64,000 bases of DNA from Nitrosopumilaceae archaeon. Its GTDB lineage: Archaea; Thermoproteota; Nitrososphaeria; Nitrososphaerales; Nitrosopumilaceae. The position numbers and the translations under genes were made by a program. Where the stretch lies: positions 704,001-768,000 of the forward strand of contig CBDBCR010000003.1 in assembly GCA_965203465.1 (NCBI GenBank), written 5' to 3'. Positions 1-64,000 of the stretch are shown piece after piece (position 1 is the stretch's first letter; each line of letters opens with the position of its first letter). Below the pieces are notes generated by a model. The model was not told the origin of the DNA. It did not search any database and saw only the letters and a list, made by a program, of their open reading frames with translations.

Positions 1-127
1 CGCCGCCCTTGCGCACGAGCCTCTCCTTGTAGACCCGGTTGCCGGGTACCATGTTCTCGGTGGCAAGGCGCACCTGCCCGTCGGCGCGCACCCACTCGTA
101 GGGCTCACCGGCGGCGCTTTTTTCCAT
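1..127 (-). CDS. flpA: Fibrillarin-like rRNA/tRNA 2'-O-methyltransferase, 5' part (runs off the window)
   Basis: Manual translation from ATG at 127: MEKSAAGEPYEWVRADGQVRLATENMVPGNRVYKERLVRKGG, matching the fibrillarin N-terminal 'LAT.N..PG..VY.E.L' motif. Overlaps the 3' end of nop5 as in the usual archaeal nop5-fibrillarin operon. Confidence 0.85.
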   Translation of the reverse strand, partial: MEKSAAGEPYEWVRADGQVRLATENMVPGNRVYKERLVRKGG

Positions 128-1433
128 GCCTCTTTTTGCGGCCCTCAAAGCAGTCGGGGCAGTAGGCGCGCCTGCCCGGCTTGGGCCTGAAGGGCAAATC
201 GAACTTTTTGCCGCAGGCGTCGCAAGAGGCCTCGTGGCGCCGCGCGTCCCCTTTCGGCCGGCGCCCGTCGGCCCTCGGCCTGCGCGCGTCCCCCCTCTCG
301 CCCCCCGCCGGCCTCTGCGGCGGCTCTGCGTACTTTGCGCCGATCTCGCCCACGCGCCGGTTCATGCTCTCCACGAGGGTCTCGTTGAGCCCCTCGCCGT
401 ACGCGTCCACGCGCGCGGCGATGGCCGCCTTTGCGGCGATGGTGCGCGCTATCTTGCCGCGCTGCCACCGCGGCGCCGAGTGTATCAGGTGGTGCTGGAA
501 GAGCAGGCCGTGCTTTGGGGGATCGCTGCCAGACTTTATGGATCTAAAGAGCGCCTTTTCGGCGCCGAGTACCTGTATGGTGCTAGACGGCATCGAGGCC
601 AGTTTCTGCAGGCTGCCGGCGCGCGAGAGCAGCCTTGCTGCGACCACCCTGCCGAGCACCGCCGACAGGTTGGGCGCCAGCTCCCCGAGCCGCTCGTCGA
701 GGTGCGCCTCCAGCGAGCGGCGCGCCTCCTGCAGGCCGACCAGCTGGCCGGCGAGCAGCTGCGCCATTGCCAGGCTGCCGTCCGAGATGTCGCCGCCCCT
801 GCTGTTGCGCGAGACCAGCTCGAGCATCTGCGCCTTTTCCTCCGGAAAGCCCGCGTCCCGGAACGACTGCGCCGACAGGTCCGAGCGCCTGCCGCGCTCT
901 GCCACGCGCGCGTACCCCGCCACGCTGTCCACCAGGTTTTCGAGCTCGGGAAAGTGCAGCCCGTACCACTCGCGCAGCCGGGAGCCGAGCGCGTTGGATG
1001 CCTTGTCGATCTCGTCGAGCGCGCCTATCGCCTGGACCGCGTGCAGGTCGGCGCTGCCCGATATCTCGGCCACGCGCGCCGACGAAAGCGATAGGGCAAA
1101 GTCGCGCAGGCGGGCCGCCGCGTCGCGCTCGTCCGAGGCGAGGCCGGCCCCGACCATGATCGAGATCTTGGAGGCCTGCACGCGCTCGGCCTCGGCGGCC
1201 GGCATGTGCGTGGCGTCTATCCCCCTTGACTGGAGTATGGCAAGGAGCGCCCCGTCGCTTACCTCGAATCCGGCGTTCATGCCGTCGAGGTGCCTGACAA
1301 GCTCGTTGGGGGCGCCCTCGCCGCGCCTGACAGCGAGGTACTGCCCCGCCGGCTCTGAAAAGCCGAACGACTTTGCCGGGCGCCCGTCCTCGAGCAGCAC
1401 GATGCCGAGCTCCGTGAGCACCACCGAGTGCAT
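105..1433 (-). CDS. nop5: C/D box sRNP protein Nop5 (Nop56/58) with C-terminal CxxC-x17-CxxC zinc-ribbon tail
   Basis: Motifs RLREWYGLHFPEL, APNL..VLG, LASMPSSTIQVLGAEKALF, PPKHG and RGKIAR. Confidence 0.95.
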   Translation of the reverse strand: MHSVVLTELGIVLLEDGRPAKSFGFSEPAGQYLAVRRGEGAPNELVRHLDGMNAGFEVSDGALLAILQSRGIDATHMPAAEAERVQASKISIMVGAGLASDERDAAARLRDFALSLSSARVAEISGSADLHAVQAIGALDEIDKASNALGSRLREWYGLHFPELENLVDSVAGYARVAERGRRSDLSAQSFRDAGFPEEKAQMLELVSRNSRGGDISDGSLAMAQLLAGQLVGLQEARRSLEAHLDERLGELAPNLSAVLGRVVAARLLSRAGSLQKLASMPSSTIQVLGAEKALFRSIKSGSDPPKHGLLFQHHLIHSAPRWQRGKIARTIAAKAAIAARVDAYGEGLNETLVESMNRRVGEIGAKYAEPPQRPAGGERGDARRPRADGRRPKGDARRHEASCDACGKKFDLPFRPKPGRRAYCPDCFEGRKKRHGKKRRR

Positions 1434-1601
1434 GCGCCGGGGGCGCCGGGGGCCACTAAAAAAGGATCGCGCGGGGGGCGCAGTCAGCAGCCGCTAGGAG
1501 GCCCTCCCAGCCCGGTCTCGGGCACGGATGGCCCCGTCGCGTACAGGATCGTGCCGCCGGCGCGGAGGACTGGTTAAATTCGAGCGCGCCGCGCCGAGAT
1601 C

Positions 1602-2810
1602 GTGGCAGAGCACGCCAACCCGTTCAAGCCGGGCGCCGGATTGGATCCCCCGTATCTGGCCGGCAGGCGCACAGAATTCGAAGAGTTTTCGCGAATGTTG
1701 CGCGATGTCAGAAACGGGGTGGTCAGGAACATGGCGGTGCACGGGTTGCGCGGCGTCGGCAAGACCGTCCTCCTGACCAAGTTCGGGCGGATGTGCAAGG
1801 ACGAGAATTTTCTTCCCGTATCGGAGCCGCGATACAGTGCAGAGCAGTCCGATCCGGCCGAGTTTGTGGGTTTGTTCAAGTACAACCTGCGTTCCGCGAT
1901 CGAGACGTTTTCCAAGCTGGAAAGGACAAAGTCCAAGATCCAGTCCGTAGTCCACTACATAAAGCCTGCAAGCGTGGGCGTGCCGGGAATCATGTACTAC
2001 GAGCCAGCGTACGAACCAGACCAGCACATGCCGATGAGGAACCACATGACGGACTATCTGATCAAAAACTGGAAAGTCATAGAAAAAGGCGGGTACGACG
2101 GAGCTGTTTTCTTTTTTGACGAGTTTCACACGATCCGGGATTCAAACGGAAAACGGTTCGTCCTGGCCAACTTCATAGGCGCTTTGGACGAAGCGCAGAA
2201 GAAGGGCTGCAGGTACGCTGCGGTTCTGTGCGGGTTGCCGATCCTGCAGAACAACCTCAAGGAAGCTCGGTCATATTCCGAGAGGATGTTCAAGTCGCTG
2301 CAAGTCTCCATGCTCGAAGAGTCGGACGCAAAAAGAGCCATGACGAAGCCTCTCGAGGGCACCAAGCGCAAGTTTTCCAGCGCGCTCCTGTCTGAGATCG
2401 TGGAGGACACCAACTGCTACCCCTACTTTGTGCAGTTTTACGCCAAGGAAATCCTCGATCGCGTCGACAAAGACAGCATAGGGGTGGAGGACTACAGGAA
2501 AGTCAAGGGCGCGATCGTGGACGTTTTGGACCGGGACTTTTTCGACCAGCGCATGGAGCAGCTCAACAATAGCCAGAGGGCGGCGCTGTACGCCATGGCG
2601 GGAGTCCAAGATGCCGACATCACGTTTGCTGCCGTGAAAAAACTCGCAAGCATCAACAAGGGCACGTTTACGAAGAATCTGGCGCGGCTCGAGGAAAAGG
2701 GCCACATTCACAAGGCCAGGCACGGCGTTTACCGGTTCTCGCTGCCCATGTTTCGGGAGTATTTGCGGAGGAAAGGACCGGGCGGTTCAGGCTCCGAGCG
2801 CGTCGGCTAG
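1602..2810 (+). CDS. AAA+/STAND-like archaeal ATPase with C-terminal winged-helix
   Basis: NPFKPGAG..PPYLAGR N-terminus, Walker A GLRGVGKT, Walker B FFFDEFH, YPYFVQ, and a C-terminal HTH (LARLEEKGHI...HGVYRFSLPMF). Lower GC than its flanks. Confidence 0.85.
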   Translation: MAEHANPFKPGAGLDPPYLAGRRTEFEEFSRMLRDVRNGVVRNMAVHGLRGVGKTVLLTKFGRMCKDENFLPVSEPRYSAEQSDPAEFVGLFKYNLRSAIETFSKLERTKSKIQSVVHYIKPASVGVPGIMYYEPAYEPDQHMPMRNHMTDYLIKNWKVIEKGGYDGAVFFFDEFHTIRDSNGKRFVLANFIGALDEAQKKGCRYAAVLCGLPILQNNLKEARSYSERMFKSLQVSMLEESDAKRAMTKPLEGTKRKFSSALLSEIVEDTNCYPYFVQFYAKEILDRVDKDSIGVEDYRKVKGAIVDVLDRDFFDQRMEQLNNSQRAALYAMAGVQDADITFAAVKKLASINKGTFTKNLARLEEKGHIHKARHGVYRFSLPMFREYLRRKGPGGSGSERVG

Positions 2811-2966
2811 GCACGGGAGGCCGTGCCTAGAGTCGGCAAAGTCGGCAAAACGGCGGATCGGGGCCCGGGAAGGGGCGGTCAGGCACGGGAGGCCGTGCCT
2901 AGAGTCGGCAAAGTCGGCAAAACGGCGGATCGGGGCCCGGGAAGGGGCGGTCAGGCACGGGAGGCC
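2809..2966. repeat. 72-bp tandem direct repeat (about 2.2 copies) containing the hairpin (CT)AGGCACGG-GAGG-CCGTGCCTAG
   Basis: The unit starting aggcacgggaggccgtgcctagagtcggcaaag recurs at 2809 and 2881, with a partial copy at 2953. Confidence 0.9.
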
Positions 2967-3066
2967 CAGGGAGCTCGGCATATCCGCGGATCTGGATCGG
3001 TTGCGGGCCATGCAACGGGCGGAGGTTCAAGCTGGCTGTCAGGCACGCCTGCCCCCCCCCCCCCCC

Positions 3067-3083
3067 GAATTGGAAGTAGAACC
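3067..3083 (-). mobile_element. Orphan IS6-like terminal repeat (right end)
   Basis: The reverse complement GGTTCTACTTCCAATTC resembles the element end at 41047-41063 (GGCACTGTTTCCAATTC) and IS257-type GGTTCTG ends. It is preceded by a C15 tract. Confidence 0.5.
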
Positions 3084-3209
3084 GTTTTTCCCCTGACCGG
3101 CCGAGATCGCCTAGCCGCGAAAAAGTGGCGCCGGCAGAATCGCGCTGCTGGCCGGTTGCCGGCCGCCGGGCTCCGGCCGGGCAGGGCGCGCCTGGCCCGA
3201 GACCAACCG

Positions 3210-3215
3210 TTATAA
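3210..3215 (+). promoter_or_regulatory. Putative TATA box of the pyrD-pyrK operon (leaderless)
   Basis: TTATAA in a GC-rich background, about 25 nt upstream of the GTG start at 3238. Confidence 0.55.
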
Positions 3216-3237
3216 CCGCAGCCGCCCGCCCGATTCC

Positions 3238-4137
3238 GTGCCGCCGTCCCTCGCAACCGACGTAGGCGGCATCCGCCTGGAGCGGCCCGCCATGCTGGCC
3301 TCGGGGATACTGGGCATATCGACCGACGTCTTTGACCGCCTGTACCGGGCCGGGGCCGGGGCCGTCGTGACAAAGTCGCTCAGCTCCGAGCCGTGGGAGG
3401 GGTACGCGAACCCTACGGTGGTGGGCCTCGGCGGCGGGGGGTGGCTCAACGCGGTCGGGCTGTCCAACCCGGGGGCGCGCGAGTTCGCCCGCATGCTGGA
3501 ACCGGGCGCCGAGGCGCCCGTCATAGTCAGCCTGGTCGGCTCGACCGCCGAAGAGTTCGAGTCCATGATGGCCGAGTTTTCCGGGTGCCGCGTGGCCGGC
3601 TACGAGATAAACCTCTCGTGCCCCCACGTGGCGAGGGTCGGGCTCGAGGTGGGCGACGACCACGCCCTCGTCTCGGAGCTGTTCGGCAGGATAAAAAAGT
3701 CCGCGCGGGCCCCCGTGATAGCGAAAGTCGGCCTCGGATCGGACTATCTCGGGACCGTCGGGGCCGCGGTGGAGGGCGGCGCCGACGCGGTCACCGCGAT
3801 AAACACCGTCCGGGCCATGGCCATAGACGCGGAGGCCTGCAGGCCCGTCCTGTCCAACCGCGTCGGCGGCCTCTCCGGCCCCCCGATAAAGCCCATAGGG
3901 CTGCGGTGCGTCTACGAGATAGCCTCAAAGTACGACGTTCCGGTCATCGGCTGCGGCGGCATCTCGACCTGGGAGGACGCCGCCGAGTACGTGCTGGCCG
4001 GCGCGCGCGCGGTGCAGGTGGGAAGCGCGGTGGCCGGCCGCATGGGCGCGTTCGGCGAGATAAACCGCGGCCTGTCCGAATACATGGAGCGCAAGGGCCA
4101 TTCGCGCATATCGGAGATGGTGGGCCTTGCGCGCTGA
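3238..4137 (+). CDS. pyrD: Dihydroorotate dehydrogenase family 1B, catalytic subunit
   Basis: Motifs MLASGILG, GAVVTKS, NAVGLSNPG, EINLSCPH, GGLSGPPIKP and GARAVQVGSA. Confidence 0.95.
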   Translation: MPPSLATDVGGIRLERPAMLASGILGISTDVFDRLYRAGAGAVVTKSLSSEPWEGYANPTVVGLGGGGWLNAVGLSNPGAREFARMLEPGAEAPVIVSLVGSTAEEFESMMAEFSGCRVAGYEINLSCPHVARVGLEVGDDHALVSELFGRIKKSARAPVIAKVGLGSDYLGTVGAAVEGGADAVTAINTVRAMAIDAEACRPVLSNRVGGLSGPPIKPIGLRCVYEIASKYDVPVIGCGGISTWEDAAEYVLAGARAVQVGSAVAGRMGAFGEINRGLSEYMERKGHSRISEMVGLAR

Positions 4138-4912
4138 CCGGCATTCCGCGGTCAGGGTGGAGCGCGTCGTCGACGAGACCCCCACGGTGCGCACCCTGGA
4201 GGTGCGCGAGCCGCGCCTGGAATCGGCCCTGCCGGGGCAGTTTGCCATGGTCTGGGTGCCCGGAGCCGGCGAGCTTCCCATGAGCGTTGCGGTGGGGCGC
4301 CGGGGCGGGCCCGCGTTCACCGTCCGCCGCCACGGCCCCTCCTCTACCGGGCTGTACGAGACCGGCGAGGGCGGGCTGCTGGGGGTGCGGGGGCCGTACG
4401 GCAACTCTTTCGAGCTGCGCGCGCGCCCGCTGCTCGTCGGCGGCGGCACCGGGCTTGCGCCGCTCATGCGGCTCTTGCGCTCGGCCCCCGGTTCGGGCGC
4501 GGCGCTGCTGATAGGGGCGCGCACGGCGGGCGAGGTGTTCTTCGACGGGCTGGCGCGCGAGTGGGGGTGCGACGTGACGGTGTGCACCGAGGACGGCACG
4601 CTCGGGCGGCGCGGGCGGGTCACCGAGGCGGCCTCGGAGATGATCTCGGGCGGCCGGTTCGATTCGGTCTATACGTGCGGGCCCGAGCTGATGATGGCCA
4701 AGGTGGTCTCCGCGGCCAACTCCGCCGGGGTGTTCGTCCAGGCCAGCGTCGAGAGGGTGATGAAGTGCGGCGTGGGCATGTGCGGCAGCTGCTGCATGGG
4801 CCCGGAGCTGGTCTGCGCCGACGGATCCGTCTTCGACGGGGCGCGCCTGGCGGCCAACCCCGACTTTGGCGTCGCGTACAGGTCAAAGTCTGGCGCGCCG
4901 GTCAGGTACTGA
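4127..4912 (+). CDS. pyrK: Dihydroorotate dehydrogenase electron transfer subunit
   Basis: PGQFAMVWVP, RGPYGNSF, GGGTGLAP, CGPELMM, and the 2Fe-2S motif MKCGVGMCGSCC...C.DG.VF. Overlaps pyrD. Confidence 0.95.
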   Translation: MRADRHSAVRVERVVDETPTVRTLEVREPRLESALPGQFAMVWVPGAGELPMSVAVGRRGGPAFTVRRHGPSSTGLYETGEGGLLGVRGPYGNSFELRARPLLVGGGTGLAPLMRLLRSAPGSGAALLIGARTAGEVFFDGLAREWGCDVTVCTEDGTLGRRGRVTEAASEMISGGRFDSVYTCGPELMMAKVVSAANSAGVFVQASVERVMKCGVGMCGSCCMGPELVCADGSVFDGARLAANPDFGVAYRSKSGAPVRY

Positions 4913-4941
4913 CCCCGAGGCGCAAAACGCATCCGGGTTTT

Positions 4942-7900
4942 TTACGCGCTCCGCGCCGCGCGCCTCTTGAGCGCCGAGCTTGCGGCGCTAGCTCCGAGCG
5001 CCGGCAGCCCGGCGTAAAACCCGGCCAGGGCCGCGATGGACGCGGCCCCGTACGCCAGCACGGCCCCGTCTGTCGGCGAATCCTGTACCGGCGACATCGT
5101 GTATCCGAGTATCAGGATCCCGGGCGTTATGGCCGCCCCGACCAGCTCCCGCAACGCCGGATTCTGCCGCTCCATGTCCGCTATCCGCGGCGAGACCGCG
5201 TAGTAGGCGTCCGAGAACCCGGCCATGAACGAGGCGCCCGCTCCCGTGGAGAGCAGCGCGCCGTCGCGCAGCTCGCGCAGCTCTTGGACGTGCGGCGCAA
5301 GCTCGGTGCCGTACGCGGCAGTAGCTACCAGGCAGCCGCCTCCCTCCTCGGGCTCGCACGCCCCGTCGCGCAGCACCGTGCCGGGCGCGCACGCCGGCGC
5401 GGCGTCTTCAGACCGGGGCTCGGCGGTCATCGCGGCGGTCTGCGGGGCCGCTTCCGGTTCGGAAGGCGCGGGCGCGACCGTCGGCGCGGGCGCTGCGGGC
5501 TCGGGCTGTCCCGCCGCAGGCTCCGGCTCTGCTCTGGGCGCGACTGCCGCCGGCGCCTGCTGCATCGATACCGCCGGCGCCTGCTCGCCGAAAGTCCGGG
5601 TTCCCCGGCACGAGTCGATGTCGACCGCCTCGTTGGCCCAGAACGAGCCGCGGCCCACGACGAACAGCGCCGTGACGCCCAGATAGTCCTCGTTCTCGGC
5701 CATCTGCGTGGTGTACACGCGGTGGCCGGCGGCCCGCTCGTCGGTCAGCTGCGCCTGCCTCGCGCCGTACTCGGTGGTGCGCACCGTGACGGTGAGGCCG
5801 TCGGAGTCGGGCCCGGCCACCACCCTGGCGATCCCCTCTTGGCAGTCCCACGATATCGACTGTATGAAGACGTCCTCGGCGCCGGAGGGCGCGCGGACGC
5901 TGGCGCCCCCTCCCCCGCCGCCTCCGCCTCCGCCGCCCCCGCCGGACCTGAACTGCGCTGCCGGCGGGGCCGCGCCGGACGCCTCGATGGTTATGGTCAC
6001 CGCGTCGGTGTCGGCTAGCAGGCCGTCCGAGACGGTCAGGGCGAAGGTGAGGACGGCGCCGGACGGCGCCCGCGGGGCCGCGAACGTCGCCACCGGCGAG
6101 GACGCGTTCTGCAGCTCTACGGCCGGCGAGCCGCCCGTCTGCGCCCACGAATATGTTAGATCCGAATCGTCGATGTCGGCGCCCGAGCCGGAAAGCGTGA
6201 CGGTCTGGCCGGCGCGCGCGCTCTGATCCGCGCCCGCGTTTGCCACGGGCCTGTTGTTGGGCGGCTGCACCGCGTGCCCTATCCCCACCGGCGAGAGCGA
6301 CGCAAAGCGCCCGGATATCCGGTTATTCGCCTCGTCCAGGGACTCGGTCACGTCGTTCCACCGGGCGCCGTCCCAGTGGTACACGCGCAGCTCCGACTCG
6401 GGCACGCCCTCCGGCAGTTTCGACGGATCGTAGGCGAACGTGATCACGCCGCTAAAGCTGCGGCCCAGAAACTCCAGATCGAACGTCTCGAACATCTCGG
6501 CGCCGCGCCCGCCAATCTGCACCACCCCGTCGTGGTCCTCGCCGTAGCTGGCCACGCCCTCGTGCAGCCCTATGGGGCGCACGATCAGCTCGCCGCTGAC
6601 CGAGCCGTCCATCGTGATCTGCACCACCGCCGCCAGATCTAGATCCGCGCCGCCCGTGGTGCCGCCCGACACCTGCACCGGACCCCGCGCGACGGCCGAG
6701 GCGGCCGCCAGCCGGTTGCCGGCGATGTCGGTCAGGCCGCCGCCCGAATACGAGACTGGGCGCGCCTCGTTGGGCACGGCGGCGTGCTCTAGGATGAGCG
6801 TCGCCGCGGTCGCAGACGATGTGGGCGACTTGCCGCCGTCCGGCGCCACGAACGCCGCGGGGGCCGCGCCGGCCACCGACCAGTCCGAGACGGACGTGGC
6901 CCCGCGCACCGGCTCGGTGAGCACTATCCGGGTCCTGGTCTGCGATTCGGATATGGGCGCTGCCAGCTCCGGCGCCGTCCTGTCTATGCCCATCAGGAAC
7001 CGAACCGGCGCGCTGGAGTTTCCGGCGGCGTCCGTAGCCGCGTCGCCCGGTATTACAAGCTCGAGTGTCCCCTCCGGCGCCGAGGCCACGCTGAACGAGT
7101 ACCTGGCGTTGCCGCTTGCCGGAACCGCCGCAAAGCCCGAAACCTCGCCCGCGGAGGCCGAGACGTCGCCCTGCGCGAACTGCCCCGCGGTCATCGGCTC
7201 GCCAAAGTCGACGGTCACGGCGACCGGATCCGAGTTGGTGTAGTGCTCCGCGCCCCCGACGCTTATCTCCGGCACGGGCCTCATCAGGTCCGAGGCGGGC
7301 GCCGATGCGGAGGCTACCGGCACGCCCGACGCCAGTATCCCGCCGGTCCCGTCGTACGAGACTGTCAGGTCGGCCGCGGCGGTGCTAGGCAGATCCGAGA
7401 CGCGCAGCGTCAGCGCTCTTCCGTCTGGGCTCGGCTGCGCCCGGGCGACGGAAGCGGGGCCCGCGTCGGCGCCCGACAGGCTCCAGCCGCGCCCGTCGGT
7501 GTACGTGGTCGTCACCGGTCCTGCAAAGTTGATCCTCAATGTCTCCGTATCCGTTGCCCCCGCCTCGAACGGCAGCGTCGCGCTTCCCCGAAGCTCGATC
7601 ACCTGTATGCCGCTGTCCTCGCCTGCCGCCACCAGGGCGTACCGGGCGGGGCCGGCCGACGCTATCTTTACGGCGCGGGCGCCGTCCAGCTCCGCGTACT
7701 CGCTGCCGTCGGCTACCGACGATACGGCCGACGGGTTCGCCGGATCCGTGACGTCGATCACCTGCACCGCGTCGTCCTCGTACGACGCTGCGACCGCGTA
7801 CGTCTTTGGGCCCATCTCGACCGTGTCGACAGAGTACGGGCCGTCGAGCGCGTAGCCTCCCCCGTCCGATATGGCAGAGACCTTGAACGGGTCGGCCGGA

Positions 7901-10900
7901 TCCGTGACGTCCAGCACCTGGATTCCGTCGTCCTCCGAGGCGGCCACCAGGGCGTACGTCCTGCCGGCGGCGGCAAACAGCTCCAGGGAGCGGGCCCCGT
8001 CCAGCTCCGCGCCGGCGTCGTCGTCCACCGAGGCGGCCGCGCTCGGGCTTGCCGGATCCGTGATGTCGATGATCTGCACGCCGTCGTCCTCCGAGGCGGC
8101 CACCAGGGCGTACGTCCTGCCGCCGGCGGCCATCGCGACTACGTCCGAGGCGCCGTCCAGCAAAAGATCCGCATCGTCGCCTACGGACGACGCGGTAGAC
8201 GGGTTTGCCGGGTTCGTGACGTCGATGATCTGGAGGCCGTCGTCCTCGAACGACGCCACCAGGGCGTATATTCTGTTGCCTATGGCGACCGTGGTTATGC
8301 CGCTTGCCCCGTCGAGCAGCAGGCCGGAATCGTCGGCGACCGACGATGCGACCGACAGGCGGGTAGGATCCGTGACGTCGATGATCTGCACGCCGTCGTC
8401 CTCGAAGGCCGCCACCAAGGCGTACGTCTTTGAGCCTATGGTGGCCGCGGCTATGTCGGTGGCCCCGTCGAGCAGCAGGCTCGCGCTGTCCGCAAACGAA
8501 GATACGTCGGACGGGCTTGCCGGATCCGTGACGTCGATGATCTGCACGCCGTCGTCGGCGGCCGACGCCACCAAAGCGTACGTCCTTGCCCCGGCGGTGA
8601 ACAGATCCAGCGCTCCTGCGCCTCCCAGTTCCGGATAGCCGGTGCCGCCGGCCACCGAGCCGTCCGATATGGACGTGGACGAATGCAGCGAGAGGTTCAC
8701 GTCGAAGTTTGTGGCGAATTTGAACTGGTTCGACGCGGCGGTCTGGCCGCCGGTGGCAGTCACGGTGATCCTGTCCGTTCGCAGCAAGTTGGGGGTGCCC
8801 GAGAACGTGCCGATCGTCTCCGGTATCCTGTACGCGTACACCCTGCCGTCCGCAGAATCTGCCACCAGATAGTCGGTCGCGTCGGTCGCGACGCCGACGG
8901 GGGCGCCGTTGTCCGCGTGCAGGTCGAAATCGGCGGATTCGACGCGCACCCCGTCCGGCAGGTACTCGTATACCTTGCCGTCCGCGCTGTCCGCTACGAA
9001 TACGGTCTCGCCGTCGGCCGCGATGCCGGCCGGGTCGGCGTTGTCGGCGTGGAGCGCAAAGTCGCCGTCCGCGTTCCGGGCGCCGTCCAGCCAGTACGCG
9101 TACACCTTGTCGTCGGCGGAATCCAATACGTAGAAGGTCCGGCCGTCGGCCGCGATGCCGGCCGGGTCGGCGTTGTCGGCGTGGAGCGCAAAGTCGCCGT
9201 CCGCGTTGCGGGCGCCGTCGCTGCCGTACGCGTACACCTTGTCGTCGGCGGAATCCAATACGTAGAAGGTCCGGCCGTCGGCCGCGATGCCGGCCGGGTC
9301 GGCGTTGTCGGCGTGGAGCGCAAAGTCGCCGTCCGCGTTCCGGGCGCCGTCCAGCCAGTACGCGTACACCTTGTCGTCGGCGGAGTCGGGCACGAAGGCA
9401 CGGGTGCCGTCTGTTGCGACGCTGGCGGCGTCCGCGTTGTCAGGATCGAGCGCAAAGCCCGAATCGGGTATGTGCCTGGTCGGCGAGACTTGGCTTGCAA
9501 AGCTGAGCCACTCCGGCAGGACGCCGGTAGTCAGGGTCGGCGTCCTGGTGTCGAGGCCCGCAAACGAGTCGGCCGCCACCTCGAACGAGACCTGCTCGCC
9601 CAGAACCGCGCTCCGGTCGGGCAGCCGCGCCGGACCCACTAGCAGGTTGAACTCGTACGGGACTTGGTTGGCGCCGTCGTCGGCAGTCAGGGCGATGCGA
9701 AACGTGCCCGGCGCCGTCGGGGCGCCCGAGAACGTGCCGACGGTCTGGGCAGCCGATGAGGCGCTCTCAAAGCCCAGCCACGGCGGGAGGGCGCCGCCTG
9801 CGTACGACGCGGAGAGGGCCGGCGTCTGGGTGGCAAGGCCCGTAAAGGCGGACGACGGTACGTCGAACGAGAACCGCTCGCCTGCGGCCGCGCGCCTGTC
9901 GGCCAGCATGGGCGCTGCCGCGCCCACCCCGGAGGGGGTGGCGCTGGAGATGGCGATGTCGAACGTGTCCGAGAGCGTGCTTTCGCCGTCCGAGGCTGTC
10001 ACCGCGAGCGTCTGGCTGCCCAGCCCCGACGGCGTGCCCGAGAGCGTGGCGGTGTTTTCGGCCAGCGTGTACGAGTACGTCTTTGCGGAGTCTGGCACGA
10101 ACAGGCGGGCGCCGTCCGAGGCGGCGGCCGCCGGGTTGGCGTTGTCCGCATGCAACGCAAAGTCGCCGTCCGCGTTCCGGGCGCCGTCCAAGCTGTGCGC
10201 CTGCACGCTGCCGTCCGCGTATACGACGTACAGGCCGGTGTCGTCCGAGGCGATGCCCGCCGGCACCTTTGCCGCGTCGGTGTCAAAGTCGCCGCTTATC
10301 CTGGAGCCGTCCATGTTGTACGAGTACACCTTGTCGTCGTCGGAATCGAGCACGAACACGTGCGCGCCGTGTATGGCCGCATCGGCCGCGTGCGCGTTTG
10401 CCGCGTCCAGCGAAACGTCGCTGCTGGCGTCCCGCGAGCCGTCCGCGCCGTAGGCGTACATTTTGCCGTCCGCAGAATCGAGCACGAGCAGGCGCGAGCC
10501 GTACATGGCCAGGCCCGCCGGGTTGGCGTTGTCGGCGTGGAGCGCAATGTCGGAGCCGGCGTCCCGCGAGCCGTCCGCGCCGTAGGCGTACACGGTGCCG
10601 CCGCCGTCCGAGACAAGGAACCCGTCGCCCGTGCGCACGATGCCCGACGGGTTGGCGTTGGCCGAAGCCAGCGCAAAGTCGGATCCGGCGTCGCGCGCCG
10701 CGCCCGACGACGAATAGGACAGATCCAGCCATCTCGGAATGGTCAGGTGCGGGGGCAGGGTGCTGCCCGGCGAATACACCGACAGCGTGGGCGTGCGCGT
10801 GCTCAGGCCGACGAACGCGTTGGACGAGATGTCCAGCGTAAAGGCCTGGCCGTACACGGCCTGCTGATCCGGCACGGGCCCCGCCACGTACGCGCCGGAC

Positions 10901-13900
10901 GGCGAGATCGTCCCGAACGCGGAAAAGTGCCGGGTCCACACCTTGCTGGAGGAGCGGTCCACGCACGCCTCGCCGTCGACGTCGTCGGTGCCGGCCAGCC
11001 CGTCCAGGAACGCGCCCGCGCTGGCAGTGCCGGTCACGTTGCCGCAGGCGTGCACCTCCCGGGTGTCCCCGTCCGAGCCTATCTCAAAGACCAGCCCGTC
11101 CTGCGGCAGGGGGTCCTTGAACGTCACGGAGACGGGCAGGTCGAACGCCAGGCCGCGGTCGGCGCGGCCCATCTCGACGATCAGCGCAGAATCGGTGTTT
11201 AGGTGCGAATGCGTCGCAAGAAACCCCGCGTCCGGGGATCTCTCCGAGTCGGCCACCGTGATGGCCACCGCGCCGGCCGCGAACCCGCCCGCCTGCACCG
11301 ACGGCGGGAACGTGATCGATACGTGTTCCGTATCGAGGGTGACGGACGCCTCCGGCGGGAACTGTACGGCCGTCCCGCCCGCCGCCAGCACGCGCGGGTG
11401 CGGCTGAGCCGGGGAAGCGAACCGCGAAATGTCGACCGTGGGCGCGGCGCCCGGCGCGGACGTGATCGACTGGTAGAGGTTGTCGGGCCGCAGCGAGAAC
11501 TCGGGCGCCTGCCCCGACAGGCTCGTGCGCGTCAGCGCGCTGAGGCTCACCGCGGCGGGCTGCGCGTCCTGCGGAACGTTCGTGAACGAGCCCCGATCCG
11601 CCTGGCTCCCCTCTATAGGGCGCGGAATCGTCTTGGCGCCGGCGTTGTCTATGGGGTTGCCCGCAAGGTCTGTCACCCCCGCCCCCACGGTAAAGTCGAT
11701 CCGCGACCTGAGGGTGTCCGGCGCCGTCTGGGCCCATCCCACCAGCACGTCGGGCGACCCGCCGCCCTCGATTCCGGTGACCGTACGGGCAGATCCGGGC
11801 GTGCAGGTTCCGGTCTGATCGCCGGCAGGAGGCGCGCACAGCACGACGTTCGTATAGTCGCCCGCGCCGGTCGCGACGGCCTCGTCGTAGTGGACTCTGA
11901 TGGTGCGGTATCCGGCGAGCGCCGCGTACACGTACGAGGGAGGATCGTTGTCTATCGAGACGCCGTCGGAGGTCAGATCGCCGCCCTTGAAGACGGAGTA
12001 AGTGGGCGTCGGGCGGACAGTGTACACAGTAACCGACAGGGACGGCGGGCCGTCCGCGTCCGTCTCCGATACCCGGTACGAGGCCGTGAATCCGTCCGCG
12101 CTCGTGCCCACGATCGACGCGTTTTTGCCGTTCACCTTTACGTCGCCGGCCGCGACGGCGCGTATGTCTTCGCTGGCCGCAAACGATACGGTCAGCAGGT
12201 CGCCTACGCGGGCATGCCGCGGGTTTGCGTTGGACGACGACACGGAGAACGCGTCAGCTGCCACGAAAAAAAGGTCGTTTACGATGGGGTGGTAGTGGTC
12301 GTGTTCCGCGGTGAGCGCGTTGCCCGTGGTGTCCGAGACCGAGCCGGACACCCTCACACGTATGAGTTCGGCCAAGCGGTATTCGCCGGCCGCGCCGGGA
12401 TCGACGCCTTGTGCGCCTACCAGATGGGTCTGCCCGGACTCGTGGTGTATCTGATCCGTCAGCGTGAGGGTCACCGTGCCGTCGGCTTCGGCTGCCGATC
12501 TGACCAGGTGGCCGGCCACGTCGAAGTCGCCGCCCTGCACGCTCGAATCCATCAAGTCCTCGTCGAACTCTACTATTATGGTACGCGGATCCGCCACGCG
12601 GGCGCCCGTGATCGACGGCGGCACGGAGTCCGGCGTGACGGTTATGGCCGCGCCCGAGACCGCCTCGTTGTCGTTGTGCGCAAAGGCATTATCCCGGACG
12701 GCTCCGGCCTGCATCCACAGCGTCGGGGTGCCGAGGGCCACTGCGTCCCTCCTCTGCTCGCCGGTAAGCGTTATGGTTACGGTGGGATCGTCCGTCGATT
12801 CGACGAAGGCGCCCGACAGCGGCACCGAGGACAGCGAGTCGCGCAGCGACATTTTCGCGGTGTCTACGAACGTCGGCGGCGTGGCGTCTATGGGCTCGTC
12901 GAACGTTACGCGCAGTATCCCGGTTCCCTCGTCGAGTGCAACAGATTCCACCACCGGCGGATCCGTATCGGGCGTCACGATGAACGTGAAACCCTGGGCG
13001 TGCGCGTACTGGAACGGCCAAAACTGCGGAACCTCGTAGCTGACCTGCGAGGTCGGGGCGACGAACCGATTGCCGGCCAAGTCCGCGACCGCCCCGGTGG
13101 CCACATGCAGCGACGGGTGCTGGTACGACGATATGGCGCTCCGCTGCTGCGCGGTCATCGTTATGCTGACGGTGGCGCCGTCGGTCTCGGCGACGGTGGC
13201 AGATGTCATGGTGGTCGCGCCCGAGTTGCCGTTGCGCACGGAGATCTTTGAAAGGTGCACCATGGAGGCAGGCGTGGCGTCTATGGTCTCGCTGAACGTC
13301 AGCGTCATGATACCGCGGCGCAAGTCCATCGAGGCGGTCACGAACGTGGGCGGCGCGGTGTCGGCAGTCGCCGTGACGGTGTTTCCCTGCGCGGCCGATA
13401 TCCGGTTGCCCGAGGTGTCGAGCACCGCGCCCGCCCCTATGTCTAGCACCAGCGGGCCGCTCGACTGAGACAGGTTCGTCGACGAAATGTCTATGGCAAG
13501 GGTGTCGCCGTCCGCGCTCGTGGAGAGCGACGCGCCCGAGAGGCTCTCGGCGGCCGAGGCCTGCTGCGAGGCGAGCCGCATCCCGAGGCTCCCCAGATTC
13601 ACTTTTGAGGCCGGCGTGACGTCTATGGTCTCGCCGAACGTCACCTTTAGCGCGGTGCCCGATATCGTGGCACGCACGAACGTCGGGGCAGATCTGTCCG
13701 GCGCGACCTGCACGGACAGGCCCGACGCGGCCGCTATCTGGTTGCCCACAAGATCGGAGACGGCGCCCGGCGCGACGCTTAGTGTAAGCGAGGTGCCCAG
13801 CGCGACGATATTCTGCCGCTGCTGCTCTGTCAGCGCGACTATGATCGTGTCCCCGTCTGAGCGCAGGCCGTTGCCTGCCGAGAGCGACACCGACCCGCCT

Positions 13901-15453
13901 GTCGCGTGTATCGATATCTTGGAGGTGTCCGCCGTTCTGGCCCGGACGAACTCGTCAAGTTCAATGCGCAGCGTGCCCGCGCCCAGATCCAAGGCAGAGC
14001 TGGTCACGGTCGGGGCCGCCGTGTCCGACACCACGGACAGCGCGTACAGGCCCGACTGCCCGCTCGTGCGCGCGTTGAGTGCGGCGTAGCCGCTCGGATG
14101 CGCGAACGCGTTGCCCGCCGCGTCGCGGAACGCGTTGGGCTGCAGCTTCAGGAGCGAGAGGCCCTTGGAGGCCACGTCCGCGTTGGTGACCCGCACGTCA
14201 GGAAACGCGGCCTTGTCTGCGAACGCGACGGCCGAGCCGGGCGGGAACGAGGCCGGGTCTATGGCGTGCGCCTTTTGGGCGGGGGTGAGGGCAAGCGCTA
14301 CTACCTTGGCGTCCCGGGTGGGCAGCGACGCGCCGGTCAGCTGCATGCTCGCTCCGGAGGACGAGCAGGGCTTGGAGTTGGGCGTGCACCCCTCCAAGCG
14401 GATCTTTGACGTGTCGGCCGTAGCCATGTTGGCCATCTCGTTGAACGCGATGTTTAGTTTTCCCGTAGAGATGTCCAAGTTGGAGCTGCCCGTGGAGTAG
14501 ACGGGCGAATGCGTGTCGCGGACGACCGTCATGTGCGCGGGGTCCCATATGGCGGTGTTGTAGTGGCCGGAGTGCGAGACGCCGCGCGGGTTCAGGTCCA
14601 TGTCGAGCCTGGGCGTGTAAAAGTTGTTGTTGGCTATGGCGCCGTCCAAGGAGCCTAGCGCGGATCTCTGCGCCTCCGTAAGAGTCACCGTTACGGCGCT
14701 GCCGCTCGTCGCGGCAGACGCGCCGGTCATATACCCTTCGCAGAATACGCCAAAGAACCAAAAGCATTCAAGGCCGGCCGATGACCTCCACCGGTCCGTG
14801 GCCGTGAACCCCCCCGCCAGGATCTTTGACGGATCGAAAGTGTCGACCCTTTTGTTGAACGACATGTAGAGCTTGCCCGCGTCCGGGGTGCGCAAGTCCA
14901 AGCGCGGGGTGCCCGTGCCGGCCGGAGGATCCGCGTTCGCGATCTGGATCGTGGCCGCGTGGACGCGGTGGTTGTGCGTCTGCCCGCAGTGGTGCCTAGC
15001 GCAGTAGTACGTGCCCCCCTCTATGTGTACCGTTCCGGTAGAGCTCGTCGATACGGGGTGGCGCGGATCTATCTGCAGCAGATCGGAGGTGCGGCCAGCG
15101 TCCTCGACAAAGATTATCTTTTTCGCGCCGCCGGGGGTGAAGACGAGGTTGTTGTAGAACGAGTGGTTGTAGTGGGCTACGAGCCAGTTGCAGTCCGAGG
15201 CGACCCCTCGCTGGCAGGCCTGAAAGGTGCGCAGGTTGTTTTGGTACGTAGTGCTGCCCGTAGAGCTGCCCATGTCGTCCGAATAGGTGATCTTTACCGT
15301 GTGAGTCCCGATCAGTTCGGCCTCGGTGACCGTCACGGTGGTTGTGTGGGCGTGCGCGTCCGGGAGCAGATCCGGCAAGCACGCGCCGGCCGCGGCGAGC
15401 GTCGACGCCGCCACGATCGCGCACGCTAGGCCCGGCGCCGAAAGTCCACTCAA
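4942..15453 (-). CDS. Giant (3503 aa) secreted cell-surface protein: Ig/SbsA-like repeats, putative-Ig domains, NHL-like and LVIVD beta-propeller repeats, PKD/REJ-like domain, poly-Gly linker, C-terminal CFI-box-CTERM anchor
   Basis: N-terminal signal peptide (..LPDAHA), DTAPP-type Ig repeats, 44-aa DDKVYAY repeats, YALVA..DDGVQIIDVTDP repeats, NNRPVANAGADQ, and GGCLVATAAYGTELAPHVQELRELRD followed by a C-terminal TM helix. Uninterrupted 10.5-kb ORF. Confidence 0.9.
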   Translation of the reverse strand: MSGLSAPGLACAIVAASTLAAAGACLPDLLPDAHAHTTTVTVTEAELIGTHTVKITYSDDMGSSTGSTTYQNNLRTFQACQRGVASDCNWLVAHYNHSFYNNLVFTPGGAKKIIFVEDAGRTSDLLQIDPRHPVSTSSTGTVHIEGGTYYCARHHCGQTHNHRVHAATIQIANADPPAGTGTPRLDLRTPDAGKLYMSFNKRVDTFDPSKILAGGFTATDRWRSSAGLECFWFFGVFCEGYMTGASAATSGSAVTVTLTEAQRSALGSLDGAIANNNFYTPRLDMDLNPRGVSHSGHYNTAIWDPAHMTVVRDTHSPVYSTGSSNLDISTGKLNIAFNEMANMATADTSKIRLEGCTPNSKPCSSSGASMQLTGASLPTRDAKVVALALTPAQKAHAIDPASFPPGSAVAFADKAAFPDVRVTNADVASKGLSLLKLQPNAFRDAAGNAFAHPSGYAALNARTSGQSGLYALSVVSDTAAPTVTSSALDLGAGTLRIELDEFVRARTADTSKISIHATGGSVSLSAGNGLRSDGDTIIVALTEQQRQNIVALGTSLTLSVAPGAVSDLVGNQIAAASGLSVQVAPDRSAPTFVRATISGTALKVTFGETIDVTPASKVNLGSLGMRLASQQASAAESLSGASLSTSADGDTLAIDISSTNLSQSSGPLVLDIGAGAVLDTSGNRISAAQGNTVTATADTAPPTFVTASMDLRRGIMTLTFSETIDATPASMVHLSKISVRNGNSGATTMTSATVAETDGATVSITMTAQQRSAISSYQHPSLHVATGAVADLAGNRFVAPTSQVSYEVPQFWPFQYAHAQGFTFIVTPDTDPPVVESVALDEGTGILRVTFDEPIDATPPTFVDTAKMSLRDSLSSVPLSGAFVESTDDPTVTITLTGEQRRDAVALGTPTLWMQAGAVRDNAFAHNDNEAVSGAAITVTPDSVPPSITGARVADPRTIIVEFDEDLMDSSVQGGDFDVAGHLVRSAAEADGTVTLTLTDQIHHESGQTHLVGAQGVDPGAAGEYRLAELIRVRVSGSVSDTTGNALTAEHDHYHPIVNDLFFVAADAFSVSSSNANPRHARVGDLLTVSFAASEDIRAVAAGDVKVNGKNASIVGTSADGFTASYRVSETDADGPPSLSVTVYTVRPTPTYSVFKGGDLTSDGVSIDNDPPSYVYAALAGYRTIRVHYDEAVATGAGDYTNVVLCAPPAGDQTGTCTPGSARTVTGIEGGGSPDVLVGWAQTAPDTLRSRIDFTVGAGVTDLAGNPIDNAGAKTIPRPIEGSQADRGSFTNVPQDAQPAAVSLSALTRTSLSGQAPEFSLRPDNLYQSITSAPGAAPTVDISRFASPAQPHPRVLAAGGTAVQFPPEASVTLDTEHVSITFPPSVQAGGFAAGAVAITVADSERSPDAGFLATHSHLNTDSALIVEMGRADRGLAFDLPVSVTFKDPLPQDGLVFEIGSDGDTREVHACGNVTGTASAGAFLDGLAGTDDVDGEACVDRSSSKVWTRHFSAFGTISPSGAYVAGPVPDQQAVYGQAFTLDISSNAFVGLSTRTPTLSVYSPGSTLPPHLTIPRWLDLSYSSSGAARDAGSDFALASANANPSGIVRTGDGFLVSDGGGTVYAYGADGSRDAGSDIALHADNANPAGLAMYGSRLLVLDSADGKMYAYGADGSRDASSDVSLDAANAHAADAAIHGAHVFVLDSDDDKVYSYNMDGSRISGDFDTDAAKVPAGIASDDTGLYVVYADGSVQAHSLDGARNADGDFALHADNANPAAAASDGARLFVPDSAKTYSYTLAENTATLSGTPSGLGSQTLAVTASDGESTLSDTFDIAISSATPSGVGAAAPMLADRRAAAGERFSFDVPSSAFTGLATQTPALSASYAGGALPPWLGFESASSAAQTVGTFSGAPTAPGTFRIALTADDGANQVPYEFNLLVGPARLPDRSAVLGEQVSFEVAADSFAGLDTRTPTLTTGVLPEWLSFASQVSPTRHIPDSGFALDPDNADAASVATDGTRAFVPDSADDKVYAYWLDGARNADGDFALHADNADPAGIAADGRTFYVLDSADDKVYAYGSDGARNADGDFALHADNADPAGIAADGRTFYVLDSADDKVYAYWLDGARNADGDFALHADNADPAGIAADGETVFVADSADGKVYEYLPDGVRVESADFDLHADNGAPVGVATDATDYLVADSADGRVYAYRIPETIGTFSGTPNLLRTDRITVTATGGQTAASNQFKFATNFDVNLSLHSSTSISDGSVAGGTGYPELGGAGALDLFTAGARTYALVASAADDGVQIIDVTDPASPSDVSSFADSASLLLDGATDIAAATIGSKTYALVAAFEDDGVQIIDVTDPTRLSVASSVADDSGLLLDGASGITTVAIGNRIYALVASFEDDGLQIIDVTNPANPSTASSVGDDADLLLDGASDVVAMAAGGRTYALVAASEDDGVQIIDITDPASPSAAASVDDDAGAELDGARSLELFAAAGRTYALVAASEDDGIQVLDVTDPADPFKVSAISDGGGYALDGPYSVDTVEMGPKTYAVAASYEDDAVQVIDVTDPANPSAVSSVADGSEYAELDGARAVKIASAGPARYALVAAGEDSGIQVIELRGSATLPFEAGATDTETLRINFAGPVTTTYTDGRGWSLSGADAGPASVARAQPSPDGRALTLRVSDLPSTAAADLTVSYDGTGGILASGVPVASASAPASDLMRPVPEISVGGAEHYTNSDPVAVTVDFGEPMTAGQFAQGDVSASAGEVSGFAAVPASGNARYSFSVASAPEGTLELVIPGDAATDAAGNSSAPVRFLMGIDRTAPELAAPISESQTRTRIVLTEPVRGATSVSDWSVAGAAPAAFVAPDGGKSPTSSATAATLILEHAAVPNEARPVSYSGGGLTDIAGNRLAAASAVARGPVQVSGGTTGGADLDLAAVVQITMDGSVSGELIVRPIGLHEGVASYGEDHDGVVQIGGRGAEMFETFDLEFLGRSFSGVITFAYDPSKLPEGVPESELRVYHWDGARWNDVTESLDEANNRISGRFASLSPVGIGHAVQPPNNRPVANAGADQSARAGQTVTLSGSGADIDDSDLTYSWAQTGGSPAVELQNASSPVATFAAPRAPSGAVLTFALTVSDGLLADTDAVTITIEASGAAPPAAQFRSGGGGGGGGGGGGGASVRAPSGAEDVFIQSISWDCQEGIARVVAGPDSDGLTVTVRTTEYGARQAQLTDERAAGHRVYTTQMAENEDYLGVTALFVVGRGSFWANEAVDIDSCRGTRTFGEQAPAVSMQQAPAAVAPRAEPEPAAGQPEPAAPAPTVAPAPSEPEAAPQTAAMTAEPRSEDAAPACAPGTVLRDGACEPEEGGGCLVATAAYGTELAPHVQELRELRDGALLSTGAGASFMAGFSDAYYAVSPRIADMERQNPALRELVGAAITPGILILGYTMSPVQDSPTDGAVLAYGAASIAALAGFYAGLPALGASAASSALKRRAARSA
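9020..9385 (-). repeat. Near-identical 132-bp intragenic tandem repeats (about 3 copies)
   Basis: atccaatacgtagaagg occurs at 9121 and 9253; the unit encodes ADDKVYAY(W/G)..DGARNADGDFALHADNADPAGIAADGRTFYVLDS. Confidence 0.85.
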
Positions 15454-15548
15454 CCGCCCCCCTCCCCGGCACAGGCATATTTATCCATAGTGCCAGAAAG
15501 GCGGTCTATAGTCCCGAAATTTGCGCGCGGCGCGCGCCCCGCCGGGGC

Positions 15549-17465
15549 TCAGGCGAGCTCGTCTATGCCCACCCCCCGGAGGTACTCGTAGGTGCGGTCG
15601 TAGAACTCGGGGCTCCGGGTGGCGTCGGCCTCGTCGCCCTCGGGGACGAATATGACCATGCCCTGCCTCGCGCGCGTGAGCAGCACCCGGTAGGCGTTCT
15701 GCAGGTGAGCCTTCCTTTCGGGCTTGCGGATCTCGGTCCACGCGGCGCCGCGGAACCGCCGGTGCTGCCACCCCCGCCCGTCGTGGCGCAGGTCGGCGTC
15801 CCATGCCACGCACGCCCAGTCCAGCTCGAGGCCCTGCACGTCGAACTCGGTGGCCGCGTACTCTAGGCTGTACGACGAGTGCGGGTCGGCGCGGGGGTTG
15901 AGGAACCACTTTGCGGGGTTGACGGTCAGTTCCACGTAGATGCCGTGCGGCTGCAACCGGTACGACTTTGCGCTGGCCACGATCCCGTACCTTTCGCTGC
16001 CCCTAGCGCGCTCGGCCACCCACCTCTTGGCCAGCCCAAAGTCGCGCGTCACCGCTATCGGGTACCTGCCCAGATCTTCGAGCGCGCCGGCGGCCGAGCC
16101 GCGGTTCAGGTCCAGCAGCGCCCCGACGAACTCCGAGACGCGCTCGCCGCGGAACGAGCGGACCGACGTGGCAAGGTGCAGGTCGCTTTGGGCCGCGTGC
16201 CCGGGGCGCCTGCCGCGCATCTCTTCGGGCACGTAGACGTCCCAGCCCGGATAGTGCTCTTCGAGCACCGAAAACCACTCCGATATGCCGGCCTCGCCGT
16301 CGTGGATCTCCTGGCCCTCGCCCACGAGGCAGACGATCACGGCCCAGTCCCGGTGCCTGTCTAGCGCGCCGACCAGGAACTGCGGCTCGGACATGCCGAA
16401 GCCGGGCCTGCCCTTTTTGCGCTTCATGAAATCCTCCAGTTTCTTCCGGGTCCACGCCCGCTGGGCCTCGTCGAATATCGCCACCTTTTCGGCCGGGGGC
16501 GAGGCGCCGTCCAGCTCGGCGTCGCGAAAGTGGTGCACCTTTTGTATAAAGGCCCGCGCGGAGCGGAGCGCCTCGCCCTTTTTGATCCTCGGCTTGCGCG
16601 GGTCGCCCACGCGGTCGCGCGCCAGCGCCTCCTGCAGCACGTCCACCAGGGGCCCGTTGCCCGACAGGAAGACGGCCTTGTCGGCCCCGCGCCCCTTGGC
16701 GGCGAGGTTCAGGCCCGCCAGCGTCTTGCCGGCGCCGGGCACGCCGGTCACGAAGCAGATCGACTTTTTCTTGTTCGCTTTCGAGTGCCGTATTATCCGC
16801 CCGAGCGCGCGGGCCGTCTTGGTGAGGTTCTTGGCGGACCCCTCGCTGCGCGAGATCTCCTCGACGCGGTGGTCCGAGTACAGGGCGCGGGCCGCCTCGA
16901 TTATGGTCGGGGTGGGGCTGTACTTGGAGGCCTCCCAGTCGCCCGGCTCTATCCTGCCTGCCCCCCAGAAACTGCCGGTCGCCGCGCGCACGACGTCCCC
17001 CAGGTTGCGCCCGTTGGCCAGCACCGGCTCGAAGACCCCGTCGTGGTGCTGCACGAAGGCCCCGCGCTCGTCGGGCGCCTCGGTGGCCACGAGCACCGGC
17101 AGTATCGCGGCGCCGTGGCTCTCGTGGTGGAAGTTCTTGAGGTCCAGCGCATAGTCGACGCACTGCTCGACGTCCTCGCGGGCGTATCCCGCGCTGCCCG
17201 CCTTGAACTCCATTACGAAGACGGCGTTGCAGCAGATCAGCACCGCGTCGACCCTCTTTCCCATGCGCGGTATCGTGTACTCGAGCAGCACGTGGCCCTC
17301 CAGGCCGCGAAGCTCCCTCTTCATTATGCGGATCTCGGCGGCCCAGGCGTCCCTCTGGCTTTCCTCCAGCGGGAATTCGTGTACTTGGGCCATCCTGCCC
17401 AGTATGTCGTCGGCGCCTTCCGCGAGGAACCGGCCCAGCGGGGCGGAATAGTAGGATCTCTTCAC
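15549..17465 (-). CDS. DUF2075 / Schlafen group-3-like SF1 helicase with N-terminal nuclease-like domain
   Basis: EYTIPRMGKRVDAVL..FVMEFK, GVPGAGKTL, IFDEAQRAW, LVGEGQEI, EFDVQGLELDW and NAYRVLLTRARQG. Confidence 0.9.
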   Translation of the reverse strand: MKRSYYSAPLGRFLAEGADDILGRMAQVHEFPLEESQRDAWAAEIRIMKRELRGLEGHVLLEYTIPRMGKRVDAVLICCNAVFVMEFKAGSAGYAREDVEQCVDYALDLKNFHHESHGAAILPVLVATEAPDERGAFVQHHDGVFEPVLANGRNLGDVVRAATGSFWGAGRIEPGDWEASKYSPTPTIIEAARALYSDHRVEEISRSEGSAKNLTKTARALGRIIRHSKANKKKSICFVTGVPGAGKTLAGLNLAAKGRGADKAVFLSGNGPLVDVLQEALARDRVGDPRKPRIKKGEALRSARAFIQKVHHFRDAELDGASPPAEKVAIFDEAQRAWTRKKLEDFMKRKKGRPGFGMSEPQFLVGALDRHRDWAVIVCLVGEGQEIHDGEAGISEWFSVLEEHYPGWDVYVPEEMRGRRPGHAAQSDLHLATSVRSFRGERVSEFVGALLDLNRGSAAGALEDLGRYPIAVTRDFGLAKRWVAERARGSERYGIVASAKSYRLQPHGIYVELTVNPAKWFLNPRADPHSSYSLEYAATEFDVQGLELDWACVAWDADLRHDGRGWQHRRFRGAAWTEIRKPERKAHLQNAYRVLLTRARQGMVIFVPEGDEADATRSPEFYDRTYEYLRGVGIDELA

Positions 17466-17594
17466 GCCCCGGCCCCGCGCCCTCGGTATTAAGCGGTTTT
17501 GGAAAGATCGCGCGGCGGGTGCAAAGCGGCGGGCCGGCTCGCGCCCGAACGCGGCCGTTAAAGATTTAATTGCCGCAGGCTCGCAGGTGCCGCG

Positions 17595-17866
17595 TTGGCT
17601 GTCCGAAAAGCGTCGGCGTTCAGGCGCGTCGAAAGGGTGGCAAAGGTCGTGGATCTGAGCGGTTACGAAAACGTATCGTTCAAAACCACGCCGAGGGAGA
17701 CCGTCGTGGTAAAATTGTGGTCTGAGGAGGAATGACTCCGGTTTTTAGTTTGGATGCGAATGTAATCCTGGACAATGCGAAAAACGGGATCGCGTCATGC
17801 GGGTTCGGAAAATCGGAGAAAACAACCAGGGGCGCCTTGCACCGGTGCTGGGATTTGCGGGAATGA
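17595..17866 (+). pseudogene. Degraded antitoxin (17595-17735) plus truncated PIN-domain toxin (17732-17866)
   Basis: Two short ORFs coupled by an ATGA overlap. The second begins MTPVFSLDANVILD (PIN strand-1 motif) and stops after 44 aa. Confidence 0.45.
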
Positions 17867-17930
17867 TCGGCGACGGGCAGGGCGCGTTTGCGGCCAAAAA
17901 ACGCCGAGCGCACGGGGTTCGGGGTGTGAC

Positions 17931-18743
17931 ATGAAGCAGGATCAGCCGCTCGAATACCTGCGCATAGGCGATCTGGAACTGTGGGCGGAGGCCAACGTCA
18001 GGAATCACCGCCCCATGCAGGACATAGGCGAGCTGGCCGGCAACATACGGCAGAACGGGCTGCGCTTCCCGCTGCTGGTAAAGAGGAAAAGGGCGAACGG
18101 AAAGTATGGCGTCTTTAGCGGGCAGAGGAGGCTGATGGCGTGCGCCAAGGCCGGGCTCGAAAGAATCCCGTGCTTCGTCTTCGACAGGATAAGACTACAG
18201 CAGGCCAGAATCCTGTCGCTGAGCGAGAACCTGCACAGCCTGCCCTTCGACAGCGGGGACAGGGCGCGCGCGTCAAAACGGCTGCTGAGGCACTTTAAGG
18301 ACACGGCCAAGGTCGCGGCCGCGCTGGGCGTGGATCCGGCGGATGTAAAAGAGTACCCGGGCTACGACGCGCTGCCCGACGAGGCCAAGCTGCTGGCAGC
18401 GTCAAGAAAGATCAGCCCCGAAATGGCGGCGCACGTGTACTCAAAGTTTGATGGCGGCAGGGCGCTGGAAATATGCCGCGAACTGGCGGGGATCCCGGCC
18501 GGCGACAAGAAAAGGCGCCGCGGCATGGCTTTCGCGGTAGGCGCCGCAAAGAGCACGGACACGCTCGAAAAGATCAGGGAGTTGGCCGAAACTGCGGACT
18601 GGGTGGAGTACAGGATCCTGATTCCGGGCGAAAAGTCCGAGACGCTCGAGAGGATGGCCGGCGTGCGCCTTGCCGACAAGGAGGACGTGGCAGCCGAGAT
18701 GCTTTTGGAGAAGATCCGGCAGGCCGAATGCGGCCCTGCGTAA
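17931..18743 (+). CDS. ParB/Srx-family N-terminal domain protein (orphan; no parA nearby)
   Basis: ANVR..IGELAGNIRQNGLRFPLLV...VFSGQRRLMAC...SLSENL. The ATG at 17931 is preferred over 17775. Confidence 0.85.
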   Translation: MKQDQPLEYLRIGDLELWAEANVRNHRPMQDIGELAGNIRQNGLRFPLLVKRKRANGKYGVFSGQRRLMACAKAGLERIPCFVFDRIRLQQARILSLSENLHSLPFDSGDRARASKRLLRHFKDTAKVAAALGVDPADVKEYPGYDALPDEAKLLAASRKISPEMAAHVYSKFDGGRALEICRELAGIPAGDKKRRRGMAFAVGAAKSTDTLEKIRELAETADWVEYRILIPGEKSETLERMAGVRLADKEDVAAEMLLEKIRQAECGPA

Positions 18744-18779
18744 GGCGGGCTTTGGGGCAGCGCGGCTATTCCGCCGCGC

Positions 18780-19169
18780 TCAGTACCCCCAGCCCCTCTG
18801 GACCAGCGCGTCGAACGAATCGGGGAACACGCACGCGGCGGTCTGATCCGAACTTTTGGTGATGGGCACCGTGCCTTGCCGGCAGTCTATCTCGGGCGCG
18901 GCCGGCAGCTCGTCCTGCTCTGGCGCGACGGGCTCGGCGGGCATGCCCGGCTCGGCGGGCGCGCCTGGCGCCGCCGGCCCCGCCTGGGCCAGCCGCTCCT
19001 GCGCCCGCTGCTCGCGCTCCTGCTGCGCCTGGCGCTGCTCGCGCTGCTCCTCCATCTGCGCGCGCTGCTCCTCCATCTGCCTCCTGGTCTCGTCGGCGTC
19101 GGCGAACGCGGCCGGGGCCAAGGCCGCCGCCAAGGCCACCGAGGCTGCCAGGGCCGCCGCGCGAATCAT
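18780..19169 (-). CDS. Small secreted protein with a thaumarchaeal C-terminal Cys motif
   Basis: Signal peptide (..APAAFA), coiled coil, and C-terminal C..G..ITKSSDQTAACVFPDS...LVQRGWG. Confidence 0.7.
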   Translation of the reverse strand: MIRAAALAASVALAAALAPAAFADADETRRQMEEQRAQMEEQREQRQAQQEREQRAQERLAQAGPAAPGAPAEPGMPAEPVAPEQDELPAAPEIDCRQGTVPITKSSDQTAACVFPDSFDALVQRGWGY

Positions 19170-20332
19170 CAGCCTATCCCCAAGAGCTTTTCGTCCAAGC
19201 TCTTGAACTGCTCCGCGCTCAGCAGCGGAAATCCGTACCCGTGCCTCTCAAAGACTTCTTTGATCGCCGGCGAGGCGGCCTCGAGATCCGCGTACAGGCG
19301 CTCCTTCTGGTCCTGCGCCACCGAAGAGTCGCCGATCATCGTGATCTGCGGGTACTGCTGTACCAGGCGCCCGAACTCCTCGAAGAACTCCTCGTCGTCC
19401 CCGGTCGGCATCATTATGCCCACCGACTCGAACGCCGCGCGCCTCTCGACGTCCTGGACCGCCTCGAGGGCGCTTATCTGCGCGTTTATGGGATCGGTCT
19501 CTGCGTGGTACTGATCCCACTGCTCGGGGGTAAGATCCGGGGGCTCGTTGTCGATGCCGTACCTCGCGTCGATGGCGCGGATCTGCTCGCCGACCGCTTC
19601 TACCGCGTCGAGGTCGCCCCGGTAGGGCAGCTGCACGCTCTCGAGCCTCTCAAAGTGCGGCGCCTTGCGCGCCTCGACGGCGTCGATCTCCGCCACGTAC
19701 TGGTCCCACTGCTCGGGGGTCAGCACCGGCTGGGCCGGAAAGCCGTACTCTGCGTCTACGGCGTCCAGCCTGGCGTAAAGCCCGTCTATCAGTTCCCGCT
19801 GCTCGTCGATATCCGCCTGGTACCCGTCGAGCCGCTCCTCGTCTGGCTCGGCCTCGGCGTCGCTCTCCAGCTCTGCGTCGTACGCGTCCCAAAAGTCGTC
19901 AATGTCCCGCCACAGCCCGTCGATCGCCCGCCACGCCTCTTCGATGTCCCGCAGAATTCCCTCGGTCGCCGCGCCGTGCGCGTCCCACTGCTCCTGCGTC
20001 AGATCGGGCAGCGGCTCTATCCCGTACTTCGCGTCGATGGCCGCCCCTTCGGCGTCGAGCTCGGCGATCTCGTCGGTGATCTCTTCGTACTGCCTCCACA
20101 TCTCTTCCAGCCTTTCGTAGCTGGAGGCCACCTGGTCGTGCACGGCCTGGGCCTCGGCGTAGTAGTCCTCCCACTGCTGCGCGCTCAGGTCGGGCGGAGG
20201 GGGGAACCCGTACCGCTCGTCGATCCCTTCGAGCTGGGCCTCGAGCCGGTCTATCTCGGCCTGGTCTGCCAGGGCGGCGGGCGCCGAGGCGGCAACAGCC
20301 GCCAGGACAGCCAGCGCGAGGGCCGCTTTCAT
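19169..20332 (-). CDS. Secreted acidic alpha-helical repeat protein
   Basis: Signal peptide MKAALALAVLAAVAASAPAALA, recurring YG[FI]..P.L[ST].[EQ]QW..Y units, and TTAAATA about 25 nt upstream. Confidence 0.75.
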   Translation of the reverse strand: MKAALALAVLAAVAASAPAALADQAEIDRLEAQLEGIDERYGFPPPPDLSAQQWEDYYAEAQAVHDQVASSYERLEEMWRQYEEITDEIAELDAEGAAIDAKYGIEPLPDLTQEQWDAHGAATEGILRDIEEAWRAIDGLWRDIDDFWDAYDAELESDAEAEPDEERLDGYQADIDEQRELIDGLYARLDAVDAEYGFPAQPVLTPEQWDQYVAEIDAVEARKAPHFERLESVQLPYRGDLDAVEAVGEQIRAIDARYGIDNEPPDLTPEQWDQYHAETDPINAQISALEAVQDVERRAAFESVGIMMPTGDDEEFFEEFGRLVQQYPQITMIGDSSVAQDQKERLYADLEAASPAIKEVFERHGYGFPLLSAEQFKSLDEKLLGIG

Positions 20333-20472
20333 GCGTCAAAGTCCTGAAAGTAGTATTTAACGCTCGCGCAACAACGGTGCGTTTGCAGGATCCCAAAAGC
20401 GGCCGCCCCGCGGGGGCCGCCGGGCGGGCCCTTTTTCCGGCCGAAAAGCCGGCGAAAACGCCCGAATCGAAA

Positions 20473-20480
20473 TTTTATAT
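20473..20480 (+). promoter_or_regulatory. Putative TATA box of the lsm-rpl37e operon
   Basis: TTTTATAT about 35 nt upstream of the lsm ATG. Confidence 0.5.
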
Positions 20481-20514
20481 AGTAGGCCCTGGCCACGCGC
20501 CCCGAGTGGTATAG

Positions 20515-20748
20515 ATGTCCGTAGACATGGCAGTCAAGGTTCTCGACGAGAGCATCAACAAGGTGGTCCTCATAAAGCTAAAGGGCAACAAGTCCATACG
20601 CGGCAGCCTCTTGGGGTTCGACCAGCACATGAACCTGCTGCTGGACCAGTCCGAAGAGATCCGCCAGGGCGGAGAATCCGAGTCGCTCGGCACCATCGTG
20701 GTGCGCGGCGACAACGTCGTGATGATATCCCCCCCGCCCCCCTCGTAG
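20515..20748 (+). CDS. Sm-like (LSm/SmAP) RNA-binding protein
   Basis: Sm1/Sm2 motifs [16 protein letters not shown] and [16 protein letters not shown]; adjacent to rpl37e. Confidence 0.95.
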
Positions 20749-20757
20749 GGTGGTACC

Positions 20758-20925
20758 ATGGTAAAGGGCACCACCTCGATGGGCGGGTACACGAAGAAAA
20801 AGGTACACGTCAGGTGCCGCAGGTGCGGCAAGAACTCGCTCCACAAGAGGCACCAGCGGTGCGCCAGCTGCGGCTATCCGGACGCGAAGATCCGCAAGTA
20901 CTCTTGGATAAAGTGGTACACATAA
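20758..20925 (+). CDS. rpl37e: 50S ribosomal protein L37e (not in the ORF track)
   Basis: Manual translation [55 protein letters not shown]. Confidence 0.95.
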
Positions 20926-21725
20926 TGCAGGAACTGGCGCTGCTGATAAGCTCGCTGGCCGGCGCCGCCTCGGCGGTGGCAGTCCACAAGATCCCCCGCG
21001 GCCCGCGCACGCCCACGATCGGCGCGAGCGGCCGCGTGCGGGCCGAGATCCAGAACCTCGAAAGCGAGCGCGGCCTGCTGGAAAGGGCCGTGGCCCGCCT
21101 GTACGACGGCGGCGGCGTGCCGGCCGCCAAGCGCGACGCGCTGCTCGAAAGGTACCAGGCGCGCCTCTCCGAGATCCGCGCGCGCATCCGGGATCTAAAG
21201 GCGGCCGGATCCCACCCCGATCTGGGGCCGCTGGGCGACAGCCTGATCATGCTCATGGACCAAAAGCTCTCCGGCCTTGACGCGCGCCTGCGCGAGCTGT
21301 CCGCAAAGGTGCAGGCCCCGCGGCAGGAAAAGGCCGCCGAAAAGCCGGCGCCCAGGCCGCGCGCCGAGCCCAAGCGCGCGGCCGAGCCCGCCGCGGGCGA
21401 CAAGTCGCTCGACATGGTCACGCTCACCGTCCACTCCGCGGGCGCGGCGCCGGCAGGCCTCGCCGCCGGGCGCCTCGCGGCGCGGCCCCAACCCGCTGCG
21501 CCCGCGCGGCCCGAACCCGAGATTCCCGCCGGGCGCCCGGGCAGGCCCGAGCCGGTTCCCGCCGAGCCCCCGGCGCGGGCGCAGCCCGAGCCGGTTCCCC
21601 CCGAGCCGGAGATTCCCGCCGAACCCGATCAGCTCGGCTCCGAGTACGACGACGAGAACCTCGACGTCCTCAAAAAGGACATACTCACCGCCCTGGAGCA
21701 GATAGAGCAGGCGGAGGTGGAATAG
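20925..21725 (+). CDS. Hypothetical protein (N-terminal hydrophobic anchor, coiled coil, Pro-rich linker, acidic C-terminus)
   Basis: ATG overlaps the rpl37e stop (TAATG). Reads [20 protein letters not shown]... and ends LEQIEQAEVE. Confidence 0.75.
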   Translation: MQELALLISSLAGAASAVAVHKIPRGPRTPTIGASGRVRAEIQNLESERGLLERAVARLYDGGGVPAAKRDALLERYQARLSEIRARIRDLKAAGSHPDLGPLGDSLIMLMDQKLSGLDARLRELSAKVQAPRQEKAAEKPAPRPRAEPKRAAEPAAGDKSLDMVTLTVHSAGAAPAGLAAGRLAARPQPAAPARPEPEIPAGRPGRPEPVPAEPPARAQPEPVPPEPEIPAEPDQLGSEYDDENLDVLKKDILTALEQIEQAEVE

Positions 21726-21740
21726 ACGCACGAGGCCGGC

Positions 21741-22397
21741 CTGAGGGCCGCGGCCGCCCACGCGGCCGGCGCGGTGCGCGACGGGCAGACCGTCGGGCTG
21801 GGCAGCGGCAGGGCCGCCGCCGCGGTGGCCGCCGAGCTGGGCGGGCGCGCGCGCGGCGGGCTGTCGGTGCGGTGCGTGCCCACCTCGCTGCAGATAAAGG
21901 CGGTCGCCGAAAAGGAGGGCCTGCCCCTGATCGGCCCCGACGAGACGGACCGGATAGACGCGGCGTTCGACGGCGCCGACCAGATAGACGCGCGCGGCCG
22001 CCTCGTAAAGGGCGGCGGGGGCGCGCTGCTGCGCGAGAGGATAATCTTCGACATGGCGCGCAGGGTGTCGGTGATAGCCGACGCCTCAAAGTTCGTCCGC
22101 GTGCTCCGCATGCCCGTCCCCGTCGAGGTGCACCCGGCCGCCAGGGCCCTGGCCGCCAGGCGGATAGCAGAGGCGGGCGGCTCGGCCTCCCTGCGGACGC
22201 TGGCCAGGGGGTACCCGTTCTTCACCGAGAACGGCAACCTTGTATTCGACTGCGACTTTGGCCCGATTCCGGAGCCGGGCCGCCTGGCGCGCAGGATCTC
22301 CGGCTGCGGCGGTGTCATGGGCGTGGGCCTGTTCGACCGAAAGCCGGACGCCATATACAGGGCGCGCGGCGCAAAGTTCGAGGCGGTCAGGATCTGA
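21741..22397 (+). CDS. rpiA: Ribose-5-phosphate isomerase A (start codon uncertain)
   Basis: VGLGSGRAA, VPTSLQ, DGADQID, KGGGGALLRE, PVEV and TENGNLVFD. Confidence 0.9.
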   Translation: MRAAAAHAAGAVRDGQTVGLGSGRAAAAVAAELGGRARGGLSVRCVPTSLQIKAVAEKEGLPLIGPDETDRIDAAFDGADQIDARGRLVKGGGGALLRERIIFDMARRVSVIADASKFVRVLRMPVPVEVHPAARALAARRIAEAGGSASLRTLARGYPFFTENGNLVFDCDFGPIPEPGRLARRISGCGGVMGVGLFDRKPDAIYRARGAKFEAVRI

Positions 22398-23760
22398 GCG
22401 CGGGCCGCCCGTGCGACGGGTCGCCGACGACCTCAAAGTCCTCGGCGACCAGCTGCCCGCGCACCACCGTCTTGACGGGCCAGCCGCGCAGCATCCACCC
22501 ATCGTACACAGAATAGTCCGAAAACCCGCCCAGCTTTGAAGAGTCCACCCTCCTCTGCAGGCGCGTATCGACTATCGTGACGTCCGCGTCGGCCCCGGCG
22601 CGCAGCTGCCCCTTGGAGGCCATGCCGAATATGCGCGCCGCGTTGGAGCTTGCAAGGCGCGCCAGCTCCTCCAGCGTGAGCCTGCCGCGGGCAAACCCCT
22701 CGCTGAGCAGCACGGGCAGCATGGTGCCGATTCCGGGGAACCCCGCGAGGGCCCCCCACACGTCGCGGCCCCCCAGCTTTGCGCCGAGCCGGTTTGCCAC
22801 GTGGTCGGTGCCGACGCAGTCAATGCCGCCCGAGCGCACCCCGGCCCAGACCGCCGAGACGTCGGCGGCCGAGCGGACCGGCGGCATGACCTTGGCGAGG
22901 TAGCCTTCCCGCTCGCTGGAGAGCGAAAGGTAGTGCGGGCAGGTCTCCACGCGGACGCGCGCGCCGCGCGCCCTCTCTTTGCGGACCTGATCGAGCGCCG
23001 CGCGCGAGCCCAGGTGCACGAAATACACCGTCGCCCCGTGCGCGCGCGCGTGCTCGCAGACGCGCGATATGGACTTTGCCTCGGACTCTGGCGGCCTGCT
23101 GTCCGACCACGCCCCGAGGCCGTCGCGGCCGCGCTCCTGCGCCTCGCGCATGCCGCACGCGCACGCCTCGTAGTCCTCGGCGTGGACCAGCACGGGGCAG
23201 CCCAGGCGCGCGGCCTCGCGCACGACCGCCCCGACGACGCCGTCGTGGACCTCGACGCGCGCCGGGTTGAGCTCCTGCGCGCCCGGATCCATGTCCATGT
23301 ACACGTGGCCCACGTCCGAACCGAGGTTCATGTAGAGCTTGAACGAGGTCACGCCGCGCGAGGCGCAGTACTCCATCTCGCCGGCCTGGGCCTCGTCGAA
23401 TATGGAGGCGTGCACCGCGTAGTCGACGTGGTGGCGCCCCCTCCCGCCGTCCAGCTGCGCCTCGAGGCCGCGCCGGTACGAGCCCTTTAGGCGAAGCATC
23501 CTCATCATGGTGGTCACGCCTCCCAGCGCGGCCGCGCGCGACTCGGTGAGGGCCGCCTGCTCTATGGGCGAGTACACCCCGTAGTGCACGTGCGGATCCA
23601 CGATGCCGGGCAGCGAGACCAGGCCGCTCGCGTCTATCTTTTCGCAGTCGGGCACGTCGCGCGTCAGGGCCGATATGCGGCCGTCCTCCACGACGATGTT
23701 GGCGTCGATCACGCCGCCCGGGGTGACCACGTGAGATCCCACGATCACCGAGTCGGGCAA
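22387..23760 (-). CDS. Dihydroorotase/allantoinase-family cyclic amidohydrolase
   Basis: TTG start at 23760; LPGIVDPHVH, GGVTT, TSFKLYM, VHAED, VETCPHYL, KVMPPVR, GTDH and GADADVTIVD. Confidence 0.9.
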   Translation of the reverse strand: MPDSVIVGSHVVTPGGVIDANIVVEDGRISALTRDVPDCEKIDASGLVSLPGIVDPHVHYGVYSPIEQAALTESRAAALGGVTTMMRMLRLKGSYRRGLEAQLDGGRGRHHVDYAVHASIFDEAQAGEMEYCASRGVTSFKLYMNLGSDVGHVYMDMDPGAQELNPARVEVHDGVVGAVVREAARLGCPVLVHAEDYEACACGMREAQERGRDGLGAWSDSRPPESEAKSISRVCEHARAHGATVYFVHLGSRAALDQVRKERARGARVRVETCPHYLSLSSEREGYLAKVMPPVRSAADVSAVWAGVRSGGIDCVGTDHVANRLGAKLGGRDVWGALAGFPGIGTMLPVLLSEGFARGRLTLEELARLASSNAARIFGMASKGQLRAGADADVTIVDTRLQRRVDSSKLGGFSDYSVYDGWMLRGWPVKTVVRGQLVAEDFEVVGDPSHGRPALRS

Positions 23761-23828
23761 CGCGCGCGCGCCCCTGCGCGCCCGTATTATTCGTTGGCAG
23801 TGTCGGCCGGCGCCCCGGGGCTTGTCGC

Positions 23829-24392
23829 CTAGTCCGCGCGGGCCTGCTCGCGATCGCCGGCGCGCGCCAGCGATATCCTGTGGTGGTCGGGATCGACGCT
23901 GTAGAACAGCCCGTCCGATCCGCCGATCTCGGACGAAAATGCGCCTATCGGTTTTCTGTAGCGCCCCATGCCCGCCGGGTCGTCCGAAGTAGCCAGATCC
24001 CGGATTGCCGCGTCCACCCCGGCCTGCCCGGAACTGTCCATGCTCTTGTACTGGCGCACGAACGCAGGCTCCCTCGCGACGAACCAGCCGGCCGTCGCGC
24101 CTTTCAGCCGCGCGGGGTCGCGGCGCAGTTCCAAGTGGCCCTCGTAGCCCTTCTTCAAGTCCTCGATCAGATCGTCTGCGTAGGTGTACACCACCTTGGG
24201 GTCGGAATTGTGGGACGCGATGGCGTCGAGCGCCTCCTCTGGGATCAGGCCGTCCTCGTGCAGCCACGCAAGGTACCGCTCAAAGTCCATCCGGCCGGCG
24301 AATTCGGACTTTAGGAAATACCCCCTTATGACTGCCAGCTTGTCCTCCGCAAGGCGCGCGAACGGGCCGGAGGCCTGCCGCGTGTAGGACAT
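23829..24392 (-). CDS. Two-domain protein with a C-terminal RelE/ParE-like toxin domain
   Basis: The C-terminal half (FVRQYKSMD...VDAAIRDLATSDDPAGMG...FSSEIGGSDGLFYSVD...ISLARAGDREQ) has a RelE/ParE-like layout. Confidence 0.55.
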   Translation of the reverse strand: MSYTRQASGPFARLAEDKLAVIRGYFLKSEFAGRMDFERYLAWLHEDGLIPEEALDAIASHNSDPKVVYTYADDLIEDLKKGYEGHLELRRDPARLKGATAGWFVAREPAFVRQYKSMDSSGQAGVDAAIRDLATSDDPAGMGRYRKPIGAFSSEIGGSDGLFYSVDPDHHRISLARAGDREQARAD

Positions 24393-24656
24393 CGGGGCGT
24401 TGGAACGGGCTGTTGATAATATGCGTTGGTTTTCCGCATGATCGCGCGCCGCCGCGAGCGGGCGCCGGCCAGCCGATCCGGCGGCTGGCCGAAACGCGTC
24501 CGGAAAGTCTCGGATTTGAGATCGCGGCAAGGATCCGGATCGGCGCCCGCGAATTTGACGCCAGTCCGCGCCGCAGACCGACTTGTGATCGCAGACGCGC
24601 AGCGGCGTTGGCCCGTGGCGGTCGGAATTAATCCGGCAGACCCTGTATCAAATCTT

Positions 24657-24810
24657 ATCTGGGAGGGGAGCATGGCTCTCCGAGATGGGCCCGAGAGTTG
24701 AACTATTCTTACCCCGCATGAGGGTGACCGGCAGACTAACTCACAACAATAGGCGGACGGGGTACTACCCCACAGAGGGTGAATGGGAGCTTTCCGCTCA
24801 ATCGGGCAAA
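24657..24810 (+). ncRNA. Predicted IS110 bridge RNA (5' hairpin, target-binding loop, donor-binding loop)
   Basis: Two parallel internal loops around TACCC..AGGGTGA hairpins. Arms CTATTCT / CCGGCAGA match the flanking target; ACGGGGT / ATGGGAG match the element ends. Closing stem GCCCGA (24689) / TCGGGC (24802). Confidence 0.75.
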
Positions 24811-24917
24811 TCCACAAATCCAATGGCTTCGAAGGAGGTGACACATTGATCAACATTGGGATAGACGTGCACAAAAAGATGTGCGCGGCGACAATAAAAG
24901 GAAACGGCAAGGATATA

Positions 24918-26066
24918 TAGTATCTTAGATTGACTTTGGGCAAAGATCTAAATAGCGGCACGCCGGGGGGGCCCCATGGCGAGGAAGTTCCTTCCCAAAG
25001 TGACCATGGCCCGCCTGTGCGACATGCATCGGAAGGAAAAAGATCCAAAGGCACAAAGCAGGCTGGTGGTATGCATACAAAGGAAGCAGGGAAAGACCAT
25101 CATGGAAATATCCAAGGGCTTAAACATTCCGCGCAGCACGGTGACCAACTGGATAAGGAACATCGAGAAGAACGGTCTGAACAAGAGATACGACATAAAG
25201 AACAAAGGGGCAGCGTGCAAGCTCACCAAGCGCCAGCTCAAGGCGCTCGAGCGGGATCTGGAAGCTGGGCCCGCGGCGATCGGACTCGGAGCGGGTGCTT
25301 GGACGATACCGCTGATCAGGACGCACATCAAGAAAAAGTTCGGCGTAGAGTACCATGTCCACTCCGTCTGGGATCTGGTGAACCGGCTGGGCTTCGTGTA
25401 CATCAAGCCCCGCCCCCGCGACGCACGCGGGGCGTCTCCGGCAGAAATCAAGGATTTCAAAAAAAAGCTCACAGAACCGTAGCAATCTACGCTGGGCGCG
25501 GGCATCTGGCCGTTTCCTTTGACGAAATGCACGTATCCATGCAGAGCGTGGTCCGGAAAGGATGGTACCGCAAGAAAAGGAGGAAAGGCAAGCGCGCCGA
25601 ACAGGTCAGGGTCGACGTCACGGGCAGGCGGAAAGGCCGGGCCACCCTGCTCGGAGTCGTGGCGGCCGGAGGCCAGAGCTATTTCGAGTTCTGCGACACG
25701 GGCAACGCCAAGAACGTAGAGGCGTTCCTCATGAGGGCCTACAAAAAGCTGGGCAAGCTGCTGATCTACACGGACAACGCCTCGTACCACAGCGAAGCCG
25801 TGTTCCGGAGGCTGTACGAGAGAACCGACGGCGGCATCGTGGCGAGGTTCCTGCCAAAGTACACGCCGGAGCTTGCGCCGATCGAGTCCCAGTGGAGGGA
25901 AGTCAAGCGCTACATCGCCAACCAGTTTTTCGACGACATCGAGCAGACAAAGAGAGAAGTGTTGAAAGCTCTGAGATCCGGCGGCATCAAGATCATAAAG
26001 ATGCACGACTATCTTACGGCCTGATCGTTCGTGCCAAAAATTATCTAAAGTCAATCTAAGATACTA
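24918..26066 (+). mobile_element. IS630-family element with TA target duplication
   Basis: Perfect 20-bp TIR TAGTATCTTAGATTGACTTT at both ends, flanked by TA (24916-17 and 26067-68). Confidence 0.95.
24976..26024 (+). CDS. IS630 transposase (HTH ORF 24976-25482 joined to the DDE ORF by a -1 shift at A8, 25459-25466)
   Basis: HTH/winged-helix ORF A. DDE motifs SFDE, YTDNASYH and LPKYTPELAPIESQW lie in the -1 frame. Slippery site TTC AAA AAA AAG. Confidence 0.9.
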
Positions 26067-27234
26067 TAATAGAACAGACCGAATTCAAGAACAGCAAAAA
26101 AGACATAGAGGCGTTCGCGGCACACGTAAAGAAGACGCACGGCAAGAACGCCAGGGCGGTCTGCGAGGCGACCGGCAATTACTGGATCATGCTGCACGAC
26201 ACGCTGGAGGAGTGCGGCATCGACACGATCTTGGCTCACCCGTCCAAGACCAAGGCCATAGCCGAGGCAAAACTGAAAGACGACAGGGTGGACTCGGAGG
26301 TGCTCGCGGACTTGCTACTCATGGACATGGTTTACGAGTCGTTCGTGCCTGACGAGCGCTACAGGAACCTGCGCAACCTGGCCAGAACCCGGCTCGACAG
26401 GGTCCGCACGGCGACGGAGCAAAAGAACAAGATAACTGCGCTTCTGGCCAAATACGAGCACAAGCTTCCCACAAAGACGAAATTCTCAAAGACCAACTTG
26501 AAGTGGATGCGAACCGTAAGCGTCTCGCCGGTGGACAGGCTGTCGCTGGACTCGTACCTCGACACGCTGCAGCTGATGCAGAAACAGACGGAAACGCTGG
26601 AGCGCGAGATAGCTTCCGAATGCATGGACGACGAGAGGGCAAAGCTCGTCATGACGGTCACCGGAATAGGATACGTTACCGCGCTGACCATAATCGCAGA
26701 GATAGTAGACGTAAAGAGATTCAGGACGGCCGAAAAACTCGTCTCGTACGCGGGCCTTTCTCCGTCCCACCGGAACAGCGGCGAGACCAAGCGCGGCGGC
26801 GGCATAACCAAAAAGGGGTCCGTCTGGTTAAGGAACGCCATGGTGGAGGCGGCCAACGTCGCGGCGCGCTACGACGCTCGAATGCCTTCGACCTACGAGC
26901 GGCTGTCGAAAAGGATAGGCAAAAAGAAAGCGAGGGTGGCCATCGCGCGCCGCCTGACGGAGGTAGTCTGGCACATACTGACCGACATGGCCGAATACCG
27001 GACGCAGGACAAGGATCTAGTGCAGCGAAAGTATAAAGCGGCGGCCAAAGCCCGCCCGCCTGACTGAGCACACACTCGTTTGCAGTGGCCCGTCAATCCG
27101 GGAAGATTTGATATGGGAGAATAGGCCATCCCCCGACCTGACCGCTTACCCGCCGGCGCGACCAAAGTATAAACAGGCGCAGCGGCAGGCCAGCCGTTTG
27201 ACGGCGGAAAGCGCGCTTGCGGGAAAGGCCTGAG

Positions 27235-28660
27235 TTGGCGCCGGAACCGCGCCCCTCGGTCGCCTACATGCAAAGGATGCCCGACGGCCGCCAGAGGGAG
27301 AACGTGGCAAAGCTCCTGCGGTACGGGCTGGCCGTCAACGGCAGAACCGTGGACGAGCTGGGCACGAAGCACCGGGGACGCCCCGCGCAGCAGGCCTGGC
27401 GCTCCAAGCCCGTATGGCACAGAAAGGCGGATCTGGATCAGTGGCTGGGCAGAGAGATGGGGCTGCCCTCCACCTTGTGGGGGCCGGGGCGCAAGTCCAA
27501 CGAGCTGGCGGACATGACTAGCGCGATATTGGACAGGCTGCGAAAGAGCGGCGCGCTGTCAGACTGGAGCGACGGGCGCGCCGACCTGTGCAGGCTGTCG
27601 GATCCGTCCAAGCGGGCGGGCAGGCCGTCTGCCAGCCTCAAGGACTACTGGCCCGAGCCGGAGCCGATGGAGCGCACGGAGCACAACATGCGAAAAACGT
27701 TCACCGCCATAATATCAGAGGGGCGCAGGGACAACACCTACAAGTTCGCCCTGTGCAAGACGCTGCTGGACTACTGCAAGAAAGAGGCCCCCGACGGATC
27801 CGCGCGCAAGAAAGTACGAGTATCTGGCCGGGGAGTTCCTCAGGCACTACTGGCACCAAAAGTACAAGTTCAGGATGAAGCAGGACTTTCACACCAAGCG
27901 GCAGCCCAGGATCATAACCATACTCGAAGAAGTGTTCGGCGACGCGCAGTCGGCAAGTTTCAGGCGCGCGGGCGCCGAGCGCAAGAGGGACGCCAAGCGC
28001 AGGATCCTCGCGGAAGTGTTCGGGCGCGACAGGCAGAAAAAGGGCATGGTGGTGTCCCGGTTCCAGCACGTCAGGCACGGCGGCACGACGGCCAGCGTCA
28101 ACATGTTCTACGACTACGACGACGACCTGCAGGCGATCACCCTCCACCCCGAAGCACACGAGTTCTTGTGCCGCAACCGCGCGCTGCTCACCCGGGCGCT
28201 GCTGGCCGAGTGGGTGCTGTACCTAGAAAGGGTGAACCACGGCCTGCCCAAGCTGGCCGCCAAGATAGACGGGATCAAAAAGAAGGGCTCCCTCAAAAAG
28301 TACAAAGACGTCCTCTACAGGCACGCGAAAAACTGCTTTTACTGCAGAAACAGACTCATGCCCGGCCGCATACACGTGGACCACTTTATCCCGTGGTCGT
28401 ACATGCTCGACGACAGCATGTGGAACCTGGTCCTGGCGTGCCCCGAATGCAACTCGGACAAGAGCAACTCGCTGCCCGGGGACGCGTACCTGCCCGGGCT
28501 CATAGCGCGGAACGAAAGGTGCGCCGGCGTGGACGAGATGCGAAAGTCCCTGCGCCGGCTCGCAGGCGGGACCAAGACCTGGGAGGAGGAGATACGCAGC
28601 CACTACAGCGTATGCGGGGAATGCGGCTTTGGCAGGTGGGTTGCCGGATCCCGTCCGTGA
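27235..28660 (+). pseudogene. HNH endonuclease (McrA/type IV-like), frameshifted near 27810
   Basis: NTYKFALCKTLLD in one frame; YEYLAGEFLRHYWHQ...CFYC...HVDHFIPWS...WNLVLACPECNSDKSN in the next frame. Confidence 0.8.
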
Positions 28661-28795
28661 CCGGCGGGCCCGCGCGCTGTCTTGCGCGTACTCAGATGTC
28701 ATGAGGTCGCGAGGTTGTCTAGATCGTAACGCTCAAGATGTCAAGTCATGCGTAATTGCCCTCAGTTCGTGTATCCGTACCTAGAAAACGCGAAC

Positions 28796-29773
28796 CTAGT
28801 CGTTTACGCATGGCTCCTTCAATTCTATTATGCAGCCAAACTGGCGGTCGTCGGGTAGATCGCGTATGCACTTGTACTGGTAATAGTCCAGCACGGTGCA
28901 GGTTCCGGAGTGGCTTTGCTTTAGGATCTTGGGGCCCTCTGCCTGGAACAAGGAACGAGACGCCCCAGAAACGGCGTAAAGAACATCATCAGGACACTCG
29001 GATGAAATGGCCACGGTAGAACCCGTCAAGCCTGGAAAGTCACACACGCCGCCGTTGGCTATACAGTCTTTTTGTAGGGAAGTCAGGTTCGAACCCAAGT
29101 TCTGGGCTATCTTTTTTGCCGTGTTTAGCGAGCATGCGAAGCGATCCAGTTGTAAGTTAGACGGGGTGTGAAATGCAATGCAACAGTGATGAATCTCTGT
29201 TATCGCTTCGGCGTCTGGTACAACGATCCGTTGTGCGTCATTGTCAGGAGCAGCGGTTCGAAACTTTGCCTCACCGTTACCTGCGTTCTTTATGTAATAG
29301 TACCGTATCTGTTTGAGTGCATCACGAGCATCTCGCTCTCGCTTAAGCAAGGCACACGCCACATCCGGAAAAAGAGTCTCAAAGTTCCCGTCTGCGGAGA
29401 GATCGTGTGGCACTGCGTACGGTTTCGCGGTGTCCCGCAGGTCGAACGGTATCTGGCAAGATTTATGCTCGAATGTAGTCAGACCATAACGCCGAATTGC
29501 TGGCAGTGTGCCACGGTGCGTAAAAACATGCGTGTGGCGCAGATCGTCTATAAACAGGGGCTTAAACATAGAATCGAGAGGCGTAAACTTTGCACGTATT
29601 GCATGTAGTTTGCAATACGTCTGAATCAGATCCTTGTGCGCGTTGTCGCACTGGGGGCGATATCGCACACGAGACAGCGCTGGTTCTGAATCAAGATAGT
29701 AATCGGCAAGTGGCTCCGGATTGTGCGGCATATACTCGTGTCTGCCGGCAATGAATATTCGCTCATTCGGCAT
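28796..29773 (-). CDS. Hypothetical protein, low GC (likely foreign)
   Basis: Long ORF in a markedly AT-richer segment; no motif recognised. Confidence 0.55.
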   Translation of the reverse strand: MPNERIFIAGRHEYMPHNPEPLADYYLDSEPALSRVRYRPQCDNAHKDLIQTYCKLHAIRAKFTPLDSMFKPLFIDDLRHTHVFTHRGTLPAIRRYGLTTFEHKSCQIPFDLRDTAKPYAVPHDLSADGNFETLFPDVACALLKRERDARDALKQIRYYYIKNAGNGEAKFRTAAPDNDAQRIVVPDAEAITEIHHCCIAFHTPSNLQLDRFACSLNTAKKIAQNLGSNLTSLQKDCIANGGVCDFPGLTGSTVAISSECPDDVLYAVSGASRSLFQAEGPKILKQSHSGTCTVLDYYQYKCIRDLPDDRQFGCIIELKEPCVND

Positions 29774-29941
29774 GCACGTCACTACAGCGGGCACCTTGGG
29801 CACCTCCCAAACGGATTAAGATCCTTGGACTGTGATCTTTTTCGGCAGTCAGTTGCCGGATCGACTTGTGTAGACGTTGCCGACATGTTTTGAGTAAAAA
29901 ATTCCAAGGATAAAAAAGATATCGAATCCTGTGGGGTTGCC

Positions 29942-30325
29942 TCATAATTCCCCTGCAAATCGCCCAAAGTGACGGATTCCGTCGTTTTGGCGGTTCGGCG
30001 GCAAGCGAGGCGGCCTGATTCTGAGGGACGTTTCCGGCCCGTCCCGTCCTTGCGCCGCGGCCGGCATGACGGCCGGTTCGGCGGCGCACCGGATCCGGTT
30101 GAGCGCGCGCACGTTCCACGTTATCGCGAGTAGCACGCCGAACCTCTCCTGCGGCTCTTTTTTCCTGTACCGGCAGAGCAGCCGGTGGGAGCGCGTCTCC
30201 TCGGCCCCGAATATGCCCTCGACCATCCTGCCCCCCGCGCACATGGCCGCGTTGAGCGCTATCACTGCCAAGCCGTACGCCACGAGCCCGAATCTGCGCC
30301 GTCCAATACGTGCCTTCGTGGTCAA
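29942..30325 (-). pseudogene. DDE transposase C-terminal remnant (IS5/IS4-like)
   Basis: RMVEGIFGAEE...LLCRYRKK...RFGVLLAITWNVRALNR resembles a DDE transposase C-terminal signature; the N-terminal part is missing. Confidence 0.55.
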
Positions 30326-30424
30326 AGTGCGGCTTGCGCCCCGTCCGGCAGTCGCGGCGGATCGGCCTTTCGGGCCTGTTCAAGAGCGCAGCGCAGGCGC
30401 GCGGCGGCTCGCGCCAAAAAGAGG

Positions 30425-30453
30425 TCAAAAAAAGGGAGAGAAAATAGGTTTTA
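30425..30453 (-). terminator. Oligo-T terminator of the S-layer gene
   Basis: The minus strand reads TATTTTCTCTCCCTTTTTTTG immediately after the stop codon. Confidence 0.6.
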
Positions 30454-33400
30454 CTAGCTTACTGTTACGTTGAATTCCGCTGGCGGAGACAGCGCCGTCG
30501 GGTTGTCTATGGATTCCCACGCGAACGCGGTGGCAGTATAGCTGCCCGCCGCGGCCGGGGTCCAAGACAGTGCCGGATCGAACGTCTGCGCCGGGCCCAG
30601 CGTCCCCTGTATCCATGCCAGGGCAACGGTCACGCCGTTGGCGTCCTGGATCTGGACTAGGTACGCAAAGGCCTGGTCCGCGTCCTGGCCGCTCGTCAGA
30701 GTGGCCGTGATCTGGACCTGCTGGTCTACGTTTACCGTGTCGAGAGTGTTGCCGAACGAGTTGACCACCCTGAGGTTCGATATGGGCGCCCGCTCTAGCG
30801 GGGGCACGATCGTGCCTATCAGGGAGGTCGACTGGATAGCCTTGCGGTCGCCGCGGTCGTCGGGCGCCGGGAGCGTGTTGTCGAAGTAGCGCGAGGTGAC
30901 CGTGTCGCCTTCGGATACCCTCAGCCTGTGGCCGGAGGACTCGTCGGTCGTGGTGAAGAACACCGTGCCTTCGAATATTCCGGTGGCCTCGTTGGTCTCC
31001 GTGACGGTCAGGTCTATGCCGCCAGAATCCGATTCCGACCAGACGTCAACGTCAAAGTTGTCGACTGCCTCGGGGTTCAGGTTCATGTCGGGATCTACCA
31101 CGCGCACCACGCCGGTGCCGCTCGCCGGATAGCTCGCCTCGAGCCACTGCGTCACGCCTACGTTCCACCTTACTAGGGCGGAGCCGACAACGGTCTCGTC
31201 CTCTGAGAACTCAAAGGATACGGAGAGTCCGGTGTCTTCTTCGGCGCGCAGGAAGCCGTCGGTCGGGCCTGTGCCGTCGACGCTGGTCCTCGGGTTGGTG
31301 TCGTTTCCGTTCGTGCCTGTAGAGTCGTCGCCGTCGGCGTCGTACGGGAAGCCGGTGAGTATGACCTCTCCGGTGAATATGCCCGTGTCGGTGCCGGTCT
31401 CGACGAGCTTGTACTGGTCGATGTCGTCGGTCCTCGTGGCGATCCTGATGGAATCGCTAGAGGTCTCGCCGATCTCGTCGATCAGCTGGCTGTCGAAGTT
31501 GTGGTCGGGCGCGACTATGGTGATGAAGACCTTGTCGGTCCAAGTGTAGACCTTTTGGTCAAGCTCCACGGTCGCTCCGAAGTTGGAGGTGTACACGGTC
31601 AGGTTGACGTCCTCGTCCTCTTCGCCAACGTAGTTGGCGCCGGACGGGCCCCAGTCGGTGTATTCCAGCTCGATCTCCTCGCCGCGCTCCAGCCGGTCGC
31701 CTGCGATGGCCTCGGGGACCTCCAGTACTACCTGGAAGATGCCCGTGTCGTCGCCGGTCTCGCGGAAGTCGCTCGGCTCCGGATCGAAGCCGCCGATCGG
31801 GTTGCCCAGCCCCAGGGTGCCGGAAGCGGAATCCCACTCCACGGCGTTGAGGCTGTACGTCTCTGCTCCGTCGTTGTCCAAGTTCCAGTCTGGTTCGATG
31901 ATGGTCAGTATCATGTCGCTGCCGATGATGTAGACGTTCTTGTCGGACTGGAGCACGCCGTTCCTCAGATCGAACGTCGCCGAGTCGGTGACCGTGTTCG
32001 GGTCGCCGGAGGCGTCGGTCGGGTCGGTGTACTCTACCGTCAGGATGTCGCCCTGCAGGATGCAGTAGTATTCGTCTGCGTCTGCCAAGGACAGACCGCC
32101 GTCGGCAGTCTCCATGTTGGCGTTGGTGTTTGCCGGGCACGTCCTCGATGCCGGGCCGTCGTTGAAGTTGATCGCGAGATCAAGCTCAAAGATGCCCGCG
32201 TCGCCGGCAATCTCGGTTATTGGGCCGAGCTGCCTGACTGCTTGGAGGCTCTCGTTTACCGCGTTGTTGGGTACGTCCATCACAGTTCCGATTCCGTTGT
32301 CGCCTACGTCGAGTTTGCCGTCAATGGCGTTGGGGCCGCCGGCATATCCCAAGGTGACCCTTTCGGCTCCCCTGGAGACTGTTACCTTTAGCGGACCCAC
32401 GCCTGCCGTGGTGTTTTGTGCTATGCGGTCCTCACCAGACGCTGAAATGTCAAAGTCCGGATCGTTCACGCGCGCGTGTATGACGACGGCACCGCCACCT
32501 AGCGTTTCGGATGGGCTGTCTAGGCCATCGACTATGGCGGTAGCGTGCACCGGAAAGACCGAGGCCGTTCCGGGCGTGTTGCCGCTGTAGCCTGCGCCAG
32601 TCTCGTATGCAGCCCACGGAACCGGGTACACTGTCCTGTCAAGGCTGACAGAACCCGTATTGGCCCGGACTCCCGCAGAGTCGCCCACCTCGATGATCTC
32701 GCCGGACACGTCGCGGAAGTCAACATAGTTGACCTCAATGTCCGTGCCGGTCACAGATGCCGGGGCGTCTGAGCCTGCCGGGCAGTACGTCGGCGGAATC
32801 TGGAAGTTGCCGACGAATATGCCGGTTGCAACTCCCGTCTCCCTCAGCGTAAAGCCGGTGGCGCCAAGACCCGTGTCGCGTATGTTTTGCGCATTAGCGC
32901 ACGTGTCGTTAGCTCCAGCGTCATTTACGTTGGTAGTCCAGATCTCGTCGTTGAAAGTCACGTCAGCCAAGCGTCCCAGAGGGCCAAAGCTGAAATCAGT
33001 GCCTGGAAGGGCAGGGCTCGGTTTCTTGGTCGTTTCCGGAAGGCCTGACGAACCCACTGCGTCCCTTGCGGGATCGTTAGCAGGCGAGGTGACTACCGTA
33101 AAGACATCCACGAGCTCGCTGTCCGTGTTGAGGTCAACGTCGTTCAGCGTGATCATGACGGTGTCTGCCACCTTGTAGGTCTCTGCGTCGAACTCGATCG
33201 AGCCCGAGTGCGTAGGCGCAGCCTCTTGGTCGGAGATCTGCGTTTCGACGCCGTCGGCACCAAGGTCAAGGTAGTTGACCCTGGGCGCGTCCTCGTCGGT
33301 GAGATCTTCGATGGCCACGAACGTAAGGTCTGAGTCGGCTAGCGAGGTAACTCCGTCGTAGGTGGACTGGTCATAGATCGACAGCTGGTTTACCATGTAG

Positions 33401-35634
33401 TATTCCAGAGTCCCTTCGAAAGTGCTCGTGTTGTCGCCGCTCTCCTCCAGCTCTAGCCTGATGATCTGGTTTGCAACCCTCTCGGAAGAAGAGTTGCCGT
33501 CATCGGTAAAGCCGTACGAGAAGAAGTCTGCCACGAACGGCAGTTTGTTGCCCACCGTGACATCGTCGTCGGAGCCAATCTCGTTCAGTGCGAATTGGAG
33601 TCCTATGTTGCGGGAGTCGTCTACACCGAAGATGTCGGAGATGGTGTCTGTTGGGAGCAGGAGTTTGCCCTGTCCCTTGTCAACCGTGCCCAGCGCTACG
33701 CTGGACAAGCTGCTCACGCGGACGTTGTTGGTTGAATCGGCGGAAACGTCCTCCAGAACGCCGTCGCTGTCTGCGGTGTGCAACAGGCTTACCGTGGCAT
33801 CACGGGAGCCAAAGCTCGTCACATCGACGTTCAGGTAGTTGAATCCGTAGAAGCCGGCCGCATCGTCAGCAGAGTTGTTGATGCTCTCCTTGAGTGCCGC
33901 TGCATTGGTACCTAGGTCTACGACCAAGGTGCCGTTGATGGTTCCAGTCACGTCGATGGCCGCCTGAGGATCAATTACAGCGCGTTCGCTGAAAGTCTCC
34001 ACCGTCAGGTCACCCGATATAGTATTCGATCCAATCTCAAGCAGATACTCGAGAGTGTTGTCGTTGCTAACGCCGTTCCTTAGTGTGAACGGTTCGCCAG
34101 TCACGAGCGTCGGTATGATTGAATCGGGGTCGGAAACGAGCAAGTCCTCGTCGTCAAGGCCGTTCCTGTTCATGTCGCGGTCTACCAGAGTTACCGGTAT
34201 GCCGATACCCGAATTCCATTCGCCGTCGCCCGCATCAATGTCGATCGTGGCGGTGGCAGCCTGGAACGTGACAGTCAGCACATCATCGTATGTGATGGTC
34301 GAGGTCACGGATCTTGCCGCATCGCTGGTAGTGTCCACCGAAGAGTCGTCCTGCTCGTCGTACGAGACAAAGATGCCCGTCTGCGGACCGGTCTCTACCA
34401 CGGTGAAAGGCTGTGTGCCCGCGCCCAGCATGTTTGCCGTGCCGCCAGGTACCATTGCCCTTTCGATGAGCGTGCGCTCATCCGTGTCAGAGGTGAGTGG
34501 CTGGTAATCAATTACGTTGTCCGTGTTGTCGTCCAGCGTAAGCACCGGCTTTCCGGTGTTTTGCGGATCGGCATCTATTGTGACTATGCACACTTCGCAC
34601 AGCAAATCGCCAAGAATCCCCGAGAGATCAGGGTTGTCTGTGTTTAGAGTCAAGCGAGTCTCTTCTGCACGATCGATGAAGTTGCCGCTGTCGTCAAAGA
34701 CGCGATAATACACCTTTTCCGAACCCGGAGTAGTGCTCCAAGTCCAAGTGTCGACATCGGTAGGATCGATGTCCAGAGAGGTGTCCGTGATTGTCACGTG
34801 CACTTCTGCTGAACGCGGGTAGATTGCCTGCGTGGGAGCGTTGCCCGTGGCACGATCAGAGGTGATCGTGTCATAGTCGTCGGCATCCTCGTATGTGAGG
34901 CGAACCGTCTGCGCTCCGCCGCCCTTTTCGTACCTGACCTCGACCCTGTTGTCCTCTTCTATGTCATAGAGCTGGACAAAGGGCCAGTAGGCCGGGTGGA
35001 CACCAATCTGTCCCGGAGTGTTCACGACAGCTTGGTTGGTGTTCAGTTGCTTTTCTTCCCTGACTACATTGAAGCCAGAGTCGCCCGTACCTTGAGGTTG
35101 AGCAGTAGTTCGGTTTTGTGGACTGGTAGGACAGGTAGCATTGTCATTGAGGGGCAGTGCTACTGCATCTGCCTCGCTGAGATCTACGACGGTAGTGTTA
35201 CTGCTGGCACGAACGCCTATGTTAACGCTGGTGCCAGAAGCTATCGGGCAGATCACGCCAAAGTCTATGCCGAGTCCGTTTGATGCAGCTGCGTCCACCG
35301 CCGTGGCCATGCTCCTGGAGGCAAAGTAGCCGTACCAGTTGCCGTCGTTGGCCTGAACCATGCGCAGATCGTTGCCGTTGATGAAGACATCGGGTTCTCC
35401 GAGGGCCTCGTCAAGGCTGTCGATCTGGTTGTCGCGTATGACGACTTCCACGACCTGTCCGGTCATGGCGTTGCTGAAGGTCGCGTCTTCTGCGGAGACG
35501 AACAGGTTTGCGTTCCTGCCCGTCTGAGCGTCGGCTGCCGGGATCACTCCCGGGATGCCGAAGGTCACTCCGCCTGCGACCATTATAGTCATAAGCGTAA
35601 GACTAGTTAGTTTTTTTCCTATTTCATTAGTCAT
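30454..35634 (-). CDS. slaA: Major S-layer protein (Nmar_1547/Nmar_1201-type)
   Basis: N-terminus MTNEIGKKLTSLTLMTIMVAGG...NANLFVSAE, repeated ETG..TGIF.G motifs, and C-terminal FAWESIDNPTALSPP characteristic of AOA S-layer proteins. Confidence 0.9.
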   Translation of the reverse strand: MTNEIGKKLTSLTLMTIMVAGGVTFGIPGVIPAADAQTGRNANLFVSAEDATFSNAMTGQVVEVVIRDNQIDSLDEALGEPDVFINGNDLRMVQANDGNWYGYFASRSMATAVDAAASNGLGIDFGVICPIASGTSVNIGVRASSNTTVVDLSEADAVALPLNDNATCPTSPQNRTTAQPQGTGDSGFNVVREEKQLNTNQAVVNTPGQIGVHPAYWPFVQLYDIEEDNRVEVRYEKGGGAQTVRLTYEDADDYDTITSDRATGNAPTQAIYPRSAEVHVTITDTSLDIDPTDVDTWTWSTTPGSEKVYYRVFDDSGNFIDRAEETRLTLNTDNPDLSGILGDLLCEVCIVTIDADPQNTGKPVLTLDDNTDNVIDYQPLTSDTDERTLIERAMVPGGTANMLGAGTQPFTVVETGPQTGIFVSYDEQDDSSVDTTSDAARSVTSTITYDDVLTVTFQAATATIDIDAGDGEWNSGIGIPVTLVDRDMNRNGLDDEDLLVSDPDSIIPTLVTGEPFTLRNGVSNDNTLEYLLEIGSNTISGDLTVETFSERAVIDPQAAIDVTGTINGTLVVDLGTNAAALKESINNSADDAAGFYGFNYLNVDVTSFGSRDATVSLLHTADSDGVLEDVSADSTNNVRVSSLSSVALGTVDKGQGKLLLPTDTISDIFGVDDSRNIGLQFALNEIGSDDDVTVGNKLPFVADFFSYGFTDDGNSSSERVANQIIRLELEESGDNTSTFEGTLEYYMVNQLSIYDQSTYDGVTSLADSDLTFVAIEDLTDEDAPRVNYLDLGADGVETQISDQEAAPTHSGSIEFDAETYKVADTVMITLNDVDLNTDSELVDVFTVVTSPANDPARDAVGSSGLPETTKKPSPALPGTDFSFGPLGRLADVTFNDEIWTTNVNDAGANDTCANAQNIRDTGLGATGFTLRETGVATGIFVGNFQIPPTYCPAGSDAPASVTGTDIEVNYVDFRDVSGEIIEVGDSAGVRANTGSVSLDRTVYPVPWAAYETGAGYSGNTPGTASVFPVHATAIVDGLDSPSETLGGGAVVIHARVNDPDFDISASGEDRIAQNTTAGVGPLKVTVSRGAERVTLGYAGGPNAIDGKLDVGDNGIGTVMDVPNNAVNESLQAVRQLGPITEIAGDAGIFELDLAINFNDGPASRTCPANTNANMETADGGLSLADADEYYCILQGDILTVEYTDPTDASGDPNTVTDSATFDLRNGVLQSDKNVYIIGSDMILTIIEPDWNLDNDGAETYSLNAVEWDSASGTLGLGNPIGGFDPEPSDFRETGDDTGIFQVVLEVPEAIAGDRLERGEEIELEYTDWGPSGANYVGEEDEDVNLTVYTSNFGATVELDQKVYTWTDKVFITIVAPDHNFDSQLIDEIGETSSDSIRIATRTDDIDQYKLVETGTDTGIFTGEVILTGFPYDADGDDSTGTNGNDTNPRTSVDGTGPTDGFLRAEEDTGLSVSFEFSEDETVVGSALVRWNVGVTQWLEASYPASGTGVVRVVDPDMNLNPEAVDNFDVDVWSESDSGGIDLTVTETNEATGIFEGTVFFTTTDESSGHRLRVSEGDTVTSRYFDNTLPAPDDRGDRKAIQSTSLIGTIVPPLERAPISNLRVVNSFGNTLDTVNVDQQVQITATLTSGQDADQAFAYLVQIQDANGVTVALAWIQGTLGPAQTFDPALSWTPAAAGSYTATAFAWESIDNPTALSPPAEFNVTVS

Positions 35635-35661
35635 GTTGTTGTTCGGGCTTCCGAAATTGAG

Positions 35662-35668
35662 TATTTAA
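35662..35668 (-). promoter_or_regulatory. Putative TATA box of the S-layer gene
   Basis: TTAAATA on the minus strand about 28 nt upstream of the ATG at 35634. Confidence 0.6.
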
Positions 35669-35692
35669 GCCTAATGAACAACCAATCGGGGC

Positions 35693-35830
35693 CGGCGCCC
35701 CGAAATGCGGCCCCTAGGCACGGCCTCCGGGGGTTCGGGCGCGGCCCGGGCGGGCTTTCGGGGCCAAGTGCGCCTCCGGGGCTCGCCCGAGCCGGCCCGG
35801 AGGCCAAGCAAAGCCGATCGCCTGGGCCGC
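35693..35830. repeat. Dispersed repeat (related copy at about 41072-41190) with core CTAGGCACGGCCTCC
   Basis: cggcgccccgaaatgcggcccctaggcacggcctccgggggtt versus cggcgccccggaatccggcccctaggcacggcctccgggggtt. Confidence 0.8.
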
Positions 35831-36110
35831 CTCGCACGCCCCGATCCGGGCACCGCTGGATCCGGCGGACCGGATCCCGGACGGCGGCGGAGACGGCAGA
35901 GGCCAAGTCCCGAACCCCCCGCGGGTTCGGCGGACCATGTGTCCCGGACGCGGCCGCGGCTCTGCCAAAGCTGCCCGGATCTTTCCGGCAAAGACCGCCG
36001 CCTGCGCGGCTTTGCGGCCCGCCGATCGGGCCCCGCGGCGCCCGGCGGGGCGCGGCATCGGCCCGAAGCGGGGGCGCGGCGGGTCCCCAAGCCGCCCGAT
36101 CGCCCCGCCG

Positions 36111-36878
36111 TCAGGCCTCCGGCCACCTGCGCCGGTAGTACGTCGCGTCGGCGCCGCCCAGCGTTATCCTCTCCCCCCAGACGAACGAGGCGCGGTACTT
36201 GCGGTCCAGCCTCTCTATGCGGCCCGACTCCATCTGCTTTTGGACCTCGCAGTACGGCATCACCAAAAAGTCGTTGCCGGTACCCGAGCGCATGACGAAC
36301 GCATAGTACGCGTCGGGGCGGTTGAACTTTTTGTGCGCGCCGGGCGAGACGAAAAACGAGCACCGGTTGCCCACCGGCACCGACGTCTTCACCTGCAGAA
36401 AGAAGCACCTGCCGCCCTTTACCGCAAAGACGTCCGTTCCCTCGTCGACGTTGGCCACGCAGGCGTCGAACCCGTGAAAGAGCAGCTCGCTTACCACCGA
36501 ATACTCGCCGGCCCTGCCGTTGAAGAGCGCCTGGTTGGTAGCGTCGGGCGTAGGACTGGCGCGGTCCGCAGGCAAGCTCTGGCCGTTCGGGGCCGCCGCC
36601 TGTCTCGGGTCGCCGTCGGAGGCCGGCCCCGCGCCGGCCGCATCCGTCTCCGAGTTCAGCCCGAACAGATCGTCGCGCCGGACGAACTCAGAGTCGGATC
36701 CGCGCTGCCTGATGTTGTTAGAAAGGACCGCGCTCATGGTCCGTGCCGGGGCGTCCGTCATTTTGTCCGCGTCCAAGAGCCCCTTTTGCACGGCCCTCTT
36801 GACGATCTCGTCTGCCGTGAGGAACTTGTCTTTGCCCGACAGTACCGCGATCGCCGAGATCTTGAAGGGCTGTACCAC
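36111..36878 (-). CDS. HARE-HTH (HB1/ASXL-type) plus PD-(D/E)XK endonuclease fusion
   Basis: N-terminal LTADEIVKRAVQKGLL...TDAPARTMSAVLSNNI; C-terminal GRAGEYSVVSELL..GF....VDEGTDV...LQVKTS. Confidence 0.8.
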   Translation of the reverse strand: MVQPFKISAIAVLSGKDKFLTADEIVKRAVQKGLLDADKMTDAPARTMSAVLSNNIRQRGSDSEFVRRDDLFGLNSETDAAGAGPASDGDPRQAAAPNGQSLPADRASPTPDATNQALFNGRAGEYSVVSELLFHGFDACVANVDEGTDVFAVKGGRCFFLQVKTSVPVGNRCSFFVSPGAHKKFNRPDAYYAFVMRSGTGNDFLVMPYCEVQKQMESGRIERLDRKYRASFVWGERITLGGADATYYRRRWPEA

Positions 36879-37038
36879 GGCATGGCTGCGAGTGCCCTGT
36901 ATTTAAGTCGCCTTTGGAGGCGATCGCGGGGCACTGTTGCGAATTCGGGGGATAAGCCTAGATTAGGCACGGCCTCCCCGATCGCCCAGGGCACCCGTTC
37001 TTGCCGGTATCTAGAGGCACAAATACGGACTGGTAGCA

Positions 37039-37247
37039 TGCCGAGCGTGGAATACGACGCAAGAGGCGTGTGCTCGATGCACGGCAACCCGTACGCGGCG
37101 GTCGAGTCGATCATGCGCTGGGATCACTTGAGCTTGGACGAAGCTGTCGAAGCGGTGAGGGCCGCAGGCGGCAAGGTCGGACAAAGATACGTGGACAATT
37201 TCAGGCGGCTACAGGCCAAAGCTAAACGCGCTTCCTCGTCTGAGTGA
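37039..37247 (+). CDS. Small hypothetical protein (transposon passenger)
   Basis: MPSVEYDARGVCSMHGNPYAAVESIMRWDHLSLDEAVEAV...; coding-like composition. Confidence 0.5.
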
Positions 37248-38138
37248 GGTACCGGCTCTCGTTCTGGATCATTGTCCGCCACTTGTCGGCCCCCTCGATG
37301 AAGATCTGGCTTCCTCGCCCGGAGTCCGCTTGAGGGACTGGTGCTTGCGGGCGTGGTTGTGGTTTACGCGGATGCCGCAGAACTCAGTCGTATGCTTGCC
37401 TTGGAGGTCCCTGAAGGTCTTTTCGCGGTCGCGTATCGTACCGTTGAGCCGCTCCATCCTGTTGTTGTTGTCCTTGCCCTTTTTGGGGCCGGTGATGTGT
37501 ATCTCGCGCACGTGCTCCGTCATGGGCATGACCTCCTCGGTGGCCACCCGGTACGAGTTGAGGCCGTCCGTTATCATCCTGGCCGGTATCTTGCCGGTCT
37601 GCTCCAGCGTATCCTTGAACAGTTTGGTCGCGTCGTGGCCCTCCTTGCGGTCGGCTAGGTCCGACGCGAGTCAGTACCGCGTGTCGTTGTCCGTCGAAGA
37701 GAACAGGTACATCAGGTCGCCGGCCACCTTCACGTAGAGCTCGTCCGCCCTGTAGTCGCTGCCGGTCTCGGGCCTTTGCCTGTCCATGTAGGCGGCGACA
37801 GGGCCGTACCGCTCGATCCACCGGAATATTGCCGACCTGTCGGTCTTGATTCCCTTTACCTCGAGGTTCTCGGCTATCTTGCCGGCCGAGAGGCCGGAAA
37901 AGTGCAGGCGCAGGCATTCGGTTATGACGGCCCTCGAGTACCGCCTGTACCTGAACCCGAACCTCGCGGAAAACTTGCGGCCGCAGTCACAGCACTTCAT
38001 CAGTTGGGTGACGCCGGGCTTGTTCTGGCGTATACCGTTCTTGCAGATGTGCCTTGAATTGCAATACTTGTACTTTGTCGGTGTGTCGTAGTTCTTTACC
38101 GTCTTTACGTATCGCTCCATGCCCCGTATACAGGCCAT
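37222..38138 (-). pseudogene. IS6/IS240-like DDE transposase with N-terminal zinc ribbon
   Basis: C..KNG.R....KCCDCGRKF, HTH, YRADELYVKV, in-frame TGA at 37671-73 (where W is expected), MITDGL, NNNRMERLNGTIRDR, and a frameshift before DKWRTMIQN. Confidence 0.85.
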
Positions 38139-38219
38139 GGTAATAGAAACATTAGGTAAACCTATTGGTCAACCAAGGAAATAGGTAAACTGAAATAAGC
38201 CCGGGTTGCGCCGCCCTGC

Positions 38220-38411
38220 ATGGTAAGGGAAGACTTGGCTGAGACCGTAATGGCCTTGGCCGTATCGAAAAGCCGATCGCTCCGGACGACAGTCCCCATA
38301 CACGTGGCCCGACAGTTGGGCCTCGAGCCGGGCTCCCGCGTAAAGTGGGACATGGACAAGGTGAAAGGGCGCTGGACGGCGACGATCTGCAAGGCGGGTG
38401 AGAGGGCGTGA
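38220..38411 (+). CDS. AbrB/SpoVT-like DNA-binding protein divergent from the transposase
   Basis: SLRTTVPIHVARQLGLEPGSRVKW, the AbrB signature. Confidence 0.8.
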   Translation: MVREDLAETVMALAVSKSRSLRTTVPIHVARQLGLEPGSRVKWDMDKVKGRWTATICKAGERA

Positions 38412-38506
38412 GTCTGTACTGGATAGGCGTGTTAGCCGTCATCGGGTTTGCGGGTGCGGCCGTACTCTCGCACACAGTACAATCGCTGTCCCGCCTCGGA
38501 CAGTAG
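38408..38506 (+). CDS. Putative 32-aa hydrophobic peptide coupled to the AbrB gene
   Basis: GTGA overlap; translates to MSLYWIGVLAVIGFAGAAVLSHTVQSLSRLGQ*. Confidence 0.4.
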   Translation: MSLYWIGVLAVIGFAGAAVLSHTVQSLSRLGQ

Positions 38507-38601
38507 GCCCGAAACCCCTCCGCCTTCAGGCAGATTTTTGAGGCTGATTTTTCGCCGATCGGCAGAAGGTTTTTCAAGCGTCGTTTCCGCGCATGGGTCA
38601 T

Positions 38602-39529
38602 ATGGGCAAACGCGGCGGAAAACTTACGGCGGCCAGTCTGTTTTCCGGAGCCGGCGGACTGGATCTGGGCTTCGAGCAGTCTGGAGTCCGCGTCGTCGTG
38701 GCCAACGATTCGTGGGACATGGCGCTGGAGACATACAAGACGAACAGGGACGGAAAGACCGAGGTGCTCGTGGGCGCGCTGGAAAAACACGCGAACGAGA
38801 TCGCCTGCTTGGCGCAGAACGCCGACATCGTGTTCGGCGGCCCCCCGTGCCAGGACTTCAGCCAGGCCGGATGGAGGACCGGGGACGGGCGCAGGGCCGA
38901 CCTCACTTCATCGTTCGTCAAACTGGCGCTGAAAATACGACCCGAGTGGGTCGTCATGGAGAACGTCAACACCATCATGTCGATCGGCAGGCGCCACGCA
39001 GAGTACGCGATCAAGGCGCTGGGCAGGGCCGGATACACGGTCACTACGAGGGTGCTCGACGCGGCCGACTTCGGGGCTCCCCAGTACCGCAAGCGCTTCT
39101 TCCTCATAGCCCGAAAGGGCTCGCACAACATGCTCGGGCTCGCCGAGTCCATAGAGAGAGAGAGAGAGAGCGCCGCTGACCGTCCGCCGGTACTATCCAG
39201 CCATAAGCCGCGGAGCCCGGGGCACTGAGTTCTACTACAGGCATCCGTGGAGTTTCGAGCGCCGCGCCATATTCAGCGTGGACGAGCCCAGCCCCACGAT
39301 ACGCGGCGTGAACCGGCCGATCCCCCCGAGCTACAAGATACACCGCAACGACGCGACGGACGACCTCGGCCTGGTCAGGCCGCTCACCACCGAAGAGCGC
39401 GGCATATTGCAGACGTTCCCGAAAAAATACGAATTCGTCGGGAACAAGACGGAGCGGGAGCAGCAGATAGGCAATTCGGTTCCGCCGGTCCTCGCCAAGG
39501 CGGTGGCCAGCGCGATCGTGAGGATGTGA
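38602..39529 (+). pseudogene. C5 cytosine methyltransferase (M.HindV-like), frameshifted at an (AG)9 tract
   Basis: SLFSGAGG, GGPPCQDFS, VMENV and PQYRKRF; after the tract, in the +1 frame, YYRHPWSFERRAIFSVDEPSPTIRGVNRPIP...LQTFP...IGNSVPP. Confidence 0.9.
39153..39170 (+). repeat. (AG)9 simple sequence repeat
   Basis: agagagagagagagagag located exactly at the frame break of the methyltransferase. Confidence 0.95.
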
Positions 39530-39530
39530 C

Positions 39531-40514
39531 ATGGCCGACGAAAGCCCTGAACTGTTCGGCATACACCGATCCAACGTAGAGTCCATGATGAGCAAGAACA
39601 TATTCACCACGTTCTTTCCCGTGGCGACCGCGCTGTACTTGTCGAGCAAGGGGCGGCCGGTCAAATACCTCCGCCTCCGCGACGGCGATTTGGACATCGA
39701 CGAGATTCTGTTCGAGCGGGCGATAGGCGTGGATTCCGGCGACCTGCGGCGCGTCGAATGGAACAGTGAGATACACCCGGACGCATTCGCCAGCAGCCCG
39801 AACGCGCCTCCGATGGACATGGTGCCCACCTTGGACGGGGAGCAAAAGCTGGAATTCGAGGTCAAACTAACCGTGGTGCCTACGTTCAACAAGAACAAGA
39901 CTACCGAGCTGATAGTGCGTCAAAACACCGAATTCTCGCTGGCCGAGAGGATGGCGTACAGGCACCACGACTTGGTTGACGTGCGGCCGATAACGAACGA
40001 CACGCTGCGCGGCGCGATTCGCGACGAGAGCCGACAGCTACCCTTCATACTCCACGGATTGTGGAAGACGGAAGGCACCAGCATGGTTCTGGACGAGATC
40101 AACGCCACCGACGCCTATTTCATAAGCGACTTTGCGTATCTGAAAATACTGCTGGACAAGTACGACCGGCACCCGCGCGAATCATCCCGCGTAGGCAAAG
40201 TGGTGCGGCTGATACGCAGCTGGATAGGGTGTTATCTAGAGAGCGGAAGCATGCGGTACAAGGAGGACAGGGCCAACGTGGAGCACCTGAAGGTCACGAT
40301 TTATCCCACCGAACACCAGAAAGACCTGCAAAGAAGCTACGAAAACCTGCGCCTGTCGGTGAAAGACCTGTGGAACATAGTCCCCGACGATTCCATACGG
40401 CGAATGTCCCCGGAAAGGAGGCTCGACGCGGCCATGTTCGTCAACTGGATGATACAGACGATACTTAAGCGGGAAGAGTCGGCGGAAGCAAGGGACGGCC
40501 GAAGTTTCACGTAA
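39531..40514 (+). CDS. Type II restriction endonuclease, HindVP-like
   Basis: PELFGIHRSN, KNIFTTFFPVA, EVKLTVVP, PFILHGLWKTEG and SPERRLDA; starts 1 nt after the MTase stop. Confidence 0.75.
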   Translation: MADESPELFGIHRSNVESMMSKNIFTTFFPVATALYLSSKGRPVKYLRLRDGDLDIDEILFERAIGVDSGDLRRVEWNSEIHPDAFASSPNAPPMDMVPTLDGEQKLEFEVKLTVVPTFNKNKTTELIVRQNTEFSLAERMAYRHHDLVDVRPITNDTLRGAIRDESRQLPFILHGLWKTEGTSMVLDEINATDAYFISDFAYLKILLDKYDRHPRESSRVGKVVRLIRSWIGCYLESGSMRYKEDRANVEHLKVTIYPTEHQKDLQRSYENLRLSVKDLWNIVPDDSIRRMSPERRLDAAMFVNWMIQTILKREESAEARDGRSFT

Positions 40515-40609
40515 AGCCGCCCGTCAACGAGGCCACGCGGCGAATATCACCAGTCCTATGGCGGCCACGACCGCCGCGGCGGCCAACTCTTTCGCGTGTT
40601 CGAGCGGGA

Positions 40610-40975
40610 TCATTCCGCCTTCTCAATGGCGGCGTAGTCTACCTCGTTTATCTTGACGATCCCGCTCGCGAGGTACGCCCCGTAATGGTACGGGTTCTTT
40701 ATGATCGACAGCGCGTCCAGCAGGCCGCCTATGCTCACGGGCTTTTTCATCACGCGGACTTTGCGCAGCGGTATGTGCTCGTCTTTGACTTGGCCGGCCG
40801 CGACCGCCGTCGCTATGAACGCGCGGCCTTCCTTGCCTCCGCGGTATACGGTGAACCTATCCCCGTCCCGGATATGCTTGACGTGCGGTGTCCGTGGGTT
40901 CACCGGCCACGAGGCCCCGCGCAGCCGCTTGTCTATCTCCGCGTCCGTGTCGTTCACGACCAGTATGTAGTCCAC
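40610..40975 (-). CDS. EVE/PUA-like domain protein
   Basis: W.VNPRTPHVKHIRDGDRFTVYRGG...FIATAVAAG...LSIIKN...YGAYL.SGIVKINEVDYAAI. Confidence 0.75.
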   Translation of the reverse strand: MDYILVVNDTDAEIDKRLRGASWPVNPRTPHVKHIRDGDRFTVYRGGKEGRAFIATAVAAGQVKDEHIPLRKVRVMKKPVSIGGLLDALSIIKNPYHYGAYLASGIVKINEVDYAAIEKAE

Positions 40976-41283
40976 TGGCGGCGGACGGCAACCGAGTCGG
41001 TTTAAGCTTTGGGCTCAGATCGCGTGCCTAGCCGGGGCTACCCCACGAATTGGAAACAGTGCCAATCGGTTCGGCGCCCCGGAATCCGGCCCCTAGGCAC
41101 GGCCTCCGGGGGTTTTGGACAGCCGGGGAGCCCGGCGCGGGGCCTAGCCCGCCCGAGCGCCCGAGCCGAGCCGATCGCCCACGGGCCCCCGGCTCACTCC
41201 ACCAGCTCTGCCCCGTACAGGCGGGCTAGGTCGCGCCTCCTGGTGCGGAACTTGGTCCGGCGGTTCCCGATCCCGCCGGCCTC

Positions 41284-42400
41284 GTGAAGGGCAAGTCGCT
41301 GGGGCCCGTCCCCTCCGTCGTCGCGTGCCGGTGGAAGCAGGGCAACAGAGGCGGCTCCATTCGGGGCATACTGAAAGATGTCTTCGGCCTGAGCATGTGC
41401 AGGGCCGCCGTGTTGCACGTCATAGGGTCGGTGGCAGACGAGCTCACAGAAGAGCACGACAAGATAGTGGAGCAGGCGAGCGAGCGGTGTGAGGGTGGAC
41501 GACGAGACCGCGATGGGGCACACGTACCGCAACGAGCCCGTATCGGACGCGCCTGACGAGTCCCCCGAAAAGCCGCGGCCGCGGTGACCCGCAGCTCCGA
41601 TCCAGCACGACAGCTGCGGGCTAGGCAAGGAATGTGACAAGCTGCAATCGCCGTAGCGCCCCGCAGATCCGATCCAGCACGACAGGGCGATGCCGTCCCG
41701 AACCGCCCCGCCCGATCCGGTCGGCGGATGTACCAAGCGCAGGCAGGTCTACGCGTGGGGGCTCGTGACCCTCACGTTGGTCGTGGTGCGCCTGGCCTTG
41801 TCGCGCAGCGGCGCGATATTCGTGGAGCACTTCGAGTACAGGATCAGGGCGGCTAACACGACCGACGGGTACGTAGTCTACGACGTGGTCCTGGTGCGTC
41901 AGCGGTACTTTGCGCACATTCTCCGGGACGCCGAGCAGATGTCGTGGTCGAAGGAAAAGTCGGACGTAGAACAGCACGGGCGCCTGCTGGGCATCTACTC
42001 CGAGGCAAAGTCGCTCTGGCGCCCGGGCGGCGCGCTGGCAGGCCCGCGCGCCCGCGAAAACTACGCGAGGCGGGTTTCTGCCGCCAAGGAGCTGGCGGGC
42101 GAGTACAAGAAGGCGGGCCGCGAAAAGTTCGGCGGCAAGATGGAGCGCGCAGTAGATCAGCTCTTCGTGTTCATCCTGTATCCGGGCCTGGATCCGACCA
42201 ACAACGCGTGCGAGCGCGTCATGAAGTCCGTGGCGAAGCAGCGCAACGTGCGCCAAAAGTGCGCGACTGCCGCGGCCGCGCCAGGTTAGGCATCCTGATG
42301 ACGTGTTTTGAGACGGGGAACAAGCGTGGCATCTCGGTCATGGACAAGCTGGACGAGATTCTGGGCGTACAGCCCGCCCCCGAATATGTGCAGATCCTAT
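41284..42400 (+). pseudogene. IS66-family transposase remnant
   Basis: DET, TTDGYVVY, RQR.FAHILRDAE and DPTNNACERVMK..AKQR; several frameshifts and an intervening insert with a GATCCAGCACGACAG direct repeat. Confidence 0.75.
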
Positions 42401-42747
42401 TGAAGATTCCACGTATCTGGCGCTGCATCAAACACTATCTCTGTTCCTTTGATGTCTGATTTCTCCATGGTGTGGGAATCAAGCCTACCGTCGCCCACTT
42501 TGCATACAGCAACCAAGCCGTCGTTTTTTGGTATAGTGAAGCGCGTTACTTTGATCTCGGAGATCTTGATGATCTGTTCGTTTTTGTCATGATCCACATA
42601 CTCTATCGTGGTGTTTGGTGTGTCTGGTACCACAAACCACTCATTGTCAATTCCCCCGTCGCTGATCTCATACACAAGACCCTTGCCTTGTCCTGTTGGT
42701 AATCTCAGGCGCTTGACCTCGATCCCCTTCGGTAGCACGATATGCAT
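42397..42747 (-). CDS. Hypothetical protein, low GC
   Basis: 116-aa ORF in an AT-richer patch; no motif recognised. Confidence 0.5.
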   Translation of the reverse strand: MHIVLPKGIEVKRLRLPTGQGKGLVYEISDGGIDNEWFVVPDTPNTTIEYVDHDKNEQIIKISEIKVTRFTIPKNDGLVAVCKVGDGRLDSHTMEKSDIKGTEIVFDAAPDTWNLQ

Positions 42748-43077
42748 GGCAGGGCTTCCAGAAGCCGGCGTATAACTGTATAGTAAGTTATAGGAGTGTA
42801 GACTCAGGTCGATTTGACTGCCGTGGCTAGGCCGCTTCGGCTAGGCACGCGCGGCGTCGCTACGCGCGGGCTCGGCTCCGTTGCGCGGCGAAACGGCGTC
42901 CCGAGCCGCCGTCCGGCGGCGGATCGTCCTAACTGCGGCCGGGTCGGAGAACAGCCCCTGTTTGCGGCGCGCCTCCGGCAAGCCAGAGCCCCGCTTTTCC
43001 GCGCGCGCGGCAGGCGGCGTCGATCCCGACCGGCTGGCTCGGCATGCGGCTGCCGCGCTCCGGTGCGGCGCCGCCCG

Positions 43078-44973
43078 TCAGAGCGTGGCCTGCGCGTGAC
43101 GCGGCTCCCTCTTCTGCATGGCCACCCGGGTGGTGTCCATGATGGACATTACCTTGGGGCGCACGCCTGCAAAGTACTCCCCGACGGTGTAGATTTGGAC
43201 CTTGGGGTACGTCCCGTACTCGGTATGGTACACCCCGGCCTTGGCCGCCGCCTCGTACATGCCCCGGGACGGCTTTTCGAGGCAGATGAAGATCCCGAAC
43301 GCCGCCTTGCCCTCCATCGTCCCGGCCAGCTCCCTGACCATGGACGGATGCAGGTTTTTGCCCCCTTTTACGGACACCACGACCGTCTCGTACTTTGGGT
43401 TGCCGTCCGGGTCCCGGACGAGGATCTGGCCGCTGCCGTCTACGCCCCCGTCGCCGGTCTGCTTTTGGTTGGGGTGCACGTTCGGTATCAGACTCACGGC
43501 CCACGTCTCGAACTGGAACTTGTTCTGCCGGGCCAGCATCCGCGCCGATTCCGGCGACTTTGGTATCCCGCGTATGTCAGGCCGTATCTTGAACTTGTCC
43601 GACAGCCTTTTCGCGACGAGGTTTACGGCCAGGTGCGTTATGTCGATCCCCACCCACGACCGGTTCAGCCTCTCGGCTTCCATTACCGTCGTACCGCACC
43701 CGCAGAACGGGTCGAGCACCGTGTCGTCCTCGTCCGAGGACGCGCGGATGATGCGCTCTAGCAGCGCCTCGGGCTTTTGCGTGGGGTACCCGACGCGCTC
43801 GTTTCCCTGGGCCGGCAGCACGTCGTCCCAAAAGTCCCCGACGTTCTCCCCCGCGTAGTCGTCCTCGTACACCTTGCGGATCAGTTTCCTGGAGCCGTCC
43901 GGCCTCTCGACGATCTCAAAGTTCCCCTTGCGGTACTCTTCCTCCAGCTTCTCCCGGGACAGCCGCCAGCCCGAGGGGTGCGGGTTGGAAAAGCCCTTCC
44001 ACGTATAGCACAGGTTGGGCCGCGCCCCCATCCCCGGCGTGCTCCAGATGTGCGAAGAGTCGTCCATCCACCGGCGCCCGTCGGGATCCTGCTTGCTGAA
44101 TTTTTTGCGCCTTTTTTCCTCGGTCAGCGGCGCCTTGGGGGGGTTGAACTTGGCGCGCCTCGCGTCCTTTGCGTAGAACAGGATGGTGTCGCGGTTCCGC
44201 CCGAACTTTTTTGCCGCGTGCTGGCTGCCTTTTTGGCCGGAGGTCGCCCGCTTCCACGTTATTTCGTTCCTGTAGTTTTTCGGGCCGAACACGGCGTCCA
44301 TCACGACTTTGAGGTAGTGGCTGGCCGTGGGGTCGCAGTGCACGTACACGCTGCCGCTCTTTTTGAGGACGCGGTGCAGTTCTAGCAACCGTATGGCCAT
44401 CGCGACCACGTACGCGAACAGGTCGTTCTTGCCCACCGCCTGCCTCAGGCCCAGGACCACCCCGCCTATGCGCGTCCCTGCCAGGTAGTCCAGCGTGGCC
44501 TCGGATTCGGCCGTCCACGACCACGTGTCTTGGAACGCGAGTATCTGGGCGCCGGACTTTTTGCCGTCCTTGTTTTTGAAGATCATGTTGTAGTCGGCGT
44601 TGGAGTTGAACGGCGGATCGAGATATATGAGGTCGACCGACTCGTCTCCGACGTGCTGCCTCAGTACGTCAAGGTTGTCGCCGTAGTACAGTAGTCTCGA
44701 CCTGGCGTCTCGACCTGGCGTCTCGACCTGGCGTCTCGACCTGGCGTCTCGACCTGGCGTCTCGACCTGGCGTCTCGACCTGGCGTCTCGACCTGGCGTC
44801 TCGACCTGGCGTCTCGACCGCTGTGATCGGTCAGCCCGTTCTTTGGCAAGTGCCAGAGGCCGTTTTCCGGACTCCGCGCCTACCCGCCGTCCGAGCCTGC
44901 CCTCCAACCCCGCGCCCCGGGGCGGCGCACTATTATGCGTATCTGGCCAGATGTTTGAAATGTCCCCACTCAC
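43078..44973 (-). CDS. N6/N4 DNA methyltransferase (beta class) fused to a C-terminal Mrr-like endonuclease domain; start uncertain, 5' region contains a 13-bp array
   Basis: LYYGDNL, IYLDPPFNS, GYPTQKPEALLERII and VLDPFCGCGTT, then QFETWAV...GDGGVDG...VSVKGG. Confidence 0.85.
   Translation of the reverse strand: MSGDISNIWPDTHNSAPPRGAGLEGRLGRRVGAESGKRPLALAKERADRSQRSRRQVETPGRDARSRRQVETPGRDARSRRQVETPGRDARSRLLYYGDNLDVLRQHVGDESVDLIYLDPPFNSNADYNMIFKNKDGKKSGAQILAFQDTWSWTAESEATLDYLAGTRIGGVVLGLRQAVGKNDLFAYVVAMAIRLLELHRVLKKSGSVYVHCDPTASHYLKVVMDAVFGPKNYRNEITWKRATSGQKGSQHAAKKFGRNRDTILFYAKDARRAKFNPPKAPLTEEKRRKKFSKQDPDGRRWMDDSSHIWSTPGMGARPNLCYTWKGFSNPHPSGWRLSREKLEEEYRKGNFEIVERPDGSRKLIRKVYEDDYAGENVGDFWDDVLPAQGNERVGYPTQKPEALLERIIRASSDEDDTVLDPFCGCGTTVMEAERLNRSWVGIDITHLAVNLVAKRLSDKFKIRPDIRGIPKSPESARMLARQNKFQFETWAVSLIPNVHPNQKQTGDGGVDGSGQILVRDPDGNPKYETVVVSVKGGKNLHPSMVRELAGTMEGKAAFGIFICLEKPSRGMYEAAAKAGVYHTEYGTYPKVQIYTVGEYFAGVRPKVMSIMDTTRVAMQKREPRHAQATL
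44694..44819. repeat. 13-bp tandem repeat GTCTCGACCTGGC (about 9.7 copies)
   Basis: Perfect array abutting the first conserved MTase codons. Confidence 0.95.
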
Positions 44974-45010
44974 GGGGACGGCTCGGATCCGGCCGCGCGT
45001 TCGCCTGTGC

Positions 45011-45397
45011 CTAAACCTCCGACGAGGCGAGCGTCTCAATCCCGTGGTCGCGCGCCACTTCCGACATGTCTCCATCGTCGGTGACTATGGCAAGCCCGTA
45101 CTCTTTTGCGACTACCACGTACGCAGAATCGTAGAATGTCAGCTTGGTCTTCATTCCCATGGTGGCCGCTTTCAACTCCATTGTAGACACGTTCATTACA
45201 TACATGTCTTTGATCAGATTCGTGTAGGTGTCTAGCAGTTTGAGCATGGCCTCTTCGCCCCTGCCAGAGTTTTTACACGCAGCGTTGCCTAGCTCGTATT
45301 GTGTTAGATCTAGCACCGCCTGGCCCATTAAATGCCCGCGTTGGGTTTCCCGTAGCAGTATGTTGAAAAACGCGCTAGCGTCGTAGAGCCTGTCCAT
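45011..45397 (-). CDS. vapC: VapC-like PIN-domain toxin
   Basis: LYDASAF, YELGNA, LTFYDSAYV and IVTDD. Confidence 0.85.
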   Translation of the reverse strand: MDRLYDASAFFNILLRETQRGHLMGQAVLDLTQYELGNAACKNSGRGEEAMLKLLDTYTNLIKDMYVMNVSTMELKAATMGMKTKLTFYDSAYVVVAKEYGLAIVTDDGDMSEVARDHGIETLASSEV

Positions 45398-45398
45398 G

Positions 45399-45893
45399 CT
45401 ACCTCGAGTCTCGCCCTTCCCGCACCGCCCGTACTACGTCTTCTTTGCTTATTTTTGATCCCAGTGTGTTGCGGATCCATTCCAAGTCAGACTCCATCTC
45501 CCTAGTCTTGCCTTCGTCAAGCGCGCGCTCCCTGGCGCGCTCGCGCGTCCGCAGTTCGTAAAGGAAGTTGACGCGGTTTTTGAGTATTGCAAGTTCCGCT
45601 TTCAACGGCGCAGTTTCGGCGTCAGATACCTCTCTGATCGCCTCCTCCAAATACCCTCTGCCATGCCGTGACATGCTGACGAGCCTTAGGGCGAGCACCA
45701 GATCGCGTAGATCAAACTGAGGCGACGCGTCGTATCGTTCTGATTCCGATTGTGCTCGGCCAAACGTCTCCATGAAGCCAGACCAAATAGGATCAGGTTG
45801 CATAGGTTGGAACTTGTCTAGAACGAGATCAGGTTTGAATGGCTTTGCTCCGCCGTCCAGCTCGTGTTGCGTACGTTTGTCTGCGAGCGTCAT
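45399..45893 (-). CDS. Probable VapB-type antitoxin with an N-terminal extension
   Basis: C-terminal ISKEDVVRAVREGRDSR, typical of archaeal VapB tails; lies 1 nt before vapC. Confidence 0.55.
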   Translation of the reverse strand: MTLADKRTQHELDGGAKPFKPDLVLDKFQPMQPDPIWSGFMETFGRAQSESERYDASPQFDLRDLVLALRLVSMSRHGRGYLEEAIREVSDAETAPLKAELAILKNRVNFLYELRTRERARERALDEGKTREMESDLEWIRNTLGSKISKEDVVRAVREGRDSR

Positions 45894-46297
45894 CTCGTGT
45901 CACTCCCGGCAGATGTAGAACGCCCCCTCATAGGAAGCTTCGAGGCGCGTCTGATCTGGAATGTTGTGGCGGAAAACCGCAAGTCTTCGAGAATGTCGTA
46001 CAGTTTTTCCTTGTCGCCTTTGTAGTTTGACATCAACTTGCCTAGATTTCCTGTTATGTTGCGAACCACGGCTTTTTTGTCATCTTCTGGAACGGCGTGT
46101 CGCTGAAATACATTATTTACTTGGACGAAAACGCTCTCGAGTGTTTCTGCAATGAAGACGCCGCGCTTGAAGTCCAGCAACGTGCACAGGCGGGTAAGAT
46201 CCGCGGCGGTCAGAAAACACTCTTCCAGTTTCGAAAGGCCCGAAAAAACTATCATGTCCTGCAAATGCTCTTCGAATGCCTCGTACACGTCTTTCAT
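45890..46297 (-). CDS. Hypothetical protein, first gene of a 3-gene TA-like operon
   Basis: ATGA overlap with the next gene; predicted helical 135-aa ORF; TTTATCA upstream. Confidence 0.6.
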   Translation of the reverse strand: MKDVYEAFEEHLQDMIVFSGLSKLEECFLTAADLTRLCTLLDFKRGVFIAETLESVFVQVNNVFQRHAVPEDDKKAVVRNITGNLGKLMSNYKGDKEKLYDILEDLRFSATTFQIRRASKLPMRGRSTSAGSDTR

Positions 46298-46767
46298 GCA
46301 TGCATAGCCACGTCAGACTGATAAATACGTTGCCAGGTAGCCCTATGTAAACGATCAGGTCGAGGAATAGACTAGTCACGAAAAAGCGCCACGTATGGAT
46401 CGGGCCGTGCCTAAACGCAAGCCCGATCTGGCCGGTTACACCCGTATGCGGGATGCCGGAGGCACTTACCGCCTGAAGGCACCGACGGGCAGATCCTACA
46501 CGAGACCGGTTCTGGGCGCATTCACGCTCGGGGCAGAACCTCCCGGGCAGGGGTGCAGCCGTCCCTCTGGCTGGGCAGCTGCCGCCGACTGCCTGCGGGG
46601 GCCGCCCGTCGGAGCCCCGCCGCGGGCGGCGGCGCGCGCCTCTGGCATGCCAGAGCCCTGCCTTCCCGCGTGCGCAGCAGTAGGCCCCGGCCAGTTGCCA
46701 GAAAGTGCAAAGAACCTCCGGCTAGGCAGGCGCAAGGCCCGCAGAACCTGCGCCTTTGCAGAACGCG

Positions 46768-47670
46768 TCAGGCCGGGGGCCAGTCCAGGGCGTACGCGCC
46801 CACATCTATGTCGTTCTGCTTGCCGCACTTTAGGCGGCTTTTCCGGTCGTCTACGTAAATGTCCACCGTGTTTTTCCCCTTGTTGCGCAGTATCAGCGGG
46901 CCCAGAAACCCGGAGGGGAACAGGAAGGGCCTCGTCCTCTGCAGCAGCACGTACAGGTTCGGATCCCGCTCCTCAAACATCCTCATCAGGTCGTCCCTGA
47001 CGGTTATCTGCCAGCCCGAGGGCTTTTCGCTGGCGGACACCGAATAGACGGTCCGCCCGTCCGGACACTTTACCCACCTGCCTTTCTTGTAGCCGGCAAA
47101 GCCGTTCGAGCCGAGCAGCGCCATGGTTTCCTCGTCGGTTAGCGCCCTGCTCTGCTGCGCCTCCTCGGGGACCTGCTCCAGGTACCCGAACTTGTGCAGG
47201 ATGAAGAACATCTCCTCGCGGAACCGGCTTATGGTTTCTTTTTGCTGCAGGTTGGGGCGCGAGCCGCTGCCCGACGCGTTGACCGGCCTGTACTTTCCGA
47301 ACCCCTGGAACGCCCGGATCAGCTCGGCTTCCAGGCTTTTGCGCACGGTGCTGTCGCTGAACCTGGTGGTCTGGACCGGGCGCCCGTCCCAGATCACCGC
47401 GACCTTGTCGAAGGCGTGAACTCCCCCCTTTACGGGCGGGCCCCCCTTGCGGTGCTGCGATATGCGGGACTTTGCGTTTTCCGTCTCCCCGATATACACC
47501 GTCTCGGCCTCGTCGTTTACCAAAAGATACAGGCAGGCTATCTCGTCGACGTTCTCGTCCTTGAGGTGGATCTCGGCCACGTCCCTGTCCGACACCGTCA
47601 TGACGAGGCAGTCCCCTATCACGCGCCACAGGGAATCGGAGCAGTGCTCGTTGTACGTGTATCTTTTCAA
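46768..47670 (-). CDS. GIY-YIG nuclease (putative cognate restriction endonuclease)
   Basis: CLYLLV...VYIGETEN..SRISQH...LEAELI...N; its TTG start overlaps the MTase stop (TTGA). Confidence 0.75.
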   Translation of the reverse strand: MKRYTYNEHCSDSLWRVIGDCLVMTVSDRDVAEIHLKDENVDEIACLYLLVNDEAETVYIGETENAKSRISQHRKGGPPVKGGVHAFDKVAVIWDGRPVQTTRFSDSTVRKSLEAELIRAFQGFGKYRPVNASGSGSRPNLQQKETISRFREEMFFILHKFGYLEQVPEEAQQSRALTDEETMALLGSNGFAGYKKGRWVKCPDGRTVYSVSASEKPSGWQITVRDDLMRMFEERDPNLYVLLQRTRPFLFPSGFLGPLILRNKGKNTVDIYVDDRKSRLKCGKQNDIDVGAYALDWPPA

Positions 47671-48486
47671 CCCGCCGCCCCCCCGCGCAGCCTGGCCTGC
47701 ACGCCACTCACCCGCCTCCTCGCTATCCGGGCGTACTTTGGGGACACGTCGCAACCTATGAAATTCCTGCCCCTGCTCTTTGCCATCTTGCACGTGGTGC
47801 CCGAGCCGCACATCGGATCCAAGACCAGGTCGCCTTCGTCGGTCCACGACAGTATGTGCTCCTCCGCGAGCCGCTCGGGGAACACGGCCGGGTGCTCGAA
47901 TGCGTACCTGTCGCTGGTGGTACCGCCGAGGCCGACCGCGTACTCCCAGATGTTGGTCCGCGTCTTGTATTCGTTGAGCCGCGCCTTCACCTTTCGGTTG
48001 AGCGCGTCGGGCCCCTTGTTTGCGACCACGCCCTCGACGCCGCTGCGCGCGGTCTTTTCGGTCAGCGGGTTGAACGTGCGCGGCTTTCCCTTCGAGAGGA
48101 CCAGCATGAACTCGTAGCAGTTGGTGTACGCGTTGCTGCGCATGAACGGGGTGTTCCTTTTTCTGTATATCATGACGTCGTGCACGGCGAAGCCGATCTT
48201 TTGGAAAAAGAGGGCCTGGCGGAAGCTCGTGAGGCTCCGGCCCCCGTTAATCCTGTCCCCTATCACCCATACGACGATCCCCCCCCCCCCGGGTCACGTC
48301 GTAGAGGGCCCGCGCCGTGCCTTCAAAGTCGAATTCGTACCCGTCGTAGTTGCGCAGGTCGTCGTACGGCGGGGAGGTCACGGTGAGGTCGACGGAGCCG
48401 GGCCTGACCCGCTCGCGCATGAACCTGACGCAGTCGCCCGTGTAGATCCTGTTCTGCGCGGCGTACCGGGCCGCCGTGTCGGCCAT
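47667..48486 (-). pseudogene. N4-cytosine methyltransferase (SPPY, beta class), frameshifted at a G12 tract
   Basis: IYTGDC..VDLTVTSPPY...VTR-(G12)-IVVWVIGD...HPAVFPERL...VLDPMCGSGTT. Confidence 0.9.
48279..48290 (-). repeat. G12 homopolymer (C12 on the + strand)
   Basis: Located exactly at the MTase frame break. Confidence 0.9.
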
Positions 48487-48704
48487 CTTTACCGGCCCCC
48501 CGGCGCGCGGCTCGAAACTGAATCGGCCGCATCGCGCTTGCGCATGAGCCGCCCGGCGGGAGGGCGGTTTTAAGTCTTGGTTGTCGGGCCCAGGGCCCGT
48601 TCAACGGTATCCTGCGCCCGTGTTTTCGGCCTGCCCTAGGATACTGCCGATCTAGATCTGGTGGGGCGGGCCCCCATCACGCAGACCGTCTGAATCGCCG
48701 CATT

Positions 48705-49682
48705 CTATGACATGCGGTTACGGGAACCAAGTCGGGGGACGTACCGGGGACCAGGATCTGTTATGTCTTTGTACACAATTCCCACATATTTCATGGCCCG
48801 CTGTACGTCAGATTCTGTTTCTATGTAAGAACAATAGTTACCCTTACCATAATGGCGCACATTAGAGATATCTAATACGAAATCATTTGGTGGCCAGATG
48901 CGTTTTGTGGTTGCATACACGATTAGGAGCCTGTGTTTGCGGAGAATTACAGAGCAGACCTGTGTGCTATCTTTGAGACGGAATGACGCCCATTTCCTTC
49001 TCTGTACATGTTCGAGTCCAAAATTGACATGCAAGAGACGTTTCAGATCATTGTACAGAGAACGGGTTTGCGGTGTGATTTTGGTGCCTCTGTAGTCACC
49101 TGCAATCCAGGCATCTTCAGAAAGGGAGTCGGAGACGACGGGGCGAGGTTTTGTTCGACGACGCGAGCTAACCGGGGCTCGTTCTTTGCCTGCCACGTTG
49201 ACTTTCGATATTGTCAAGTGGTTCGGGTACCTGCGGATCTCGCAGAGTTCCGTGACGCGCTGACCCACCGAGTTGGACGCTTCGATTTGTTTTTTGGAGA
49301 ATTTCGGCCTTACAAAGATCAAGTACGTTTTTTCCCATCGCACAGATCTCTCTTTTACGACCTTGTTCCGCTTTTCGCTCAGTGCATTACGGCACCTTTC
49401 TTTGTTTTGTTGCAACCTATCGTAGTAGATGGAGACTTGATCGGATATGTCCCTGTTGTCGGCATTCTTGTATTCCATTATAACGAACGCCTTGTCCTTG
49501 TCATCAAAAGCGAGCGCGTCCAGCGTTACATTTCCTATTGGAAACTCACTCTTGATTAGATCCAACCAAGGGAAAAACGTGCCAAAATTTTCTACCACCG
49601 TGCGTTTAATCTCATACTCGCGTTTGAAGCCAACGTGTTCGAGCTCTTTCAAGCCGCCCCTGCCGATCTCAAATATCCTCAA
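48705..49682 (-). CDS. NucS-like PD-(D/E)XK nuclease plus DUF5655-like domain
   Basis: FKREYEI...IKSEFPI...LDALAFD...VIMEYKN...DQVSIY, and C-terminal DISNVRHYGKGNY; low GC. Confidence 0.75.
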   Translation of the reverse strand: MRIFEIGRGGLKELEHVGFKREYEIKRTVVENFGTFFPWLDLIKSEFPIGNVTLDALAFDDKDKAFVIMEYKNADNRDISDQVSIYYDRLQQNKERCRNALSEKRNKVVKERSVRWEKTYLIFVRPKFSKKQIEASNSVGQRVTELCEIRRYPNHLTISKVNVAGKERAPVSSRRRTKPRPVVSDSLSEDAWIAGDYRGTKITPQTRSLYNDLKRLLHVNFGLEHVQRRKWASFRLKDSTQVCSVILRKHRLLIVYATTKRIWPPNDFVLDISNVRHYGKGNYCSYIETESDVQRAMKYVGIVYKDITDPGPRYVPRLGSRNRMS

Positions 49683-49830
49683 CGCTCGCGACTGGAGGCA
49701 GGTGGGTATTTGTGTTTTAGTCGTGACGCCACGCCTGTGTCTAGGCACGACGGGCATAGTCACGAATACGTAACTAGCGGATCTAGGCAGTGCCTAGAAG
49801 GGGTGCCTAGACATAGGCGGCGCCACGGTC

Positions 49831-49847
49831 GACACTGGTGCGAATTC
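49831..49847 (+). mobile_element. Orphan IS6-like left end
   Basis: GACACTGGTGCGAATTC matches the left end at 36930 at 15/17 positions; it is preceded by a cluster of TAGGCAC/GTGCCTAG motifs (49741-49810). Confidence 0.5.
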
Positions 49848-50271
49848 TGGTGTTGCTGGGGGGGGCCGTACCTGGCCTCCACGCATGGATTGAACGATGA
49901 TGTAAAATGGCAGTAGTGGAAAGCGGCGGTTCGTTAGATGGCCGGGTTCGCTACAAGAAGATTCGTAGCCGCAACTTGACAGGCGAAAGGCGTACGCAGA
50001 TCTGCCTTGGCGTTACGGAGGCTGGAGTTTGGGAACCGCGATCGCCCGGCTGCATCCCGCCGCCCTATTAGTCAGATCCGTGGTGGTGCTCACGTAAGAC
50101 TGGATTTGCGGCGGGGCGCCGCGCTCCGCAAATCCGGAGTCGGCGCGCCCTGCCAAGTTCCAGCTTTGCAGGATCGCGCCGTTCCGCCGCCGGGCGTACC
50201 CCGTATTCGGGGGCGCGCTGCAATGATCCCCGGCGTCGGAATTTCGCCGCTGTCCGCCTCGCTGTGAGCGC

Positions 50272-50610
50272 TCAGACGCCCATGCCGAGCGCGATCGTCC
50301 TGCGTATCAGGTACGCCGACGTGGGGCTCAGCGCCGCGACTATGTAGACGCCCAGGATCCAGTCGGACAGCTCGAAAATCTCGTCTATTTGCGCCCCGTC
50401 TAGGATCATGAACGCGATGGCCGAAAGGGCGAAAACCCAGATCAGGCACACGGCTGTCCTTGTCAGCAATTTTTTGATGGCGAGCTCTTCCGTCTGCAGC
50501 GAATCGACCAGTTCGGGCGACGTAGGCATGTCCGGGTGCCCGCCGGATTCCGTCGACATTGCCCCTTTCAGGTCGGATACGGGCTGTTTTGACGACGTGT
50601 CGTCCCCCAT
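50272..50610 (-). CDS. Small two-TM membrane protein (candidate toxin)
   Basis: Two hydrophobic helices (AVCLIWVFALSAIAFMIL and WILGVYIVAALS); 2 nt downstream of the Panacea gene. Confidence 0.65.
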   Translation of the reverse strand: MGDDTSSKQPVSDLKGAMSTESGGHPDMPTSPELVDSLQTEELAIKKLLTRTAVCLIWVFALSAIAFMILDGAQIDEIFELSDWILGVYIVAALSPTSAYLIRRTIALGMGV

Positions 50611-50612
50611 GT

Positions 50613-51155
50613 TCAGGTTTCCCCTGCGTTCGGATCCGGCGCGACGCCGCCGGCCGCGCAGAGCTCCAACCTTTTTTCGTAGTACCGCTTGGTCTCTTCG
50701 TCCGGAATGATGGTGTGGAAGACGCCCGGCTTGTAGTGCTTTTTCCACGGAGTGCCGCTCGCATGGGTGATCGATATGAGGCGCCTGCCCGACAGGGCCC
50801 CGTACACCTCGATGGCGTCGTCTAGTATCGCGCGCCTCTGCTCGTCGATCCGGCTCTCGAAGAACTCCATCCTGTCGGCCAGCTCCGGGCTGCCCGACGC
50901 CGTGTCGCAGTATTCGAGCGACTGTATGGGTTTCTGGCCGTTGTCCCTCAGCGCGAAATACATAGACGGAAAGACCGGCCCGTACCTCCACGCCTGGGCC
51001 TTTTCCCTGATCAGCGGCTTGCCTAGCACCGCAAGCGAGTATCCGTGGGCGATGTACGCCGTTTTGATTACCTGGATCGCGGTCATGCTCGCCCTGCTTT
51101 TCGCTATTATATAGTCGGCGACGAGGGACGCGGAATAGCCCCTGTGAACGACCAT
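50613..51155 (-). CDS. Panacea (DUF4065/SocA) antitoxin
   Basis: SASLVADYII, QVIKTAYIAHG, LIREKAQAWRYGPVFPSMY and LISITHASGTPW. Confidence 0.9.
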   Translation of the reverse strand: MVVHRGYSASLVADYIIAKSRASMTAIQVIKTAYIAHGYSLAVLGKPLIREKAQAWRYGPVFPSMYFALRDNGQKPIQSLEYCDTASGSPELADRMEFFESRIDEQRRAILDDAIEVYGALSGRRLISITHASGTPWKKHYKPGVFHTIIPDEETKRYYEKRLELCAAGGVAPDPNAGET

Positions 51156-51711
51156 GGTGCGCAGGAAAAAAGGCCCTATTAAAAAGTGCGCGCGTGGCGG
51201 CAACAGCTGGCACTGCCCAATTCGCAGGACAGGCTCGGTTTTGCCGCGATCTGGGCCTTAAATAGTGGCGGACGGCCGGCTCGGAATAGCGTTCGCGAGC
51301 ACGGTGCCGAAGCTGTGCGGCGAACCCGAGGCGGCCGCCGAGGCCATCATGCACTGGCGCAACATGTCCCGCAGAGGCGGCGCTCGCGGCCGGCGGCTCC
51401 CCGACCGATCCTGTACGCGGTCGTGTCAAAGGCAGGGAAAAGTGCAACCCGGGCGAGAAGCTCAGGGCCTGAAGCCACGGCACTCCCGCCAGGCCGCTAT
51501 CGGAGTGCGCCTCCTAGCCCGGTACTGGTACTGCGCGTTCAGGCCCGCGCCCCGCGCCGTAGCAGGAATTATAACCGCCGCACGGGGCCTCACGCCTGCA
51601 TGGCTGGGCTGAAAGAGCGCGCAAAGCCGCCCGCCGAACGCGCGGGGCCGCCCGGATCGAGCATGTCCGGGATCGTGTGGGACGGAGGCGCCGATCGCGC
51701 GGCGCCGTGCG

Positions 51712-51765
51712 CTAGAACAGTCGATCTAGAACAGTCGATCTAGAACAGTCGATACCGAACAGTCG
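51712..51765. repeat. 14-bp tandem repeat CTAGAACAGTCGAT (3 copies plus a degenerate fourth)
   Basis: Seen directly; the array introduces a TAG into the ORF starting at 51600. Confidence 0.9.
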
Positions 51766-51828
51766 CCCCCTTTTACTGCGCCGCGATCACGGCGGCCGCG
51801 GCGATTCCGCCCAATATTTGTCGTCCGG

Positions 51829-54240
51829 GTGGGCCCCCTGACGGGCCGAGCCGAGCCCGCGGGCGCCGCGGCCCGCAGGCTCCTCAACCCGCCCTCGAAA
51901 AAAGAGGCCGACCGCCGGGCGTACATCAGGGCCTGGCTGGATTCCATCGGCGTGCCCGAATCTTCGATACGGGCAGAGTACCACACGAAGGCGGGCCCCA
52001 TAGATCTCTACCTCACGAACAGGCGGGTCATCATCGAAGTGAAGCAGAGCGGCGCCTCGACGGCGGCCCGGACCGGCCCGGCACCGGATCCAAGACGAAC
52101 GAGACGGCCTTTGAGCAGCTGGACAGGTACGTGCGGGCAGAGCGCCTGAGGGAGCGCCTGTACCTAGAGGACGGCATAACCGACTCGACGTGGCTTGGCG
52201 CCGTGACGGACGGCGCGGTATGGTACGTCTGGGAGTGGGATCCGCAGCCGTCGGAGATCGAGGGCGCGCCGCGGCCCGTGCGGATGTGGCAGGGGCAGGG
52301 GCTCAATTCGGGCAACCTGGGCAGGCTCGCGGGCCTGTTCGACAGGGAGTCGGTGGGCAGGGAATGGGCCACCCCGGACATGTCGCACGCGTTCTCGGAC
52401 ATACTGGAGAGCATGCACGAGCGCTACGGCCAGCTGAGGGGAACCGGGTCCGTCAGGACGCAGCGCGGCCTGTGGCTGGAGCAGCTGAAGGGCGGCGGGA
52501 ACTCGCCGGAGGGCGAGGAGGGCAGGCTATTCGTGCTCCATTCGCTGCTCATACTGATCTCCAAGCTGATTTCGTCGGAGACCGATCCGCGCGAGGGTTT
52601 CGTGCAGTGGGTCCCGGACTCCGAGATAGGCAGGCTGGCCGAGATTATATGCTCGGAAATAATAGACGACGGGTTCATAGAGGAGCAGATACGCAAGTTC
52701 GAGTCGGGCGGGGCTGTCTCGGGGGTGCTCGATCCGGCGTGCGGGTCCGGCACGTTCCTGTACCACGCCGCCAGGCGCGTCATGGAGTCCGGGCCGGTCC
52801 GCGCGTCGTACTTGGGCAGGGAAAAGATCGCCGCCCTGGTCTGCCGGATGATCCGCGGGATGGACATACACCCGGTGGCCGTGGAGATGGCCAAAGCGAA
52901 CATGCGCAGGCTGCTCCCGCGGGCCAGCCACGGAGACGTCATCGTGTACCAGGGGGACGCCCTGCTGACCCCGCGCCCGGAAGCCGCGCTCTTCGGCTAC
53001 TCCGGCAGCGCCCTCCCGCTCAGCTCGCCCAAGGGCCTGCACCTGGTGCTCCCCGGGTGGTTCGTGCTATCGGACAGCGGGGACATATCGAGGTTCGTAG
53101 AATCCGCGTGCGACGACACGGCCATGCCCCCCTCGCTCGGCGTGGACGTGCGGGGCTACGATCGGGGGCAGCTGGCCTGCGCGCACGATCAGTTGCGGAA
53201 AATAGTCCGGGAAGAGTCCGACGGGGTCTGGTTCTGGTACATACTCAACCAGGCCGGCCCCATGAGGCTACGCGGCACGATAGGCAGGACGGTGTCCAAC
53301 CCGCCGTGGGTCTCGTACGACAAGATCCAAGAGGCGCGCAGAAAGGAGGAGATCAGGAGGATGGCCGAAGAGCGCCGCCTGTGGGTGGGCGGCAAGAACA
53401 ACAGGTTCGACCTGGCCGCGCTCTTCGTGGACAGGTGCCCCGAGCTGTACGAAACGGCCGGGGCCAAGTCCGCGTGGGTGCTCCCCCGAAGCGCTATGCG
53501 CGCCGACACGTGGAAGGGCCTGCGCGACAAGGCCGGCAAAAAGATGTCCGGCTCGTGGGATTTGGGGAACCTGCCGTTCAGCACCAATTCGTGCGTCGTG
53601 TTTTTCGGGCACAAGACCAGGGACAGAAAACTCTCGAGGACCGGCGGAAAACTGCGGGCCAGCGATTCTTGGGAAGCGGTTTCCGGAAAGACGGAGTGGT
53701 CAAAGGCCGGCGCGTCCTTTGCCGAAAGGTGCTCCGAATGGACGGACGGGAGGGGCAGGAATCTCGCCAGAAAGGGCGCCTCGATAATACCGCACTGCCT
53801 GGTGTGGGCAGGCTCCGTGACGGCGAGCGGGGGCACGGCGCGCGTGAGGACCAAGCCGGCCCGGTGGCCCCCGTGGAGGGATCTGGGGGTGATGGATGGC
53901 GACGTGCCCGAATCGTGGATACGCGACTGCGCGTCCGCCGGCGACCTCGCGCCGTACTCGGTGCCGGGCGTGACGCGGTGCGTGCTGCCCATCGACGGCG
54001 ACGGCTGGGACGCGGGCAGAGGCCGCTTCAGGTTCTGGAGGGACGCGCGGGATCAGTACGCAGCGCACAGGGGCGCGGGCGCCCACACGCCGAAAACGCT
54101 GGAGGCCCGGCTGGACTTCAACGGGGCGATTTTCAAGCAGCTGGGGCGCACCGGCGAGCACGTCGCCTACAACAAGGCCGGCAGCACGCTGTACGCGGCG
54201 AGAATCCCGAACAAGAGGATAATACACGACACCCTGTACT
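51829..54240 (+). pseudogene. Type IIG-like fused restriction-methyltransferase, frameshifted (about 52050) and truncated by an IS
   Basis: GPIDLYL...IIEVK nuclease motif, AFEQLDRY, VTDG..W, VLDPACGSGTF, GMDIHPVAV and SNPPW; ends at the IS terminus at 54241. Confidence 0.85.
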
Positions 54241-54268
54241 GGAAGCATGTAATCTCCGTCAGTTGTGC

Positions 54269-54463
54269 CTAGCGCTGGCCCTTGGCGGCGGTTACCTCTA
54301 TTTTGCCGCGCACGATCCTGTACGTTATGCGGGAGGGGCGGCCCAGCCTCTCCATGATCGGCTTCGGGAGGTACCCCTGGCAGCCGCGCGCCTCGTTGTA
54401 GGTGACGCTGACCGTGAACTCGGTTGCGTCCTTTTGCCACTTGGTCAGGTCAATTCTGGGCAC
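54269..54463 (-). CDS. AbrB-like small DNA-binding protein
   Basis: MPRIDLTKWQKDATEFTVSVTYNEARGCQGYLPKPIMERLGRPSRITYRIVRGKIEV. Confidence 0.65.
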   Translation of the reverse strand: MPRIDLTKWQKDATEFTVSVTYNEARGCQGYLPKPIMERLGRPSRITYRIVRGKIEVTAAKGQR

Positions 54464-54535
54464 GCATTTTGTTAAAAATATTTTGTTCACGTGGTTATAT
54501 GCTAGTCCGACCGGGATTCGGGCACGGACAGGAAA

Positions 54536-55671
54536 ATGGCCGCGCTGAGGCGGGTAGGCGGCGGCGGAAAGCCGGTAAAGAGGGGCGGGTTGGTGCGGCA
54601 CAGCCCCTACCACTATTCGGTCCCGTCCAGCTCTACTAGGCGGAAGCACGCCGTGGTCAGATCGGGCGACTCGTGGCACTGCACGTGCCTTTCGTACGGC
54701 TACCGCCACGGCACCTGCAAGCACATCGCGGCAGTAAAGGCCGCGTTCGACACGGCAGAGCCGGCCGGCGAGCCGTCCGAGCCGGTGGTGGTGCGCCACA
54801 TAGAGCAGGGCACGTGCCCCAAATGCGGCTCGGCCAACTCGAAAAAGGACGGCGTGCGCTACAACAAAAAGTACAAGAACCAGAAATACAAGTGCCGCGA
54901 CTGCGGCAACTGTTTTTCCGGAAACGCCGGGATGGGCAACACCGTGCTTCCGCCAGAACACGTGATCGATGTCATGCAGCTGTCCGCCTCGGGCCTGTCG
55001 TACGCCAAGATAGCGGCGTTCCTAGCCGTAAAAGGCGTGCGCGTGTGCGTAAAAACCGCATGCAATACGGCCCACCGCTTCTCCGAAATCCTGATCGAAT
55101 ACTGCGATCAGCTGCGCCCCCGCGTCTCCGAGGCGCGTGGAGAAGCGACGAAAAGCACGTCAAGTCGCAGGACGGCCCGTCGTGGGCCCACACCGTGATG
55201 GACAACGAGACCAGGTTCGCGCTTGCGGCTATGCTGGCGCCCAAAAAAGGCGAAGGCGACATCTCGGAGGTGTTCGTGGCCGCGGCCGTGCGGGCCGGCA
55301 AGGTCCCCCACATGCTGATCTCGGACGCGTCCAAGTCTATACACGCGGCGTGGAAAAAGTGCTACCGGGCGCGCACCAAGCTGCAGAAGAGCACCGCGCA
55401 CGCGTCGAGCGTCCACCTTGCCGGCAACATGAACAACAACATGATGGAGAGGTTCAACCGCGAGCTCGGCGAGCGCGTGCACGGCGCGCGGTTCGTCTCG
55501 GAACGGGCGGTCGTCGCCATGGTGGAGCGCGCCCGCCTGTTCTACAACTTTTTCCACAAGCACTCGGGCCTGGGCGACAGGACGCCGGCCGAGGCGGCCG
55601 GCATCGTCGTCGAGGGCGACAAGTGGACCACGCTGCTGCGCAACGCGCACGCCTGGAAGCTGGCCGGGTGA
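54536..55671 (+). pseudogene. IS6/IS240-like transposase with SWIM finger and zinc ribbon, frameshift near 55135
   Basis: CTC....CKH (SWIM), CPKCGS...KYKCRDCG, WRSDE, LISD, NNNMMERFN and FYNF..H.GL..RTPAEAAG. Confidence 0.85.
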
Positions 55672-55860
55672 CCGGCGGGCGCGGCGCGGGCGGCCTGAAT
55701 CCGTGCGGGTTTGCGCGCGCGCAGGCCGCTCCGGCGGCTTCCCGGCCCGCTCGGGGCGCGGTTTTCTGGATCATGACGGCATCCGCAGGACGGTCTTGCG
55801 CCCGATCTGTCCGGGTAGATCCCGCTCAGTCAATCTAGCAGACGAATACTACATGCTTCC

Positions 55861-56096
55861 CCCACCACGTGCTCGAACCTGCTGGTCGTGGCGCCCGGGT
55901 ACGTCATGTACGCCATGGAGTTCTGCCGCACCCTGTGTAGCCTCACAAAGAGCGGCAGTTGGATCAGATCGTATTCTGCGCAGGTCATCGGCACGTATCC
56001 GTGGACCGGATCCTTGATCACCCGCGCAGTCTCGATCTTGGTGATTTGCACGGCGCGTTTGCCGCGCGTTCTGTAATAAGTGTAGATCTGGTCCAT
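55861..56096 (-). pseudogene. HD-superfamily phosphohydrolase (dNTPase/SAMHD1-like), N-terminal fragment truncated by the IS
   Basis: IKDPVHGY...LFVRLHRVRQ...YPGATTSRFEH..G, cut off by the IS right end. Confidence 0.85.
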
Positions 56097-56217
56097 AGTA
56101 CCGAAAACCGACCGCCGGGCGGACTTGGCCGTTCCGGCGGGCACGGAGAATTTTGCCTAGCCCGCCACACGCCATGCAAGCGCGGTGCAGTCTTCCACGA
56201 TCGGTAGAATAGACGGC

Positions 56218-59200
56218 CTACCGTTTCTTCCGTTTGGCGATGGTATCCGAGAGGCGCTCGACGACCTCGTCCTTTCTGGATCCAAGACCCAGCACGTCAA
56301 ACACCGCCCCGTCCAGCCTGTCTTGATCCAGCGTCTTGCAGTACGACTTCCACGCCTTGGCCATTTGGTTCCTGCCCGCCGCGTCCAAGACCGCCATGTC
56401 GGGCACCTGCATCATCGCATAGTCTTCGACCTGCATCTTCAACGCGCCCCCTCCCATGGGGTGACCCACGACTTCCATGTGAAGCGAAAACATCGACGAC
56501 CGGATGTATGCGAGAAGAGGGTGCAGGTGCGTGCTGTCGCGGGCCTCGAAACAGACCCAGGTATCCAGCGCGCCGAACCTGGTGGTGCCGACTCCGTCTC
56601 CGTTTTCGACCACCTTGTGCCTGTCGTTGCTGATGGCGCTCAAAAACGCATCCGGCGTCCCCCGCGTGTTCATGTAAAACCAGAACCGCTTTTTCCTGAG
56701 AGTCGGCGATTCTGCCGGTATCTTGCCAGACCCGTCGGGGAACTTTCTGGTCTCGCCTTCCCTGATGTACCTGATCAGTCCTTTTGCGTCCTTGTCGCGC
56801 AGGAGATCGGCCATTGGCGAAGTCACTGCCAGAATGTACTTGCCCGCGTCGCTGTTGCGCACTTTTCCGCTTATCGTCGACTTGGGCAGCAGGACGGGAT
56901 GGAGGAACTTTTCGTGTATGCCGTACTCTTCAATTGTGTCGGCGCCAATCACAAAGTAGCTGTTAAATTTGGTAGATACGCCGCTGAACAACTTGCCCGT
57001 CTTGCCGAGCGCGGACATTTTCACCGCGGGTTCGGGTACGGCATCCATGAAGTGTACTGCCCACTTTTCGTCCCCGAACTCGTTCTGGCCCTTTTTCTTG
57101 TATGCAAGGTTTGAAAACAGGCCTCCCTCGTTCACGGCCGCGTATCTGACGACGTTGTTTCTGCTCCTCCCCTTCGTCAGTATCGTGATCACCGTCTTTA
57201 CGTCTATGTTCTTGAACACGTTGTAGTCCGGCTTTAGCATGACGTTGATGTCGCAGTTGTCCGCGAGCATTCTCTTGAGGGACTTGCCGTACGAGAAGCT
57301 CATCCAGCTGTCGCTCACGATGAACCCCAGCCTCCCGCCTGCCTTTAGCCAGTTCAGCGAATGGTAGTAAAAGTACGACGACTTGTCGGCCTTCTTGTCT
57401 ACGAGTCCCGCGCCTTTCAGCGTGTTGTTTCTGGGCAGCTGCATGCAGTCCTTGTCGGAGAGCCGCTCCTGCCTCACGTACGGCGGGTTTCCGATTACGA
57501 CATCAAAGCCGGGCATGACTCCCACCACGTGGTCCTTGTTGGCGCAGACCTGGGGAAAGCCGCGCTCGCCGGCCCAGTCGAACGGACGCTCGCCCCCGGC
57601 GCTGCGCGTCAGGATGGTGTTCCCCCGCCGTATGTTCTTCGACAGATCCGGAAGCTTTCTTCTGCTTCCCGCGATTTTGAAGAACATCGCAATCCTCGAT
57701 ATTTCGACGGACTGCTCGTTTATGTCGATGCCGAATATGCATTCCTCGATTATTTTTCTGGCCACGCTCTGTTCAAACGCCATCCCGAACGTCTCGTTTT
57801 TTGACGCGGCCCCCTTCTTGCCGCCCAATTCGACCTCGTACGCGCCCGCGTCTTTCTTCTGCTCCAGTATCTCGTTGTGCACGTCGAGCAACACGTCGAC
57901 GGCCTTCACCAAAAACGCGCCGGAGCCGCAAGCCGGATCGAGTATCCTTATCGACCTCAGTCTTTCCTCGAGTGCGCCCAATTCTCCGTCGTACTGCTCT
58001 ATGAGATCGCGGGTGCTCGTGGTGTCGGGTTTTCTCGCCAGGTACGGGATTATGGTCTGCCTGCACACATAGTCCGTGACGTACGGAGGCGTGTAGTACA
58101 CACCCATCTTCTTCCTCTCGGACGCGTCCGCATCCATGAGCCTGTCAAGATCGTCGAGCGACTGTTCGAATATGTGGCCGAGTATGTTTACGGTCAAATC
58201 TGACTCGAAATCATACCGCAGCATCGAAAGCACGCCGGTTATGATCGGGCTGAGGTTCTTTTCAAGTACGTCGATCTGATCTTTGGCGTACTTGAGTTCC
58301 TTTTCCGCGGTGTTCGGAAAGTACTCCTTGGGCCGCATGTCCAGGAACTGTGCTTTGACAGGCCACGACTTTGTGAACAGGCCTCCGTTGAACGCGAAAA
58401 CGTCCGGGTTTTTGTGTCCCTCCGCGAACCACCTGAACACCTTGTCCATGGCGTTGAAGACCACGCTGGTCGAGCCGTCGATCTTTTTGTTCCCGATGCT
58501 TTTCTTGATCTGATCGTACAGCAGGCGTCTGCCTACATAATCGTTGGATTCTGCGAACATCACGAAGATCAGGCGGTTCAAGAATGACTGCGCCTGGTCT
58601 ACGGCGGTGCTTCGGTCCACGCAACCCTCGAACTCTTTTACGAGCATGAGGCGCGTTCGGTGGAATATGTCGTAGAATTCCTCCTCGAGATCCTTCTCGA
58701 TCTCGTCCGCCGTCGCCCGGGTCGCTTCCAGCGAATTTTCGCCGATCATGTGCGCCTTTGAGAATATCCAGACGAACTCCTTCAGCCGGTATTCGCTGTC
58801 CCGTATGGACGAGAATTCGAACTCGTAATGCTGGCACCGGCCGACATCGTACTTGAACAGGATGAATTTGTCATAGTCGGTCACGATCCCGTACTTTGGT
58901 ATGATCTCCGACATGTACCACCACAGCTGGCCGACGGCTCCGTTCTTGTTCTGTGGCGTAGGCTTCCACAGGTCCGTGCCTTGTCCCTTGGCTTCTATGC
59001 AGACGGCTGTTTTTCCGTCCGGACCGGCAATCTGGAACTCGATGTCGTTCTGCTGGAACTTTACGTCGTCCGTCAGCGAATAACCCAGCACGCCCTCGAG
59101 TATGATTTTCTGGAAATTCGTGTAGTTCAACTCCTCCTTTTTCAACTTGCCCCTCTCGAGCATGTCCAGCCACTTGTCTTTGGCCTTCTTGGCGGCCCTG

Positions 59201-59277
59201 TCCAACGCGACGTTTTCAGACAGTTTTCTGATCGCCCTGCGATTCAGCAGCGTGTTTTGCGACGCCACCGCGATCAC
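56218..59277 (-). CDS. Type IIG (Eco57I-like) fused restriction endonuclease-m6A methyltransferase
   Basis: IEAK, GIVTDY, FNGGLF, LGHIFEQS, RKKMGVYYTP, ILDPACGSGAF, FDVVIGNPPYVRQE and a C-terminal TRD; intact 1019-aa ORF. Confidence 0.92.
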   Translation of the reverse strand: MIAVASQNTLLNRRAIRKLSENVALDRAAKKAKDKWLDMLERGKLKKEELNYTNFQKIILEGVLGYSLTDDVKFQQNDIEFQIAGPDGKTAVCIEAKGQGTDLWKPTPQNKNGAVGQLWWYMSEIIPKYGIVTDYDKFILFKYDVGRCQHYEFEFSSIRDSEYRLKEFVWIFSKAHMIGENSLEATRATADEIEKDLEEEFYDIFHRTRLMLVKEFEGCVDRSTAVDQAQSFLNRLIFVMFAESNDYVGRRLLYDQIKKSIGNKKIDGSTSVVFNAMDKVFRWFAEGHKNPDVFAFNGGLFTKSWPVKAQFLDMRPKEYFPNTAEKELKYAKDQIDVLEKNLSPIITGVLSMLRYDFESDLTVNILGHIFEQSLDDLDRLMDADASERKKMGVYYTPPYVTDYVCRQTIIPYLARKPDTTSTRDLIEQYDGELGALEERLRSIRILDPACGSGAFLVKAVDVLLDVHNEILEQKKDAGAYEVELGGKKGAASKNETFGMAFEQSVARKIIEECIFGIDINEQSVEISRIAMFFKIAGSRRKLPDLSKNIRRGNTILTRSAGGERPFDWAGERGFPQVCANKDHVVGVMPGFDVVIGNPPYVRQERLSDKDCMQLPRNNTLKGAGLVDKKADKSSYFYYHSLNWLKAGGRLGFIVSDSWMSFSYGKSLKRMLADNCDINVMLKPDYNVFKNIDVKTVITILTKGRSRNNVVRYAAVNEGGLFSNLAYKKKGQNEFGDEKWAVHFMDAVPEPAVKMSALGKTGKLFSGVSTKFNSYFVIGADTIEEYGIHEKFLHPVLLPKSTISGKVRNSDAGKYILAVTSPMADLLRDKDAKGLIRYIREGETRKFPDGSGKIPAESPTLRKKRFWFYMNTRGTPDAFLSAISNDRHKVVENGDGVGTTRFGALDTWVCFEARDSTHLHPLLAYIRSSMFSLHMEVVGHPMGGGALKMQVEDYAMMQVPDMAVLDAAGRNQMAKAWKSYCKTLDQDRLDGAVFDVLGLGSRKDEVVERLSDTIAKRKKR

Positions 59278-59334
59278 CAGATCCCGCCGTGCGGAACTGC
59301 CCGCACTACAAATATGGAGGAGGAATCTGGTTCG

Positions 59335-60243
59335 TTACGGTGTTCGCGTTGATTTAGCCAACGGTTCCGCGGCGCGGCCTGTTCCGCGGCGCGGCCTGTT
59401 CCGCGGCGCGGCCTGTTCCGCGGCGCGGCCTGTTCCGCGGCGCGGCCTGTTCCGCGGCGCGGCCTGTTCCGCGGCGCGGCCTGTTCCGCGGCGCGGCCTG
59501 TTCCGCGGCGCGGCCTGTTCCGCGGCGCGGCCTGTTCCGCGGCGCGGCCTGTTCCGCGGCGCGGCCTGTTCCGCGGCGCGGCCTGTTCCGCGGCGCGGCC
59601 TGTTCCGCGGCGCGGCCTGTTCCGCGGCGCGGCCTGTTCCGCGGCGCGGCCTGTTCCGCGGCGCGGCCTGTTCCGCGGCGCGGCCTGTTCCGCGGCGCGG
59701 CCTGTTCCGCGGCGCGGCCTGTTCCGCGGCGCGGCCTGTTCCGCGGCGCGGCCTGTTCCGCGGCGCGGCCTGTTCCGCGGCGCGGCCTGTTCCGCGGCGC
59801 GGCCTGTTCCGCGGCGCGGCCTGTTCCGCGGCGCGGCCTGTTCCGCGGCGCGGCCTGTTCCGCGGCGCGGCCTGTTCCGCGGCGCGGCCTGTTCCGCGGC
59901 GCGGCCTGTTCCGCGGCGCGGCCTGTTCCGCGGCGCGGCCTGTTCCGCGGCGCGGCCTTAGGCCTGACGACGCCGCCCCGTCAGCACGCAATAGAAACGT
60001 CGCGGCTTGACGCGGTTGTTGATTCATGCCAACTGACTTCATCTCTGAGCGCAGGGCTTTGGCCCTGCCGCGCAGCGCCCGCGCGCGCTCTTCAAGATCG
60101 CGTATTTCCGCATTGAGCGCTTTCCGGCGAGTCTCCGGACGCCCTTGCCTGCCGCAGCAAATTTCTTTCTGCCTGCCGTCTTTCGTTGTCAGGTAGTATG
60201 CGTATCGCAGTCCCCCCCTGGCGCGTACCACGTGCCTGCCCAT
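59335..60243 (-). CDS. Small basic coiled-coil protein whose frame runs through the 17-bp array
   Basis: MGRHVVRARGGLRYAYYLTTKDGRQKEICCG...EIRDLEERARAL; TTTTAAG about 25 nt upstream; true 3' end uncertain. Confidence 0.45.
   Translation of the reverse strand: MGRHVVRARGGLRYAYYLTTKDGRQKEICCGRQGRPETRRKALNAEIRDLEERARALRGRAKALRSEMKSVGMNQQPRQAATFLLRADGAASSGLRPRRGTGRAAEQAAPRNRPRRGTGRAAEQAAPRNRPRRGTGRAAEQAAPRNRPRRGTGRAAEQAAPRNRPRRGTGRAAEQAAPRNRPRRGTGRAAEQAAPRNRPRRGTGRAAEQAAPRNRPRRGTGRAAEQAAPRNRPRRGTGRAAEQAAPRNRPRRGTGRAAEQAAPRNRPRRGTGRAAEQAAPRNRPRRGTGRAAEPLAKSTRTP
59364..59958. repeat. 17-bp perfect tandem array GTTCCGCGGCGCGGCCT x35
   Basis: 595 bp = 35 x 17; no spacers. Confidence 0.95.
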
Positions 60244-60829
60244 GGCCGGCCGCCGGATCCCGCCCTTAAAAATCCTATTGTCATAGATTTTATGGCAAAT
60301 GCTTGGATTGATTTGCCACGCAAACGGTGGCATGGAGTTGGAAAGTCGCCGACGGGCGGGAGCGAAGGACGGCCGCCCGGGGCGAGCCGATGACCGTAGC
60401 CTGTTATTCTGAGTCCCCGAATCTTTCTTTATTTTCAATATTAAGATCGCGCGGCCCAAGGGGCGATATTGGCCAAAAATTGGTTCCGCCTAACGATCTC
60501 GGGCACGGTTGCGGCCGTAACGGAGGGTACGGAATGCAGGTCACGGCAAAGGTGTACGGCGGCGAGTAATTCGCGTCTGCCGGCCCTGCCGGCCCTTTGC
60601 CGCGGCCGCGCGCGTCCTGCCGGGGAAGATCCGGCCCGTCCCGGGCAGGCGAAAATTGCGCGTTGCCTCGCAGGACATGTTGAGCACGCGCAGAGCCGAC
60701 CGCCGCCTGTCCGTTGCGCCGCTCGAGCGGCAGTGCCGTATGCCGTGCCCGGCCCAGACCCGCATTCGCGCCCCCGAATAAAGGACCGGGGCGATCGGGC
60801 AGGCCGCGCCCAGTCGGCCCCCACCCCGC

Positions 60830-60846
60830 GAATTGGAGGCAGAGTC
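60830..60846 (-). mobile_element. Orphan IS6-like right end
   Basis: The reverse complement GACTCTGCCTCCAATTC(GCGGGG) resembles the right ends at 41063 and 3083. Confidence 0.4.
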
Positions 60847-60899
60847 GGCTGGACGCCGCCAAACCAGTCTTATAAGAGACGACTCACAGGCCAGGCCCG

Positions 60900-63800
60900 T
60901 TGGAACCTCAAGATCGCGCGTCGCCGGAGCGCAGACCGTCCACTATGTGCAGACGCTCCGAGATCATAAAGGAGTCTTATTCGGGTGCGCAGTACGCGCT
61001 AGAACAAGAATACCCTGATCATTTTGCGCATTTTGCCCAGTCTCTGAGGGAGGTGATAGATCAACTGGCCCTGCACAGTTCGGATCCGGGGCACGAGAAT
61101 CTGCAAGGCATGGAAAACCGAAGCTGCCTACTCAGAAAAACGTTCAGCAGGGACGGGGAAAGGTGGTCCATGGCCCATCTGTGCGACATGCTGGCAAGGA
61201 CGTACGGCCGCCTAAGCAGGGTGTCCCACCACAGCGAGGAAATATCCAAAGCCCAAGCGCGCAACACCCTGTCCAAAGTCGAACAGGCGCTGGATCTGCT
61301 GACCAGCATCCCACCCGCAATGGATCCCGAACTGGATGAAATGCTGGGAGGACCGCTGTCTCTGGATTCTGCGGCAAAGATCGCAGATCTGACCGCACGG
61401 CAGGCATTCCGGCCCTACATGATCGACAAGGTGCACGAGCGCTGGCTTCCGCGCCTGAAAAATGCCGGGTTCTTCGAAAACCCGCCGCCTCCAGAAGGCA
61501 GCCAGTCATGGGACTACGAGCGGTGGGCGCCGGCGATATACCTAGAAAAATGCGCAGAGATGCGCTACAAAGACGTCGCCGGCATCATTATGTCGTGCCC
61601 GTTCCCGGAGCTGCCAAACCCCGCAGTCTATACGGACTTTCTCAGGTGCGCGGCCGTCTGGTGCGCAAGGGCGAAAAGAACGGGCGCCGAGGCGCCCCTG
61701 GCAGGGCTTTCGGCCGACGGTTGGAACTATCTTGACGACGCGGAAAGGGTGGGCGTCAAGGCGCTCGAGGAGGGGTGGGATCGCTTCATGTGGCACGACT
61801 CGTTCCGGGCCAGCTATGTCGAAATTGCCGAAGAGCTCGCCTTGGGCAAAAGATACGACGTCGCCACCCGCATGCTGCGCCTAGCGCTGAAGCCCGGTCC
61901 GCCGGGCCCCCCGCCGGCGGACGGCCGCTTCGATCCCTCGTATACGTTCGTCTCTGACAGGTTCATGCGCAAAATGCCCGAAATGTACAAGGAAAGCCCG
62001 CCGTCTATGAGGAAACTGCTAGATGCCATCTTGCACGAATCGCCCACGGCGGACGGCCGGGGCGAAAAGACGGGTGGAGGCAGTTTTTACGACGGCGAAA
62101 AGATCGGCGCCTCAGAGGCGAACGAGGTGTTGTTCAAATGCATCAGGGACTGCATTGACAAATCCGGATCGGTTGGGGACGGCAAGTAGGCCAGTCGCGC
62201 ACGGCGGGGATCGCTGCGCGTACCGCAGGCCAGAGCTGCACGCGTACGCAGAGTTTTCTGACAGGTTCAGCGGGGGCCGGGTTGCCTGCCATGGCACTTT
62301 GGCCGCATGCGCACATGCCCGAAATACCCCATACTCGGAGACGCCGTCCGGCAGCGGAGCGGCGGATAACGGAGCGCATAGGCCATGAGCGCGATCTGGG
62401 CGTGGAACGCCGGAATCCGGGGCGCGGGCCCGACCCGAAACGCTAAAAAGCGCGAGAGTGTTTCCGCAGAGGGATGGACGGACATCGCGGCGCGGTTCTG
62501 GCGGCCGGGGAGGATCCCGCCCTTTTGGGCGGCAGCAATGCCGACGAAGTCTTTGAAATCGCGCTAAAATACGACCCCACGTCCCAAGACGCGGCAGAGG
62601 CGTTGAGGGAGTGCGCTAGGAACAACCCGCTGGAATGCTCAAAGAGGGCGCCGGGCTTGGGCCGGGCCCACCCCCGCATGATAGACGGGCTGCTAGCGGG
62701 CCTGCGCGATGCCGTAGGCGGCAACGAACGCATGGAGTGGGACGGCGTGCTGTCCCTGGGCAACTCCATACTCGCGCGCTGGTCAAAGGACCGCGCCGGG
62801 CCGCAGCCTGCGGCCCCGGAGGGCAGGCTGCAGCTGCTGCCGCTCGTTTGGCTCTTGGAAGACGGATTCAAAAGAGACTCCGTGAGCTTTGGCCTGAAAG
62901 ACAAAGCGTGGGGCGTCTTGGAGCGCATGGTCGAGGCCGGCACCTTGGAAGGGGAACATGCATACGGGGCAGACGGGCTGCGCACGTCGCTCAACAACCT
63001 AAACGGCGCCTCGTTCCGCGCAGCCTACAGGTACGCCGCGTGGTGCAACATGCACGACGAGGGACTGGCGCTGGTGCCGGAGGCAAAGCTTGTCTTTGAC
63101 GGGTACGTGAACGGCGGCAGGCACACGGCTTCGCGGCACGCGGTCCTGGGGGAATTCCTGCCCGACTTTTACTACCTGGATCGGGGGTGGGCAAGCGGCC
63201 TGCCGTCGAGAATACGTTCGTCCGAAAAGGCAAGAGTGGCGTTCTGGGACGGGTACATTTCCGACAAGCACATGTACTCGTACGTGTTTGGGGATCTTTG
63301 GGAGTGGTACGACGAGTTTCTGAACGTGCGCGGCGCGCAGGATCCGGTTCCGGGCCGCCTGCGCGAGGCCACGGCGTGCCACGTCATGCTGGCGTATTTT
63401 TACGGCCTTGAACGGGCGGACCGGATCGTGGAGAAGTTCCTGAAAGGAGGTCCGGTGGCCGCGCGGCTCTGCGCGGAGCAGACAGCCCGCATCCTGCCGG
63501 ACAAGCGCGACGATCCCAACTTCGACAAGGCGAAGCTGGCCAAACTGTGGAGGCATCCAGCCCTGAAAGGCTGCAATCTGGACAGGTGGTTCGCAAACAC
63601 CCCGCTGGACGACGAGGAATCCATAACGCTGTACCGCGACCACGCAAGGCAGTACCGGGGCAAGATCGGCTCCGCGCGCAGCCCGGTGTACAAACTGGCC
63701 GAATACGCGGCCGATTTCCCACTGCAGGTCGCCGAGTGCCTCGAGGCACTCGCCCCCAGATGCGGCTGCACCGAGCAGAAGCACGCGCTCGAGATCCTAG

Positions 63801-63910
63801 AGTCGCTGTCCGAGTCCGATGATCCCCGGGTCCGGGACGCGTGCGGGCTGGCGAAGCAGGCGGTAAACGACGGGGTCGATCCGCCCCCGGGCGCCGGGCG
63901 CGCCACGTAG
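60900..63910 (+). pseudogene. Large helical-repeat protein with an N-terminal HEPN-like region, split into 60900-62189 and 62474-63910
   Basis: HFAQSLREVID...YGRLSRVSHH, WLPRLKNAGFFENPPPP, and SLNNLNG..F...Y; the intervening 285 nt read as degraded coding sequence. Confidence 0.5.
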
Positions 63911-64000
63911 TCGGGGGCCCGGCTCTCCGGTCTTCGGCCGCCGGCTGCGCGCCAGAGCGCGGACCCGGCGAGGAAACCGCGCTACCTCGAGTCGCGGCCT

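Follow-up and report, generated by a model that had tools for sequence, protein, structure and literature searches.

The 64,000-nucleotide stretch of a Nitrosopumilaceae archaeon genome that we analyzed (the window) carries, at positions 24640-27119, an IS110-family mobile element, an RNA-guided recombinase system of a known kind but with an unusual layout. The element of which this is a copy very probably moves by site-specific recombination that is guided by a bridge RNA (seekRNA) and catalysed by a DEDD/serine recombinase. The RNA would be encoded on the + strand, as are all the features given below, between the left end and the recombinase gene, and would consist of two modules, each made of a stem, an internal loop and a second stem, within an outer stem that closes both. 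It would hold the joined ends of the excised circle against the target CCGGC-AG-AATAG, with strand exchange at the AG/CT core. The predicted circle junction is ...GATATGGG-AG-ACCCTGTATC... and the predicted target is CCGGCAGAATAGG. At the level of sequence, our comparisons establish the recombinase family, a conserved RNA structure, the covariation of all four guide arms with their DNA partners, and natural retargeting. By analogy with IS621, ISEc11 and ISEc21, we infer the making and binding of the RNA, the formation of the circle and the chemistry.

The boundaries of the element were set from four copies with different flanks and from relatives. The left junction reads CCGGC (24633-37), AGA (24638-40), CCCTG, the right one TATGGG, AGA (27118-20), ATAGG, with the cut after AGA in the initial annotation, which took these three letters as the core. 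Some relatives have a right flank that begins with C or T, and hence the shared core is only two letters long, AG (or CT on the opposite strand), at 24638-39 and 27118-19, so that the element begins at A24640. The left target half with the core, CCGGC-AG (24633-24639), equals the loop 1 3' arm, and the same seven nucleotides stand to the left of all four copies. The second core copy AG and the right target half AATAG occupy 27118-27124. The left subterminal inverted repeat TATCAAATCTT (24647-24657) is the reverse complement of the right one, AAGATTTGATA (27103-27113, 11 bp), and in relatives this place is again taken by an inverted repeat, 9-15 bp long. Speculatively, the conserved AAA..TTTT block of the left repeat might serve as an archaeal BRE/TATA element. 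The non-coding DNA amounts to 206 nt upstream of the recombinase gene versus 52 nt downstream.

The genome has four copies of the element, the window copy included. Two of them are intact, with 378-aa open frames and 98-99% identity to the window copy (one lies at C3:326856-328187), and two are interrupted by IS630-family inserts. An intact copy consists of 1330 bp plus one 2-bp core, and the window copy is 2480 bp long because of its IS630 insert. A fifth relative in the same genome (C1:168973-170009, 75-78% identical) has lost loop 1 and has GIYVH in place of GIDVH; it was considered as a second guide set and rejected as degenerate.

The recombinase gene starts with TTG at 24846-48, and its first 24 codons (24846-24917) include the first catalytic Asp, in GIDVHK. 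They are followed by the IS630-family insert (24918-26066) and its TA duplication (26067-68), a segment (24918-26068) that is absent from the intact copies. The remainder of the gene (26069-27067) encodes what is left of the DEDD domain and, with its serine motif GLSPSHRNSG, the Transposase_20 domain. A joint from 24913 to 26065, skipping 1151 bp, was observed in all four sequencing runs, and the first ORF of the insert matches NCBIfam NF033545 with 83.3 bits. The earlier assignment of the gene to the IS110 recombinases, in an archaeal genome, holds. The protein matches Pfam PF01548 and PF02371 (E 1e-25 each) and the NCBIfam model NF033542 'IS110 family RNA-guided transposase' (246.4 bits, cut-off 140), and among solved structures it is homologous to IS621 (E 1.4e-16) and ISCro4 (E 1.3e-12), with the GID, EATG, D..VD and SG motifs aligned. 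It has the N-terminal DEDD RuvC-like domain and the C-terminal Transposase_20 domain with the G..P....SG serine motif expected of the IS110 family. Because of the IS630 insert the window copy is unable to make its own recombinase. Since it has an intact RNA gene and both ends, it could still be mobilised in trans by the two intact copies.

The non-coding region appears, from the alignment of relatives, to encode a structured RNA with two internal loops, as is typical of the IS110 family. The body of the putative bridge RNA (24688-24807) is closed by the outer stem P1 (GCCCGA 24688-93 / TCGGGC 24802-07), which is found in both the MFE and the centroid folds. Inspected by eye, P1 reads GCCTGA/TCAGGC in the Nitrosopumilus-labelled group of relatives and CGGGTGGCCT/AGGCCACCCG in the Bathyarchaeia group. 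The alignment defines a target-binding module (24695-24742) with the stems P2 (24695-99/24738-42) and P3 (24711-14/24722-25), and a donor-binding module (24753-24797) with the stems P4 (24753-57/24793-97) and P5 (24767-70/24777-80). P2 is 100% paired, with double changes in four of its five pairs, P3 is 95% paired, P4 is 98.0% paired, and P5 is 98.3% paired with double changes in all four pairs. RNAalifold gave 19 pairs for 13 sequences, 11 of them with compensatory changes. For 30 sequences, 98.0% of the 540 cells are paired versus 85.2 +/- 0.8 in shuffles (reached by 0 of 500), with slid controls at 32-44%; 12 of the 18 pairs are changed on both sides, and 16 G:U cells are compatible with the + strand only. 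In one alignment the 5' halves of P4 and P5 are out of step by three columns in the row of the window element.

The initial annotation had proposed folding 24640-24845 and looking for covariation. Single-sequence folding lends no support: the whole non-coding region folds no better than its shuffles (z +0.35), the modules folded singly have z -0.65 (target) and z -0.37 (donor), and the MFE fold of the donor module differs from the proposed one. The arms and stems do covary in relatives, and it is therefore the comparison that carries the RNA structure. The 5' hairpin (24657-24686) has a folding energy of -14.6 kcal/mol, which 2 of 200 shuffles attain (z -3.10), and lies outside the RNAalifold consensus of relatives. 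Rfam 15 gave no match in 24300-27400 at permissive thresholds. The covariance model R1 finds in this genome the four copies only, and it matches all four other genomes of the genus.

The two loops hold four guide arms. The loop 1 5' arm CTATTCT (24703-24709) is the reverse complement of the core and right flank, AG-AATAG, and the loop 1 3' arm CCGGCAG(A), CCGGCAGA (24728-24735), equals the left flank, the core and a constant A. The loop 2 3' arm ATGGGAG (24783-24789) equals the right end and the core, and the loop 2 5' arm CGGGGT (24758-24763) pairs with the left end ACCCTG (24640-45) with one G:T, the core being left unpaired. [quoted passage not shown] All the junctions, arm strings, repeats and the 5' hairpin described in the initial annotation were found in place. 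Its version of the last arm was one base longer (ACGGGGT, 24757-63); the string is there, but A24757 is also part of stem P4 and the covariation falls on positions 2-6 of the left end.

The longest exact matches within the non-coding region of the window copy are 7 nt for the left flank, 7 nt for the right flank (reverse complement), 7 nt for the right end and 5 nt for the left end (reverse complement). These lengths are reached singly by 167, 107, 513 and 3897 of 5000 dinucleotide shuffles, respectively, and the first three are reached jointly by none. The loop 2 5' arm is not above chance on the window copy alone, and hence its support comes from the comparison with relatives.

Whether the flanks track the arms in homologous copies had been chosen beforehand as the test that could overturn the guide reading, and over 91 element rows all four arms covary with their partners. 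We counted agreeing positions over the unique arm/site pairs from these rows, with duplicates counted once, and compared the counts with 10000 permutations. The loop 1 3' arm agrees with the left flank in 219/312 versus 94.5 +/- 8.9 in free permutations and 144.9 +/- 7.7 in permutations within groups, and the loop 1 5' arm agrees with the right flank in 154/240 versus 78.0 +/- 9.3 and 129.5 +/- 5.1; each observed value was reached in 0/10000 under both schemes. For the loop 2 3' arm and the right end the agreement is 76/88 versus 64.7 +/- 3.1 (0/10000). The loop 2 5' arm is the weakest, leaving unpaired the core and mostly position 1 of the left end; it agrees with the left end in 53/90 versus 41.4 +/- 2.6 (1/10000), a value reached in 400/10000 of the within-group permutations. 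Controls in which arms were matched to the wrong partners stayed at chance level.

Rows without an arm or flank (contig end, deletion or pattern miss) were excluded per count, and the inner junction of copy B was left out of the 91-row arm/site counts. Among 80 metagenome loci, 19 gave no row under the patterns used; the core was later found in 7 of those 19 and the other 12 were left out. For three of the seven (L100, L102 and L112) the reading was by eye alone. One spacer base was removed throughout from the loop 1 5' arm, which misregisters the spacer-less elements, e.g. L079, L093 and L103, and the count for this arm is therefore conservative.

Two elements of the same genus are fully retargeted. 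L136 has the target CGTAAG-AG-TTTAC with the arms CGTAAGAG and GTAAACT, and L143 has the target TGTATG-AG-GTTAC with the arms TGTATGAG and GTAACCT. Several copies have flanks that fit their own arms poorly, for example L026 (4/8 on the left), L030 (4/8), L039 (5/8), L025 (2/8 on the right) and L037 (5/8 on the left, 3/8 on the right). Among the four copies of this genome, the right flank matches the arm at 3/5 positions in copy D and at 4/5 in copy C. The RNA of another copy acting in trans, a half-matched insertion or a later rearrangement could explain these misfits.

An alternative hypothesis, which we consider unlikely, could be that the RNA guides the choice of target only, like a short seekRNA, with the recombinase recognising the ends by their subterminal repeats and loop 2 being a scaffold that has inherited its likeness to the ends. 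Siddiquee et al. found a short target-only RNA to be sufficient for ISEc11, and they suggest a different end recognition for IS1111 elements. The repeats here, 9-15 bp long, are conserved in sequence across groups (TAT..AAA..TTTT with invariant columns), the ends are far less variable than the targets (11 and 15 unique pairs versus 52 and 40), and the loop 2 5' arm is weak. Nevertheless, we observed five variants of the right end, ATGGGAG, ATAGGAG, ATGGATG, ATGGAAG and ATAGAAG, and the loop 2 3' arm matches each of them, even between close relatives: L100 has the end ATGGAAG and the arm ATGGAAG, and L102 has ATAGAAG and the arm ATAGAAG. The loop 2 5' arm likewise follows positions 2-6 of the left-end variants ACCCTG, ACGTTA, ACACTA, ACGGTA, ACGATA, AAAGTA and ATGGTA. 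The architecture and the register are also alike in both loops. These data favor a bridge RNA that reads both the target and the joined ends.

The use of targets in the genome is consistent with such a bridge RNA. All four copies are located at CCGGC-AG, in the same orientation relative to the site; insertion is site- and orientation-specific with no target duplication beyond the core, as is characteristic of the IS110 family. The sequence CCGGCAGAATAG occurs unoccupied four times in the genome versus 0.28 expected. Site C3:202378 is unoccupied in this genome, whereas run X7 shows its flank fused to the right end of a copy, and this is an insertion polymorphism between strains. In other strains, the two flanks of the window copy do not stand together as a single empty site. 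No joint between a right end and a left end was among those listed for the runs, nor would one be expected in contigs, which drop rare forms. Read depth to the right of 27224 was nil in runs X3 and X7 and very low in X4. A 96-nt partial copy stands before copy B and breaks off exactly at the loop 1 3' arm; copy B is an insertion into DNA encoding its own guide.

The family in this genome might instead be a decaying and immobile relic, with arms that record past specificity only. The IS630-family inserts that break two of the four copies and the degenerate fifth relative are in line with this idea. It is made improbable by the two intact copies, which are nearly identical to the window copy, by the target site that is occupied in another strain and empty here, and by the 1 to 13 matches of model R1 per genome across the genus. 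Very improbable is a third idea, that a protein picks the site with no RNA guidance and the arm/flank matches are by-products of DNA history (insertion into own copies, flank capture): copy B demonstrates that guide-encoding DNA can be hit and single-arm 7-nt matches turn up in 2-10% of the dinucleotide shuffles of the non-coding region, but both loop 1 arms change with the target in dozens of independent pairs and sit at fixed positions of a conserved structure, one sense and one antisense, the chance of three arms jointly is 0/5000, and the homologues IS621, ISEc11 and ISEc21 are RNA-guided by experiment. A mobile element guided by a bridge RNA accounts best for these observations.

The target here is located in a short palindromic repeat, a likeness to IS621, which targets REP. 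The element shares more with IS621 and ISCro4, the bridge recombinase systems of the IS110 group (Durrant et al. 2024 and Hiraizumi et al. 2024): the recombinases are homologous, the RNA is encoded in the stretch from the left end to the recombinase gene, and two internal loops have two arms each, which pair with opposite strands on either side of a core of two nucleotides. On its opposite strand the core here reads CT, as in IS621. The differences are also clear. Protein identity is low, the loop 2 5' arm here misses the core, and the outer stem here closes both modules. Compared with the published IS621 order, the arm order is reversed here, as the initial annotation had noted, and the subterminal repeats are 11 bp here versus 2-3 bp in IS621. 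Tested against the IS110 group (IS621-like), the window element has the RNA upstream in the left end and lacks both the arm order of that group and its short or missing subterminal repeats.

The reversed order is the one published for the IS1111 family (ISEc11, ISPa11 and ISKpn4; Siddiquee et al. 2024), in whose RNA, as here, the top-strand match comes first in the 5' to 3' direction and the bottom-strand match second. The 11-bp repeats also fall within the range of 7-17 bp given there. The RNA gene is upstream of the recombinase gene here and downstream in IS1111, and Durrant et al. and Siddiquee et al. take the downstream position to be characteristic of IS1111. Tested against the IS1111 group, the window element has the 7-17 bp repeats and the arm order, and lacks the longer non-coding region downstream. 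The combination of an upstream non-coding region and 11-bp subterminal repeats, pointed out in the initial annotation, is real; Siddiquee et al. have such a combination as a rare exception only. Among the IS1111 relatives that they describe as exceptions, ISMtsp17 has an upstream non-coding region, as here, and ISHvo10 (from an archaeon) and ISAcp5 have long non-coding regions on both sides. ISEc21, with an IS110-type seekRNA, resembles the window element in the upstream position of its non-coding region and in the length of its recombinase (358 aa, as here), and its arm order is the opposite. Long subterminal repeats, present in the window element, are not described for the IS110 type.

The closest bacterial relative found is an element on a Rhizobium gallicum plasmid, with 37.8% identity and the same AG core. 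Its longer non-coding region, downstream of the gene, contains matches to the right end and to the left flank with the core. Its guide region thus seems to be downstream, a slight hint that the recombinase of the window element may belong to the IS1111 clade. Model R1 gave weak matches (E 0.064 to 0.94) on the Natronococcus, Bradyrhizobium and Rhizobium relatives, and a search for the element ends in these relatives, by eye and by a 9-mer inverted-repeat scan, gave nothing usable.

Archaeal IS110 recombinases are not new in themselves: 662 have been counted by Vaysset et al., and IS1111-family insertion sequences are described as abundant in archaea by Siddiquee et al. The mechanism has been known since 2024 and the NCBI family model of the protein already bears the name RNA-guided transposase, and therefore this is no new kind of system. 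The new point, a modest one in our judgment, is the layout, which joins the IS1111-type polarity and long subterminal repeats to a bridge RNA upstream of the gene. In open-access papers and bioRxiv, we found no study of an archaeal bridge RNA or of an IS1111-type element with an upstream RNA gene beyond the papers cited, and the clade may already be listed in the supplements to the Durrant and Siddiquee papers and to a 2026 preprint.

We tentatively speculate, with less confidence than doubt, that these elements could represent a third IS110-family layout, one not described so far, in which the RNA module was moved upstream with the IS1111 polarity, the long subterminal repeats and the AG/CT core being kept. 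It would be present in at least three archaeal lineages (records labelled Nitrosopumilus/Nitrososphaera, Bathyarchaeia and Methanophagales). If this is true, the RNA module can change its position independently of its polarity as the family evolves, and a naturally retargeting, currently mobile RNA-guided recombinase is native to archaea. To our knowledge, no genetic tools exist for these archaea.

The element provides a well-documented case from archaea, in which natural retargeting has occurred dozens of times, each time with a change of the site and of both target arms. The position of the RNA gene and the arm order, two characters that split the family, can be combined differently, which bears on how the RNA module moved in evolution. 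In the intact copies, the code for the target (14 nt) and that for the donor (13 nt) can be read directly.

The element of the IS110 family in the window occupies 24640-27119 (+), with CCGGC-AG at its left boundary and AG-AATAGG at its right one, and the strings and coordinates of the initial annotation all proved exact on re-reading of the sequence. The combination it had pointed out, an upstream non-coding region with 11-bp subterminal inverted repeats, is present: the region is 206 nt long and the repeats lie at 24647-57 and 27103-13. The recombinase gene starts with TTG at 24846 (+) and is interrupted after 24 codons, its remainder covering 26069-27067 (+). The interruption is an IS630-family insert of 1149 bp at 24918-26066 with the TA duplicated (the whole feature spans 24918-26068). 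The insert is missing from the other three copies of the element in this genome, and the contigs of all four sequencing runs join 24913 to 26065 without it. It has two frames, an HTH part followed by a second ORF that had no match in the family search, and about 7 related copies in the genome.

We analysed the uninterrupted recombinase from an intact copy, 358 aa counted from the TTG, and its membership of the IS110 family is confirmed. It matches Pfam PF01548 and PF02371, scores 246.4 bits against NCBIfam NF033542 ("IS110 family RNA-guided transposase", cut-off 140), and matches the solved recombinases of IS621 (E 1.4e-16) and ISCro4 (E 1.3e-12) with the catalytic motifs aligned. That the host is an archaeon also stands, as its SSU and LSU rRNAs fit the archaeal models best (1441.8 and 1105.1 bits, each top within the clan).

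The initial annotation proposed folding the upstream region. Single-sequence folding lends no support to a structure, neither for the whole non-coding region (z +0.35) nor for the target-binding and donor-binding modules, loops 1 and 2 (z -0.65 and -0.37), but comparison of relatives does. An Rfam search of the region gave no match. Recombinase scans of species genomes yielded 45 loci, 44 of them archaeal by record titles (Bathyarchaeia, 'Nitrosopumilus sp.' and Nitrososphaera MAGs, Methanophagales) and one bacterial with 27% identity; in metagenomes 148 relatives were found, and we retained 80 of these loci. Upstream of the gene, every member that could be read is laid out alike: the left end ACxxxx, the subterminal repeat, an outer stem, two modules of stem, internal loop and stem, and then the ribosome-binding site GGAGGTGA and the start codon. 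For 13 sequences from four groups RNAalifold predicts four stems, precisely those of the two modules (P2 and P3 in loop 1, P4 and P5 in loop 2), with 19 pairs and compensatory changes in 11 of them. When 30 sequences of the two modules are aligned, standard pairs occupy 98.0% of 540 cells, compared with 85.2 ± 0.8 after shuffling (reached in 0/500 shuffles); in this alignment the row of this genome's element is three columns out of register at the 5' side of P4 and P5. Both sides change in 12 of the 18 pairs, and pairing drops to 32-44% when one strand is moved by 1-3 columns. On the opposite strand the 16 G:U cells would read A.C, which places the RNA on the strand of the gene. In this genome, the covariance model built from the alignment matches the four copies and nothing else. 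In the sample of relatives it matches 7 of the 41 genomes, this one included; among the 7 are the other four genomes of the genus, where it gives between 1 and 13 hits per genome. In the hairpin loops of P3 and P5 (24715-21 and 24771-76) the last two bases, next to the stem's 3' strand, are a conserved GA in invariant or nearly invariant alignment columns, and this GA may be a protein contact.

Comparison with the relatives replaces the AGA core suggested by the initial annotation with the dinucleotide AG (TG in the Methanophagales group): the element invariably starts with A, and right flanks of relatives start with C or T. The 5' arm of loop 1 is the reverse complement of the core and right flank, usually followed by one spacer base, and its 3' arm reads the left flank (5 nt), the core and a constant A. 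The 3' arm of loop 2 reads the right end (5 nt), the core and a constant C, while its 5' arm is the reverse complement of left-end positions 1-6 with the core not included.

The flanks track the arms in homologous copies, as the initial annotation had expected of a guide RNA. We extracted the arms and sites by pattern from 91 element rows (4 from this genome, the others 64 Bathyarchaeia-, 13 Nitrosopumilus- and 10 Methanophagales-type). Matches were scored at positions outside the core, each distinct arm/site pair being used once, and the partners were shuffled 10000 times. The loop 1 3' arm matches the left flank at 219/312 positions in 52 pairs (94.5 ± 8.9 over all shuffles, 144.9 ± 7.7 within groups), and the loop 1 5' arm matches the right flank at 154/240 in 40 pairs (78.0 ± 9.3 and 129.5 ± 5.1), 0/10000 shuffles reaching these counts in each of the four comparisons. 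For the loop 2 3' arm and right end the count is 76/88 in 11 pairs (64.7 ± 3.1, 0/10000, shuffled across all groups only), and for the loop 2 5' arm and left end 53/90 in 15 pairs (41.4 ± 2.6, 1/10000 over all shuffles; 49.5 ± 1.6, 400/10000 within groups). Arms compared with the wrong site match at chance, and the match per position is 0.17, i.e. chance, at position -8 versus 0.69-1.0 within the 7-nt arm. Single loci illustrate the same: the right end and arm both read ATGGAAG in locus L100 and ATAGAAG in its close relative L102, and the left-end variants ACCCTG, ACGTTA and ACACTA are accompanied by arms reading ACCCCG, TCGTTG and TCACTA. Two loci of another genome of the same genus share the subterminal repeat found here and differ in target, and both arms follow: CGTAAG-AG-TTTAC with CGTAAGAG and GTAAACT in L136, TGTATG-AG-GTTAC with TGTATGAG and GTAACCT in L143.

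Against this reading, the flanks of L026, L030, L039 and L037 and the right flank of L025 fit the arms of another copy or of none, and in copies C and D of this genome the right half of the target mismatches at 1 and 2 positions. The copies with non-fitting flanks come mostly from one MAG with many copies. Possible sources of the misfits are RNA of a sister copy acting in trans, half-matched insertion or later rearrangement.

The arm order is reversed relative to that in the IS621 paper (2024), as the initial annotation had noted. On the other strand loop 1 resembles that of IS621 and the core is CT, so what differs is how the gene cassette is oriented with respect to the recombination site. 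In Siddiquee et al. 2024 the same reversal distinguishes IS1111-type from IS110-type seekRNAs, and the marks of IS1111 are subterminal repeats and a downstream non-coding region, with exceptions in ISMtsp17 (upstream) and in ISHvo10 and ISAcp5 (both sides). According to Durrant et al., RNA location closely predicts the split into the IS110 and IS1111 groups, and the repeats of IS1111 measure 7-17 bp. By these marks the element has the arm order and repeats of IS1111 but the RNA gene position of IS110. A hint that the RNA module may have been relocated within an IS1111-like lineage comes from the nearest bacterial relative found, on the Rhizobium gallicum plasmid NZ_CP092346.1 (L053 / L148-L150, 37.8% identity). 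That element has three copies with readable ends, an AG core as here, and non-coding regions of ~150 nt upstream and ~300 nt downstream of the gene. Its downstream region holds a segment tracking the left flank and core in the three copies (AGGGAG, GAGGAG, AAGGAG) and another that is identical to the right end (ATTGGAG). The match of the covariance model there is weak (E 0.064).

Archaeal IS110 recombinases are already in print and are therefore not new per se: Vaysset et al. count 662 in 2,835 genomes, and Siddiquee et al. 2024 call IS1111 elements abundant in archaea. A preprint of 2026 gives guide predictions, made with 86 models, for 32,190 bridge RNAs. Our search of open-access papers and bioRxiv found no description of an archaeal bridge RNA or of this layout.

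The genome carries four copies of the element. The open frame is intact in copies B (contig C3:937083-938428) and C (C3:326849-328193) and broken in copy A, the one in the window, and in copy D (C1:500536-502988, minus), the latter by a different IS630-family element. All four share the left flank CCGGC-AG; on the right, A and B are flanked by AATAG, C by ACTAG and D by ATCAG. Four further, unoccupied instances of the full site CCGGCAGAATAG are present in the genome (0.28 expected from composition), at the end of a palindromic, REP- or MITE-like repeat of ~83 bp. This repeat gives 13 BLAST rows, 9 of them at least 44 nt, and is found at C3:936905-937000 and about 9 further places, e.g. C1:540480-540562 and C3:851858-851941; some repeats have a near-copy of the target at the opposite end in inverted orientation. 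Copies B and C sit inside it in opposite orientations. In a contig of sequencing run X7 the element's right end is fused to flanking sequence of C3:202378, a site empty here, so the element has moved since these strains diverged. Ahead of copy B, a partial copy of the first 96 nt of the element stands in tandem (C3:936988-937091) and ends exactly after the CCGGCAG of the loop 1 3' arm. In the simplest reading, it looks as if the element inserted into the DNA encoding its own guide, the duplicated remainder presumably being lost in a second step.

Contigs of other strains do not have the two flanks of copy A side by side. After 24640, the left flank passes in X3, X4 and X7 into 308 other letters, behind which a diverged repeat of 24235-24438 follows, and copy A may sit at a strain-specific rearrangement joint. 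Contigs of X3 and X4, runs labelled marine and sponge metagenome, carry this left flank with 3 and 6 differing letters over 640 nt, and close strains of this archaeon are thus present in such samples. At the loose end at 24915, an X3 contig of another strain has the IS630-family element directly behind ...CTTCCATGACCGGCAGA, i.e. in the TA of the CCGGCAGAATAG site in the palindromic repeat, the same site that the IS110-family element uses. A relative of the element at C1:168973-170009 (L006), 75-78% identical and with GIYVH replacing GIDVH, has an upstream region without the target-binding module and is a decayed copy of a sister element.

What the first reader, a model, noticed from the sequence alone, without database searches (positions are those of the whole stretch)
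36930..41063. IS26-like-ended unit transposon carrying a complete R-M system and an EVE gene
Seen: one DDE transposase, a divergent AbrB gene with a coupled hydrophobic peptide, a C5-MTase, a HindVP-like REase and an EVE gene, all inside long TIRs beginning GGCACTGT. Known: GGCACTGTTGCAAA is the IS26 terminus, and IS6 members normally move cargo as pseudo-compound transposons with two IS copies. Inference: an archaeal single-transposase 'transporter' IS6 lineage that moves defence genes.
Basis: partly seen in the sequence, partly recalled or inferred. Interest (0 to 1): 0.75.

Follow-up and report, generated by a model that had tools for sequence, protein, structure and literature searches.

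The report
IS6-like transposon carrying restriction-modification genes
A 4.1-kb mobile element in an ammonia-oxidising archaeon, itself now broken, belongs to a large and apparently undescribed family of single-transposase transposons that carry restriction-modification (anti-virus) genes around archaeal genomes.

Summary
Window 36930-41063 is bounded by inverted ends that start GGCACTGT (25 nt at 84%; 32 of 42 with one gap). It holds an IS6-type DDE transposase, a divergent AbrB gene with an overlapping 32-aa membrane peptide, a C5 methyltransferase, a HindVP-type endonuclease and an EVE-fold gene.

This copy is decayed. The transposase has an in-frame TGA and a C-terminal frameshift, the methyltransferase is frameshifted inside an (AG)9 tract, and there is no 8-bp target duplication.

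The "transporter" reading is supported by relatives:
- A 4,435-bp sibling in the same genome has an intact transposase, near-perfect ends, an 8-bp duplication and a different R-M system. It is absent from the same gene pair in 4 of 4 congeners.
- Of 31 end-bounded relatives (1.9-7 kb, one 9.95 kb), 24 have perfect 8-bp duplications.
- One 3.3-kb methylase-carrying member has a nucleotide-exact empty site in other species.
- R-M domains occur in 27 of 42 cargo ORFs against 2 of 148 flanking ORFs.
- No internal second terminus was found.

The transposase is only 25-31% identical to bona fide IS6 transposases. The mechanism (cointegrate, then recombination) is inferred. My searches found no paper describing this family.

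The parts
36930..36971 (+). Left terminal inverted repeat (tip GGCACTGTTGCGAATTCG; subterminal TAGGCACGG motif)
   Evidence: 13 of 14 bases shared with the IS26 TIR
37038..37247 (+). 69-aa ORF between the left end and the transposase 3' end; status uncertain
   Evidence: An 81.5%-identical copy sits with a left-end copy at G000:C1:326610. No family hit.
37222..38138 (-). IS6-type zinc-finger DDE transposase, pseudogene: in-frame TGA at 37671-37673 and a frameshift near 37300
   Evidence: 88% aa identity to the intact 317-aa paralogue.
38139..38219 (.). AT-richer divergent intergenic region between the transposase and AbrB genes; presumed promoters and operator (inferred)
   Evidence: sequence read; no TIR-like sequence here
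38220..38411 (+). AbrB/SpoVT-type small DNA-binding protein (63 aa), conserved backbone gene
   Evidence: PF04014. Homologue at the same place in the sibling and in L049, L056, L064, L084.
38408..38506 (+). 32-aa hydrophobic peptide, start overlaps the AbrB stop by 4 nt
   Evidence: The sibling has a 28-aa hydrophobic ORF at the same offset.
38593..39529 (+). C5 cytosine DNA methyltransferase, frame broken inside (AG)9 at 39153-39170
   Evidence: PF00145 on both pieces; TIGR00675; frames and repeat. A contig of run X1 from another study spans it with 0 gaps.
39531..40514 (+). HindVP-family type II restriction endonuclease, ORF intact (327 aa)
   Evidence: PF09519 E 8.3e-17; PADLOC REase_II E 4.1e-16
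40610..40975 (-). Stand-alone EVE-fold (PUA-like) protein, 121 aa
41023..41063 (-). Right terminal inverted repeat (tip GGCACTGTTTCCAATTCG on the minus strand)
35682..35735 (+). Outside the element: 54-bp direct repeat whose second copy (41062-41114) abuts the right end; resembles a degenerate left end; unexplained
   Evidence: (only 2 copies in the genome, 91% over 54 bp)

Best explanation
Window 36930-41063 is a decayed, non-autonomous copy of a unit transposon. In ISfinder terms it is a 'transporter IS'. The family is widespread in Nitrososphaeria.

Family backbone: family-specific inverted ends (GG(C/T)(A/T)CTGT...), one IS6-type zinc-finger DDE transposase placed close to one end, and a small divergently transcribed DNA-binding protein (AbrB-type in this subclade). 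Between that regulator and the far end lies a variable cargo bay, which usually holds a restriction-modification system.

Shown: whole units up to 7 kb are flanked by 8-bp target duplications, and one has an exact empty site. They therefore insert as units with a single transposase.

Inferred:
- Insertion goes by IS6-style replicative cointegrate formation, followed by host homologous recombination between the two element copies.
- The AbrB-type protein controls the divergent promoters.
- The R-M cargo gives defence and/or post-segregational stabilisation, which helps the element persist.

In this copy the transposase is dead. The methyltransferase is out of frame at a dinucleotide repeat, so the R-M system is probably off. 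The missing duplication points to a later rearrangement.
For: (1) Sibling E2 at G000:C3:312218-316652 (4,435 bp).
- Intact 317-aa transposase, and ends identical at 35 consecutive positions.
- 8-bp duplication GGGCAGGG.
- It shares only the ends, the transposase (86% nt) and AbrB with the window copy. Its cargo is an N6/N4 methyltransferase plus a 435-aa ORF.
- It lies between two genes that are 44-199 bp apart in 4 of 4 congeners, against 5,241 bp here.

(2) Family survey.
- The transposase matches 163 of 401 genomes of the class at E<=1e-20.
- I fetched 40 loci around the best hits, and 27 of them gave an inverted-repeat pair. With the window copy, E2 and two loci, that makes 31 candidates.
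- 24 have 8/8 duplications, 2 have 7/8 and 5 have none. Sizes are 1,855-7,034 bp, plus one of 9,950 bp without a duplication.

(3) Empty site.
- Element L054 (3,332 bp; methyltransferase + HNH + regulator + transposase) is flanked by AGTTCTGT on both sides.
- In 10 other genomes its two flanks are adjacent.
- 8 of 8 printed junctions show one uninterrupted copy of the target.

(4) Cargo.
- 20 of 29 distinct elements carry a DNA methyltransferase or restriction-type domain.
- In 26 elements, 27 of 42 non-transposase ORFs >=150 aa carry one. Among flanking ORFs of the same loci it is 2 of 148, a random sample of 212.

(5) No internal terminus in 27 of 30 elements, including this one.

(6) IS6 affinity.
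- PF13610 is above its cutoff.
- NF033587 is the best NCBIfam model, at 122.5-130.5 bits against a cutoff of 125.
- The tblastn hits listed in plasmids that carry an annotation lie on IS6/IS240 transposase genes.
- The ends have GG tips and a T-G-T at positions 6-8, as in IS26.
- The duplication is 8 bp.

(7) Same backbone, different cargo. L054 and L059, in one genome, share 96% identity over the transposase and one end but nothing in the cargo.

(8) In run X1 a contig ends exactly at the left tip (36929/36930) with another flank. Depth over the transposase reaches 515, against 15.9 over the cargo.
Against: - The window copy has no target duplication, and its transposase carries a nonsense codon and a frameshift. 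Nothing shows that this copy itself ever moved as drawn.
- A 54-bp direct repeat brackets it together with the neighbouring HARE-HTH gene, which hints at another kind of event.
- In the one genome tested (G304), both cargo-bearing elements are single-copy. Repeated transposition of one cargo unit within a genome was therefore not seen.
- Identity to bona fide IS6 transposases is only 25-31%.
- Harmer and Hall argue that archaeal 'IS6' elements should not be in the family and note no experimental data for them (passages). The cointegrate mechanism is therefore borrowed.
- In 13 of 40 fetched loci no end pair was found.
- ORFs were called by a crude longest-ORF rule.
- Loci were chosen by best transposase score, which favours intact copies.
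Confidence: 0.8

Rival explanations
1. This is a simple IS (transposase only, or transposase plus AbrB) sitting beside an unrelated chromosomal R-M island. The right-hand repeat would be a stray end left by another copy, a remnant of an IS6-style pseudo-compound transposon that lost its second IS.
For: - IS6 members classically move cargo as two-copy pseudo-compound structures.
- The window copy lacks a target duplication.
- Solo and degenerate ends do exist in this genome, at C1:326610, C1:334205 and the 54-bp repeats.
- The surrounding region is an IS/defence island.
Against: - No internal terminus lies between the transposase or AbrB and the cargo.
- The same one-transposase architecture with outer ends and 8-bp duplications recurs in 24 relatives.
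- One relative has an exact empty site that spans transposase plus cargo.
- The smallest family members (1,855 and 1,970 bp) still have only the outer ends.
Confidence: 0.06
2. The present position of the element results from a non-transposase event. A ~5.3-kb block (HARE-HTH gene plus element) was inserted or duplicated with a 52-54-bp long target duplication, or two element copies recombined. That would explain why the 8-bp duplication is missing. The element family is still a transposon, but this locus was made by recombination.
For: - A 54-bp direct repeat at 35682-35735 / 41062-41114 is 91% identical and has only two copies in the genome. The second copy starts 2 bp inside the right tip.
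- Insertion of R-M units with long target duplication is described in bacteria (PMC2853133, passages).
- HARE-HTH paralogues also lie next to another family member at C3:776-779k.
Against: - The repeat resembles a degenerate subterminal part of a left end (TAGGCACGGCCTCC), so it may simply be two relic ends.
- No empty allele could be found.
Confidence: 0.12
3. The unit is a domesticated, immobile defence cassette, and the transposase-AbrB pair has been recruited for regulation. The inverted repeats would serve as regulatory or recombination sites rather than as transposon ends.
For: - This copy is fixed in identical form in contigs of runs from several studies (X1, X6, X9).
- The transposase is inactive.
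- The methyltransferase carries a simple-sequence repeat typical of switchable genes.
Against: - The transposase is decaying, not conserved.
- The sibling and relatives show fresh insertions with duplications and empty sites.
- Cargo differs between near-identical backbones.
Confidence: 0.02

Closest known systems
IS6 / IS26 family insertion sequences (IS26, IS257, IS240; archaeal clades)
   Same: - DDE transposase that matches the IS6 profiles.
- Ends with GG tips and TGT at positions 6-8. The left tip shares 13 of 14 bases with the IS26 TIR.
- 8-bp target duplication in relatives.
- An N-terminal zinc-binding region, as in the longer clade described by Varani et al. (NF050000 hit).
   Different: - IS6 members are 700-890 bp with one ORF and 15-20-bp ends. 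These elements are 1.9-7 kb with ends of 22-49 nt, plus a regulator gene and cargo.
- Identity to annotated IS6 transposases is only 25-31%.
- NCBI sources name relatives only 'DDE-type integrase/transposase/recombinase'.
ISDsp3, the single IS6 member recorded with a passenger gene (tIS)
   Same: One transposase plus passenger DNA inside one pair of ends (Varani et al. 2021, PMC7986276, passage seen).
   Different: ISDsp3 carries one hypothetical gene and is present as a single copy in one bacterium. Here a whole archaeal lineage carries multi-gene R-M cargo and a conserved regulator.
IS26 pseudo-compound transposons and translocatable units
   Same: An IS6-type transposase moves adjacent genes.
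   Different: Those need two directly repeated IS copies, or a TU with one IS that targets another IS. Here there is one transposase, both ends are inverted, and the whole unit has its own 8-bp duplication.
Transposon-like R-M units flanked by inverted repeats and 8-bp duplications (Furuta, Abe and Kobayashi 2010, PMC2853133)
   Same: R-M genes lie inside imperfect inverted repeats with an 8-bp target duplication and an empty site in a relative (passages).
   Different: Those are isolated bacterial cases, mostly without a recognisable transposase. The authors could not say what moved them. Here the transposase family is identified and the pattern is family-wide in archaea.
IS6-type R-M transposons of DPANN archaea noted earlier in this scan (e1-735095, e1-2754234)
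   Same: An archaeal IS6-type transposase carries an R-M system as cargo inside its own inverted ends (AI notes; not checked here).
   Different: - A different phylum.
- There the methylase gene follows the transposase directly, and a 9-bp duplication is reported for one.
- Here the cargo lies upstream, beyond a divergent regulator, and duplications are 8 bp.

Membership tests
IS6 family (ISfinder, broad sense) | DDE transposase that matches IS6-family profiles | tested here: met
   - PF13610: 50.3 bits against a cutoff of 27.
- NF033587 is the best NCBIfam model. It scores 123.3 and 122.5 bits (just under the 125 cutoff) for two members and 130.5 for a third.
IS6 family (ISfinder, broad sense) | Short terminal inverted repeats with GG tips and a cTGTt motif | tested here: met
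   GGCACTGTT at both tips. Motif as described in PMC7986276 and PMC8477213. The right tip lacks G10.
IS6 family (ISfinder, broad sense) | 8-bp direct target repeats | tested here: not met
   Not met for the window copy (gatcgcgg / aatcggtt). Met for the sibling and 23 further relatives (24 of 31).
IS6 family (ISfinder, broad sense) | Simple organisation: ~700-890 bp with a single transposase ORF | tested here: not met
   4,134 bp with six or more genes. The smallest relative is 1,855 bp.
IS6 family (ISfinder, broad sense) | Transposition exclusively through cointegrates | not testable with these tools
   No experimental data. Harmer and Hall found none for any archaeal member.
IS26 family in the strict sense of Harmer and Hall 2019 | Close transposase relationship and the conserved catalytic signature of the short bacterial group | tested here: not met
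   25-31% identity to annotated bacterial IS6 transposases. The paper gives <=25-26% between its groups as grounds to separate them.
Transporter IS (tIS) / unit transposon | Passenger genes and one transposase inside a single pair of ends, inserted as one unit (duplication, empty site) | tested here: met
   Met for relatives. For the window copy the architecture is met but the duplication is missing.
IS6 pseudo-compound transposon | Two directly repeated IS copies flanking the cargo | tested here: not met
   One transposase gene and no internal terminus.
Type II restriction-modification system | Cognate methyltransferase and endonuclease genes side by side | tested here: inconclusive
   PF00145 and PF09519 are adjacent. 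The methyltransferase is out of frame at (AG)9. Activity and specificity cannot be tested here.
EVE domain (PF01878) | Profile match or EVE/PUA-like fold | tested here: met
   - No direct Pfam hit.
- 55 of 65 homologues hit PF01878.
- Model pLDDT 95.7.
- Foldseek E 2e-7, TM 0.70-0.77 to 1wmm, 2p5d, 2hd9, 2gbs.
- That these entries are EVE proteins is recalled.
AbrB/SpoVT (MazE_antitoxin, PF04014) | Profile match above the gathering score | tested here: met
   26.7 bits against 24.7; sibling 29.5 bits.

The most novel reading that the evidence does not exclude
Nitrososphaeria, and perhaps archaea more widely, host a large and so far undescribed family of single-transposase, IS6-related unit transposons. 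Their dedicated cargo bay is filled mostly with restriction-modification systems of types I, II, IIG, III and IV, next to a conserved small regulator. These would be the first passenger-carrying transposons recognised in this phylum, and a main vehicle by which R-M systems spread there. That would explain why transposases and R-M genes rise together in sponge-associated ammonia oxidisers. Several of the carried methyltransferases are interrupted at, or contain, long simple-sequence tracts, so the elements may also deliver phase-variable methylation.
Probability: 0.6. Interest if true: 0.8.

Novelty: new variant of a known kind. Interest (0 to 1): 0.7.

Why it matters
The IS6 family is textbook-defined by tiny one-gene elements that move cargo only as two-copy pseudo-compound structures. 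The 2021 family review records a single member with one passenger gene. The main survey of thaumarchaeal mobile elements states that transposons with passenger genes had not been detected in archaea.

A lineage in which one IS6-type transposase moves 1-5 kb of R-M genes as a unit, with exact empty sites, changes both statements. It identifies a concrete vehicle for defence-gene flow in globally abundant ammonia oxidisers. It also offers a mechanistic link for the unexplained co-enrichment of transposases and R-M systems in sponge symbionts. Finally, it gives a tractable set of ends, transposase and regulator for testing how archaeal IS6-type enzymes work, for which no experiments exist.

Tried and rejected
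- Structure of the EVE-like protein from a 3-sequence alignment failed (pLDDT 34.5). I repeated it with 65 homologues.
- The search for related loci with the single transposase gave only 3 loci in genome contigs and 2 in metagenome contigs. The two metagenome loci were not analysed.
- A DNA search of the window locus in the 4 congeners found no alignable flank, so no empty allele for the window copy.
- No tRNA lies near the element or the 54-bp repeats.
- The third tip-like match at 49831 (3 mismatches) has no inverted partner up to 56300. I treat it as chance or a relic.
- I searched genome G304 for second copies of two cargo-bearing elements. Only the transposase and ends are repeated.
- In 13 of 40 fetched loci my seed-based search found no end pair. 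Two of these are short contigs. I did not pursue them.
- L062 (9,950 bp, no duplication, internal end-like sequences) was left out of the cargo counts as doubtful. L014 was left out as a duplicate of L013.
- Read laying:
  - The joint 41063->42988 in X1 has only 21 letters on one side, so I do not rely on it.
  - Stretches without contig cover in X8 and X9 say nothing.
  - Whether the in-frame TGA varies among reads was not visible in the rows shown.
- G/C homopolymers or AG repeats occur 7 times in 119 kb of elements and 7 times in 395 kb of flanks. That is suggestive only.
- Earlier-findings look-ups by place and by sequence gave nothing.
- I considered a naturally split C5 methyltransferase (recalled M.AquI). 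I set it aside because the frame break would lose the stretch between the repeat and the first start codon of the second piece.

Full report
**What is in the window**

The window is G000:C3:704001-768000 of a 2.26-Mb, 4-contig, 65% G+C genome. A contig of a same-genus genome bears the title 'uncultured Nitrosopumilaceae archaeon'.

The arms 36930-36954 and 41039-41063 are inverted repeats of 25 nt at 84%. With one gap they run to 32 of 42 positions and end in a shared TAGGCACG motif. The 18-nt tip occurs 3 times in the window with up to 3 mismatches, against 0.02 expected.

Between the arms lie:
- an IS6-type transposase on the minus strand (PF13610, E 3.4e-13)
- a divergent AbrB/MazE-type gene
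- a 32-aa hydrophobic ORF that overlaps the AbrB stop
- a C5 methyltransferase
- a HindVP-type endonuclease
- a 121-aa gene on the minus strand

The 121-aa gene has no direct Pfam hit. It is nonetheless an EVE-fold protein:
- The protein atlas places it among EVE clusters.
- 55 of 65 phmmer homologues hit PF01878.
- A model with pLDDT 95.7 matches PH1033, MJECL36, 2gbs, 1zce and 2eve.

**State of this copy**

- The transposase frame contains a TGA at 37671-37673. The intact paralogue has tryptophan there.
- The last ~40 codons of the transposase are in another frame.
- The methyltransferase is in two frames. The switch lies inside (AG)9 at 39153-39170, the only AG/CT repeat of six or more units in the genome.
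- A 3,121-bp contig of run X1, from a different study, covers 38358-41478 with one base difference and no gap. The repeat length is therefore not peculiar to this assembly.
- The 8 bp outside the two tips differ: gatcgcgg and aatcggtt.
- A 54-bp direct repeat (35682-35735 / 41062-41114) has only two copies in the genome. It brackets the element together with a HARE-HTH gene. It looks like a degenerate subterminal left end. I cannot explain it.

**The sibling element**

The genome holds 15 tip-like sites. Two of them, 4,435 bp apart at C3:312218-316652, bound element E2. E2 has these features:
- an intact 317-aa transposase (86% nt identity to the window copy)
- an AbrB homologue with a 28-aa hydrophobic ORF at the same 4-nt overlap
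- an N6/N4 methyltransferase, out of frame at a G12 tract
- a 435-aa ORF and an 85-aa ORF of unknown family
- ends identical over 35 nt
- the duplication GGGCAGGG

Outside the ends, transposase and AbrB the two elements share nothing.

E2 lies between a NAC-like gene (my reading of the sequence, not a family hit) and a 108-aa gene. These two genes are 44-199 bp apart in all 4 other genomes of the genus, against 5,241 bp here.

Transposase-less derivatives with left ends also exist at C1:326610 and C1:334205.

**The family**

The E2 transposase matches 163 of 401 sampled genomes of the class at E<=1e-20. The count includes five genomes flagged unpublished, all with matches. Without them it is 158 of 396. 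It also matches 562 protein clusters at E<=1e-10. The only source names are 'DDE-type integrase/transposase/recombinase' or 'transposase-like protein'.

I fetched up to 20 kb around 40 of the best hits. For each I searched for an inverted repeat with one arm on each side of the transposase. 27 of the 40 loci gave a pair. With E1, E2 and two copies that makes 31 candidates.

| Target duplication | Candidates | Which |
|---|---|---|
| Perfect 8 bp | 24 | |
| 7 of 8 | 2 | |
| None | 5 | L058, L062, L074, L080, window copy |

Sizes run from 1,855 to 7,034 bp (L062 is 9,950 bp). The transposase stop lies 43-100 bp from one end in most elements and a few hundred bp from it in some.

No internal terminus (<=5 mismatches of 20) exists in 27 of 30 elements. 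The exceptions are L048, L046 and L062. L048 is two elements back to back.

**Empty site**

For L054 (3,332 bp; N6/N4 methyltransferase, HNH nuclease, small regulator, transposase), the left flank was found in 10 of 90 other genomes of its genus. In all 10 the right flank lies beside it.

The 8 junctions I printed read straight through with one copy of the target (for example AGTTCTAT). In the filled genome the arrangement is AGTTCTGT-element-AGTTCTGT. The insertion is inside a conserved reading frame. This shows that cargo-bearing members insert as whole units.

**Cargo**

Pfam on the ORFs of 29 distinct elements found DNA methyltransferase or restriction-type domains in 20. The types are:
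- N6/N4 methyltransferase-HNH fusions
- MvaI/BcnI
- EcoRI-type methylase with GmrSD_N-HNH
- GmrSD
- MmeI and Eco57I-type IIG enzymes
- type III Mod+Res
- type I HsdM+HsdS

In 26 elements, 27 of 42 non-transposase ORFs of 150 aa or more carry such a domain at E<=1e-5. In a random 148 of 212 flanking ORFs from the same loci only 2 do, and both lie beside L063. The rest are housekeeping genes.

Backbones and cargo recombine:
- L054 and L059, in one genome, are 96% identical over the transposase and one end, with unrelated cargo.
- The EcoRI-methylase/GmrSD_N-HNH module travels with ~70%-identical transposases in three genomes.

**The small divergent gene**

Next to the transposase start there is nearly always a 50-85-aa gene on the other strand. 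It falls into three sequence classes:

| Class | Signature | Elements |
|---|---|---|
| AbrB | '...SLRTTVP...' | E1, E2, L049, L056, L064, L084 |
| Second AbrB-like | 'TRWKKDETEF...RIPKPILE' | L054, L058, L072, L075, L079, L012 |
| Third | 'KGKxYLYY...YCGL' plus a coiled coil | L051, L061, L063, L066, L071, L080 |

Only the first class has a Pfam hit. Calling the second class AbrB-like is my reading of the sequence.

The gene is also present in the smallest elements, which carry no R-M genes (L072, L064). I therefore take it to be a backbone regulator rather than an R-M controller. This is inference.

**Relation to IS6**

- Pfam PF13610 is above its cutoff. NCBIfam's IS6 model is the best hit, at 122.5-130.5 bits around its 125-bit cutoff.
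- The tblastn matches listed in plasmids, where annotated, fall on IS6 or IS240 transposase genes, at 25-31% identity.
- The tips follow the IS26 pattern of GG, T6-G7-T8 and G10 (left tip only), and the duplication is 8 bp.
- The motifs DELYVKV, ITDGLNSY and NNRMERLNGTIRDR are visible in the sequence. Reading them as the DDE(K/R) signature rests on recall and on the 'E--F---K-R' pattern quoted.

By size, gene content, end length and identity the elements fall outside the family as usually drawn. They also fall outside the strict IS26 family of Harmer and Hall.

**Mechanism**

Shown: unit insertion with 8-bp duplication, a single transposase, and variable cargo.

Inferred from IS26:
- Copy-in cointegrate formation is followed by homologous recombination between the two copies. 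A 2-7-kb element would offer ample homology for that.
- The R-M cargo protects the host and/or kills segregants that lose the element.
- The window copy could still be moved in trans by E2's enzyme, since its left tip is identical over 18 nt to the E2 right tip.

**Literature**

I read passages only, by term search, in these papers:
- PMC7986276: IS6 sizes, ends and 8-bp repeats; one member with a passenger gene.
- PMC6563490: thaumarchaeal IS have 1-2 genes; transposons with passenger genes are 'not detected in archaea'.
- PMC6807381.
- PMC8477213.
- PMC2853133: bacterial R-M units inside inverted repeats with 8-bp duplications.
- PMC13343696: archaeal IS survey; the word 'passenger' is absent.
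- PMC7848895: transposases and R-M enriched in sponge Thaumarchaeota, cause unclear.
- PMC11410982: nothing relevant.

Six full-text searches found no description of this family. ISfinder and TnCentral could not be consulted, and supplements were not opened.

Two AI notes from this scan report IS6-type R-M transposons in DPANN archaea. I did not test them.

**Verdict**

The window copy is a fossil, but it points to a widespread family. I rate it a new variant of a known kind.

Noticed in passing
window 39153-39170; L009 ~4074-4085 (G000:C3:314273); elements L054, L057, L063, L069, L047: Methyltransferase genes on these transposons are interrupted at, or contain, long simple repeats. These are (AG)9 in E1 and G12 in E2, both exactly at the frame break, and G/C runs of 9-11 nt in or near methylase genes of five relatives, some in 33% G+C genomes. 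This could be phase variation, mutational hot spots or homopolymer assembly error.
   Followed up: partly
whole genome G000: There are 52 poly-G or poly-C tracts of 9-18 nt, with a strong strand bias by contig. On C1 and C2 they are almost all poly-G. On C3 they are almost all poly-C, and the only poly-G tract there lies in E2.
   Followed up: no
window 35682-35735 and 41062-41114: A 54-bp direct repeat (91%) occurs only at these two places in the genome. It brackets the HARE-HTH gene plus the element, and the second copy begins 2 bp inside the right tip.
   Followed up: partly
window 36111-36878 (-); G000:C3:776045-776804 and 778143-778853: A HARE-HTH-domain gene (255 aa) lies 52 bp left of the element. 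It has two paralogues (60% and 54% aa identity), which lie just beyond the cargo end of another family member (E3).
   Followed up: partly
G000:C3:771561-775932 (L084), 3.6 kb beyond the window's right edge: A third family member sits in the same genome: 4,372 bp with duplication CGACGTGT. It carries a 373-aa transposase (41% identity to E2's), an AbrB gene and a 909-aa ORF with a weak Eco57I-type match.
   Followed up: yes
window 41690-42289, 43078-45075, 54673-55671, 56218-59277: The region to the right of the element is an IS/defence island. It holds an IS66 transposase fragment, a 665-aa N6/N4 methyltransferase fused to a restriction-like domain, a distant (about 30%) IS6-type transposase remnant and a 1,019-aa type IIG Eco57I/MmeI-like enzyme.
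   Followed up: partly
G000:C1:326610-326996 and C1:334205-334850 (L010): Transposase-less derivatives. One is a left end plus the 69-aa ORF (81% identity). The other is a left end followed after ~500 bp by an AbrB homologue.
   Followed up: partly
G000:C1:193636-194268: A 633-bp stretch is bounded by inverted tip-like sequences (GGCGCCGTTTC(A/C)AATTCG). It is a possible miniature derivative, but it has no 8-bp duplication.
   Followed up: no
G000:C3:961933 and C3:962230-966917: A tip-like sequence (2 mismatches) lies directly beside two further C5 methyltransferase homologues (34-36% identity to the window's).
   Followed up: no
L069 (G283:C1), element of 6,893 bp: This type III R-M element has 'ends' that are a perfect 462-bp inverted repeat. 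Each arm includes the tip and the 5' part of a mod gene, so a mod gene sits at each end.
   Followed up: no
L048 (G305:C133): Two elements lie back to back. A 1.2-kb end-bounded unit without a transposase abuts a 2.9-kb autonomous one that carries MvaI/BcnI and a methylase.
   Followed up: partly
G304: An ~85-bp repeat is present in more than 30 copies (94-99% identity) in that genome. One copy lies inside element L054 and one in its left flank. An ~89-bp stretch of its right flank that is missing from the empty sites may be another copy.
   Followed up: no
window 35680-36110; L009 1264-2018: Very G+C-rich stretches of 430 and 755 bp lie beside both E1 and E2, without a convincing ORF. The one next to E2 is also absent from the congeners' intergenic region.
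   Followed up: no
L054 junction: The 8-bp target of L054 (AGTTCTGT) resembles the element's own tip (GGTTCTGT). This may be chance or a target preference.
   Followed up: no
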